Source of the DNA: the human T2T-CHM13v2.0 reference genome, Homo sapiens
Assembly (NCBI RefSeq): GCF_009914755.1
Contig: NC_060928.1
Direction: 5' to 3' (one strand)
Length of the DNA: 64,000 nucleotides
Positions 1 to 64,000 of this stretch are shown piece after piece. How positions within the stretch are numbered: position 1 is the stretch's first letter; the number at the start of each line of letters is the position of its first letter. Under the pieces are notes generated by a model, which was not told the origin of the DNA, did not search any database, and saw nothing but the letters and a program-made list of their open reading frames with translations. A program made the translations under genes and the position numbers.

Positions 1-319
1 AATCATGCTTATACACACAACTCCGTAACATCAGAAGTTTCACTGAGAATGAGACTAAAATCCTGCTCACTTTGCCTTCTCTGGTCCCTTTAGTACATAA
101 ATTTCCTTAAAATAACTGAACCAGGACTGACTTAGGTCATTCAAAGTGAATAATAATAAATAAGAATAATTACCACAGGTCTATATACCTTACTACTACC
201 ACTGCTAGTGGGGAAAAGAGGAAAGAAATAGAAGTGAGAAGAAATGATAGATGCAAGTATCTCCATTGAGGAAATGACAATCCATAACAATCTGAATTGT
301 AAGTTTTCATGAAATTAAC

Positions 320-830
320 AAAAAACACAAACCAGAGATCTAAGAGGTTAAGGGAGATACAGAAAAAATACAGGAGGATGATAAACTAGTAGAGTTCCAG
401 ATAAAAGTGGTGCAAAACCATCACATAAATGAAGGTTACATTGAAACCAACAGGAGAATAGAATAGATGCCACTTAAATCCTAGTAATGACACAGAATGT
501 AGGATTGAGAAAAGTGAGGATAGTAAAATATAGTAAGCAAGGATGAAAAGGATTAGAGAAAATATGTTAGATATAGATGGCAGACACAGAAAATGTGATG
601 TATACATCATTGGGTCCCTCAATAAGCAATCTGATGAATTAAAGACAAAAATATCCAAATATATAATTCAAAAAACTTTCCAGAATGAAATCCAGTTAGG
701 ATCCACAGATTTTTTTAACAATGTTCTCTGCCACAGGAAAAACTGGTATAGAATGATCAAGCTGTGACATATCCAAGTATATATTACTAGGTTCAAACAC
801 TAGGAAAAGAGTCCCTTGATCATTTTTGCA
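320..830 (+). mobile_element. Old L1 (L1M) ORF1-like fragment
   Basis: A-rich degenerate ORF1-like sequence (...MLDIDGRHRKCDVYIIG...). Confidence 0.45.
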
Positions 831-845
831 AAAGGAAAAAATCAC

Positions 846-1219
846 TGTCCTAATCAGCATGGGCTGCCATAATAAAGCCCCACAGACTAGGTGGCTTCAT
901 CAACAGAAAGTCCTTTTGTCACAGCTCTGGAGGCTGGAAGACCATGATCAGGATATCAGCATGGTCAGGTTCTGGTGCGGAGCAGCTTCCTGGCTTGCAG
1001 ATGGCCACCATCTCATTGTGTCCTAAAATGGCAGAGAGTAAACAAGCTCTGGTCTCTTCCTCTTCTTATAAGGACGCTAACCCCATCCTGGGGATTCCAC
1101 TGTCACAGCCTCATCTAAACCTTATTATTTCCCAAAGACCCCACCTCCTAATCCCATCACATTAGGGGTTAGAGTTTCAACATACAAACCTGGAGAAACA
1201 TAGGCATTAAGTCCGTAAC
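846..1219 (-). mobile_element. MLT1-type MaLR LTR
   Basis: ggctgccataataaag...cacagactaggtggctt...tcacagctctggaggctggaag...ggggttagagtttcaacata...tccgtaaca. Confidence 0.75.
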
Positions 1220-2328
1220 AGTTATCTATACAGCATAAAAATTGGTTCCAGTCTTATACCTCTTCATAGATACACTCACAGCACTAAAAGACAATGGACT
1301 ACACTAAAGAAAGGAAAGAAACACCCTATAACTTTATATTTAGCGAAACTGTCACAAGATATAAGAGCCATAACCCTACATCTTTTTAAACATAAAAGAA
1401 CTCAGGAAATATAATTGTCAACAAGATTGTTTTTATAGAAAGTACCACAGGGTAGCCTTGAGAAAACCAAGTAATGAATAAAGAAAGGAAGGGACTAGTG
1501 GTCAGTTCTGAGTTCATTTAACTCACTAAGAATTAATACTTAATTAAGCTGTGCTTAAGTACTAATTAAGCTGTGCTTAAGTATTAATTCCCCTCTGTGG
1601 TTGTAGAGGGGAATGTAAATGTTTAAAATAATGATAATGTAGTTCTAGTATAAATAATGCAAATTGGGAGAGGAAGTGAGAGATAAGGTAGAAGGTAGTG
1701 ATGAAGACTGTTCTTTTCATAATAGATGAAAAATGTCACCACCAATAAAATTACACAAAATACTGAGTGGATCACATATTTACAACCTCATCACTGGCAG
1801 ATGGAGTAACATAATTGAAATATTGAAGCAATTTTATTCTTACACAAACAGAGGGTCACATTTCAGGCTGACCTTCTAAAAAATATTTTATGTTGTAAGG
1901 AGCTGGATGAACCTCTGGCCGTTAGCCCATTTAAATTATTTCTGGAACCAATATAAATGAATAAAAACATTCAAATGTTTACATTTATCTCACATTTATC
2001 ATGTTTTCTACTTTACCCTTATTAACACTCCAACTTTCCTCCCACCATGGAATTTGGTTAAAGATTATCCTAATTTTGAATTACTTCCAAGATTATTTTC
2101 TTAAAAAATAGTGCTTATTTTCTTTTATAGTAATTGTAATTTTGGGCAAATTTTGTCTGGCATTTACGGGTATATATTGGTATACACTGACAAAATTCAT
2201 AAATGACTGCGTACCAATTTTGGATGGGATACTCAGTTATACATTTTGCTGGAATTTGTGAAATAATTTCACAAGAAGTTTTCCTTGATAAACAACACTG
2301 GAAAGGAAATTTGCAAAATTCACTGCAT

Positions 2329-2414
2329 CATATATGTATGTATATATATATGTGTATATATATATATGTGTGTGTATATATATATGTATATATATACACA
2401 CATACATACATATA
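2329..2414. repeat. (TA)n/(TG)n/(CA)n compound microsatellite
   Basis: Read directly from the sequence. Confidence 0.9.
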
Positions 2415-4199
2415 CCACTCTATGTTTTCTTGCAAAACTATGATCCTCTTTGGTCTATTCATTAGTGATACTGGGGTAAATTATTAAATAATGCTATGCA
2501 TTAACATAGCAGCTTTCCCTACTGTGGCTAAAAACTCAATTTAAAATGATCTATCACTAGGCAAAGAGGGAAAAATCTAAACATACAATGATGCTACATT
2601 GTCTTCTGTGTTAACCTTGATTGCTTCTTGACCTGTGTGTAGGCGATATTATTAACAGTTAGAAATACTCTATTCACGACAGCTACAGGCAATGGTATCC
2701 TTGGAATGATAGATTAATAATCATAGAGTTAGCTAATTAGTTTAAATATTATTTATGTCAGAATCTAAGCTCATTTCTACTTATTCTGAGGCAAACTCTT
2801 TGAATATGAAATATGATTTCTCAGGACTCTTACAAGAAAAACATCATATATAAGATTCATATATGGAAACACAAGCTGATAAGTTAGGGAAAAATATTTT
2901 AAATTGGTTGATACATGGGAGTAGGGTGTGGAGAGGCTATTGATTGGGAAGGGACAAAAGAGAACACTCTGAGGTGATGGAACTATTCTGTGTGGTGTTA
3001 GGAGGGTACGTATTTCTCAAACAGACCGTATGAAATTCTTAATCTGAGCATTTTACTCTATGTAAGTTATACATCAATAGTAAATAATTCTTTAAAAACT
3101 CACTAAAAATTACCCCTGTAAATTCCACTTGATTTAGTTTATCAGTGAGTTTTGAAAATACAAGCAGGGATGGTAGCTTGAATTGAAAACACTATTTGAA
3201 CACTAGGATTTCAAATCTGAGACTCCTAAGAATTTGATTACAAATTATTCAGTATCCATTTCACTCCTGTCAGACATGCATAAAGCTAAGATACTAACAT
3301 TAACCAAACTTATTGGGCTGTCTGAAGAATAAATTAATTGAATATCTCTAAAACACTTAGCAATAGAAGCAAATCATTCTTTGTATCCTATATAGTTAAA
3401 CTTGATGTGCAAAATGAAAAGTCATCACTCTCTTCGACACTTGTTATTCTCATTTATGCTATACATTACATTTATAGAGGTAAAACTATGTAAAATACAT
3501 GTAAAATTGGGGACAGGTCATTGTTATTTTGCATAATTTATTTTTGGTGAGCAGAGAACCTTTTTGGTCAATTTATATAAATACTATAGTGTTTTTGTCA
3601 TTATAACCAGGAGACCAATTTGTTGAATTGGACAGCTGGAAGCAAGGAAGGGAAAAAGTATTTCACCGAAAAGGCAGAAGACTGGCATCAATTGCAAGCT
3701 GTGGAATCAAGACAACTTTGGCTGAGTCCCATTTTATATAGGACTAAAGGAGAGTGCAGTCCTCAAAGGCAATAATATTTATGAGAACAAAGAAGACTGT
3801 GGAGAAATTTTAGGCAGTAGAAGAGAGCAGAAAGGCCAAGAGGATCAGGGTTGAAGTAAGCTATATAGCAAATCAGGCATTGCCCAGTTACCTGGGAATT
3901 ACATTCAGGCAAAGCAGAAATACCTGAAGCTAGTTGCTTATACAACCAAATATTGAGAAGTAAAGATATTTTCATCTAGAACAATCCTAAAAATCACTCT
4001 TGTTTCTAAAAGGCCAAAGGTAGTGGGCAGGTATACAAAGAAAGGGATATTTATGAGAGAGGGCCTGACATTTAATCTATTTATGTAAGTGACATCAATA
4101 CATATTGTCAAGCCTGGATATGACATAATTAATCATTAATACAACCTAATTGCAGAAGTTCTTTTTAAAAATAGAGTTATGTCTCAGAATAAAGAAAGA

Positions 4200-4392
4200 T
4201 CCCTAGCTCCAACACTTATTGCCTCTATTTTCTTGGGCAAATTACTTCAACTCACTAAGCCTCAGTATGCTACAGTAAAATATAGATAATAATAGTACCT
4301 ACTTCATAGGATGTTTGGGAGGGATAATGATAAAATGCTTGCAAAAACATTTAGCATTTAGTACTTAGAATAAAGTAAGCACCCAATAGATG
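4200..4392 (+). mobile_element. MIR SINE
   Basis: ttgggcaaattacttcaactcactaagcctcag...gataataatagtacctacttcatagg MIR core. Confidence 0.75.
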
Positions 4393-4784
4393 TTAAAATC
4401 TGACATATACACACACACACATATATACACACATATTTACACATATTTGCATGTGTGTATATATATATACATATACACATAATATAAATATTTAGCAAAA
4501 TAGAAAAATTTGACAAATATACATTAAAAACTCTACTTGTTACTTATGGAAGAGACTGGCTATCTACCACATCTGTTTCCCTTTCCTTCTGGGTCCACAG
4601 CTATCTTATGTGCCTTAAAGTAAGGTATTGCAGGTATGGAGTTCCTGCCACTGGCATGAGTAGCATGAATGTGTGCTGCTTCTAGATCTGGCAGGTGAAA
4701 ACCTTCCATGAATTCCTCTACCTGTTCTGTTTCCACCCTGCCAGCTCAATGTTGGGAGTCATTTTCCAAAGAATGGCAAGGCTC

Positions 4785-4970
4785 TGATCATTGGAGACTC
4801 AGAAAGGTGGAGGGATGGCAGAAGGGTGAGGGATGAGAAATTACCTAATAGGCATAATGTACACTATTCAGGTGAAGATTCCACGAAAAGCCTAGACTTT
4901 ACTGCATGCAATATGTTCATGTAACACAATTGCATCTGTATCCCTGTAATCTCTTAAAAAAAAAAAAAAA
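4785..4970 (+). mobile_element. 5'-truncated L1 3' end (L1PB/L1MA-like) with poly(A) and TSD
   Basis: gagggatgagaaattacctaataggcataatgtacactattc...; A-tail; flanked by aaagaatggcaaggctc (4768-4784) and aaagaatggcagggctc (4968-4984). Confidence 0.8.
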
Positions 4971-6089
4971 GAATGGCAGGGCTCAAATCTGACTGCAGGA
5001 ACTGAGTGCTACCACTACCACCATCTCCACCCTTGGTTTTGTTTCCTAGAGTTTTAAGTACTTGAAAAATATACTTCTATTGCATTAAGGCCATTGAAAT
5101 TTGGAACGTTGCCTATTGTAGTAACTAGAGTTACCTTGACTAATACACTGCTGAATCCAAATGGTGTATACATTATGGAACACCAGTTTCAAGTTTTTGC
5201 TGAGTGTATGAATAGAATAAGAGTGTGTCATTCAGAATTTTCTTTGGTTCCTCGTAATAGAACACCAGTTGCCAGCAGCTTTAAAACCTAGTTGTTTATT
5301 TTTATTATAAGAATGTAGGTCCAGAAATAGCAGTTGTTGCTTTATTTCAGCAGTCAATATATCTGGAATTCCCTTGCTTTTCCCTCATTATTACCATATG
5401 ACTGCTGTGGTTCCTACCATCATGTCTATGTACAAGGCAAAAAGAAGGTAGAAAACCTCACTGTATCTGTCCTTTTATTAGGAAATTCAAAGCTTACTTA
5501 AACTTAGAAGACAACTCAAGTTGCACTGGCAGAATTGTGTCATCTGGTCACCAATAGCCACAGAAAAGATGCAAAGTCAGCATTTGACTGGGCACCTTAT
5601 TGCTCTAGACATAACTATGGTTCTGTTATCAAAGAAGAATTGAGGAATGGCTATTGGCTAAGTAACTGACAATGTCTGTAACTTATAGTGGTAACAATGA
5701 ACTCTAACCTGACTGATTTTTAGTTCAGGCTATTTGTCTATACAGCTGATATCAAAAAACCCAGAAAAGGTCAGAAGGGACTGTGTTTTTACTAAATTCC
5801 AAAAGTTAACAGAAATAATTATAGCTCTGAAAAGGCTATAGGTTGTCACATGCTTATAACTTCTGCTTCCACATGGAAAGCCACTTGACATCTGAAAACC
5901 CTGCTCTCTGTTCACGGGCTTTCTTTGTTTTTGTTCACCACATGATGAGACAGAGACATAAAAACATTTTATCTGTTAACTTTTAAAATAACTTGAAAGG
6001 AAAAGGGAAAGTATATTTGAAATTATTTGGGTTAAATCCTTAAAGTCTCTAATATACTATATATTTAATCACGTTTTAATGTTTTCATT

Positions 6090-8054
<1,965 letters not shown>

Positions 8055-9149
8055 GTTTTAATTTTTAATTAAATTAAAACAGGTAATAGTCTTGTTTAGT
8101 TTGAGTGTTTAAGTACAATGAAGAACACATCGACTTGTTTTCTCATCTTATTGGGAATTTCTAAATAAGCAACTCTGCTATATGACTCATTAATAAAACA
8201 TATACTTTTGCCCTGTGAAAAACACCTTGAAGCTGCTTTTATATATTTATGACAGATTTCACTTGCTGTCATGACTCATGGATGGTAATAATTATAATTT
8301 ATTTGAAGGTCATTGTTTTCTTTTCTTAGTATGGGGGTAGTTTTAAATGAGACATTCAATCTAAGCTGAAAATTTTAATGTACTATATATATATATCTGG
8401 AGTATTTATATTTTCTATTTATTTTCCTTGTAAGTATTTTCTTCAATTTAAAAATTATTATGTGTAAGTATATTTGCATAATATATTTTCTGTGATTACT
8501 TGTTCATTTATAGTAAATTATAATTATTTTAATGAATTTTCATATAAACATATTTGTTACTTAGGGAAATTTATCCAAAGCCTTGAATTTTTTGTTTGTA
8601 AATATTCCAAACAAACATTAATTATTGCCAACTTTTACAGCTGGTCAATATTTTTTTAGCAAGAGCAGAAATTTATACCATTGTCCTGAAAGGACCTTAA
8701 TAGATATCAAGTAGTCTGCATGATATACAGACATTGCATTTCAACTTTATAACTCAATATTATGGTTTCCTTATTATATTGTGCTTGCTAAAGGGGAAAA
8801 TACTAACATTATTGTCAGCATGGCACACATAATTTTCACCTAAATTAGTTGATTTCTGCAATGCTACCATATCTGCTGCCTGTAAAAGCATAGGAAGCAT
8901 AATTCCATTTCATTTTTTATTAAATGATTGTTGCAAATAAGTTATAAATTCTTCTATCTTAAAAACAAATAAAGCCAGCCTTGACCCCATATCCCCTTCA
9001 TCTATGATTCCCTCTCCAATTTTCTTTGTTCCTTGTTAGCAAAGCTTATCGAAAAGTGGCCTATACTTAGATTCTGATTGCCTCTCTCCCTTCTTTTTCT
9101 TGAAAACACTAACCAGGTCTTCATCCCCATCACTCTGTTGAAATCTTAA

Positions 9150-9708
<559 letters not shown>

Positions 9709-10004
9709 TTTTTTTTCTTTTTTGACACAGGGTCTCTCTGTTGCCCAGGCTGGAGTGCAGTGATGCAATCACGGCTCACTGCAGCCTCAACCTCCTCTGG
9801 CTCAAGTGATTCTCCCACCTCAGCCTCCCGAGTAGCTGGGACTACAGGTGTGCACCACCACACCCAGCTATTTTTTGTGTTTTTTGTAGAGACAGGGTCT
9901 CCCGAGGCTGCCCAGGCTGGTCTATAACTCCTGAACTCAAGCAATCCACCTGCCTTGACCTCCCAAGTGTTGGGATTACAGGTGTGAGCCACCACACCTG
10001 GCCA
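9709..10004 (-). mobile_element. AluJ
   Basis: Full Alu in antisense; TSD gggacccc(c)ttttctt at ~9374 and ~10005 flanks both Alus. Confidence 0.92.
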
Positions 10005-10831
10005 GGGACCCCCTTTTCTTCTTAATCTATACCCACTATCTAGATGATCCCATCTAATCCCATCTGTATGCTGATGACTCCCAAATTTACATTTCTGGAG
10101 TTTTGTTCCTTGATTTGAATATCCAAACTAGCTACATGATACCTTCTTTTGAAATTAACTTTTCCAGAATTCTTTGTTTTCCTTTCCAGTCTTGATTTCC
10201 CAGTGTTCTCCATTTCAATAAATGGTACCACCATTCATTCTGTTGCTCAGTGCCATCCCTGATTCTATTTTTTTCCACAGCCTCATCCAACACATCTTGT
10301 AGTTTCTCCCTCAAAACACAACTGAAATTTGATGACTTGGCATTCTGTGCAACTACTCTCATCTTTTTTCTGAACAACTGCAACAGCTCTTAAACTCTTC
10401 ACCCTTGTTCCCTAAAGTCTATTGTCTACGTAGGAAAATATCTATGTTACACGATCTTGTGCAGTCACTGCTATTAACTCTCCAATTTTACACGTGAGAC
10501 TTAAAATGAAATCCAAGTCTGTGCCATGCCTTATGAGGTCCCACAGGTCAAATTCACATGGTTATTCTCTAGGTATTCACATGGTTTGCTCATTCACTCT
10601 TTTTAGGTTTATCTCAGTATTCTTTAGACAAACTTCTGATAATCCTATGTAACAGCTTCTATCACTCTATCCTCATACCCTGCTTAGAGGTTTTCGTACT
10701 TTTAATCGGTGAACATTACATTACATATGTACTTGTTTATCTGTTCAGTGTTTCTCTTCCCTATGAAAATAAATTGCATGAGCACAGGAACTTTGCTTTT
10801 TCCATTTATGTATACTCAGTACTAAGACTAG

Positions 10832-11333
<502 letters not shown>

Positions 11334-11671
11334 TGAAAATGTTGACAACCACCTTTATAACTAGCATGGAGAAGATAAGTTGACCTGGACAGATCTTCTT
11401 TGTTCTGGAAAGAGTCACAGCTTTGGTTATGTACTCTGAGACATGAGTTACCTGATTATCTGGGAATGGTAGAGCTAGTTCCCAATATTTGTCATAAGGT
11501 ATCAGAAAAAAAATTGTTATTATTAATTACCCTGAATGTTTTAAGAATGCCTATATCAGGCTTGGTTAACACAATTGCCTTTTCTTTATATAAAAGTAAA
11601 ATTTAAAATTATTAGAAAATAATAAACCTGTATCAAATGTCACAATAAGGTGTTTGAAAATGTATACTGGG

Positions 11672-13031
11672 TGATATGACTTGGCTCTGTTTCCCCACCC
11701 AAATCTCATCTCAAATTCTAATCCCCACATGTTGACAGAGAGACCTGGTGGGAGCTGATTGAATCAAGGGGGTGGCTCCCCCCTGCTGCTCTCATGATAG
11801 TGAAGGAGTTCCCATGATATCTGATGGTTTTAAAAGTGGCAGTTTCCCCTGCATGCTCTCTCTCTCTTCGGCCACCTGTGAAGAAGATGCTTGCTTCTCC
11901 TTCACCTACTGTCATGATTGTAAGTTTCCTGAGGCCATCCCAGTCATGTGGAACTGCAAGTCAATTAAACCTCTGTTGTTTATAAGTTACGCGGTCTCAG
12001 AAGGCAAGAGTTGAGGTTTGGGAGCCTCTGCCTAGATTTTAGAGAATGTATGGAAACACCTGGATGTCCAGGCAGAAGTCTGCTGCAGGGGTGGAACCCT
12101 CATGAAGAACCTCTGCTAGGGCAGTGCAGAGGGGATTTATGGGGCTGGGGCCCCTAAAGGGTCCCTACTGGGACTCTGCCTAGTGGAGCTGTGAGAAAAG
12201 GGGGTCACCATTCTCCAGATCCCAGAATGGTAGATCCCCTGACAGCTTGCACCAGGTGCCTGGAGAAACCACAGACACTCAGCGCCAGCTCATGGAAGCA
12301 GCTGCAGGAGCTGTATCCTCAAAAGCCACAAGGGCAGAGCTGCCCAAGTCTGTGAAAGCCCACACCTTCTATCAGAGTACCTTGGATGTGAGACATGGAG
12401 TTAAAGCAGATCATTTCAGAGCTTTAAGATTTAATGACTGCCCTTCTGGGTTTTGGACTTGCATGGGGTATGTGGCCTCTTTGTTTTGGCCAACTTCTCC
12501 TATTTGGAATAGGAACATTTACCCAGTGCCTGTATTCCATTGTATCTTGGAAGTAACTAACTTGCTTTTGATTTTACAAGCTCAGAGGTGGAAGGGACTG
12601 TTTGTTGCAAAGGCATGATTGGTTTTGAAATGTGAAAAGGACATGAGATTTGGGAAGGGCCAGAGGCAGAAATGATATGGTTTGGCTCTGTGTCCCCACC
12701 CAAATTTCATATCAAGTTGTAATCCCGTGTTAAGGGAGGGTCCTGGTGGGAGGTGATTGGATCATGGAGGTGGTTTCCCCCATGCTGTTATTATAACAGT
12801 GAGAGAGTTCTCACGAGATGTTTGTTTGATATGTCTGGCATTTCCCCTGCTCTCTCTCTTTCTCTCCTCCACTATGTAAGATGTGCCTTGCTTGCCCTTC
12901 ACCTTCCACCATGATTGTAAGTTTCCTGAGGCCTCCCCAGCCATGTGGAACTGTGAGTCAATTAAATCTCTTTTGTTTGTAAATTACCCAGTCTCAGGTA
13001 CTATCTTTATGGCAGTGTGAAAATGGACTAA
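11672..13031 (+). mobile_element. THE1/MST MaLR provirus with internal deletion (LTR 11672-~12000, internal ~12000-12672, LTR 12673-13031)
   Basis: Two similar LTRs starting tgatatg..ttggctctgt.tccccacccaaat; THE1-int-like sequence between them. Confidence 0.85.
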
Positions 13032-13551
13032 CTTTGCTTGTGTGACTTTTTAATATCAGGTTTTATATTTGAGATGTCCACATGCAATCCTGATCAAGAC
13101 ATTTAAAGAATATCTCATCAAACCTTTAGAGACCAAACATTTTGTTAGCAAAAACAGATAATACAATTTTTGAAAACATATACTGCATCATCAAATCCTT
13201 ACCATTGGATCATATTTAAGTAGCCAAGCAGCATTCTTTTCTTTCATTAACAATTAAAATGCTAAGATTTCATGTGACAAAGCAAACTTCAAATCCTGTT
13301 GAATATTTTGTGAAATATAGTGTATCAAGATAATCATGGAGTTCTGGTTTGATGAATGGCACTTCCATGGTTGGAATGGATAGTGCAGTCACCTTGCAGC
13401 TAGTTTGGATGCCATTAAAAGCTCACACAAACTATGAAAGGCAGTATATACTTGAAGATAGAGAACTGTACCTTCCAGGAGACTCCATGTAGCCTCCAGG
13501 CACCACCCAGCTTCTATTAGTCTGGCCATTAGGCTGGCCACCATAGTGATG

Positions 13552-13988
13552 CACAACGGATGAATAACGTACTCACTGATTATTCAGTGAAAGAGCAGCT
13601 AGGGTGCCGGGCCATGCACAGAAAGAGTTGTGGCAGCCCCACGCCTTGACTAGCTGGCCCTGTGGGCATTTATTCAGCACAGATTAATGACAAAGGCTTT
13701 GAGTCAACAAACCTGTGGATAATTAACCTGGGCAGCCTTCCCAGAGAGAGCCATCCTGCCTGCGAATGATCAAAGGTTAGTCTTAGGACCACATGAGTAA
13801 ACAAGCTATTTAGATAAACTCTGTTATATTCCTTTGTATCTGTGCCCTGCGCTCTCTGGCTCCTGAAAAGAGAATCTGGCTGCCTTCAGCCAAATCTTTG
13901 ACTGAAGCTATGCAAGCCCCCTGGCCTTCCAAGAAGGTTTGTGTCTATTTCCTATAATTTTTCCAACCACACCGATTGATCCCCTACA
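13552..13988 (-). mobile_element. Solo ERV LTR, LTR22 (HML-5)-like
   Basis: Minus strand begins tgtaggggatcaatcggtgtggttggaaaa; flanked by the direct repeat gtgatg (13546-13551, 13989-13994). Confidence 0.65.
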
Positions 13989-15302
13989 GTGATGTTTTTT
14001 GGGCATCTGAGAAATTAACCCCTTCAGCAGCCCACAGGCCCCTATCCATGGGAAGTAGCCTACTCCACAGCTGGCTACTGAAATGGATTTCATATGACTG
14101 AGGATCTTCATGGCCGAGGTAGAGCAATGACTGCCCATGTCCCTCGCTTTGTAGTAACCTGCAAGTACAAAATGGCACACCAGTAAGCCCGAGTCTCCAT
14201 ATGGCACCCTCCTAGAAGCCTATATGAAGCAGTTTGAGCCAGAGGGGACAAACTCAACTTGGGCTCTGTCCCGAGCTTCTGTAACTCCCTGACAGGAGCG
14301 CCCCCCACCCCCCACCCCCAGCGTTTGTAGTTTATCAGTGCACTTTAGCTCATGTATGTGCTTCAGCACACCAGTTGGAAATTTCTGGAGAAGAAAACAT
14401 AACCAGGAAGGCTTGCGGATCTGTTTCATTTGGACCTTGCAGTGTTCACTTTAAGAGTTTTGTTTGTTTAGTTGACATGGACACTGATATTTTAAAATAC
14501 AAATTCTGTCAAGGCAACTATTGGCTGTTATTGAGGAAGAGGTAGGCTCTGTATCCCCAGTTCATCATCACCTTTGCCCCTCCATTTTGCCTCTTCAATA
14601 CTGAGGTCATTTGTCCTTACACGTTTATCAATACACAATTATTTTTCTGGTGGTAGAATCAGAAAAAAGTCAAATATTTCTTTTAATTGTGTCTGTTAAA
14701 ATGAAAAATCTGGTGTTAGAAACAAATTCATATTTTAAGAAAAATAGCTCAGGGTGTGGGAAGAGCCCCTGAAGTAAAAATTAGAAAAAAGTAGCCACAA
14801 GCAACCATGCAATCCGTTCACCAGGATTGAAGCATCACTGTAGACCTTGACTTCAGCATCCACGCTTGGGTATATCTGAATTACAGCTCCATTCAAAAGA
14901 TAGTTCTATCTGGGATTCATTTTTTAGACTGAATGAACCAGTAAACACTGGGCTTGTTTCTTTTTTTTTGAATTTAATATTGCCACAGGAAGGACACCAA
15001 GACAGAAAAAAAATAGTGCTCTGGATGGGGCTTAATCTACTTAATTGTAAATATTAGAATATAGGTGAGCTTATTTTCTTTCCCAACTTAATGCAATGAT
15101 ACACACATATGCGGTTTTTCAATTAAAGGATTATTTTGTTGAAACTGAAAAATTAATGTAATATTTAAGTCAAATTTCTATCTGTAAGTTATAATACTCA
15201 TAATTTATAATTCTATTTTAATACTCATAAAACTTCTAAAATTTTATCTATAAAGTCCTGTTCATATATATAATATACACGCATCACAAACATTCATGCA
15301 CT

Positions 15303-15598
15303 ATTTTTTATTTTTTGAGACAGAGTTTCACTCTTGTTGCCCAGGCTGGAGTGCAATGGCGCGATCTTGCTCACCGCAACCTCCACCTCCCAGGCTCAAG
15401 TGATTCTCCTTGCCTCAGCCTCCCTAGTAGCTGGGATTACAGGCAAGTGCCACCACACCTGGCTAATTTTGTATTTTTAGTAGAGATGGAGTTTCTCCAT
15501 GTTGGTCAGGCTGGTCTCCAACTCCCGACCTTAGGTGATACGCCTGCCTAGGCCTCCCAAAATGCTAGGATTACAGGTGTAAGCCACCGCACCTGGCC
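15303..15598 (-). mobile_element. AluSp/Sq
   Basis: gtttcactcttgttgcccagg...; TSD attcatgcactatttt at 15292 and 15601. Confidence 0.93.
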
Positions 15599-16339
15599 AT
15601 ATTCATGCACTATTTTTATATTTTACTTTTAACTTACTATTCTATCAGCCAAAGATTATCCAGAACCAACTGATAAACTAGAAATGTCAAAATGCGGAAA
15701 ATATAGTTCCTGTCCTCATAAAGCTCTCGTTCAAGTTGGAAAATAGACGTATACACTTTAAAAGGTGTGGCTTTCAATAACAGTTATTTAGGGTAGGGAA
15801 ACAGTGTAGAGAAGAGTAAGTTACACTGTGTGTGGGATGGGTAGGAATCACAGTACACTTTCCTCAAAGGGGATCCATGAACACCATGGAGTTATTTTTA
15901 AAAGTTATATGGCCATGCATACAGAAATATAACTGAACTCAACCTCTAGATGGGGAGTCATTTCATCATATCTACTTCAAGTGAATGGATTCCATTATTG
16001 TGTATGGTTACTACAAGTCTCCCAGAAATCATAATATGATTTGGTTTTAAAAGCATAACAAGAACCCTAAAGCTTATGTCAAAAATAAAGTGGGTTCAAG
16101 AACAAAATCTGAAATGAAGAGTTACTAGGAGATTTACTTGAACTGTTACTTTCTTACTCAGTATTCAGTCCAGGTTTAAGTCCTTCAGCATCTGACATTC
16201 TCCTGGCAACTGTAATTGAATCAATGATGACTCATCTGAGATGAGCAAGTTGGTCCAGTCAGACCAAACAAAAGACATTCTATAATCAGGGGAGAAGTCT
16301 TCTCTATATCTCTCTTATATGAGCAAGTAAGTAAGCATT

Positions 16340-16520
16340 ATTATTATTGCTTTGTGGTTTCGAAACTGTGGGCAAATATATGTAAAATTTACCATCTTAA
16401 CCATTTTTAAGTGTAGGGTTCAGTAGTGTTACATACATTCTCACTGACGTGCAAGTGCTCTCCAGAACTCTCTTCATCCTGCAAAAACTGAAATTCTATA
16501 CCCATTAAACAACTCACCTT
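16340..16520 (-). mobile_element. L1MB 3' fragment
   Basis: aaaatttaccatcttaaccatttttaagtgta...ctgaaattctatacccattaaacaactc. Confidence 0.7.
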
Positions 16521-16560
16521 CTATGTCTTATAGTTCTGGAAACATAAAAAGGCATCTAGT

Positions 16561-16584
16561 TTTATTTATAACATTTCCTTTATT
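16561..16584 (-). terminator. Candidate distal polyadenylation signals (two AATAAA)
   Basis: tttatt at 16561-16566 and 16579-16584 on the plus strand. Confidence 0.55.
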
Positions 16585-19340
16585 TATCAACAGCAACGAT
16601 ATGACATTACAAAGTGACCCGTGACATCTTTTTTAATCTTGCACACGCACTGCAGCAAGGTTAATCCTGTATGTGAAAACCTCTGAGTGACTATCTCAAA
16701 GTGTATATGTCATATAACCTGCTGAGTTTTCTGATATTGTAATACTAGATACAAGATGTCTGAATAACTCCTTACATTTATAAATTCTTATTTAATTTTA
16801 TAGCTTTAATGCGGTCCATCATTTCTAATAATGATATTGGCTACAAGAATAATGATCATATTATTTATCATATAATTTACCATTTGTAAAGCAACAAATT
16901 GCCCATTAACAATGAAATTGTAGTTACAGCATCTAAAATTATTAGAAAATTATATTAGCATGGAAATATGTTCATGATATATCACTGAGTGAAAAAAATC
17001 TGGCTACCAAATATGTAGTCTGACTCATTCTTATTTCAAATAATAAAAAATATGTGTATGTTTGAAAATATGCACATTAGTATTTGTATTTTATATATAT
17101 TATGTACATCATTATATATATATGCATACATATTTGTATATACACACAGATAGCACAGGAGAGAGACAGAGTGGGAGAGAGAAAGAGGAGGGAGGAACTA
17201 TCTCTTCCTTTTTTCTCAGCTTAATTTCAGCTACAGGAGAAAGTACACTAGAAACTAATTAACAGGAAGAGTACAAAATAATATGTTAGTTATAACTATC
17301 TTCAGGAGATGAGAACTGGGAACATGGGTGACTTTTGCTTATTTGCATTTTCTAATTATTTAATAATTATATAATTATATTATCTCTCTCTGTAATTTGT
17401 GTAGTAAAACATCAGTTTTATATCCAAATTTTTAGTCATTTATAATAAAAGGTATATTAGCATATGATTATTTTATCCTTAGCCCACAAATAAAACTCAC
17501 ACCACATTTCCTAACACTATGGGCATTTTGGAACACAGTCAATAGTGTCACCCAATAAAATAAATCTTGAATGGTTGATTTTAATACACTAAACATTACA
17601 TGAAAATATATGCTATCAAAAAGCAGACATTAATATCTTCTTAATAATTTTTAAAACATCCTAAATTTAATACCAAGAATTTTGCCTACCCGAGTTAACA
17701 TTATACAATTACATGTAATATACATATTCAAAATGGCATAATCACATGAAATTTTAAAGTAAAAATAACTCAGAGAAACTTCCAGTTTAACATTTACACA
17801 GCATTTTATTATCCTATTAGCCAGTGTAAATGCAAACTAGGAAAGTTGATATCTTTCTTTTATGTAAAAGGAAGCATATGGGTTTAAATACCTTTTTATA
17901 TAGCACTATCAAAATCGGAGTCAAGATTAAATTAGGGAAATCTAAGTTTCTTTTACTAGTTTATTCTTGGGAATGATTATAACTAACACGTAATTTCCCC
18001 TACTTTGTGAAATTCCTTTTCTTTATTGTATCTTAGTCCATGACACAGGATTTAAGAAACTTCATTATTTCCCCTCACTTTAAAGTGTAGGTACCCAAAT
18101 AGCTTTGATCTGGTGGACAGTTATGAAGGCAGCAGTGGAGGAGTAAGGAGATAAATAAGAGGACATGAATCAACTAAATTAATAATAACCACAGTTCAAA
18201 AGTTAGTGTGAAAGTTTTATCAATATCGAAATTGTGGAATGGTGAGCAGAATACAACTGGGACCCCTGATACTGAGATCTAACTCTAGATGTACCATAGT
18301 TAGTTGTATGAGATTGGACAAGTCAAAGTACTTGACAATCAGTTTCTTCAACTTAGAAATAAAACAGTTTAGGCCAGGTTTATTAAAGTATTAAAACCCC
18401 TTTCAGAGGCATAGTTCTATAACTCTAAGGAACATAAGACTGTGGATACCTATCTACTGTCAGGTACTGCTTTGGCAGCAGTGAAAATATCAGTTTCAAT
18501 ATAACTTTAAACAATAAATGGACTAACACTTTTGAAGTATGAAGCAAATACAAACCACTGGAATATTTTTATCCCATAAATCGTTACTTTCTTTCATTAA
18601 GAAAACTTTAACCTCTTGATCTAAAATGCCATATTGCATCTTTTAAGTTAAATAGCATTACCACTTTCTTCATTATTATGAAATTTAAATTCTGTATACT
18701 ACTTTATTATTTAGTATTAATATTTAAATTTATCCACAAATGTGCTTTCTAAGGAAACTTGTTTTAAGTAATGTTTTAAAATATTCATAAAATTTGTTTT
18801 CTTTACTTTGAGATCTCTGCATTCTTTAAGTGATCAACGCAATTTATAAAACCGGAACTTTTATATGAAAGTCTATATACTTTTAATGTCCTTAATTTGA
18901 ATTAAACATTCCCTTATAATACAAATTAATGTAAACCTAATGAGTAAATATCTATATTGACATGACATACTTCCTAAGGAAATATGGGAAAATCATACCT
19001 TTTAAATAGGTAAATGTATATTCAAGAGAATATTACCAAGCTTGATTCTCTCCCTTGGATCTTAGGAAGTAAACAACAGTACTGTATTTTCACCCACCTC
19101 CCCGAACTCAGCTTTATTTGTGCTAGAAGAGGTGATTTTATTCAACTAGTTAATTTCAGTGCAGGTTGCTGTAAACAGGAAATAATATGTTATTTATCAT
19201 AGTAAGACAAAAAAAATTTGAAGTGAATGACTTGTTGGGTCTATGCAAACACCTCATCCTACCTCAGAAGCAATCCTAAGAAATTAATACTTACTTAGCT
19301 TTCTTTTTAGGAAGGCCCTAATACAAGGCATCTTTCTGTT

Positions 19341-19372
<32 letters not shown>

Positions 19373-20399
19373 TGAGTGTTACAGCCTGGACTGGCCAGCA
19401 AGACAGAAATTTCTTCTTCCTAAAAATGTGTAATGTCAAATAACCATTATCAACCCTATCTATGTTAATGTTCGCACACTCATGAATGGGGAAATGTAGG
19501 GCTCATGGTAATAAATCAATAATGACAACAATGAACATTTAAGTCCTTATTATGTGTCAAATAGTTTACATTAATTAACTCGGTTCTCACAACAACCTAA
19601 GAAGTAATAATGGTTAGCCACTAAATATGATAATGTAGAAGAAAATAATGGAAAGTAAATAAATAATGTGAAATCTATAAGATACACATCCATGATCTCA
19701 CATCCCCAAAAGTAGCTGTACCTTTTTCAGTTTTTTTCCTTTTACTTCCCTGGAATTTGTAAATATCTTTTCAGCTCTAAACAGCTAATACAATAAACAC
19801 TTTTAATCTATTTTGGCAGGCACTGTTTTTGGTACTATGGGGGACACAGGAATGAGTAAGAGAGGTCCTAAATTCCATGCTGATACTACATATTGCTGAT
19901 AATCAGATCAATTTCATAAAGTATTACAGTTCTGGCCATATAGAAAGGGTTCTAGTTTTATCTATGAAATTTCTCTTAATTGTCTATAGCACTGATACAA
20001 TCTTACAAAGCTGCCTATGACATCTTATCTTGCACATGCACTGCAGCAAGAAGGCTGATGCTCAGTATGTGGAACGTCTGGAGTGATCATCTCAAAGCCT
20101 TTGTCACATAACTTGCTGAGTTTTCTGATATTCTGATAGTAGTTATAAGATGCCTGAGTAACTCATGAAATCTTATGGATTTTTATCTCACTTTATAGAT
20201 TTAATGACCTCCACCATCTCTAAGAACAAGCAGCTATTTCTGTAGAGAAAGATCATCTTTGGATAACAATACATGATTTTAGGCTCTAAAAGTTAAAACG
20301 TGTTTGTAACGTTGATATTATGCAGAGGTCTTGACAGAACTTGGCAGTCTCTGAGGCTACAGAGAAGTGTGAAAAAGAGCATAGAGATTTCAGAAGGAG

Positions 20400-20610
20400 G
20401 CAGATTCAGTCAGACGTACTGAATCCCGTTTGATCTCAACTCAGGCACACTCCAGATGGACGGTAAGTTACTTGGTTTATCTGAGCGCCAGTATTTTTAT
20501 ATGTAAGATGAAGCCGGTAACACCTACCCTGAAAAGTTGTTGTAAAGATGTTAAATACATTTGTAAAGGTCCAGTAGAGATTATATATTAGATGCTCAAT
20601 AAATAGGAAC
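20400..20610 (+). mobile_element. MIR within the MAP9 3'UTR
   Basis: ggtaagttacttggtttatctgagcgccagt...tgtaagatgaag...tagatgctcaataaata. Confidence 0.55.
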
Positions 20611-21684
20611 TATATATTCTCATCCATCATCTCCTCATTGCACAACTGACTAATGCATTTCAGCTCCGTGAGCATACACTTGGTCTGTCTTAAACCAGAT
20701 GACCAGGTCAAGTATGAGACCAGTTACTACGAGGACATGCAGAGATCAAATAAATAAATAAATAAAGGCTTTGTGGACATTGTCAACATATTTACCTTCC
20801 CATACAGCTGTCTGCTGAATATAAGCTATAAAACAGGACTAGCTAAGATGACAATAATTGCCTAAATCACCTTTATGGCTTTAGTCAGGAAAATAATTAT
20901 AGTGATAATGACCTTGAACTCCTGTGGAATTTCCATAACTAATACATAAGTATATCACTACTGTGACATTGATGTCTTTTGGTATCACTGAAATAATAAA
21001 GTGAGATAGAATTCAGAAAGAAAAATTTCAGAGGTGGACTCATTATAAAGTACCTATGATTATCACATAAGCCTGGAACAGATAAAGTACACTCATATTA
21101 AAACATAAGGCAAAATTCTTAAATAAAAAGCCTTGATGATTAGAGTTCTACTGAGCTACTGCCTCAACTGATGAAAATTCTAACTAGCACAGTACAAATG
21201 CAACTGCTTTGAGCTAAACATCAGTTTCAGAAGGAATAATATATGCGCACTTCCCAGCGACCCTTCATTTAAAAACCTGAATCTAGATTCACAATCATCC
21301 ACAAAAGGAATAATTTCTATCATTATGGTACCTAGATGATTTCCTTTTTATTACTGGAATTAAATATACTTAAATAACATACAGAGCTTAATGAAAAAGA
21401 TCATGAATCACTCCACCATAAGAATTATCAGGACATGATAAAATCTTATGTATCTTAATGGTAAAAACAATCTGATTATTAGGTCTTTGTTTGAGGCAGT
21501 TTATCTACAGTTCAAAAAAATGCTTTCACTGATTACATTCCAAAGTATTTCTTTCATTGTCAGCAGGAGTGTCTGGCATTTAATTAAAATATATTCCTCT
21601 AACTATAAATAATTGAATGGTTTTAAATCTATGGCTAATATTGGCAAACCGATAAATAACCAAATAATGTAAGAACTAGAATTA

Positions 21685-21807
21685 TCAAAACACTTTTGCG
21701 AACACAGTTCTGCTTGGAGGGCTCCACGGAGGAAGTGCCTCACTTTCAAGAAAGGAATGACGTTTCTTCTGTTTTCGTTCAATTCTTTCTTGTTTTTCCT
21801 TATTTTC
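21685..21807 (-). CDS. MAP9: MAP9 exon 14 coding part (ENKEKQERIERKQKKRHSFLESEALPPWSPPSRTVFAKVF*)
   Basis: tctctttag|GAA; TGA at 21687-21685, immediately followed by TAA. Confidence 0.96.
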   Translation of the reverse strand, partial: ENKEKQERIERKQKKRHSFLESEALPPWSPPSRTVFAKVF

Positions 21808-21955
21808 CTAAAGAGAAAATAGAACACTATAAATTTATGTACATATATGATTATTATTTTCAAATCAGGTTGCTTGCTGAAGAACAAAATAATCCATTAT
21901 AGGATATTTATATATCACTTCCTAGTTTAACAGATCATAAAGAAATAACAGGTAG

Positions 21956-22378
<423 letters not shown>

Positions 22379-22829
22379 CTATAATTATAACTCAAATATA
22401 GTAACTGTTATAAGTTGGTGGTGACTTCGTGAGAACAAATTCTCAGAAGTAAGTTTACTGGGTGCAAAGTTTCAATATGTCATGACAGTATGAGATACTT
22501 CAAATTTTTTACAAATAGTTAAAAATTCTGCCTCATGTTTCTTTATTATTGAACTTGAGCACATTTTCAAACATTTCTTTAGCCTTTTGTAAATTTTCTG
22601 CTCAATTATTTGGCCCATTTAAATGTATGGTATTTGCCTTTAATTTTTAGTAATTTGTGTACTTTCCTATAATAAATATTAATGATATCTTTGCATCAAA
22701 CATTTTGCCTACCTTTGTGAGTCATTTCTGATTGTTACACAATGTATACAATGTAGATGGAAACATCACACTGTATTCCATAAATATGTGCACTTTTTAT
22801 GTGTCATTTGCAAATAAAAATAATTTTTT

Positions 22830-23700
22830 AAAATCCCAACACACAGATATGGTCCCTGTCCCCCAGGGAACTTTCAAAATGGACAGAAACAAAGAAAATA
22901 AACAACAGATAATTCCAAATTGTGTGAATTTCTCTGAAACATGTTTTAAAACTATGAGAAGGAATAAAAAAGAGTATTTACTTTCAACAAAAAATGGACT
23001 CAGGGAAAGTCCCTTTGAAGTGTGACATGATGGATAAGAGAAGCCACTCGTGATAAATATCGGGGAAGAGCTTTGCTTGCAAACAGTAGTGGTGAGGGCT
23101 CTGAGAGTGGGAAAAAAAATGTGTGCTGTGGGAGGAAACAAAAATATCCATTGTGACTAAGGCTTGGCAGAAGGCAGGAGACAAGAAACGGAAGAGGGGC
23201 ACCAGGTGAGAAAAAAATGCATGAGGACTAAGATTATATGGGGCTTGGCAGGCCATGTTAACATGCAGAACTCAGGTAAAAGAATTCAACGAATGACACA
23301 GAAGCCAGGCAGAGAAGTGAGGGGAACACCAGGGAAGCATGACAGCCAAAGGAGGTGACAGCTGCAGGATGAGGAAATCAACACTGTAGAATGCTGAGAT
23401 ACTCTGAAATGGGACAGAAACACACAATAGACCGTCTAGATGCAAACCTGTAACTTTCAAAGTGTGATTTTGGTGTAGTGATGAGGACAAAGACAAAACT
23501 GAAGTGGGAAGTGAATGAAAAGGATATAAGGAACTAAGGAAGTATAAGTAAAACTTTCTAGATGTTTCACTATAAAGAAAAGCAGACAAAAGTAGGCCCA
23601 CAGACAGAGAGAAATGCAGAGTTCAGAGAGTGTATTTTTATGGAAGATTATGTATCCTGGAACATGATGGGAACAATTCAGAACAGTAGAAATAATGATG
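22830..23700. mobile_element. L2 fragments
   Basis: Purine-rich degenerate L2 motifs (atggtccctgtcccc, tcagggaaagtccctttgaagtgtgacatga, agattatatggggcttggcaggccatg). Confidence 0.5.
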
Positions 23701-24109
23701 ATTCACAGAAGTGGAATGGTAAATTTATATTTTATTGCTTGATAGGGATAGTCCTACTTCATATTATTCTCATATTATATCCCATATTTTTATTCCACAG
23801 ATGAATTTGAGAATCATTTCATTTCCCTTCATGTCCTCCCGTCAAAGAAATAACTAAGTATCTGTGCCTAATACGCAGTCTAATACGTCCAATACGCAGA
23901 TACTTAGTTATTTCTTTGACGGGAGGACATGAAGGGAAATGAAATGATTCTCAAATTCATCTGTGGAATAAAAATATGGGATATAATATTTTATAGTATA
24001 ATAATACTTGAAATATTAGTAGGATCTGGTCTTTCCATCTTACAACTTGGATTGTGACTAAGGCTTGGCAGAAGGCAGGAGACAAGAAATGGAAGAGGGG
24101 CACCAGGTG
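23150..24109 (+). repeat. 59-bp direct repeat pair (23150-23208 and 24051-24109), 1 mismatch
   Basis: attgtgactaaggcttggcagaaggcaggagacaagaaa(c/t)ggaagaggggcaccaggtg. Confidence 0.97.
23772..23989. repeat. Perfect 93-bp inverted repeat with a 32-bp spacer
   Basis: 23772-23864 is the exact reverse complement of 23897-23989 (checked base by base). Confidence 0.97.
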
Positions 24110-25529
24110 TCCCTTTATGTCTCTGCTAACACTATAAGGTTTGGTGGTTTCTTCATCTTGGTATTTTTCTCATATTCCTCAAGGAGCAGGAAAACCCTTA
24201 GTGAAACCTGCCTCTGCAGGTTGATGGCTTGGGAGGAAAGGCATTATGGAAAATGATTAGGTATGTATGCATCTTTTCATCAGTATATATATAAATGCCA
24301 CAAGAATAATATGGCAATACAGGACAAGCTTTCCATTCACATGTAACAAACAAAGTGAAGTGGGAGGTTTGTTTGTTTTTTGTCAATGTTAACACCCATA
24401 TCCTCATTCCATGTCATAAGAATGCTTGCATGTTTGTTTGCTTGCTATTTCTAATAAGGCAAAGAGGAAACTTCCTTTCAGAATTTTAATTGAGAAAAGC
24501 AAAGCTGTAATTAGATCATCTTCAATCATTTTAATATTTTAGAGACAGACCATCTAGCTAGGCGGAAGAAAAGCAGTGACCAGACTGTGTCCACAGAAAT
24601 TGACTGAATAAATCTCTTTTTGTAATTTCACTTAACATGGGGGGGCAGTAACTTGAAATATGCTTCATCTTACTAGCAGGGAGCTGTAAAGCCAGGGTAG
24701 CAAATAGACAATTATATTAACTGTAATATCAGTTCAAAAGAATCAATAGTCACCTTGATAGTAATTAAAAGAACCTTGTTAAAAAGTCCTTCAGACATTT
24801 ATTTGTGGAAAACTGAGCTTTTTGCTTATTTTCTTACTAAAGGTAATGATGAATTAATCTGGTAATTGGCAAGAAAAATATTTTAGTCTTACCTGATCTT
24901 TGGCTATTAACTTTCCCCTAAAGCAATTACCCACCAAATGCTTACTGTTCAAACTAGTTTGTATATAAAAAGCTTGAGATGTTGTTTTCCATGAAAACTG
25001 AAGTCATTAGACTCCTATACAGGGGCAATTTTTCTATTCTATCTGCAAACAAATTTCAATAAGAATTTGGTAAGAAGGAGAACCGATCTGTAACATGTAT
25101 GTTTATGTGTTTATAGGTGTACTATATTTGCAGACATTTTACTAGATATCAAACATGTTATTTTGTCTTTGGTCTTTGAGGAATTCTTGTTCTTCAGAGG
25201 ACTGATAAGAATGACAATGTAATTAAGTGCTATAATTAAAAACAGTATACCTAAATGTGACTTATTAAAGAAATTCTATTCCATTTTCATGAAGATATGG
25301 AATTAAAATGGAAAACTCAAATGTTTACATTTAATTTCCCTAATTGATACTAGCAGTCAGTGTACATCTTCTTAATATAAGTGGACTTTAAATTTTTTTT
25401 TAGAACATAGCATTATTTAACAGATTAACTTAAGGAAATCATCATGAAACACTACCTTTTTCATTCAAAATTGAACCAATTTTGATTACCTTATTTTATT
25501 ACTATTTCTCTGCATCGAATTAGCATATA

Positions 25530-26600
25530 GCAGTACTAAACTCAACACACAGAGTAAATCCTGTTGGCTTTTGTTAAGATTGCATTAAATGACTTCAGGG
25601 AGAGCTGACATCCTTATAACATCATTATAAGGTTAAGTGTGTTTCTGTGCATGGGCAATTCTGATCCATTTTCTCAAGTCTTCATTTGTGTTGTTCAGGA
25701 GAGTTCTACAATTTTCTTTATGTTGGTCTGGCATGTTTCTTAAGTTTATTATTGTTTTATCTTTTTATCCTATCTTTAAATCGCTCATTTTGGTCCCATG
25801 TACCTTTCTAACTACTGCTGATTCTTAAGTTTATGGAAAAAATAAATAAACAAGACTGGTCAGAAAGACTGTGAAAGAAGAACTATAAAGGGAGATGAAT
25901 CCAAGCAGATATTTAGACATATCAAGCCTAATAATGGAAGTGTGGCACTGGAATCACGAGACTGACCAATGGAACAGAAAGTTAAGAAACAGACCCGAAA
26001 ACATGAGAAGGTATCATATAACAGAAGTAGCACCTCAAATCAATGGGTAAAAATGGGCTACTTTATAAAGGATACATTTGGAAAAACTAAAGTTGAAATC
26101 ATATTTCCCACCATGTATCAGGGCAAATTCCAAGCAGAACAAATGTTAAAACATTAAGATATTAAAGTCACAAAGTTGTTAGAAGAAAAATAAGATAATT
26201 CTGTTTAATCTCAAATTGTGTAGGTCTTTTCAACTATGCTTGAAAATCAAAAGCCAAAAAAAAAAAACAGAAATCTGACACCTAAAATTTAAATTCTTCA
26301 TGGCATGAGATACTATAAGGAAAGCCGGGAAACCAACAATATAGTGGGGGTAAATATTTGCAACCCATATAAAAAATGATAGGCTAATTTCCCCAGTACA
26401 AAACAAAAGATTCTAGAAACCAGTAAGGAAAAAAAACCAACAATCTAATAGAAAAGTGTGCAAAGTCTATGAAATGACAATTTACAGAGAAAATAATAGA
26501 TAAATGGCCTGTATACAAATGAAAAGATATTCAAGCTCAATTCTAACCAGAGAAATGCAAATCAAAAACAACCTGGATGATTTAGTTGATTGGTATGAGT
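25530..26600. mobile_element. Old L1M ORF2 fragments in both orientations
   Basis: gaccaatggaacaga..., atcaatgggtaaaaatggg..., gagaaatgcaaatcaaaaac. Confidence 0.65.
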
Positions 26601-27398
26601 TGTTTTAAAGTTTGATAGGAAACCTGACTGGATAGACTTCTAGTGCAAAAATACTATAATTTTGGTTGCTGAATCATATGAATATGTTAACTATTCATAT
26701 GAATGTGTTACCTACTTATGTAAAGTATTTATTCATAGTAATGTATTACTTATATAAACATGGACAAAATGCATATTTATATTGATATTCTAAAATGGAA
26801 AATAATATTTTGCTTGACATCAACAAAAAGTAACTTTTATAAAGATAAGTAAAGTGAAATCAAATATATACACATATCTGGTTCAGCTAGCTATTGCTCC
26901 TCCTAAACCTCAAACCTGCTCTCTTTCATTAAAAATTCCTAAATAAGAGATTCTCCTTGAGGTCATCAGAAACATCAAAAGAGAATAAAAGATGGAATAA
27001 TTTTCTCACTATTAAGTTCAGTGTTACTTTTTGTCATGACCAAGTTCCACCACGTAGTACCCTCAATAGTAAACTTGTCTTCTTTCTATGTTAGATGTGA
27101 GAATCACAGCAAAGGAAGAATGGGCATGAATAGTAAATGGTAAATGTGGGGATGCAGGTAAGGAAGAAGATTATAACAAGTTTTCAGCCTGGGTGTTTGA
27201 GGGAATAGTAGAAACATTAATAGAAATGACTAAGTCAAAGAAAATATGCTATATGCAGGAGGAGAGCTTGAATTCAACAAAGCAGATTCCAGGTAGAAAT
27301 GATCAGTAGGTCTGGAGCAAATAGAATTAGAATTAGGGACAGAAAAGACACAAAAGGTACATGAAAAAGACGAAAGTGCATTGACAAATAATACCTAC

Positions 27399-27531
27399 CA
27401 GCCATTTTTCATATTCATTAATAGCTTGTTTATCTTTATCTTTTTTCTCAGCTCTTTTCAGTTCTTCCTTTCTTTTCTCATTTATTTTTTCTTTTTCCTT
27501 TTGCTTGAAAAAAGCTTCCTTTTTTTCATTC
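27399..27531 (-). CDS. MAP9: MAP9 exon 13 (NEKKEAFFKQKEKEK...EYEKWL)
   Basis: Within ORF 27333-27626; ctctatag|G ... CTG|GTAGGT; 133 nt. Confidence 0.95.
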
Positions 27532-27714
27532 CTATAGAGCATAGTATAAAACACTGGAGAGTTAAAGGAAAATACATAATAAAGATTCCCTAGTACATCT
27601 TTGACAGTAATGAAATTGAAATGCATTACTAAATTTCAAGTAAATAAATTTTATAAAATCCTGAAGTGTTACTATAATTTAAAATATATCAAAATATTTA
27701 TGATTTTGGATTAC

Positions 27715-27860
27715 CATTTCTCAACAGCAGTTAAATTATCTTTCTTTTTCTCGGCAACAGTTTCCTCCTCTTTCTGTTTCTTTGCTCTTTCATATTCTCT
27801 CTCCTTTCTATTTTTCTCTTTAAGATATTCCATCTTTTTCTCTTTCCATTTTTCAAAAGC
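27715..27860 (-). CDS. MAP9: MAP9 exon 12 (AFEKWKEKK...TAVEKW)
   Basis: ctttttcag|GCT ... ATG|GTAATC; 146 nt. Confidence 0.95.
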
Positions 27861-27981
27861 CTGAAAAAGTTCAGAATAATTTTCTTACTGTGAATATTTG
27901 AAAATAAATAAAAATATGGTTAATCATTAATTTGGATTTCAAATGTTTTAAAATAATTAAGATGTGCAAAGTTCTGAATAC

Positions 27982-28143
27982 TTGTAGTGCTTCTCCTTTT
28001 CTTGCAGCATTTTCTTCTTCAGTTTTCTTCTTGTTTTTTTCTTCAAGCCTCTTTTTGGCAGCTATTTTCTTTGCTTCCTTTTCTTTCATAGCCTTCCAGG
28101 CCTCAAATGATGCTAATGCTTCTTCTCTTTTAGCAGCTTTTTT
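27982..28143 (-). CDS. MAP9: MAP9 exon 11 (KKAAKREEALASFEAWK...GEALQ)
   Basis: Overlaps ORF 27871-28089; ccactgtag|AAA ... CAA|GTATTC; 162 nt. Confidence 0.95.
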
Positions 28144-28922
28144 CTACAGTGGAAAAAATAATAGAGTGATATACATATATATGTATATATACATAGACAC
28201 AAATATGGCTAGATATAAATATACACATATACATTTATCTTTAGTCCTCTGATATTCATTATACTTAGAAATTAACTTTCAAAGTAGGTAATTTATTTAG
28301 AATGGCTTAGATAATTTACAAAGAATGTTATCTGAATTATTCATTGGTTTTAAAACGTCCTTTTCTAAAAACATTTATCACATATTGACCTATTAATGAG
28401 AAAGATGTCAACTATTATTTTTGAAAGTGTACTAAACAAATTATATCAAAATAAACTGTAATAGGCTAAGTGGTATAGTAAAATTTTCATAATAAAATAT
28501 TTGAAAAAAAAATCAGTAAAGTTATGGGCTTATAAAGTAAGTTAGAGTAAGGCAAATTGGCCAAGCCATGCAGTAAGATGCAGATTTTTGGTTTAAATCT
28601 TAATTTTGAATAGTATCAAAACATAAAGTTCTTACTGCACAAATGTATTCCAAATGTTGAAAGTATGTGCTCGACTGAAAAATAGGTTGGAGACTGTATA
28701 GCAAGTTATGTTATTATTTTACTTCCTTCAATCTAATCCCATAATATTCTATGTTTGCTTTATTGTTCAATATTAAATGACATAAAACCTTAATATTGGG
28801 GTAACATAATTTAGAGGTCAAAGTACTATCTACCTCACAGAGCTACGAAAATCAAATGAGAAGGGGTATGGCACTGACCACAGCAGCATACTGCTATGAA
28901 CGTGGTTAACAGATAGACAGGC

Positions 28923-28939
28923 ACGCCCCCTGGAGGGCT
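28923..28939 (-). promoter_or_regulatory. CTCF-like motif in MAP9 intron 10
   Basis: Minus strand reads AGCCCTCCAGGGGGCGT, close to the CTCF core consensus, in a small GC-rich patch. Confidence 0.5.
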
Positions 28940-29244
28940 GCTCCCTTCACTACTGACGCATTATCGTGCAGTTCACCTTGGAAAATATTTTTCTTCTAAA
29001 TCTATTTTTAGTATTGAACAGCACACTGGAGTTTTTGTCCAGAAGTTTGACTTTAGAAGATAAGAAATAACTGAGCGTATTACAAGCAGGAGTTAGAGGA
29101 AGAGACTCAGTACAGAAGAGACAGGAACAAAAGTTCACCTCCATTCAATGGGAAAGGATACAGATCAAGAGTTCAGGTAGGGGTTGGACTTGAAGATACT
29201 TATAAAATTCAAGAGAGAAAAGAGGAAAATTGAAGGCTAACTAG

Positions 29245-29568
<324 letters not shown>

Positions 29569-29873
29569 TCTTGGTTAAGTTCTAAATGAAATCAACTTTT
29601 AAAAGTGAATTAGGTGCTCATAAACAATAATAACTTCATAATCAGCAGGAACAAAGCTATCCTATACATATACAAAATTAAAATCTGTTTTCATGTAAAA
29701 CAGTTATATCAAACTAAAATGTATAAAGTAAAACAGAAGTAAAACCGGAAATCATTTCTTTAATATACAAGTTATTTTGCCATTTAAAAAGCTGATTTAG
29801 AAAAGTTATATATTCAGGGATATTTTACTGAAATAAAAATCCAAAACATTTTTACTTCTATATGTCAGAATAC

Positions 29874-29963
29874 CTGTTCATTTTGGATCCTTAAGTTTTC
29901 ACTTTCAATTCTTTTTATTCTGTGCATTTCATGTAAATACACATTTTTCTTTTCTAACCACTC
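29874..29963 (-). CDS. MAP9: MAP9 exon 10 (EWLEKKNVYLHEMHRIKRIESENLRIQNEQ)
   Basis: ttcttatag|GAG ... CAG|GTATTC; 90 nt, symmetric phase 0. Confidence 0.94.
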
Positions 29964-30518
29964 CTATAAGAACAAGAAAAAGGTCATATAATATTTAAAA
30001 TTTCTTAAGTGAATTAGAATTCTTTATATTAACATTTTCTCTGAAATTCACATGTACAATTTTCTAAAGTATACTATTCTACTCTAAAAAAGACAAAAAA
30101 AGACTTTTAGAATTGTGAATAAATTAATACAATCTTTTTCCTATGTACGCCTAACAACATCTCAGGAAAGAAAAAATTTAATAACTTTTTGTTCATAATA
30201 ACTCCTTTTGTTCATATAAACTTCAAGAAGAAAAAAATGAAAACATATATAGACTTTACAATGTTTTGGCTTGTGCTGTATTTCTATAAATTGCAATGGC
30301 ATATTCTTTCTTTAAAAACAACTATGGTCAGTTATGCAAAGTGTGGAAGCAAATAATTTAGTAAAATATGATTACTCATGTATTAAAAGGAAACTCTTTC
30401 TCAATAAATTTAAGTATTAAACCATCATTTTCTATCAGGATTACTTTATTCTTTATAAACAGTGTAGGCTTATGAAAGTGATCATTCTTCTTCTCTTAAA
30501 AATATTTTCCTTTTTTAC

Positions 30519-30687
30519 CTGATAAACAGCTGCCCTTATGTTATCTGCTCTATCAGGTTCTATGCTCTGTTTCTGTGAAGGTTTTTGGTCCAAGACTTTT
30601 AAAGTCCCTAAATAGTGAGAAGAGGTAGTTGTCGATGGAGTTCTCCTTTTAGAACTAGATTTCTTCAAAAACTCAGAGGTCATTAAT
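30519..30687 (-). CDS. MAP9: MAP9 exon 9 (LMTSEFLKK...HYLGTLKVLDQK...AAVYQ)
   Basis: Within ORF 30453-30710; cttttcag| ... CAG|GTAAAA; 169 nt. Confidence 0.96.
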
Positions 30688-30709
30688 CTGAAAAGATCCA
30701 AATGAATCA

Positions 30710-31147
<438 letters not shown>

Positions 31148-31426
31148 TTAGTATACAAAGAATATTAAATTATGTAGAAGGGGACATAACTTAAATATGT
31201 CCCCTTCAACATAATTTAAATTTTATAACTTTAAGTTATATAGCTTTAAAATGATTGCTCTTTTTAAATATTTGTAATTAGAAACTTAAGAAATATGGAC
31301 CACTTCTCAAGTTACATGGAAAAAACAATACAGTAGGTTATAATCACTCTTTTAATATTTTCTTTCATCATTTTGTTACATGAAGCATTCCAAATATAAA
31401 ATTAGAAAGAATAGTACTATCTATAT

Positions 31427-31634
31427 CAGGGATTGGTGGGAAAATTTGGCCAGCCATTGGTTTTGATATACAAAGTTTATTGCACCATAGCTGTAATCAT
31501 TCATGTTAAGTTTTGCCTGTGGCTGCTTTCCTGTTAAAATAGCAGAAATGAGTAGTTCCAATACAGACTGTATCGCCTACAAAGCCTAAAATATGCACTA
31601 ACTGGCCATTTACAGAAAAAGCTTGCTAGCTCTG
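31427..31634. mobile_element. MER58A-like hAT DNA transposon
   Basis: aaagtttattgcaccatagc...tgtggctgctttc...caaagcctaaaatatgcactaactggccatttacagaaaaagcttgc. Confidence 0.75.
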
Positions 31635-32251
31635 TTTTATTTGATTAATGATAATTTGACTAACGATAATTTTAAAGATTCAGAAGGTTTTTGATTAGCA
31701 CTTATGAGTTAGGCATTCATTATCATTGGTGTGAATGAAGCTATACAGATAATCATTTTAATAAACCTACTTAGTTCATAGATTCTGAAGGCTTTCAGTA
31801 CAATTTCTCATGTTAGACAATGATACTTGATAATGAATAAGTATCATTGCTAGACTTCAGCTTTATTACCATTTTATATTGCTTGTCTCAGGAAAAGTAG
31901 GAGAAAGAAGCTCTATTCCAGAAGCAGTCTGGAGCACAAAGAATCCCTAATCACTGACATTAAGAAAGAAGAAAAATATTCCTAGGACGATCCTGGAGAG
32001 CAAAGGTATTGCATAAACATTCCAGGCACTAAAACAATCAGTAATAGACTTACTTTTTATAAATTACTTTATTTCAAATAATATCATCAACCAAGGGGTT
32101 TTATCATGAAGTTAACTACTTTCATTTTATGAAATGGAAATAAAAAGAAAATACAGTAACACCAAATGAAATTTACTTTATGAAAGTTAAATTAAAACTA
32201 GCTTTGCTAGAATGCAAGCCCATAAATGACAAATATTGGTAACTTTATTAC

Positions 32252-32322
32252 CTGGCAGATGCACTGGATGCTCTATTATTTGTTGACTTTTTATTCTTTA
32301 TATTTCTATCTTCAATTGTTTT
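32252..32322 (-). CDS. MAP9: MAP9 exon 8 (KTIEDRNIKNKKSTNNRASSASAR)
   Basis: gtttaatag|AAA ... CCAG|GTAATA; 71 nt. Confidence 0.93.
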
Positions 32323-32399
32323 CTATTAAACAGAAAATGCCAAAGATGATTTATTCATGACAACTATCCTTTTTAGGCTTAGAAGCCAAACTGCCAGTA

Positions 32400-32960
32400 A
32401 ATCACTATTCTTTAAGCATCTACTATGTGTCAAACACAGTAGAAATTGGGAGCAAATCAGTGAATAAAATGCCCTTAAGAATATTAAATTCTAGAGACGG
32501 ATGACCAAAAATAAATATATAAGCAAACATGGCTCATGAAGGACATAAAATAGTGTGCAGTGACAGAGAATGACTAGAGTGGGGCTGAGGAGCTGCTTTA
32601 AAGAAGTTGGTCAGGGAAGGCTGTCCTGAGGGGCTGACATCAGAGCTAAGAGTGCAAAGGGCCCACCGAAAGGTCTATGAAAGAAAGAAACAGCAAGTGG
32701 GTAAAAGCCTGAGAAGGGACGGAACCTGTTATCTCTGAAAAACAGAAAGAGGTGAATGGAGCTGAAGCATAGTGAATGGCAGGGAAAGCGGAGGAAGACG
32801 TGGTCAGGGAAGAACCAGGTGAGATCACTAGGCAGCGATGAGGAGTCTGGATGGAATTCTTGTGATGAGAAACCAACAAAAAGACTTTAATGGAGAATGA
32901 TTATATTTCTGTTTAGAAAAGGTCATTCAGTAGAGAGTAAGAATGAGGCCAAGGGTCCAG
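32400..32960. mobile_element. L2 3' fragment
   Basis: ttaagcatctactatgtgtcaaacac...ggtcagggaaggctgtcctgagggg. Confidence 0.65.
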
Positions 32961-33514
32961 TCAAAAGAAACAAGTTACAACCTTACTTGTTACATATGAA
33001 ATGCCTGTTCTAATTTAGAATTGCCTCTATTAGACATTCTACAATCCTGTCTATAAACTCCGGAATATCCTTTCTTCTTTTAAGGAACAACTTTTCTACT
33101 TTACACAGACTGATGGGTGCTAGTGGTAAAGTGAGAGCACAGACATAATAAACACATCCCTAACTTAGCAGTAGTGTTTTTTTCCTAAAGAAATTAGCTA
33201 AGGATGATATACCTGGAACATGGCTTAATGAACCTCCTTCATCAATTTTAAGAAAAGCTTGTATTTTATGTTATAAAAGTATTGCTCAAACACAAATTTT
33301 CAGCTAGCCCTGTTTTCTTCCGCTGATAATAAACACACAGAGCTGCTAGCTAATTGCAGCTACAAGAGATAATGACAAATTCAGGAGAAACAAAGACTGA
33401 AAATGCTACACCATAAATTTTTAAAGTATAGCACTCAGGCACAATTTAATGTAGGGACAAGTAATCCTACATATTACATATCTGTTTCTTAAGGTTATAA
33501 TAATAATGTTCCCC

Positions 33515-34010
33515 TCAACAACAACAACAAAAAACAAATAACCCCACTAAAAAGAGGGCAAAAAACATGAATAGACTTTTTGAAAAGAAGACATACAAGT
33601 GGCCAAGAAACATGAAAAAAAATGTTCACCATCACTAATCATCAGAGAAACACAAATTAAAACCACAGTGAGATATATTATACTAGTCAGAATATTTAGC
33701 TATTATTAAAAAGTTAAAAAAGTAACAGATGTTGGTGAGAACACAGAGAAAAGGGAATGCTTGTATACTCTTGGTAAGAATGTAAATTAGTACAATCTTT
33801 ATGGAAAATAGTTTGGGGATTTCTTAAGGAACTAAATATAGAACTACCACTCAATCCAGCAACCCCACTGTGAGTATCTGCCAAAAGGAAAATAAATCAT
33901 TATATAAAAAAGATACCTGCACTCATGTTTATCACACCACTAGTCACAATAGCAAAGATATGGAATCAACCTAAGTGTACATCAACATATGATTGTATAA
34001 AGAAAATGTG

Positions 34011-34048
<38 letters not shown>

Positions 34049-34400
34049 AATACTATTCAGCCACACAGAAAAGAAATAATATCTTTTACAACATGGATGG
34101 AACTGGAGGCTATTACCTTAAGTGAAATAAATCAGAAACAGAAAGTCAAATGGTACATGTTCTCACTTACAAGTCAGAGCTAAATAATGTGTACACATGT
34201 ATATAGGGTATGGAATAATAGATAATGGAGACTAGGAAAGGTGAGAGGGAGGTGCGGGATGAGAAATTACTTAATGGGTACAATGTACATTTTAGTTTAT
34301 ACTAAAAGTCTGACTTTACCACTACACAATATATCCATGTAACAAAAAAGCACTTGTAACCATTAAATTTACATGAATTGAAAAAAGAAAAAACAAAGCA
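33515..34400 (+). mobile_element. L1PB/L1MA 3' end containing (CA)n at 34014-34046
   Basis: ORF2 C-terminal and 3'UTR motifs (agatacctgcactcatgtttatc, tggaatcaacctaagtgt) with A-rich end. Confidence 0.88.
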
Positions 34401-34966
34401 ACTTCATCACCTCTGGAGGTTGCCAGGGCACCAGTTCATTATTTTGAAAATTAGGAAATAAAGGCAAAGGATCAAATACGAATAATAATACTAATGTTCC
34501 TGATGATAACCATCTATTTTAAAGAAGCACAGATGTTGATAAACTGTTGATAAACATTTCTTTAAGATTTTTGTTAAAATTGTTAACACGTTTTAAAACA
34601 ATATCCAAAAACATAACTCTAATTTAAAATCTCAGAAATTATTCCAGACAGTTATATTTTTAAAATATGAAGACCTATGGAAATATATACACTATGAGTA
34701 TGCATTTCTGAGACATTTAAAAGTATATTATGATCACACACCTCTGATAATTTTTAAACACTGGGTTTCATTATATTCACTACAAACTTTCCTTAAAGTT
34801 AAATTTTATTGGATTAAGTAAGAACCATGTGACAATACAATATCACTATCAAAAGATAAATTTTCCACTGGTAATTCAGAAGTATATAACACAGAAGATA
34901 AAATTTCTTAAAGTTCTATTTCAAGTTTTAAGCTGTAGTATGAAAAGTATGAATTTTTACAAATAC

Positions 34967-35214
34967 CTTTGAAGATGCTGTTGCACTGGTAGATATTAAG
35001 ATACTCTGAGATTTAGATAGTAGTGGATCAACTGTTCTGTCATCATCCATAATCAGTTCCGCTTTTGCCTTTTCTTCTTCAAGGTCATCAGCAGTCACTT
35101 GACTTTCCTTGGATTTCTCAACTGCAGTAGTCACATGGTCTGCTGAAAATGAATTCTCTTTATTTTCATCTGATTTCAAGGAATTATGGTTTTCAGTGAT
35201 TTCTTCATTTGGAT
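34967..35214 (-). CDS. MAP9: MAP9 exon 7 (DPNEEITENH...SATASSK)
   Basis: Within ORF 34928-35281; aaatag|ATC ... AAG|GTATTT; 248 nt. Confidence 0.95.
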
Positions 35215-36846
35215 CTATTTTGAGACAGAGTAATAGCATTAAAACCCCCTTCTGAATTAATAAGGTAAATACTTGATTCATTTGCTTTCTTTTAAATGAG
35301 GACTATCTATAAACTCTTTTTTCTTGCAAAATATGAAGAAAAGTTATCATATTAAACTTGCATAAACTCTTTTCGAAAGTGATTTACAAAAAAAAATAGT
35401 CTAGGCTTAACTAATGAAGCACTTAACAAATCTAGTACTTAGAAAAATAGCATATTAATAAACAGAATGGAATAACTACCCTAAAACAACGACATGTCAA
35501 AAGAGCTTGTTGATATACAAACCAAGTAAGTGAGATGACAATATTTGTTTAACTCTAAAGCCTGAGTTTCTTAGCTGGAACAACACGCTGCATAAGAAGG
35601 TGTCACACCTCTCTAGGCTACTACAGTTACTAGTAGTACAATTGTTGAATTGTATAGCTGCAGAAAGAACCAAGAATTAATGCAATTTTACACAGTCTCT
35701 AGTGAGTTTCATCTCACCAAGATGTAGTACTTCCTCTGATACCATAAGGGGCAATAAAGACAAGCCTATTGCTTATCCTCTCAGTGCTCCAAGAAACAGG
35801 CTCAAGCTCTGGCATAAGAAGATTCAGTTTTGCATTTATAGAATTGCTTCTACTATTCTGATTTTACCACATTTTGGAATGGGATCACCAACTTTCAGTT
35901 CTACCAACGTCCACCTTGCAGCTAAACCTGAATCTTTACTGTGAAAAGTCTTAATTCTGTTGGTTTCATTATGACCATTTTTTTGGAATTTGTTTTGAGG
36001 TAACATGGGCTTAAAATCACTCAATTCACTATTGGATTCTTTGGAGCTGTTAATCTGTTCAGTGAAAAGAACAAGAACTTTGGAACTCAAGATTTAACTA
36101 TGGTTCCATCACTGACCTTGGGTATGTTTCCCTAAGTCACTGCACTTCAGCTTTTCTCATCTGTAAAATGACAAAAATGATACTACATAGTAAGCACTAA
36201 AATGTTCATTACACATCTCAGACCTAGAAATAGCTATGTCTTTTAGGTTTCATTAAGCTACGTATCACTAAGAAAAGAAATTATGTTAACAATTCACATA
36301 TCACACCAAGTGCTTACTATGGTATTGCTGTAAATGCTTTACATGTTTAATTCTTACAACACCCTATAAGGCAAATTACTCTTATTTTACCCATTTTAAA
36401 GATCAACATACAGGGTCAGAAAGGTTAGTTACTTTGCTTATGTAATTGTGCCTGTATTGGAATCTAGCTTAGTCTCACTTTAAAATTCCACCTAGCTATT
36501 ATGTTGTCCTGCAGAATATCACAGCAACACATACATAACAGTAGTTTACCTTAAGTGCTCACTCCACTTGGGCTATTAACTAGGCTAATGGCTAAAATGC
36601 ACTATATCACTTAATTTTCACAATAACCTTATGAGACAAATAATATAACTTAGGGAAATTGAGGCACTGAGAGATTAAGTTCTGCATCCAAAATCACAGT
36701 TAGTTAACTACATAGTCAGGATTAAAACTCAAACACATAAAAACATATATTTCTCTTATAACTATACAAAGTATTATTTCTCTTACAAACAGGAGTCTAA
36801 GTAGTACAGAGTTCACATATAAGATATAATTATTAGATATAACCAC

Positions 36847-36940
36847 CTTTTCCAGATGCGTTTCCCTCAGATCCTGGTGAAAAAGAATCTCCAAGAATTT
36901 GTTTAAGTGATGATGATGCTAGACTTGTTAAGCATGAATC
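36847..36940 (-). CDS. MAP9: MAP9 exon 6 (DSCLTSLASSSLKQILGDSFSPGSEGNASGK)
   Basis: aaaacag|GAT ... AAAG|GTGGTT; 94 nt restores the phase between exons 5 and 7. Confidence 0.92.
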
Positions 36941-39900
36941 CTGTTTTCGCAAAAAAAAATACATTTGCCACATAAGTTTAATAATTAACATTTATGGGAA
37001 CAATAGCATTATTAAAACTACAAATTGAAATAGTGCATAACTCTGAAATCTGCATTATTTAGGCATTTGTTGCTGAAACGCAAAGTGTGACAAGCCAATG
37101 GAGGTAAGCATGCTTTACTTTCAAGCCTTGATGTCTTGGTCATTAAAAGGGGTCACTGAAAGAGTTATTCAAGTTCTTTAACTACCACCACCTCTCTATT
37201 TATTTTTTACCAATTTTCAAAACTCCTATTACTTAATAATCACATTTCTTATAAATATTTAAGGCCAAGATTTGATTTTGATAGCTCTTCCTACAATTAT
37301 CCTTTGAAGGAAAGCATAAAGAAGACAGGTAAAATACTTTAGTTCCAAGCAAATATTACTAGTTATCCAAATGAAAGCATTTAATAAAATCAAGTAAGCC
37401 GCTACTTCCAAATATTTTAGATAGGAAAAGCACATAGATTGCATGCACTTGAGTTTTCCTCAAAATTCTGAAAATTCTATCTGATATGAAATAATTATAT
37501 TTGTCTATCTAAGGTAAACATTTCTTCATAGAATCATCTAGCCTAAAGGTAATGATATTACAATGTAGGAAGTTCAACTTTGTTGTACAAATACTTTAAT
37601 TTTCTTTCTCCGCAGTATTTTATGGGTGCAAAGGAAATTATATGTCAAAAGCAATGGAGAGAAAACATTTGAGAAAATGGAAGAAGTGCTGAGACACTGG
37701 AGTCTACCCTGAAAGATAAAGCTTCACCTGAGGAGATCTGCAAATTAGTAGCTTTTTGCCAGAAGGCATTCTCCAGTCTATGCAGCTCAAGTAATAGAAG
37801 GCTACAGCCTTGGTGGAATGACTTGAGGGAACAGGGGACTGAGTCTAGGACCATCAGATCAGCCAATAAGTATGTGGAAAATAGCAGAGGACAGTGACCA
37901 CAAAATCTGCATATGAAATTCACCAAAAACCTTTACCACCTCTATTTGTGGCATAAGGGAGACCTCAGAGGATCCTGTAAAAGCATAGAAGCTAGAAACT
38001 GAAAAGAATTAAGCAGAAATTTCAGCTGATATCCACTGCAGGAGAAACAGGATTGGGAATTTGTGTCCAGCCATGATATCCACTTGCTAGAAAATATGTT
38101 TGAAGGGACATAAAAGAATACAGAATCTCTACAAAATATCATTCAGAACACCCGGTATTCAATCAAAAGTCACTAAAGAAACAGAAAATGGTGACACTTA
38201 TTTAAAAAACAAAATAAAAAAACAGAGAATGGTCAATAGGAACCAACCCAGAGATGACTCACGTTTTAGAGTTAGCAGACAAGGACTTTAAAATAGCTAA
38301 TATAAATATGTTCAAGCACTTTGGGGAAAATATATGCATGATGGCTGAAAAGATGGGGGATTTTATATTAAAAAACAGAAAAAATACCAATAGAAAATCT
38401 GAAGTTGAACACCACAATAAGTGAAATAAAAAATTCACCTGGAAAACACACATACTTTGCAACTGCAAATGGAACTCTCACGACATACCCTTTTGCTGGG
38501 CCATTAAAACAAAACAAAATAATTTAATACAATTTGAAATCATAAAAGATACATTCTCCGGACCACAATCTGTAAACGTGAAGACTAAGTAATACAAGTT
38601 ATTCAATCTTAAAAACAAAGAGGAAAAAAGATTTAAGAAATATAAACAGAATCTCAGAGATCAGTGAGATATAGCACAAATTTCAATGCATGTGTAACTA
38701 CAGTACCAAAAGGAGAGGATGAAAAATAGGGTGGGAAATAACAATCTTCCCATTTCACAGACAGTATCAGCTTATAGGTTTGGAAAGCTCAACAAACGTC
38801 AAGCAGAATAAACATAAAGAAAGCTAGACCCAGGCACCATGCAGTCAAATTGCTGTAATCAAAAGATAAAAACCACAATCTTGAGTAAAATTCCTGACAG
38901 CATTCAGACAAAATCAACACATTATATAGAGAGGACAATGAAATGAATGATTACAAGAGAGGCCAATAAAAATGGAAACCTATAAAGAGCTGGAGGTAGA
39001 AGAAGGCAACTGTTAGACAAGAAGAATACAATCACATCAACCACCATTTGAAAACAAAGATGAGACAAATACTTTTAGAAAAGCAAAGACTGAGAAAAAT
39101 CCATCACTAGTAAACCTGTATTACAAGAAATGTAAAATAAGTTTGTAAGACTGACAGGACACAAAATGGTAATCTGAATCTACAGGAAGAAATGAAGATC
39201 CCTAGAAATTGTATATGTATTTATAGATATGTAATATCTATAAATAGATTATATAGATGTTATATATCTATATAATATATAAGAATAGAATATATATTAC
39301 CTATATATAGATATTGTCTACAAATATATATTATCTATATTTAGCAATAGAATGTTATCTATAATATATACAATATATAATACAGTAGATATATAATATA
39401 TATTTATTCTAGCCTTCTTTAATTTTTTAAAAGTCTAATACAAAAAACTGAAAGGGCTCTTTAAGAAAAAGTTATAACTCTATTGTGGGGATTATAGGAT
39501 ATGTAGATATAATATATGACAATAGCACAATGGATGAGGGAGTATATGGAACTATATTATTCCAAGGTTTCTAGATCAAATGTGAAACAATACAATATCA
39601 ATTCTAAATAGATTGTGATAATTTTCAGATATATTCTGTAATCCACTGATCAACTCTGAGAAATACAATGCAAACAAATATAGATAAAAGGTCAATAATA
39701 ATAAAAAACTAAAAGATTCATGATTATCTCCTCAAAAAAAGGCAAGAAAGGAGTAACAGAGAAACAACAATAAAAACAATAATTTTAAAAAACAGATAAA
39801 TAGAAAATAAAGAGCAACAAATTGCTCCTAAATCCAATCATAGCAGTATTTACATTAAATGGACAAAACATTCATAAATGGACTAAACACTACATTAAAA

Positions 39901-40877
39901 GGCATAGATTGTCAGACTTAATAAAAAAGTGACACCAAACTCTTATTGTAAGAGATTCACTTACATGAAAAGACAGAATTAGTTTGAAAGAAAAAAGATA
40001 GAAAGCATATACCATGGAAACACTTGTCATAAGAAAGCTGAAGTATTACACAAAACAATCTATAAGATAAGGAAAGGAATATTACCAGAGGTAGAGACGT
40101 TTCATAATGCTCAAAACATAATAATAATAAATGTGTATGTGCCTGATAACAAAGTTATAAAATACTGACAGAACTAAAGAGAAGTATAAACAAACCCACA
40201 AACATAACTGGATATTTTAATACCCCTAAGTTGGTAACGGGTAAACAAATTGGATGAAAAATCAGTAAGGATAAAGAAGATCTGAATGATATTACCAACC
40301 ATGTTGACCAAACTTAAATTATACAACATTATATTCAACACCTGGAGAACACATCTACTTTGCAGATGCAAATGAGACTTTCACAAGATACACTAAAGCT
40401 GGGCCATTTAGAAATAATAATAATAATTTTTAAAAATTTGAAATCATGTAAGATACATTCTCTAGACTACAACAAAATTAACTTATAATTAACATCAAAA
40501 GTATATCTAGAGAAAAAACAAGTATTTGAAAATAAAATAAATCACCATAAAATAACCAACTGGTCAAAAAAGAGATCACAATGATCACTATATATTATAT
40601 GTATCGAAAAATCACTATGTACCCCATGTACAATTATTATTTTTCAACTAAAAAAATAAATTTTTAAAACAGGAGATCACAAGGGAAGTTAAAATATATA
40701 TTTAAAGAAATGATAATAAAAATAAAAGGCATCAAAAAATCGGGGCCACTAAAGCAGTACAAAGAAGAAAGTTTACACCTTTCAACAGGTTTAGCAGAAA
40801 TCACGAAAATCTTAAAAATGAATGAGAAAATTTTCAAATCTAAAGATAAGCAAATTAAACCAAAAGAAAGTAAAAGA

Positions 40878-41324
<447 letters not shown>

Positions 41325-41904
41325 GACAAAGCCGAAGTGGTTCTTAAAAACGTTTAATAAAACTAAGCAATGCCTATCAAGATTTAGCACGAAAGACACA
41401 AAACACAAATTATATATGTTAGAAATAAAAATGAAATGTCATGATAATCCTAGTCATCAAAAGAATGAGGGACTATCGTGAACAACTCTGTTTATAAACT
41501 CAACATATCAGATGAAATGGACAAACTTCTTGATAGACACAATTACCAAACTGGCAAAACAGAAAATGTGAGTACTGAAATACCTATTTAAAAAATCAAA
41601 TGTAATGCCAAAGATGTCTCCACACAGAAAATTCCAGGCCCAGATAATTGTACTGGTGAATCCTCTCATTTAAGAAAATAATGATACCAAACTTTTATAA
41701 AATGAAGAAAAGACACTCCCCAACTCATTTGATACCCAAGCCTGATGGTAACATTATAAGAAAAAAATTACAGACCAATAGACTTCATAAATATAGATGC
41801 AAACCTTAACACAATTTTAACAAATCACATCCCACAATAAAATATCACACCATGACTAACCAGAGTTTATCCCGGGAATGCTAGGTTTAACATACGAACA
41901 TTAA

Positions 41905-42352
41905 TGCCCCAAAATTCATGTTCATCCAGAACCTCAAAATACGACTTTCTTAGGAAATAAGGTGTTTACAGCTTTAAATAGATAAGATGAGGACACACTC
42001 AATTAGGGTGGGCCCTAAATCCAATGCCTGGTGTCTTTTTTTAAGAGAAAGAAGAGACACAGACATGCAGAGAAAACACAGGGAAGAAGGCCACATGGGA
42101 TGAAGGCAGAGAAGGGAATGATGCAGCTACAAGCCAGCTACAAGCCAAGGAATGCCATGGACTGCTGGCAACCACTAGAAAGAAGCTGGAAGAGGCAAGG
42201 AAGGATTCTTCCGTGATGCCTTCAGAGGAAAATGGCCCTGCAAACACCTTGATCTTGGACTTCTGACCTCCAGAACTAAGAGAATACATTTCTGTTGTTT
42301 TAAGTTAACCAGTTTGTGGCAATTTGTTACAGCAGCTACAAGAAACTAGCAC
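41905..42352 (+). mobile_element. MLT1C/D MaLR LTR
   Basis: agggtgggccctaaatccaatg...caagccaaggaatgcc...ttggacttctgacctccagaact...gttacagcagc. Confidence 0.85.
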
Positions 42353-43384
42353 AATATTCAATGGATCAGATAATTTTCTTAAATATAAAGTATTTGCTTG
42401 GGTTTCTTCTTCTGGTTTTCAGAACAAATTAAGAAACAGCATGGTGGTGTCAGTTAGGCGTATATCAAATTGTCAGCTTTACTGGTAAAGCTCAACTGCA
42501 GAACAAGATTTGAATTGGTAGCCTATTGTGCTTCCTAATACTTCCAGTCTGAATTAGGGGGATTCCCCCATTTAGTCATTGCACAAAAGAGCTCCTCTCA
42601 GCACCTTCTGCCTCACCTCCCAGAGAGCAGATCCTTAAGCACCAACACTGCAGACAAGCGATGAGAAAAAGAAAGAAGCTTGGCCAGGTGGCATGCAGTT
42701 CCCTAATCTGCCCAAGCAGATTATGGGGAAGAAATGTTCTTCCTGTACTTTTCCCTTCTGAAATGTTCAGAAGGGACAGTTTGCTTCTCATAGTGAAATA
42801 CAAAGAGAAAAACGAAGTGTTCTCCCTTAATAACAATGCATAGTAAATTCCCTGATGGAAACCTGAAAGGCCACATTTAATGCTATTGGAACATAACCCA
42901 AAGAACACAGAAGAGTGCCATGAACATTCAACACACATTTGTTGAGTGAATAAAATCAAATAAATAAAATGACACTGACTATATTGTTCTTAGCCATAAA
43001 TTACATAATTCAAAGATACATAAATTTAAAAAATTATTAAAGATAAACACTATTATATAGATTCAGAAAAGCAACACTTTTTGACATTTTACTTTCTCTA
43101 AAACTGGATAAACTCTACAATCACTGGTGTGTTATAGTTTAATTGGATGCATTTCCTTCTTCCTTAGTGGTATGTAAAATAATGCTACGTCTTACAATTG
43201 ATGCAGTTTTAGACTCGGTGGAATACAGTGTATTTTTAAAAATTATTTCCTTATCAGTTGCAGAAGAAAGTATGTAAAACACACACACACGCACACAAAT
43301 TCATTCTCTCCTTCTCTTTTTCATAATCAGATAAAAAAGCATAAATTCAAGAACACAATTCAACAGTTTAGTGGTAGTGCTAAC

Positions 43385-43611
43385 CTCAGGATCAAGGTTT
43401 TCAGAGAATGCTTTTTTCTCAGCTTCTAATTGTATGCCATTCGGCGTTGGAAGGGAAGAAGGTGCAGAATGTAACTCCAATTCTTCACTGAGGGCAGTTT
43501 CTTTATCTTCTAGTCCATCCTTCTCCTCCATGTGACTTTTCTTTTTCAACATACTCCTTGGCCGAGGTGATGGTTTAAAGTGATCATCTGTGTCAAGGCT
43601 GTTGTTTTCTG
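43385..43611 (-). CDS. MAP9: MAP9 exon 5 (AENNSLDTDDHFKPSPRPRSMLKKK...ENLDPE)
   Basis: Overlaps ORF 43301-43552; ttttcag|CAG acceptor, GAG|GTTAGC donor; 227 nt. Confidence 0.95.
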
Positions 43612-43803
43612 CTGAAAAATAAAATGCTTAAAGTGTGTGTATAAAAAAATGACCATGGCTTTATCTATCTCTCTGGGTGCTACCATACTTCCCTCCTGTG
43701 CCTATGCCCCTTTGTTCTCTGTCCTGAAGAGTCCAGATGAAGCCCACAACTCTTCTCTATACAGAGCTCTAGTAAGGCACAAATAAATGATGGTTAATAA
43801 TCA

Positions 43804-44175
43804 GGCCGGACGCGGTGGCTCACGCCTGTGATCCCGACATGTTGGGAGCGGTGACTCACGCCTGTAATCCCAGCACGTTGGGAGGCCGAGGTGGGCAGAT
43901 CATGAGGTCAGGAGTTCGAGACCAGCCTGGCTAACACGGTGAAACCCTGTCTCTACTAAAAATACAAAAAAATTAGCCGGGCTTAGTAGCGCGTGCCTGT
44001 AATCCCAGCTACTCAGGAGACTGAGGCAGGAGGATTGCTTGAACCCAGGAGTCTGAGGTTGCAGTGAGCCGAGATCGAGATCACACCACTGCACTCCAGC
44101 CTGGGTAATAAGAGCAAAAATCCATCTAAAAAAAAAAAAAAACCAAACAACAACAACAACAAAAAAAAAACAAAG
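43804..44175 (+). mobile_element. AluS with duplicated 5' segment
   Basis: Alu in which gcggtggctcacgcctgt..gttggga occurs twice in tandem. Confidence 0.9.
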
Positions 44176-45639
44176 TAAAGAAACAGTTGTCATCCTGAAA
44201 GTAACCAGTCACAAGAAGTTAACTCTTCAACATTGTGAACTCTTATAATATTAAAAAAAAAATGTTAAAAATAAAAAAACAAAACAAAATCTTGCCCCAG
44301 TTTCTACCACTATAAAATGAGGAGGCTCATCCATCAAGCCTTTGAGTACCAAGCCCTGTACACGTTACTAAACCTCATAATCAACAAAGCGGCAATGGAC
44401 CTGTCCAGGTACTTTACAGGTTGATTTTTCTAAACAAAATTACAAGACTAGATTACTAAGATTATAAGTGCTATTATAAGGACAAAGATGATGATGTTGG
44501 CACTCAAGGGATAGGAGTGCTAACTCTCATTAGAGGAAGGAATCTTTTATGAGTTAATTGTTCTGAGTCCATAAAACTTCTTTAGCATTTATTAAAATTT
44601 CACTCTTTCCATTACTTCTAAGTTTAAATCAAGAATCAAATGCTGATTTGCATCCAGTATTCGAAACAATGGGAAGACTTTCCATGTATATATTTTTTGC
44701 CTGCATTTTACCTGCTATACATATTTATGTTTCTATTGTTCTACAAATGCATTTTTCTCAACTTCAAAATTGGTCTAATTAACATCTTCCTCCCATTTAC
44801 CTAAAAATGGGCTTATGGATTCTGCCAGAAGATTCCACAACCATACCAAATTGGTATTATTATAAGTAGCTGACAATTTTAGCTACATCCTAAACTCCAG
44901 CCAAATGTTCAACCCCAAATCCAAGGGCTCTAGATTCCTCCCTCTATTATCCCCTAAATCCAGAGTATCAATATATCCTATCAATTCTAATTGCCAAATA
45001 TCTCATTTATTCCACTTTCTACATCCCTGCTGTCGGGTCCTTATCCACTCTTTCCTAGATCACTGCTTCCATGATATTTACAAAATCCAAATCAGATCAC
45101 ATCACTCCTTTCTACAAAATTATTCAATGGCTCCCCATGATCCAATCCTACAGAATAAAAGCTTAACTGCCTTTAAACAACATAAAACGGATTTTATGGT
45201 TTTGTCCTTCACTGCCTTATCTACAGCCATTTTGTCATCTGTGTTTCTGAAATGCTGGGCTAACAGTTGTCATGCACACATACCACAATCCCTCCAATCC
45301 CTCCTGCTACCATACCTTTACCTAAGCTGATCCCCCTGCCTAGAATATCCACTTCCTGCTTCTCCTCCTGACAAATGCTTGCATGTCTTTTGAGCCTCAG
45401 TTTAAGCAGAATATTATATAATGCCTGAAAGAAGGTGTTGAGTCAATTTTTTTTATTATTGTGGTAAGAACAAACATGAGATCTACCTTCTTAATACATT
45501 CAGTGCAAAAGACAGTACTGTTAACTATAGGCACAATGTACAGCAGATCTCTAGAACTTACGCATCCCGCATGACTGATACTTTATACCTGCTGAGCATG
45601 TTTATAAACAAACGCTAAATAATAAAATGAATAATCAGA

Positions 45640-45870
45640 ACATTTATAGAGTGCTAAATTTATGCCAGTACTATTCTAAGCACTTCAAATATGTGAACTC
45701 ATTTAATTGCCTCAAACTCCTAGAGGCAGGCAACTATTATCCCGTTTTTAAAGATGAATAAAATGAGAACAAAGAGGTCTCATGCCCAAAGTCACAAACT
45801 CTAGCAGGCTGCAGATCTCAGATTAAAGGAGAAGCATCCTGACTCCAAAGTTCATGATTTCAGTCATGTT
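45640..45870 (-). mobile_element. MIR
   Basis: catttatagagtgcta...ctcatttaat...ctattatcccgtttttaaagatga...tgcccaaagtcaca. Confidence 0.7.
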
Positions 45871-47719
45871 AGTATTAAAATAAAAACATATCCTGTGAAA
45901 AATACTTTCACTTTATAGAGCAACTGTCACTTCAGTAGTGACTATAAAGTCTGGTTATTATACTTTTTACAAAAGACAAGCAAGGACAGAGAAAACCTTC
46001 AAGCTCTAATAGTTTCATAAAGCATTACTTGCTACTCAGCAATATCTCACCACATTAAAAACATTGAGTTCCAAACCTGTACAGAAAAAAAAAAAGTCAA
46101 AGAATTTAGAGGATAAACTCATGAACCATATTCCCTCTTTCAAAGATAAATCATTCATATATTAATTTATTCATTTAAATACTTATTATATATGCCAGAT
46201 ATTATCTTAGGAACACTAGCCTCAATTTTTACTTTTCAACCTGAAGAACCTGAGAATGACAACTTTAATATATTTTCTACAAAAATTCCACTTCCAGAAG
46301 TACTGTCAAGTTCCCAAAAAGAAAAAAAAATGCCTATACTTTAAGAAAAGCGCTTTTTTTGGTAATCAATGTATACAATTACCTATTTAGGTAATTATTT
46401 TTATATTACACGTACTGAATATAACATTGCATATATAAGTAGAGCATTTAGGATCCTGATGCCACCTTGTGGTTAAAATACAGTATTTTCTTATTCATTG
46501 TAACCCACCACAGGTTTTTTTTTTTTTTAAGGTATGAAATAGGTGGATTATTGCTTTCCTGATTATCTACCATAAACTTCTAATTATATACATCCACCTG
46601 TCTCAGACAAATTTTTAGTTGCTATATATGCTCGCATTTTCTTAATAACGAAGTTCAATTATGTTCCTCTTCTCTCCAGCATTGATTTCACTCACTATAC
46701 TTAGAAGGTACATTTTAACAAGTTAATTGTTTCATTATGCATCTGTTTGCATTTTTGTAGTTTTTTATAGTTTATGAGATGCACTTCAATAAACTCTCAC
46801 AATTTTGCAGGAATAGAAAGAGGGTTATTTTTAGCTTCCTCATCATGAGGATACTGAAGCTTAACTTATTTGCTGAAGTCATATATAATATACAGAGGCC
46901 TTTCCCCCAGTGTCCTGGATATTATTCTAGTGTTCTTTGCTCTGCTTACATCCTTTGCTCATTTCAAAGTTAATGAGATTGTGGGGTCAGGAAGAAAGGA
47001 GCAGTTCCCCAATACATGCCTGAAATAAAGTTTTGTCTGACGTTACCACTGGTATCTAATATGCAAAGTATGAAATATTTACCAGCACTGTATTTACTGA
47101 TGATATGCAAGGAGATTTTTATGAAGGTTAACATCAACTAATAATTCCTTTATAAAATACAAAGAATGAAAAACAAAAAATCCTTAACCTTGCATATACA
47201 AGTTCATGAATGGTGGCCCAGGGTATGTGACAGGACTTGGTCTCCGTTTCATTCTATCTTTGTTCCTTTATGCTTAAAATTCAGTAAAATTGTGGGCAGA
47301 ACTAACTGTAATCCCAGATCACACCAGGAACTTTCCTTTGGAAAACTGAATCTTAGTAGATTTTCATAGGCAATACAGAGATCAAATGGAGATTCTCTTA
47401 AGGAGTGCCTGGATGCTTCAACAAACAACAGCAGCAATAACATAACTCATCCTTCAAATATACAAATGTCAAGAAAATTTTCTGGCACAATGTTGGTATG
47501 GCAAAGACTGTTAGAAGGATTAGTCTCAATATTGCTGTAACTCTAATCTTTGGAGTGTGAGAGGGATTAGACAGCATTCCATTCCAGTTCCACACCTACA
47601 AACAAAACTGAAGCTCACAGGTCTAGGTGTCTGGAGATCCACAGCTATGGATGCTATGGATGACTAAAGGTGCTTTGGCTTTGTGCTTTGGCTTTCTATC
47701 AGGCAACAGCCTAGATGCA

Positions 47720-47822
47720 AGACAAAATACAACAGGTCTGTAAAATTGAAGTTAGACAAAATACAACAGGTCTGTAAAATTGAAGTTAGACAAAATACAA
47801 CAGGTCTGTAAAATGGAAGTTA
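47720..47822 (+). repeat. Minisatellite, 34-bp unit x3
   Basis: agacaaaatacaacaggtctgtaaaattgaagtt at 47720, 47754 and 47788 (1 mismatch in total). Confidence 0.97.
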
Positions 47823-47933
47823 AGTCTGTCTTTTTTTCTTAAATATATACTAGCTACCATATAAAAATTTTGGGACTGATTATCTTAAAATAAACTTCCA
47901 AGAAATGCAATTACAGTAATCCTAACAAATTAC

Positions 47934-48254
47934 CTGAAGATGTGCTTTTAATTGAAAGAATTCTGGGTTTAGGTTTCATTTTTATTTTGTCTTTTTCAAA
48001 TTCCTCATCCTTATTTTGAGATTCAGAGAAAGATTTTACAACAATGTCTTCACACCCATCAGGTGCCATTTCCTCTTCATTTTTGATGGCACACACTGGC
48101 TCATCTTTGGTTATGTTACCGTTTGATTTATTGGTTTTCAAAAACAATAGTTTTGAAGGATTCTTTTCTTCATCATCTGATATATGAAAGTCATTCATTT
48201 TTTTATTAACTGAATTTTCATCTGCTGAAGTGTCAGAAAAATCACCTAAAGAAA
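47934..48254 (-). CDS. MAP9: MAP9 exon 4 (VSLGDFSD...ILSIKSTSS)
   Basis: Within ORF 47911-48306; ccatttttcag| ... TCAG|GTAATT; 321 nt. Confidence 0.96.
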
Positions 48255-48856
48255 CTGAAAAATGGAAAAGAAAAATGTTTTCAACAGTATTTTTAAAAAT
48301 TGTCAAGGTTACGTTAACTTAATCAAAGTTTACCTTAAAAGCTACAAACAAAATTCTAACAATGAATAGGCACAAATGTATTTTATAAATAGACTTGCAG
48401 CTCTAAAAACACAGCTAACTCAGGCACGTCTCATTAACATTTATGAAATAAAAATTCCAATTTCATTAATTTATTCAAAATGTATTTATTGTGTTGTCTG
48501 TAGGGTACCAAACAACCAAACACTGTTTGCTCTGGAAAAAGCCATCCAAAGGTCCCTAACAATCAGTCATGTAGCATTTAAATTAGATTATGGACTGTAA
48601 AACTTTTATTTGCAAATTACTTCTTCATGTAAAATCAAGAACATTTGTAAATGGAAGAATTTAATTAGTAATTACTAATTATATTTTTTCCATAAAAATT
48701 TTGGAACTACAATTCCATCCACACCAGAATATTAGATTTACTAAGAATCATAAGAAATGCTAAGTTAACTATACAGCAGTGATTTAACTGTGGTTATTAC
48801 TGGTTTTACAGAAATCAATTACAATTATTCACCAAATTTTAAAGAATAAAACACCA

Positions 48857-49222
<366 letters not shown>

Positions 49223-49734
49223 CTAAGAGAAACCAAATTATAATAGTACTGATATATGAAACACGAAGAGTCTGTGGTTTTTAAATTTACCCCTTATCAC
49301 AGCCAAAAAAAATCTGATTTATAGCAAGCTTTATAAAAGCACTTCTAATGTGCACCGAAGTTTAGTTCTGTGGGACTAGTTACTAACTAGCTGTAGCACC
49401 TCCTAGGGTTGATCTTAAAGATGAACCTGTCTTCTTCAATGTGGTTTACCACTGGCAGCCATCCTTTTACTGCAAACCTGCCATCAATTAATTTATATTT
49501 TCGTATACACATTCAGAAAACAAAACAACAATAAAAAAAGAAAATCATACAACTTCCTGAAAATTAAGAGTGGCTTTCTACTAATTAAAAAGTTGAAAAT
49601 CTAAAATTAGTGAATGCTTAGGTATTATTTTAACATACGTGATTGAGGGGATGGGTGGTTGGGGGGCTGGCTAAATACAAAACTAAGGAAGCAAAAAGAA
49701 GAAAAGTGGTTCACGTTTCCATACTGTCACATAC

Positions 49735-49819
49735 CAATCTCATCACTGTCAAAGTCATCTGAGTATTCAGAACTCCTTTGTCTGGCTGAGCGAGCTGTAA
49801 TTGCTCTTATTAGCTCATC
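49735..49819 (-). CDS. MAP9: MAP9 exon 3 (DELIRAITARSARQRSSEYSDDFDSDEI)
   Basis: tctcatttcag|GAT ... ATTG|GTATGT; 85 nt, phase-consistent. Confidence 0.95.
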
Positions 49820-50573
49820 CTGAAATGAGATACTGAAATCAATTTCCATCCAAACATGGAGGTATCATATTCACAAGTAATTCTTTAAACAAACAATGCT
49901 TGATTAACGACTGCTTTCAAACTTAGGTTTCATTCATCTAACAAATATTTCCTGCAAGCTCACTTTATGCCATGTACCCACTTTACGCCTCATACTCAAT
50001 GCAGAGCATCACAGACAAGAGCCCTTCCTCATGGAGCTCGCAGTTTAACTAGAGGAGACACACATTATGGAACAAATTAATTGCAGGTTATAATTAGAGC
50101 TGGAGGGTAACAAATAAGAAGGGGCTCAATTTAGATTATAATTTATTAAAAACTGGTATTTTGAAAGAAATTGGTATTTTTAAGAGCTTTTGTCTCGGCA
50201 TATTTCAGAAATGGATGCAATCAATATTGCAAACTTAGAGGCTGAGTTCAAAATTGCAGTGACTCAACAGAAAAAAAAACTTAAACATTATGTTACAACA
50301 GAAAAAAAAGTTTTTATATAAAAATGGCAATTTAAGGTTGCGATTCAACTTTTAACTTAGTAGGAAACTAGTATTGAGGCTACTTTGGTAGTCTTAAAAC
50401 CATATAGGGGAGTTTGTAATACTGGATGGAGCCCAAACATGATCATGTGCAAAACCTCAAAAGTAATATAAGATTTACCCCTGCTTTATATAGGACTGTT
50501 CTAGAATCACCAATTTCAACCCATCTAATACAGTGTTTACACTGTGAAATGATTCCAAATAAAAATACTTTAC

Positions 50574-50648
50574 CTGGAAAGTAGTTCTTTTGGTAACTTT
50601 TGGACTCTTTGTATATGCCAAAGTGGTGCTAAAAACTTCATCAGACAT
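50574..50648 (-). CDS. MAP9: MAP9 exon 2 coding part (exon 50574-50712; ATG at 50648), MSDEVFSTTLAYTKSPKVTKRTTFQ
   Basis: Acceptor gtatatttcag before 50712, ACTATGT start context, donor CAG|GTAAAG. Confidence 0.95.
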
Positions 50649-51269
50649 AGTGTATTTTTTCTCGTTACCTTTATAAAATAGCTAATTATTAGAATTCAAC
50701 TTCTGATAGTAGCTGAAATATACAAAACAAATCAGACTTCGCATGCTTCAGAATTTATTTTATTACATTTGATTCTACTCTCCCCACAAAGGTCAAAGAA
50801 AAGCATCTGATATGAACATTGGGCTACATCTTCACTTAAAAAGGTTCTTGTAAAGAAATAGCAAATTCTCATAACAAGCTTGTTTAAAAAAATTCAAATG
50901 GAAGTTATCCTAAAATAGTTTTGCAACTACTTAAAAAGTCTGCAAATAAATGATTACAAGTTAATACGACAAAATGCTGCCAATTAAAATAGAACACCTT
51001 ATTTTTCACCTCTCTTCTAAAGTATAACATTGCCTTCAAAATAAGTCACGTCTTATTTAAAAGGCCATCAAAAGGATCGTCGGCGTAAAAATTATGAGCA
51101 CCACCACCAAAAAAAAAATGTATCTATATATTTGCATACAGCGCTATTCAAAGAAAAAGATCGTAATGCTAACCCGCAAACAGCCAGCGAGATGTATTGC
51201 AAGCCAATTTTTCCTCTCACAAAAGTGTTAAAGAGAGCCAGACAAAACGACGAAGCTTTCGCGATGAGC

Positions 51270-51850
51270 CGCATTAAAATCGCGGTTTCCCGTACTCGGA
51301 GCAGAGGCCTGGCAGGGCCGCCCATAGCGTTGTGCGCCCCGGGTTCCGTTCCCTACCAGGCCAGGTGACGTCCGGGTGCTCGCCGCTCCTCACCGCGCCG
51401 TATGCTGAGCACCAGCGAACGCCAGGCCCGTGCACGTCCAAGCGCGGTCTCTGTCCGGATCCCCCATGGCCCCCAGGTCCCGCTTTCTGTTCCCGGCCCC
51501 GGACGCCCGCGGCCAGTTCTCCGCGACCCTGAGAATCAAGAGCCAAGCATCGGGTAGGAGCTGCTCACCTTGGTCTGGGCCTGGCGGCGCCCGCAGAGCC
51601 GGTCCTGGACCGAGCGAGGAGGAGGGGCTAATAACAGAGGCGGAGGGCGGTTGCTAGGAAACAGCGTCTTCGGGAGGAAGTGACTTCCCCACCGCCGGGT
51701 CTCTCGGGTACCCAACACCGCTCTTCGGCCCAACGTGTCGCTGGGGCAACCACCCAGACGAAGGAAGTGACATCACCTTCCTGGGTCTTTGGAGAGGGGC
51801 TCATTATTGGTCGCTTGTGTGCATGTGCTGTTGCCTAGGAGACAGGACCC
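51270..51850. promoter_or_regulatory. CpG island / MAP9 promoter with X-box, ETS and CRE-like motifs
   Basis: Abrupt GC- and CpG-rich stretch in AT-rich DNA around exon 1. GTTGCTAGGAAAC 51650-51662, GTCGCTGGGGCAAC 51737-51750, GTTGCCTAGGAGAC 51830-51843, GGAAGTGACTTCC 51676-51688, GGAAGTGACATCA 51763-51775, TGACGTCC 51366-51373. Confidence 0.9.
51569..51763 (-). other. MAP9: MAP9 exon 1 (5'UTR, non-coding); 5' boundary approximate
   Basis: Strong donor CAAG|GTGAGC at 51569/51568 inside the CpG island; no ATG in the exon. Confidence 0.75.
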
Positions 51851-51994
51851 GCCCAACTCCCACCCAGATAGCCTTACTCTTGCCAATAGAGTAAGGGTCC
51901 TTATCTGCACGTGTTGCAAATAAAGCACATTCGTCGTTTTGCCACAGTTAGGACGTGAAGTTCTCTGAATCGAAGTACGGTGTCAGTGGATGGG

Positions 51995-52225
51995 ACAGAA
52001 TAGTACGGTAGTGAGTTTGCAGAACCCTGTTTCCGACTGCAGGTTTGAATCCTGGTACCCCTTTCCTACACACGTGATTGTCCCAAGTTAAGGTCTTTAT
52101 GACTCAGTTTCTTCTTCTGGGGGAAAACAAAAGTGTACTAATAATAGACACCTGAAAGGTTGCTGTAAAATTGAATGAAATAATACAAGTGGAACACTTG
52201 GAAGAGTGCCTGGAATTGTATTCGA
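51995..52225 (+). mobile_element. MIR
   Basis: gactgcaggtttgaatcctgg...ctcagtttcttc...ggttgctgtaaaattgaatgaaataa. Confidence 0.6.
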
Positions 52226-52750
52226 TATTAGATATGCTCTTCATGCAACTAAGCCGCAAAGGGCCTGGAGAGACCTCAGCTCTTGTGGACACAACTGAAA
52301 GCCCATTTGACATCTTACTTGAATGTAAAACTCCCCCTCTTTGTATACTTAGTGAGTAATCTTATTCCAATCAAACCAAACAAAATGATCCACTAGGCTA
52401 AAAGAGCATGTGCTACTAAAGTAAACAAAATCAACATCATTTAATTCGCATAGGAAATTCTTAAAGCAAATAAAAACCAAAAACGTTTATTGAAAGTCTT
52501 TAAAATAATATGAATTTTTACTATTTTTAATTTTTAAAAAGCTTAATCCTAGTTGAATTATCTGAATGAATTCATTGACTAGTAATTAAACTCATACCTG
52601 GTATTTTTTCCACATCTCTAAAATATGTTAATATTTCACTAATTCAATTTTGTATAAACAAATCACATTGAGATAGAAATTTAATAAATCAATGTATTGA
52701 AAAACTAAATGTGCATAACAAGAAATAAGAAATTTAGTAAAATACAATGC

Positions 52751-52867
52751 TGTATTAATCAGGGTTCTCTAGATGGACAGAACTAATAGTATATATATAT
52801 TATATTATATATATTATATAATATATTATATATATAATATATATTATATAATATATTATATATATAT
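52751..52867. repeat. MLT2-like LTR stub followed by a (TA)-rich simple repeat
   Basis: tgtattaatcagggttctctagatggacagaactaatag, then a tatattatataa array. Confidence 0.6.
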
Positions 52868-53833
52868 GTCCACTCATCTGTATCCATTTATGAAGCTGAA
52901 AATGTACACCACCTCTACACACACATACCCAGAATAGAAAATGCTCCCTATTTTCTATTAACTCATGGCACTACTGTTGAACCCTTCCAGGTTCACCTCA
53001 TGCTCCTGGAACCTCCTTTCCACTGTAAAACATTCTCTCACTTTTTCCTCTATAATCGCATTCTTATCTTAGCTAAGCAAAACTATTTTCTGAATAAACT
53101 ATCTCCCTGAGGGCTTTTCAAATAGGGACTGCTGTAGAAGGAAGATTTCTAAGTTCTCCTAGGTCCTCACATACTCAGTGACTGCTCTCCTATTACTCCA
53201 AACCCTTCCTCCTCACAAGCCAATATTCTATGTTCTATTTCTCAGTTTCTGTCATCAATAGATATATAGGCCCTTCTCCCACATTCACTGAATATCTACA
53301 GCCAACCTATCCAATACCTGAGATCACACCAAGGTATGGTGTGGCCATGTTCCATTCAATAGAATTCTTTGCTCAATACTCCAAGACTTTCACTTGTCCA
53401 TACCCCTAATTGTGGGGCTCCGTACTGGAAGTCTTAAACTGTAATACTCCACTCCAAAAGGCCCATGGCTTCCTTTTTTAGTTATTCTTCTCTTGTTATT
53501 TCTATTTAGGAACTCATCAAGACATCTAGACTCTTTTTTTTTTTTTTTACTTTTTCTTTCTTTCTTTTTTTTTTAATGCATGTATCTCATCTAAGATGTC
53601 CAGACTCTTGAGCTTTTCACATCTTCCCCCAATTTATCAGTTGCTCTCTTTGCTTCCTGCTTCCCTTTCCTAGCTAGCCCAAGTCCCACAATGTAGCTTA
53701 TGGAGTTCTTTCTTCAGCACTTTCAACTTTCTCACTTCATCATTCCTCTGGGACACAAAACTTGTCCATTGATCATCCAAATTCTTTGACCCAACGTATT
53801 TCAGAGTAATAGTGCATCAATCCCAGCTTACAA

Positions 53834-53953
53834 TTTTATTTTATTTTTAGAGACAGGATCTCACTTTTTTTGCCCACTACTGGGCTCAAGCGATCCTCCT
53901 GCCTCCATCTCCCCAAGTGCTGGGATTACAGCCATGAGCCACCATGCCCGGCC
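53834..53953 (-). mobile_element. FLAM / partial Alu
   Basis: Monomer-length Alu sequence. Confidence 0.8.
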
Positions 53954-54277
53954 CCAGCTCGCAACTTTCTGTGTGACCTCAGGTATGTTACTTAGACACT
54001 CCTAACCCCAGTTTGTGCATTCATAGGTTGGGATAATACCAACCCCTTCCAGTGCCATTTTAAAGATTTCATACAATACTTTGCACAAATACATATGATA
54101 AAATTATTTCCCCACTCAGGACAGTGCCCAGTAGAGCTGGTGAGTCAGTAACTGTGGTTCCCCCGCTTTCCCTCTCCTTACCAAGCTCACCTTCCACCTT
54201 CCCTCTAATTCCCGTCCCTATTCTCTTTCATGTGTTTACGTGCCTGTCTCTTCCACTAGAATCAGTTTCTTAACAGC

Positions 54278-54480
54278 AGCAGTTTCTCAAAATTGACAGT
54301 TTGAGCAGAATCATTCTTTGCTGTGGGGGCTGTCCTGTGCATAGTAGAATGGTCAGCAGCATCCCACTCTCCACCCCACTAGATGCCAGTAGCACCCTCC
54401 AAGCTGTGACAATCAAAAATATCTCTAGACATTGTCAAATATCCTCTGAAGGACAAAATCACCTCAATTGAAAACCACCG
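54278..54480. mobile_element. MER20 DNA transposon
   Basis: tgtgggggctgtcctgtgcat...agcagcatccc...ccactagatgccagtagcacc...gttgaaaacca-like end. Confidence 0.85.
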
Positions 54481-54964
54481 CACTAGAGTAATGGCTATCA
54501 AACTTTTTTGAACAAGACCTACAATAAGAAACATTTTGTACATGTATATACACACACAGTATGTGAAATAACTTCATCAAATCATTCTTTCCCTTACGGT
54601 GTCCCACTCTGATATGTTCTATTCTGTTTAAAAAACAATGACTAGACTGAGCCTCAACAAGAATAGTAATCTTATCTGTTTCATCTTTACACTCACAGTA
54701 CCTAGGCAAATTTTGTGGCACACAAGAGGAACACAAATACTTGTTAAATTGCAATGAATAATCATTTCTGGTAGTCAATAAAGAGTTTTAGTTAACAGAA
54801 GAAAAACAAAAATTCAATTTGTTTTCTGGTTGTGCCGTGTTCAAAATTGAACACCACCCTTGGCAGCTTCCAGGAGAAAAAGTTCTTCGCCTTTGCTCTA
54901 AAATATTCTGTAGCCTAATCAATGTGAGCAAAAGGCAAAAATCTACTAAGGTATAAAATGTTTT

Positions 54965-55210
54965 TATATACTACATATATAATGTAGTATATATGTATAC
55001 TGATTATACATATATGATGTATACATAGTATATATGTATACTGTACATATGTACATAGTATATATGTACACTGATTATATATATACTACATATGTAATGT
55101 AGTATATATGTATACATATATATGTATATATGATTATATATGTGTATATATATGTATATATAATCATATATATATACAACATATAATCATTTTATGATTA
55201 TATACTACAT
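54965..55210. repeat. AT-rich low-complexity / palindromic TA repeat
   Basis: tatatactacatat(a/g)taatgtagtatata occurs twice within TA runs. Confidence 0.85.
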
Positions 55211-55545
55211 AGATAATCATGTGTGCACTAGGCAGTGACCTAAAATGCCAATGACTATGGCCAAATTACTGACAGATACAAGCCTGTGACTTAAGCCAGC
55301 CACTCAGAAGAAATAAGCCTCCCTTTCCTTGGAGACATTTTCTAAAACTATAAAAATAAAAGGCAGAAATTAGTACATATTCATGTAACAACTACCCCCC
55401 TCCCTAAAATAACTTCTGTTGTATAAAACCCAAAGATTAAAAACTACAACATTGGATAGAAAAGCTGAGTCTTTCAATAAAAAGAGGAATGGGACAAATA
55501 AACTCAACATTTTTTTAAAAAAACACTCATCATTTTTCCTGAAAG

Positions 55546-55830
55546 TACAATAGTTCCTCCTTATCCAAGAGGGATCCATTTGGAGACCCCCCCAGTGCAT
55601 GTGCTGAAACCATGGATAATACCAAATCCCATATATACTATGTTTTGTCCTATGCATACATACCCATGGTAAAGTTGAATTTATAAACTAGGCTCAGTAA
55701 AAGATAAATAACAGAATAATTATAACATACTGTAATAAAAGTTATATGAATGTAGCTCTTTTTCTCTCAAAATATCTTATTGTACCGTACCATAGGTAAC
55801 TCACACTGTGGATAAAGGGGGACTACTGTA
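55546..55830. mobile_element. MER44-like (Tigger7) MITE
   Basis: TIRs taca(a)tagttcctccttatcca ... tggataagggggactactgta. Confidence 0.8.
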
Positions 55831-55949
55831 CAACAATCTCACCATTTGCCAATATTCCCGAACCGGTTTTAGCTTTTCTCCTCCTCCCTTGTTTGTTTCT
55901 TTTGGTTCAATGCTGCTGATTATTCTCTAAGAGGCTCTTCTAGCTCCAA

Positions 55950-57192
55950 TCACATTCTTATATCAACAGATAGGAGGTTCTTCAACTGACAGCTACACAT
56001 CCACCCCTGCTACTTTCTTCATTGCCTCCACAGTTTCTATAAGGAAAAGGCAAAATCTTCATACCTGCAGAATTAGCGCCACATAGATGCTGCCAAAGGG
56101 TTTTCTGCCTGTGCCCTCTGGAGAGGTGACATCACATCCCCCACTGCACCAGGGCCCATTGAGCAACACTTGGAGCAACCAAGGGGTGCCACACCAGAAT
56201 GTGGGGACCAGTGACTTCAGGGATTGCTGGGAAGCAAGCCCCAAGGTCCCCAGGGCACCCTAGGGCCTTCCTTGGAAACTGTACTGCCCTCAATGCTCTG
56301 GCAACATGGTCCTGTGATGAGAGTGCAGCCCAAGCAATTTACAAAACACCTTCCGGGTTGCTCTTTCATTGTCCTGGTGAAGAGTACAGTCCTGATCCAT
56401 GTCTCCTGATTCACAACCTTTGTGTTCTCTCCCACACTTTATTTGTTAAAATATGGACAGGCTGAGAAGAATAAAAATTTCCCAAATCTTTAAGTTCTGC
56501 TTCCCTTTTGATAACTTCTGTCTCTAAATCATTCCTCTTTTCTTTCATTTTCCCATACACATTCAAGAGAATCAAGCTGCTCCTTCAATACTTTGCTTAG
56601 ATATTTCTTCTAGCAAATTTCAGTCTCATTATTCATAAGTTCTGCCTTCCAGAAAACACTTGGGCATGAACACAATGCAGTCAAGTTCTTTGTCACTTTG
56701 TGACAAATGTCGCCTTTCCTCCAGTTTCCAATAACATGTTCTTCATTTCCATCTGAGACTTATCAGAATGACCTTTCTTTTCCATATTCTTTTTTTTCTT
56801 AAGAGACTGGGTCTCCCCTATGTTGGCCAGGTTGGTCTTGAACTCTTGGCCTCAAGCAATCCTCCTGCCTCAGCCTCCCAAAGTGCTAAGATTCCAGGCA
56901 TGAGCCACCACACCCAGCCCCCTCCATATTCTACAAACATTCTATCCAGCTCTCCTCATCTGAGCTCTCACCAGAATCACCCTTAATGAAGAGTCACAAG
57001 GAGAAGACAGCCACCCACACCTCAGGAGACAGGCCTGGAAAAAAGCCTTCCTGCACCGCCCTCAGAAGGGACCCGCTTGCTGACAACTTGATCTTAGACT
57101 CATGGCCTCCAGTAATGTGAGACAGTAAGATTCAGTTGTTGAAGGTGCCTAGTCTGTGGCCAGTCTGTAAGACAGCCCTAGCAAACTAACAC
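55950..57192. mobile_element. MaLR internal fragment plus MLT1 LTR piece, with a FLAM at 56789-56918
   Basis: gccttccagaaaacacttgggcatgaacacaatgcag... (MaLR-int-like); ttgatcttagactcatggcctccag...cagccctagcaaactaacaca. Confidence 0.6.
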
Positions 57193-57499
57193 AGCCTGTT
57201 AGCCCACGGATGGTGAAAAGATGGAGTGCGCAATGGAGCTCCAGGCTTACTGTCTGCAGTTCCCAAAGTGTGCTATGGGACCCTTTGGTGGATGTAGGTA
57301 TGAAAGATAATTTTGGGTGGTGCAGGGTGAATAATTTCAGTTTACATAATAATGTAAGTTCACAAGCTTCCTGGGGAACCTAGTGACATGAAGGCACTGC
57401 AGAGCCTCCCCAGAAGAGGTGTCAGCTTTTGGTGGATCCTTGAGCCCAGGAAGGCAATAGGCGAGACATCACCGTTCACCAGAAAACACGATCAAAATC

Positions 57500-58902
57500 C
57501 ATTGAGGAAGGGCAGCAGTCAAAGGTTTTATTCTCTAGAAGGAACTCTCAAGAACTGCAAGCAGCAGGCAGAAGACTTCCTTGCATGTGTGGTTAGGCGA
57601 TGGTGACCTACGGTTTTCACTGCGAACTGGGATCGAGTGACCCGACCTCCTACTCATGCACCTCTCTCCCTGTCTCTCTCTGCCTTTTAGTCTCTCTTCC
57701 TATTTCTCTCCCTACTCTTCCTCTCAGGCTCCTCTGTCTCTCTCCCCATCTCTCTTCCTCTCTCTCTATCTCACTCCCTTCTCCCCATCTCTTTCTGTCT
57801 CCTTCTTCTCCACTTCTGTCTCCCTCCTCCTCTCCCTCTCTGCAGCTGTTCAGGCAGGACTCCTAGGCCACCTTTCAGGGTACCTGCAGGGCAGCAGGAC
57901 CTTGGCCCCCATCTCCCAGCACCCTCAAGGTCAGGGGTGTGCGCCTTTCCATGCTCTCCTGGGTGGGCACCCCACACTCCAGGAAGCAGAAGCTGCAGGT
58001 CACTGCTGACTCGAGTGGCACACCGACGGGGTGCTTCCACTTGTAATTGTGACTTCCATCTTGTGATCTGCTGAGGTCAAAGCAGAGGACACATGCTCAG
58101 GCCGGACCCTGCACCAGGGTGGGGGTAGGGGTGGGTTCGGGGGTAGAGGCGGGGATGGCAGCAACCACTGCAAACTGTCCCCTGGCCGGCTTCCTGTCCT
58201 TCACCTGCCATGCAAGGCCCCCTCTCCCGCCCCTCCCCCCGCCTCCCACCACCTCCACCCCTAGGCAGCCCCAGACCCCGGCTCCAGAATTCCCCCTGGA
58301 TCCAGGAACTAAGAGCAACCCATGGGCTCTGCAGCCCCTAGGCCAGGTGTCAGCTGCCCCTGCTGCATGCTGAAAAACCTTGGCTCTCACTTATGCCCCG
58401 ACCCAAGCCAGCCACACACCCCCAGCGTAACCACCTTCTCCTGACTTTAGCCCTGACATCCCTGCTTTCTAGTAATCCCCAGCTCCAGGCAAGCCCGAAG
58501 GCCAGCACCCTACACTCACCCTTCCTGGGTGCCACTCTTGTCTGCTTGCCAAGATGTCTTGATCTGGCTTTATCAGCATAGAACAAATAAAGGGCCTCTC
58601 CCAGGAAGGTTTGGCAAAACACTCTCCATTTAGAAGCAGGGGCAGTGACAAGACCTAGGGATGACCCGAGGTTTGCCACTCAAGCAGCAAGAAGGGCAAG
58701 GAGCCAGTTTCATGTCCTCATCCTGGAAGGATGGCCAGGGCTCCACAGGGTCCTGTGGGGGGCTGGCAGGAGCAGATCTGCCCTCCTCTTGAGGAAGCAG
58801 GCCACCACCACCAGGAAGCAACAGATGGTAGCGTACAGGTAGAGCCCCCACGTGCTGTAGAGCAGGGCCAGCAGATCTGCACTCAGCCCAGCCCCAGGGG
58901 AG
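57500..58902 (-). pseudogene. Unprocessed partial TNFRSF13B (TACI)-like pseudogene: exon 4 homolog 58722-58902, intron, exon 5/3'UTR homolog ~57500-58067
   Basis: Translates to LSADLLALLYSTWGLYLYATICCFLVVVACFLKRR (TACI as I recall it: [35 protein letters not shown]) and TCSFCFLECGVPTQES / PDLEGAGRWG (TACI: TCSFCFPECRAPTQES / PDPTCAGRWG). GA-rich 3'UTR and AATAAA at 57527-57532. Frameshifts present, and the exon-4 donor reads ATGAG. Confidence 0.85.
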
Positions 58903-58923
58903 CTGCAAGACAGACTGAGACCC

Positions 58924-59265
58924 CGATAGGTTTGGCTCTGTGTCCTGACCCAAATCCCATCTTGAATTGTAATCCTCATGTGTCAAGGGAGGAACCTAGT
59001 GGGAGGTGATTGGATTTGGAGGCAGTTTCCCCCATGCTGTCCCCCTGATAGTGAGTGAGTTCTCAGGAGAGCTGATGGTGTTAAAATGTGGCACTTTCTC
59101 ATTTTCCACTCACTGCCTCCTGCCGCCTTGTGAAGAAGGTGCTTCCTCTTCACCTTCTGCCATGAATGTAAATTTCCTGACTTGTGAGTCAATTAAACCT
59201 CTTTCCTTTATAAATTACCCAGTCTCAGGCATTTCTTTATAGCAGTGTGAAAACAAACTAATACA
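58924..59265 (+). mobile_element. THE1 solo LTR
   Basis: (c)gataggtttggctctgtgtcc...gcagtgtgaaaacaaactaataca; 5-bp TSD gaccc at 58919-58923 and 59266-59270. Confidence 0.9.
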
Positions 59266-60094
59266 GACCCCTTCTCTGAAGTGTCTTCTCCTTGGGCCAT
59301 CAGCTGCCCCCATGCTCTTCCTCTGCCCCATGGTCTTCCTTTTCCCCTCATTCGGCCCAAGTGCTCCACATGGCCAGCCCCAGCCCCATCCTACTGCAGG
59401 CCTGTCTGGCTGGTGGAGAGGCTGGGCTCCTTTCCTGACCCCAAGGATGGCTGACATGCTCTTTGGATCTTGGAGGAAACTGACCTCCCACCCTCATACT
59501 GGTAGCAACTTCTTCCAAGACCCCAAAGCTGGACCATATGAGCTAGTCTTTTTTGTTGTCTTTGCTTGCTAGGGCTGTCATTGGGACAGGCCTTGCCCAG
59601 GAAGCCCATGTGGACCGCGACACCAGGCCCTGCCCAGACCCATCATGACTAAGAGGGAGGTCGGGAGATACCCCCGCTGCAACATGGGCACCTGCATCTG
59701 GCCCCGTTGGTGGCCAGTGACTGGCATGCCTGGAAGGAGCCAGGGTAGCACCCCACCAGCTGCCCCGCAGCCCCAGACACCTTGGAAAATCCTGTTCAAT
59801 GGGAAGCTGGTTTCATTAAGGCCATGAGAGAGAAAGGTGAGCATGGTATCCCTGCAGCCCCGGCCAGCCAGCAGCATGCCCTGGGGCCTCTGTCCCAAAC
59901 TGTGCCCCTCTCTTCCCAGGGCCTAGACCCCGGCCCTGGGAAGAGAGGGGCACTAGGGGTGTGGTGGGCTCCCAGCTGCAGTCAGCATGACCATGCAGGG
60001 GACCCTGGCACTGTGGAGCTCTGTCATTGTCACAGTTCACCTCGCAGAAGCTGGGTGAGATCCTGAAGCCTTGCAGCCACTGCTATAGCCACAG

Positions 60095-60630
60095 CAGGGG
60101 CTGAGATTGGCTTTCACTGCACTGAGCCACAATGTGGACATGGACTAGCTCGCCCTACAGTGCACACAGCACTGCTTCCAACCAGGGCACCCCGTTCACA
60201 GCTAGGGACGTGCAGCAGTGTGCTCCCACCTTGAAGCCTTGGCTCTGCCACCTCTACTTGGAATGTTCTCAGTTCCTTCCAGGCTTCTAGAACCATCTGG
60301 GCCAGGGCTTATGGTTGGATAAGCACCCGAGGTCCCACAACCCAAACAAGCTTCCGATCCTCGTTTTATTTTTTGTTAAACTTATGAAAATTTATTAAGA
60401 TATGACTTACATCCCTGCATGTAAGTGTTCAGCTCAAAAGTCATTCAAAGATAGAACACACCAGCCCCCAGATCACAAAGCCAACCATGCCCAGCCCCTC
60501 CCAGTGCCCCTAGTCCTGCAACCAGTGTTCTGAATTCTGACAGCATTGTGAGCCTGCCTTTTGTACTTTACACTCATGGAAGTATAACCACCTTCCTGTT
60601 TTAAAATAAATGTTTACTTTTGAAATGATT
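60095..60630 (+). pseudogene. TBC1D3-like terminal-exon fragment (C-terminal coding relic plus 3'UTR with AATAAA)
   Basis: 60165-60290 encodes [41 protein letters not shown], resembling the TBC1D3 tail [41 protein letters not shown]. Followed by TBC1D3-like 3'UTR and aataaa at ~60605-60610. Confidence 0.8.
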
Positions 60631-60713
60631 TTAGAAATACACCTTCCATCCAGCTGCCCCTAATAATGACATTTTGCATTACCATGGCACATTTGTCAAA
60701 ACTAAGAAATTTA

Positions 60714-61011
60714 GGCTGGGTGTGGTGGCTTGCACTTGTAATCTCAGCAATTTGAGAGGTAGAGGCGGGAAGCTCAGGTTTGCTTAAACCCAGGAGTTTG
60801 AGACTCGCCTTGGCAATATGGATAGACCCTGTCTCTAGAGAAAAGTAAAAGAAATTAGCTAGGCATGGTGGCATGTGCCTATAGTCCCATCTAGTCAGGA
60901 GGCTGAGTGGGAGCATTGCTTGATCCCAAGAGTTCCAGGAAGCAGTGAGCTATGATCACACCACTGCACTCCAGCCTGGGTGACAGAGTGAGACTTTGTC
61001 TCTTTTAAAAA
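60714..61011 (+). mobile_element. AluJ within an old L1M fragment
   Basis: Diverged full Alu; taagaaa(t/c)tta-like TSD. Confidence 0.88.
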
Positions 61012-61217
61012 ATTAAGAAACTTAACATGGGTGCAATCCTATTGACTACATGATAGTGTGAACTATTATCTAAGGTTATTAATGCAGTAATTATGTTAAT
61101 ATGGTGAAATTTTTTCAGATTTCATCCGTTTTTGCCCAACTTCCCATACCTGTTCCGGGATCCCACCTCGGACTCACCCTCTGCCTTTAGGTCATTTCTC
61201 CTTAGCTTCCTCCAGAG

Positions 61218-61802
<585 letters not shown>

Positions 61803-62124
61803 AACATTTCAGGCCACACAGAAGGCTCAATTCCCTGCATCCCTACCCCCAGGTAAACTCTATCACTGGAGATTAGTTTGCCTGACCATAACTTTACATA
61901 AATGGAATCACATATTGTCTATTCTTATAGGTCTAACTCAATATGAGGTTGTGAGATTCATTCATGTTGTAGCCATAATTTATTCATTTTCTTTGATGTA
62001 TAGTATTCTAGTCTCGAATGTACCATGGGTTTTTTTTTTTTATCCATTCTTCTGTGAGATATTTGGGAAGTTTCTAGTTTGAGGTTATTACAAATAGTGC
62101 TGCTATGAACGTTGTTTTACTTGT

Positions 62125-62495
62125 TGTATTAGTCCGTTTCACGCTGCTGATAAAGATATACCCGAGACCAGGCAATTTACAGAAGAAAGAGGTTTATTGG
62201 ACTTACAGTTCCACATGGCTGGGGAGGCCTCACTAATATGGCAGAAAGCAAGAAGGAGCAAGTCACATCTTATGTGGATGGCAGCAGGCAAAGAGAGAGC
62301 TTGTGCACAGAAACTCCTGTTTTTAAAACCATCACATCTCATGCGACCCATTCACTATCACGAGGACAGCACAGGAAAGACTCACTCACATGATTCAATC
62401 ATCTCCCACCCAGCTCCTCCCACCACACGTGAGAATTATGGGAGTTACAAGATGAGATTGAGATTTGGGTGGGGACACACAGCCAAACCGTATCA
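62125..62495 (-). mobile_element. THE1 solo LTR inserted in an old L1ME fragment
   Basis: tgtattagtccgtttcacgctgctgataaagatatacccgagac...cagccaaaccgtatca; TSD cttgt on both sides. Confidence 0.92.
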
Positions 62496-62669
62496 CTTGT
62501 ATTTTAGTGAAGATATAGACACATCTGTGTAACGTACATGTGCAGGGTTGAAATTGCTAGTTCGTGGCAGGCAAATGTTTAGCTTTGGTGAATATTGCCA
62601 AATCAAAGTGTTTGTTCCACTTTACCTGCTCATCTGTGAGCCAGAGTGTTCCATCAACAGTTTGAGCTG

Positions 62670-62840
62670 TCTAAGAAGGACCTGAGTTCAATCCCATTCA
62701 ATCACATAGTAGCTGTGTCACTTTGGGCAAGCCATGTAACTTCTCTGAGCCTCAGTGCTCAGTGTCCTCATCTGTAAATTGGGCTGATGGTGGTCCTTAC
62801 CTCGCAGGGCCGCTTTAAGGACTAAGTGAGATGAAAGCTG
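62670..62840 (+). mobile_element. MIR
   Basis: gctgtgtcactttgggcaagccatgtaacttctctgagcctcag. Confidence 0.75.
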
Positions 62841-63731
62841 ATACCCCAAGTGACAACACTTCTCCCTCCCTCAGATTCAATAGGATGACATCTTCACTGC
62901 CCAATGTGAAGGCCATGGGGAGGACTCGAAGCCCCAGAGTTCCCCTGTCCCAGGAGCATAAGCCTTGGATTTTTGCTTTCAAAAACAACCACCTGTAGGA
63001 TCAGGATGGCTCTCAACTTCCCCAAATCTGTGCTCCCACCCCATGAAGGTGACGTGTTCAGCAGCGGGGAAGGGACTGCATTGTGCCAGCCTCACCCTGC
63101 CCACTGTCTGTCCTCATGACTTGAGCCCAGCTAGTTCCCCAAGCAGAGCAGTGCAGGGTCCTGCCCCGGCCATGGGCTCCAGACATCCGGGCCACCACTA
63201 CCTGTTCCTACCCTGCTGCCTCCATCCCTCAGCCCCTGCTTGCCTCCTTCACAGCTCAGGTTGTCTTAGCTTTTTACCTGTCTCCATGGTCTGTCTCATC
63301 AAGGGGAGAGCAGCACAAGGGAAGGGACTCTGTCAGTCTAGGGATGTGTCTCCAGTGCGTGGGAGAGATTAGCAGCTCAATACACACTTGCCCAGTGTCT
63401 GTGTGCATCTCACTAAGCAGAAGACAGCTTTGGAGATGAGAAGAGACCCTCCTGAGGTGACAGTCCTTAGCTGGCATTTCCCAAGTATTCTCAGCATGAC
63501 AGGTGCTGAGCCGGACCATGGACATAGGAGCTCTGGAAACTGTGGGGTACCGGATTACAGGTGTGAACCACCATGCCTGGTCAGAAGTATTCTTTATTTC
63601 TTTTTTAAAATTTGTACTTTCTGAGTTTATGTAACTGGCATGTACTGCTTTTGTAATTAGAAACAGAAAACGTATAGAGAAAATGTGTAGAAAAAAGCAG
63701 AAAACCAAATCACATCTACAATAAAATCCTA

Positions 63732-64000
<269 letters not shown>

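What the first reader, a model, noticed from the sequence alone, without database searches (positions are those of the whole stretch)
60112..60290. TBC1D3-like relic keeps a 43-bp segment between TGCAC microhomologies, and the downstream 41-codon frame is already open
Seen: TGCAC at 60118-60122 and again at 60161-60165, exactly 43 bp apart. Deleting between them gives ..[14 protein letters not shown]...Q-F-L-P-G-F*, 41 codons (60165-60287) ending at TAG 60288-60290. The undeleted frame reads LSHNVDMD*. From memory of the literature (not verified here): human TBC1D3 copies differ from other primates by a 43-bp deletion in the last exon that replaces a short tail with a novel ~41-aa tail. Inference: this paralog shows the pre-deletion state, points to microhomology-mediated deletion as the mechanism, and suggests the 41-codon frame and its stop existed long before that deletion recruited them.
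Basis: partly seen in the sequence, partly recalled or inferred. Interest (0 to 1): 0.8.

Follow-up and report, generated by a model that had tools for sequence, protein, structure and literature searches.

The report
Old TBC1D3 fragment keeping human-deleted 43 bp
This stretch is the tail end of an old, broken copy of a TBC1D3-family gene that still holds the 43 bases that the working human TBC1D3 genes have lost, and it shows that the loss lies between two short repeats and exposed a reading frame that was already there by chance.

Summary
TGCAC sits at 60118-60122 and 60161-60165, 43 bp apart. The frames read as stated. The recalled literature is right: Guitart et al. 2024 report a 43-bp terminal-exon deletion that swaps 17 residues for 41.

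In this genome, 9 of 9 chr17q12 cluster copies lack exactly the 43 bp between the two repeats. Eight other copies, chr4 included, keep them.

A 5-bp junction homology occurs in only 0.1-0.3% of possible deletions here. But the nearest undeleted copies read TGCGC on the right arm, which leaves 1 bp of exact homology. The microhomology mechanism is therefore likely, not proven.

The 41-codon frame and its TAG are old. They are open in 6 of 8 undeleted copies. That matches neutral simulation, with P(at least 6 of 8) about 0.37-0.40 and no codon-position bias.

The chr4 piece is not a retrocopy. It lies in a duplicated block of about 16 kb shared with chr17:28.37 Mb. It lost 13.8 kb of gene body at an 8-bp repeat.

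The pseudogene and the deletion are both known. The breakpoint repeats are a small addition.

The parts
52870..64000 (+). Chr4 side of an old duplicated block that is collinear with chr17:28.355-28.382 Mb. It continues past the window end to about window-equivalent 69100. It contains chr4-only inserts at about 54760-58541 and 62125-62494.
   Evidence: blastn: 52870-54000 at 85.8%, 54013-54759 at 90.4%, 58542-59593 at 83.7%, 60096-62124 at 84.0%, 62495-63919 at 82.3%, then onward to about 69099.
59582..59589 (+). TGGGACAG, the junction where chr4 lacks the 13.8 kb that holds the gene body in the chr17:28.37 Mb paralog. The same 8-mer stands at both edges of that 13.8 kb on chr17.
   Evidence: The chr17 segment 28357848-28371649 is homologous to a TBC1D3 cluster copy at 38996000-39001408.
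59582..60090 (+). Segment of the ancestral terminal-exon region (a unit of about 450-500 bp). It is kept in the old paralogs and in more distant family members. It is absent from TBC1D3 proper and from the copy at the USP6 position.
   Evidence: The unit tree places chr4 in a 100/99 clade with four gene-bearing copies.
60090..60101 (+). Junction of a second gap. Chr4 lacks about 415-428 bp that the chr1 and chr17:28.37 Mb copies have. Junction homology is only about 3 bp.
60096..60290 (+). Homologue of the last part of the TBC1D3 coding terminal exon.
   Evidence: 86% identity to cluster copies over 240 bp, and a tblastn match to the human tail.
60118..60122 (+). Left TGCAC arm.
   Evidence: Conserved in 8 of 8 undeleted copies.
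60123..60165 (+). The 43 bp that are missing from the 9 human cluster copies. Placement is ambiguous by 5 bp. The segment includes the right TGCAC arm at 60161-60165.
60146..60148 (+). TAG private to the chr4 copy. It cuts the canonical tail short. The other seven undeleted copies read TTG, TTC or CTG here.
60165..60290 (+). 41-codon alternative frame plus TAG, homologous to the human-specific TBC1D3 tail.
60291..61264 (+). 3' flank shared with TBC1D3 proper, the copy at the USP6 position and the 17q23 copies.
   Evidence: 77.5-78.5% identity over about 1.14-1.2 kb.

Best explanation
Window 60112-60290 is the 3' end of the terminal exon of an old, dead TBC1D3-family paralog. The paralog arrived on chr4 as part of a DNA-level duplicated block of about 16 kb. 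It then lost its whole gene body, 13.8 kb, at an 8-bp direct repeat, and a further ~0.4 kb. Like every copy outside the two chr17q12 clusters, it keeps the ancestral 43 bp.

In the lineage leading to the human cluster copies, one deletion removed the 43 bp between two TGCAC repeats. The most likely route is annealing of the short repeats, either microhomology-mediated end joining or replication slippage. The deleted allele then spread to all cluster copies by duplication or gene conversion.

Because 43 = 3x14+1, translation shifted into a frame that was already free of stops for 41 codons and already ended at the same TAG. That frame was open through neutral chance in GC-rich sequence, not through selection.

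Shown here: the position and size of the deletion, its polarity, the age of the frame, and the structure of the relic. Inferred: the repair mechanism and the single origin. Odds for the separate claims: location of the deletion at the repeats 0.97; relic is a gene-body-deleted duplicate 0.93; frame old and neutral 0.8; microhomology-mediated mechanism 0.65.
For:: in a 17-copy alignment, 9 of 9 cluster copies carry an identical 43-bp gap at the TGCAC pair, with no inserted bases.

a genome-wide pattern census finds 9 deleted junctions, all at chr17 37.11-37.43 and 38.92-39.05 Mb, and 8 undeleted ones.

passages of Guitart et al. 2024 describe a 43-bp deletion that loses 17 residues and gains 41. 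The translations reproduce both numbers.

the tree (17 rows, 1143 columns) gives (copy at USP6 position,(17q23 pair, 9 cluster copies)) with 100/100 and 99/97 support. All outgroups are undeleted, so the event was a deletion on a short branch of length 0.0069.

junction homology of 5 bp or more occurs in 0.12-0.14% of distinct 20-100-bp deletions and in 0.14-0.28% of 43-bp ones.

the alternative frame is open in 6 of 8 undeleted copies, and the TAG is kept in 7 of 7.

simulated P(chr4 frame open) is 0.55-0.57 and P(at least 6 of 8 open) is 0.37-0.40. Variable columns by codon position are 13/15/17.

the flanks are collinear with chr17:28.37 Mb. The 13.8-kb gap is bounded by TGGGACAG.

six more distant family members run from the gene body across the junction point. 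Chr4 nests in a 100/99 clade of gene-bearing copies.
Against: The two undeleted copies closest to the cluster copies (chr17 60.9 and 63.1 Mb) have TGCGC as the right arm. On that background the observed junction has only 1 bp of exact homology, and 25% of random deletions have at least 1 bp. By branch length alone, the A-to-G change is more likely to lie on the shared stem (0.027) than on the 17q23 stem (0.0044). That would give the progenitor the imperfect arm.

All 9 deleted copies also differ from all 8 undeleted ones by a G for A three bases upstream of the left arm. The event may therefore not have been a clean annealing.

No hairpin favours slippage: z is -0.3 to -1.2.

The simulation ignores indels, uses a majority-rule ancestor and an arbitrary root, so its probabilities are rough.

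No ape sequence could be examined. The paper's Fig. 4B and Supplemental Fig. S8 were not readable.
Confidence: 0.75

Rival explanations
1. The 43-bp loss was an ordinary end-joining or other deletion on a TGCGC right-arm background. The resemblance to a TGCAC/TGCAC event is partly coincidence: 3+1 bp of interrupted homology, or 1 bp exact.
For: The two nearest undeleted paralogs read TGCGC. Exact homology on that background is 1 bp, and 25% of random deletions reach that. Branch lengths favour the A-to-G change on the shared stem. An extra A-to-G change lies 3 bases upstream of the junction in 9 of 9 deleted copies.
Against: The product reads TGCAC, which is exactly what a perfect-repeat event gives. 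TGCAC is the state in 5 of 8 undeleted copies, including the copy at the USP6 position. Even 4 of 5 matching bases placed exactly at both breakpoints is unusual.
Confidence: 0.25
2. The 41-codon frame was kept open by selection, for example as a formerly or alternatively translated frame, before the deletion recruited it.
For: The frame is open, with the same TAG, in 6 of 8 undeleted copies that are up to ~0.17 substitutions per site apart.
Against: Neutral simulation gives at least 6 of 8 open in 37-40% of runs. Variable columns are spread 13/15/17 over the codon positions. One copy has a stop and one lost 98 bp. An in-frame TGA stands just upstream, inside the 43 bp, in 7 of the 8 undeleted copies. 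The exception, chr1:245.9 Mb, reads CAA there. A read-through of 41 codons or more is found from 16-18% of arbitrary positions, and 36% of shuffles are open.
Confidence: 0.05
3. Chr4 is an 'empty site'. Under this reading a gene body was inserted into chr4-like non-coding DNA, which then supplied the end of the TBC1D3 terminal exon. TGGGACAG would be a target-site-like duplication.
For: The 8-bp repeat is present once on chr4 and twice on chr17. A preprint introduction (passage read) says only 13 of 14 TBC1D3 exons match the proposed parent USP6NL. No ancestral paralog has been identified (passage read).
Against: Six more divergent family members (chr17:16.87 Mb, chr19 twice, chr6, chrX, chr11) run continuously from the gene body across the junction point. 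In the unit tree chr4 shares a 0.10-long stem, with 100/99 support, with four gene-bearing copies, and further gene-bearing copies lie outside that clade.
Confidence: 0.04
4. The relic is a processed (retrotransposed) pseudogene of a TBC1D3 mRNA.
For: About 415 bp present in the chr1 copies is missing at 60097-60101. At first sight this looked like a removed intron.
Against: The missing piece is exon-region sequence in the family, not an intron. Homology continues for about 9 kb downstream and about 6.7 kb upstream, which is far beyond any transcript.
Confidence: 0.01

Closest known systems
Human-specific 43-bp terminal-exon deletion of TBC1D3 (Guitart et al. 2024, Genome Res 34:1798, PMC11610581; passages read)
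   Same: Same event. It is 43 bp, in the terminal exon, loses 17 residues and gains 41. It is restricted to clusters 1 and 2 and absent from the orphan paralogs. My alignment and translations reproduce every one of these numbers.
   Different: The paper's text has no occurrence of 'microhomology'. In the passages I read it gives no breakpoint sequence or mechanism and no statement that the 41-codon frame pre-existed. 'Chromosome 4' as a human locus does not occur. I could not see Fig. 4B or Supplemental Fig. S8, and these may show some of this.
LOC100420289, 'TBC1 domain family member 3C pseudogene' (RefSeq row supplied with the finding, 59685..60287 +)
   Same: Same locus and strand. The 3' end of the annotation coincides with the end of the 41-codon frame.
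   Different: Only 60096-60290 is homologous to TBC1D3 proper at the DNA level. The stretch 59685-60090 matches a segment that TBC1D3 proper has lost. The true homologous block is about 16 kb, not 0.6 kb.
Undeleted 'orphan' TBC1D3-family copies in the same genome: chr17 at 5.03 Mb (the USP6 position, a name assigned from recall of its location), 28.37, 42.18, 60.9 and 63.1 Mb, and chr1 at 15.4 and 245.9 Mb
   Same: All keep the 43 bp and the left TGCAC. Chr4 groups with the chr1 copies and the chr17 28.37 and 42.18 Mb copies.
   Different: Chr4 alone among the copies I examined lacks the gene body, and it has a private TAG at 60146.
Microhomology-mediated deletions (alternative end joining or replication slippage; established knowledge, recalled)
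   Same: Short direct repeats stand at both breakpoints, one copy is retained, and there is no filler DNA. The relic's own 13.8-kb loss shows the same pattern with 8 bp.
   Different: The mechanism cannot be observed after the fact. Perfection of the repeat at the time of the event is unproven.

Membership tests
TBC1D3 gene family (pseudogene fragment) | DNA homology to the TBC1D3 terminal exon and 3' flank | tested here: met
   78.1% identity over 1143 bp to cluster copies and 85.3% over 1712 bp to chr17:28.37 Mb. Alignment.
TBC1D3 gene family (pseudogene fragment) | Placement inside the family tree | tested here: met
   Chr4 lies in the old paralog group, with a 100/99 clade in the unit tree.
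TBC1D3 gene family (pseudogene fragment) | Exons encoding the TBC/RabGAP domain | tested here: not met
   The 13.8 kb of gene body is absent. A TBC1D3 copy matches chr4 only from 60161 to 61264, apart from Alu-like hits.
TBC1D3 gene family (pseudogene fragment) | Intact canonical reading frame | tested here: not met
   A private TAG at 60146-60148 leaves 8 of the 17 ancestral tail residues.
Processed pseudogene | Homology limited to the mature transcript, with introns precisely removed and a poly(A) tract | tested here: not met
   Homology runs from window 52870 to about 69100. The missing 415 bp is not an intron.
Microhomology-mediated deletion | Direct repeat at both breakpoints of the undeleted state, one copy left in the product, and no filler | tested here: met
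   TGCAC is at both sides in chr4, the copy at the USP6 position, chr17 28.37 and 42.18 Mb, and chr1 245.9 Mb. The product reads TGCAC. Measured homology is 5 bp.
Microhomology-mediated deletion | The repeat was perfect in the immediate progenitor | tested here: inconclusive
   The nearest undeleted copies read TGCGC. No ape sequences are in the tools.
Microhomology-mediated deletion | Polarity: a deletion, not an insertion in the others | tested here: met
   All 8 copies outside the cluster clade keep the 43 bp.
New protein tail by frameshift into a pre-existing open frame | The frame is open, with the same stop, in copies that predate the event | tested here: met
   Open in 6 of 8 copies. 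TAG kept in 7 of 7. The majority-rule ancestor is open.
New protein tail by frameshift into a pre-existing open frame | The frame is preserved beyond neutral expectation | tested here: not met
   P(at least 6 of 8 open) is 0.37-0.40, and the codon-position spread is 13/15/17.

The most novel reading that the evidence does not exclude
The human-specific TBC1D3 tail is the by-product of a single double-strand-break repair at perfect TGCAC repeats. Under this reading the A-to-G change three bases upstream is the scar of an error-prone polymerase. The repair exposed a neutral open frame that had drifted without stops for tens of millions of years. The same terminal-exon region repeatedly lost DNA at short repeats: 43 bp in the human clusters, about 917 bp in the ancestor of TBC1D3 proper, and 13.8 kb plus 0.4 kb on chr4. 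That would make it a local hotspot for such deletions.
Probability: 0.3. Interest if true: 0.4.

Novelty: already known. Interest (0 to 1): 0.3.

Why it matters
TBC1D3 is a much-discussed candidate for human cortical expansion. Its authors propose that the human-specific tail is functionally important (passage read). Knowing that the tail arose from one 43-bp loss at a short repeat, and that the 41 new codons were a chance-open stretch of former 3' sequence with no sign of prior selection, frames the tail as newly born coding sequence. Any function it has must therefore have been acquired in the last few million years. This is a modest refinement of a published result, not a new phenomenon. 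The chr4 fragment adds one more outgroup, and a non-chr17 member that the passages I read do not mention.

Tried and rejected
1. Retrocopy reading. Rejected by the flank homology.

2. A 20-mer match at chr8:33.7 Mb to the undeleted right junction. It has no homology beyond the 20 bases, only Alu-like hits nearby, so I dropped it as a chance match.

3. Hairpin-assisted slippage. DNA folds of 69 nt around the segment in three copies gave z of -1.23, -0.84 and -0.28. No support.

4. 'Empty site' origin of the terminal exon. Disfavoured.

5. Reading the unit at 59589-59904 as a plain interspersed repeat. The scattered unit-only copies (chr9 three times, chr18, chr21, chr3) form one 100/100 clade, and six other copies carry the unit continuous with the gene body. 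It is therefore part of the family's ancestral terminal region. Whether it began as a transposon was not determined.

6. Protein-level match of the relic's upstream half to the TBC1D3 exon-14 translation. It is only a weak, gapped 35% alignment, and the last 45 residues drive it.

7. Ape sequences. None of the collections holds primates. The paper's supplements held here are 11 small spreadsheets, which I did not open. The figure PDFs could not be read.

9. Literature on the mechanism. 'TBC1D3' plus 'microhomology' gave 12 papers, of which 10 were listed. By title and abstract start, none is about this deletion. A second search gave 205 papers holding 3 of 4 terms, of which 15 were listed. It added only the 2026 preprint, which calls the change a 58-residue modification and gives no mechanism.

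Full report
OBSERVATION. TGCAC lies at 60118-60122 and at 60161-60165, 43 bp apart. In the frame of TTC-ACT-GCA (60113-60121) the text continues L-S-H-N-V-D-M-D and stops at TAG 60146-60148. The frame that starts at 60165 runs 41 codons to TAG 60288-60290. A stop-to-stop listing shows it open from 60126, and its translation is.

LITERATURE. In passages of Guitart et al. 2024 (PMC11610581), all expressed human TBC1D3 copies carry a 43-bp deletion in the terminal exon. It removes the last 17 residues common to non-human primates and adds 41 new ones. It is found in 850 of 896 cluster-1/2 copies and not in the older orphan paralogs. The word 'microhomology' occurs 0 times in that paper. A 2026 preprint from the same group calls the change a 58-residue modification and gives no mechanism.

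THE DELETION SITS EXACTLY AT THE REPEATS. The window's own genome could be searched. A search with 59685-60400 returned the family.
- An exact-pattern census found the deleted junction 9 times. All hits are at chr17 37.11-37.43 and 38.92-39.05 Mb.
- The undeleted left junction, with up to 3 mismatches allowed, was found 8 times: chr4, chr17 at 5.03, 28.37, 42.18, 60.88 and 63.13 Mb, and chr1 at 15.4 and 245.9 Mb. The chr17 5.03 Mb site is the position of USP6; that name comes from my recall of the map.
- In a MAFFT alignment of all 17 copies, the nine cluster copies have one identical 43-bp gap, which can be slid only within TGCAC. There are no extra bases at the junction.
- Translating a cluster copy from the genome gives a terminal open frame that ends in a 41-residue tail after ...F-A-A.
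- The 17q23 copies give a 17-residue tail after F-T-A. Both numbers match the paper.
- The tree of 17 rows (1143 of 1263 columns, GTR+G) recovers (copy at USP6 position,(17q23 pair, nine cluster copies)) with 100/100 and 99/97 support. All other copies lie outside. The event was therefore a deletion on the short stem (0.0069) of the cluster clade. Identical junctions argue for one origin.

HOW STRONG IS THE MICROHOMOLOGY ARGUMENT. I enumerated all distinct deletions in the ~1.1-kb homologous stretch of four copies. Those with 5 bp or more of junction homology are 0.12-0.14% for sizes 20-100 bp and 0.14-0.28% for 43 bp. On the backgrounds of the copy at the USP6 position, chr4 and chr17:28.37 Mb, the real deletion scores 5 bp.

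The caveat is important. The right arm is TGCAC in 5 of 8 undeleted copies, GGCAC in chr1:15.4 Mb, and TGCGC in the two 17q23 copies, which are the closest undeleted relatives. On that background the observed product needs a junction with 1 bp of exact homology, which 25% of random deletions reach. Parsimony cannot say whether the A-to-G change arose on the 17q23 stem (0.0044) or on the longer shared stem (0.027). Branch length alone favours the shared stem.

In addition, all 9 deleted copies have G where all 8 undeleted copies have A, three bases upstream of the left arm. This could be a linked substitution or a repair scar. DNA folding gives no hairpin that would favour slippage (z -0.3 to -1.2). 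I put the microhomology mechanism at about 0.65.

THE 41-CODON FRAME IS OLD BUT NEUTRAL. The frame is open, with TAG at the same column, in 6 of 8 undeleted copies. Chr1:15.4 Mb has a TAG at codon 7, and chr17:42.18 Mb has lost 98 bp. The TAG is kept in all 7 copies that retain the position. The majority-rule ancestor is open.

I simulated substitutions along the tree: 4000 runs for each of two models, with indels ignored and the root arbitrary. The chr4 frame stays open in 55-57% of runs, and at least 6 of 8 copies stay open in 37-40%. Variable columns fall 13, 15 and 17 on codon positions 1, 2 and 3.

From arbitrary positions in this sequence the next stop is 41 or more codons away in 16-18% of cases. 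36% of shuffles of the 123 nt are open. An in-frame TGA inside the deleted 43 bp closes the frame upstream in 7 of the 8 undeleted copies. Chr1:245.9 Mb reads CAA there and stays open a few codons further.

The canonical tail has its own history. The old paralogs read on to a TAG at the position of 60204-60206, giving 30 residues from F. A TGC-to-TGA change shortened the tail in the clade of USP6 and TBC1D3. Chr4 has a private TAG at 60146.

WHAT THE CHR4 PIECE IS. It is not a retrocopy.
- Homology to chr17:28.37 Mb runs from window 52870 to about 69100, which is past the window end, at 80-90% identity. Chr4-only inserts lie at about 54760-58541 (this holds the annotated YWHAEP4 pseudogene) and at 62125-62494.
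- At 59582-59593 chr4 lacks chr17 28357848-28371649. That 13.8 kb is homologous to the body of a TBC1D3 cluster copy. The junction lies in TGGGACAG, which stands at both edges on chr17.
- A second gap of about 415-428 bp lies at 60090-60101, with about 3 bp of homology.
- The stretch 59582-60090 matches a segment of about 917 bp that the old paralogs have and that TBC1D3 proper and the copy at the USP6 position lack.

I considered that chr4 might be an 'empty site' into which the gene body was once inserted. Two results speak against it. Six more divergent family members (chr17:16.87 Mb, chr19:16.17 and 19.89 Mb, chr6:29.4 Mb, chrX:51.75 Mb, chr11:1.69 Mb) run continuously from the gene body across that point. 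In a tree of the unit (17 rows, 500 columns), chr4 shares a 0.10-long, 100/99-supported stem with four gene-bearing copies. Loss on chr4 is the simple reading.

Chr4's end branch is 0.06-0.07 substitutions per site. At a recalled primate rate of 1-2 x 10^-9 per site per year this is some 35-70 million years. That fits the paper's statement that the family is confined to simians, but the date is an inference.

VERDICT. Every copy outside the two clusters shows the pre-deletion state. The mechanism is plausible but hinges on one base that only ape sequences can settle. The open frame is a neutral accident. The deletion and the pseudogene are both known. The breakpoint repeats, the neutrality test and the structure of the chr4 block are small additions. 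In the searches I ran, and in the passages I read of the two papers, none of these three points appears. The figures and supplements that I could not see may show the breakpoints.

Noticed in passing
window 60115 (base 3 nt upstream of the left TGCAC) and its homologues: All 9 deleted cluster copies read G here (TTTCGCTGCA) and all 8 undeleted copies read A. The change turns F-T-A into F-A-A. It could be a linked substitution or a by-product of the repair event.
   Followed up: partly
chr17 28371612-28372529 (homologue of window 59582-60096 plus the ~428 bp that chr4 lacks): TBC1D3 proper, the copy at the USP6 position and the 17q23 copies lack about 917 bp of the ancestral terminal-exon region that the old paralogs keep. 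The right edge of this loss lies about 75 bp upstream of the 43-bp deletion. This small region has therefore lost DNA repeatedly.
   Followed up: partly
window 59589-59904: A unit of about 450 bp has many copies at 60-73% identity. Copies on chr9 (three sites), chr18, chr21 and chr3 hold the unit alone and form one 100/100 clade. Copies on chr19 (twice), chr6, chrX, chr11 and chr17:16.87 Mb carry it continuous with TBC1D3-like gene-body sequence. This points to a wider, older TBC1D3-related family of pseudogenes. I could not name them.
   Followed up: partly
window 52870 (left end of the duplicated block): The block shared with chr17:28.355 Mb begins only about 1.1 kb from the annotated MAP9 transcription start (51763) and about 1.2 kb from the annotated enhancer 51216-51645.
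   Followed up: no
window 54760-58541: A chr4-only stretch of about 3.8 kb interrupts the duplicated block and contains the annotated YWHAEP4 pseudogene. Part of it (57521-58329) matches sequence directly abutting the truncated gene body at chr1:15.43 Mb at 77.5% identity. I could not tell whether this is a common repeat or shared history.
   Followed up: no
beyond the window, window-equivalent 69401-71700 (locus L027): Three pieces match chr17 28368490-28370147 at 88-94% identity. On chr17 this 1.66 kb is an insert inside the paralog's gene body that TBC1D3 proper and chr1:15.4 Mb lack. It is probably a shared repeat element, but I did not examine it.
   Followed up: no
L034 (chr17:16.87 Mb), homologue of window 60096-60200: This distant family member aligns through the 43-bp region but reads TGTAG and CCTAC where the TBC1D3 clade has the two TGCAC arms. 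Its homology fades near window 60200. The repeat pair and most of the 41-codon frame are therefore specific to the TBC1D3 clade. The alignment is of low confidence.
   Followed up: partly
L018 and L020 (chr17 39.04 and 37.11 Mb): Two of the nine cluster copies carry single-residue variants in the 41-residue tail, Q to P and C to Y. The other seven are identical.
   Followed up: no
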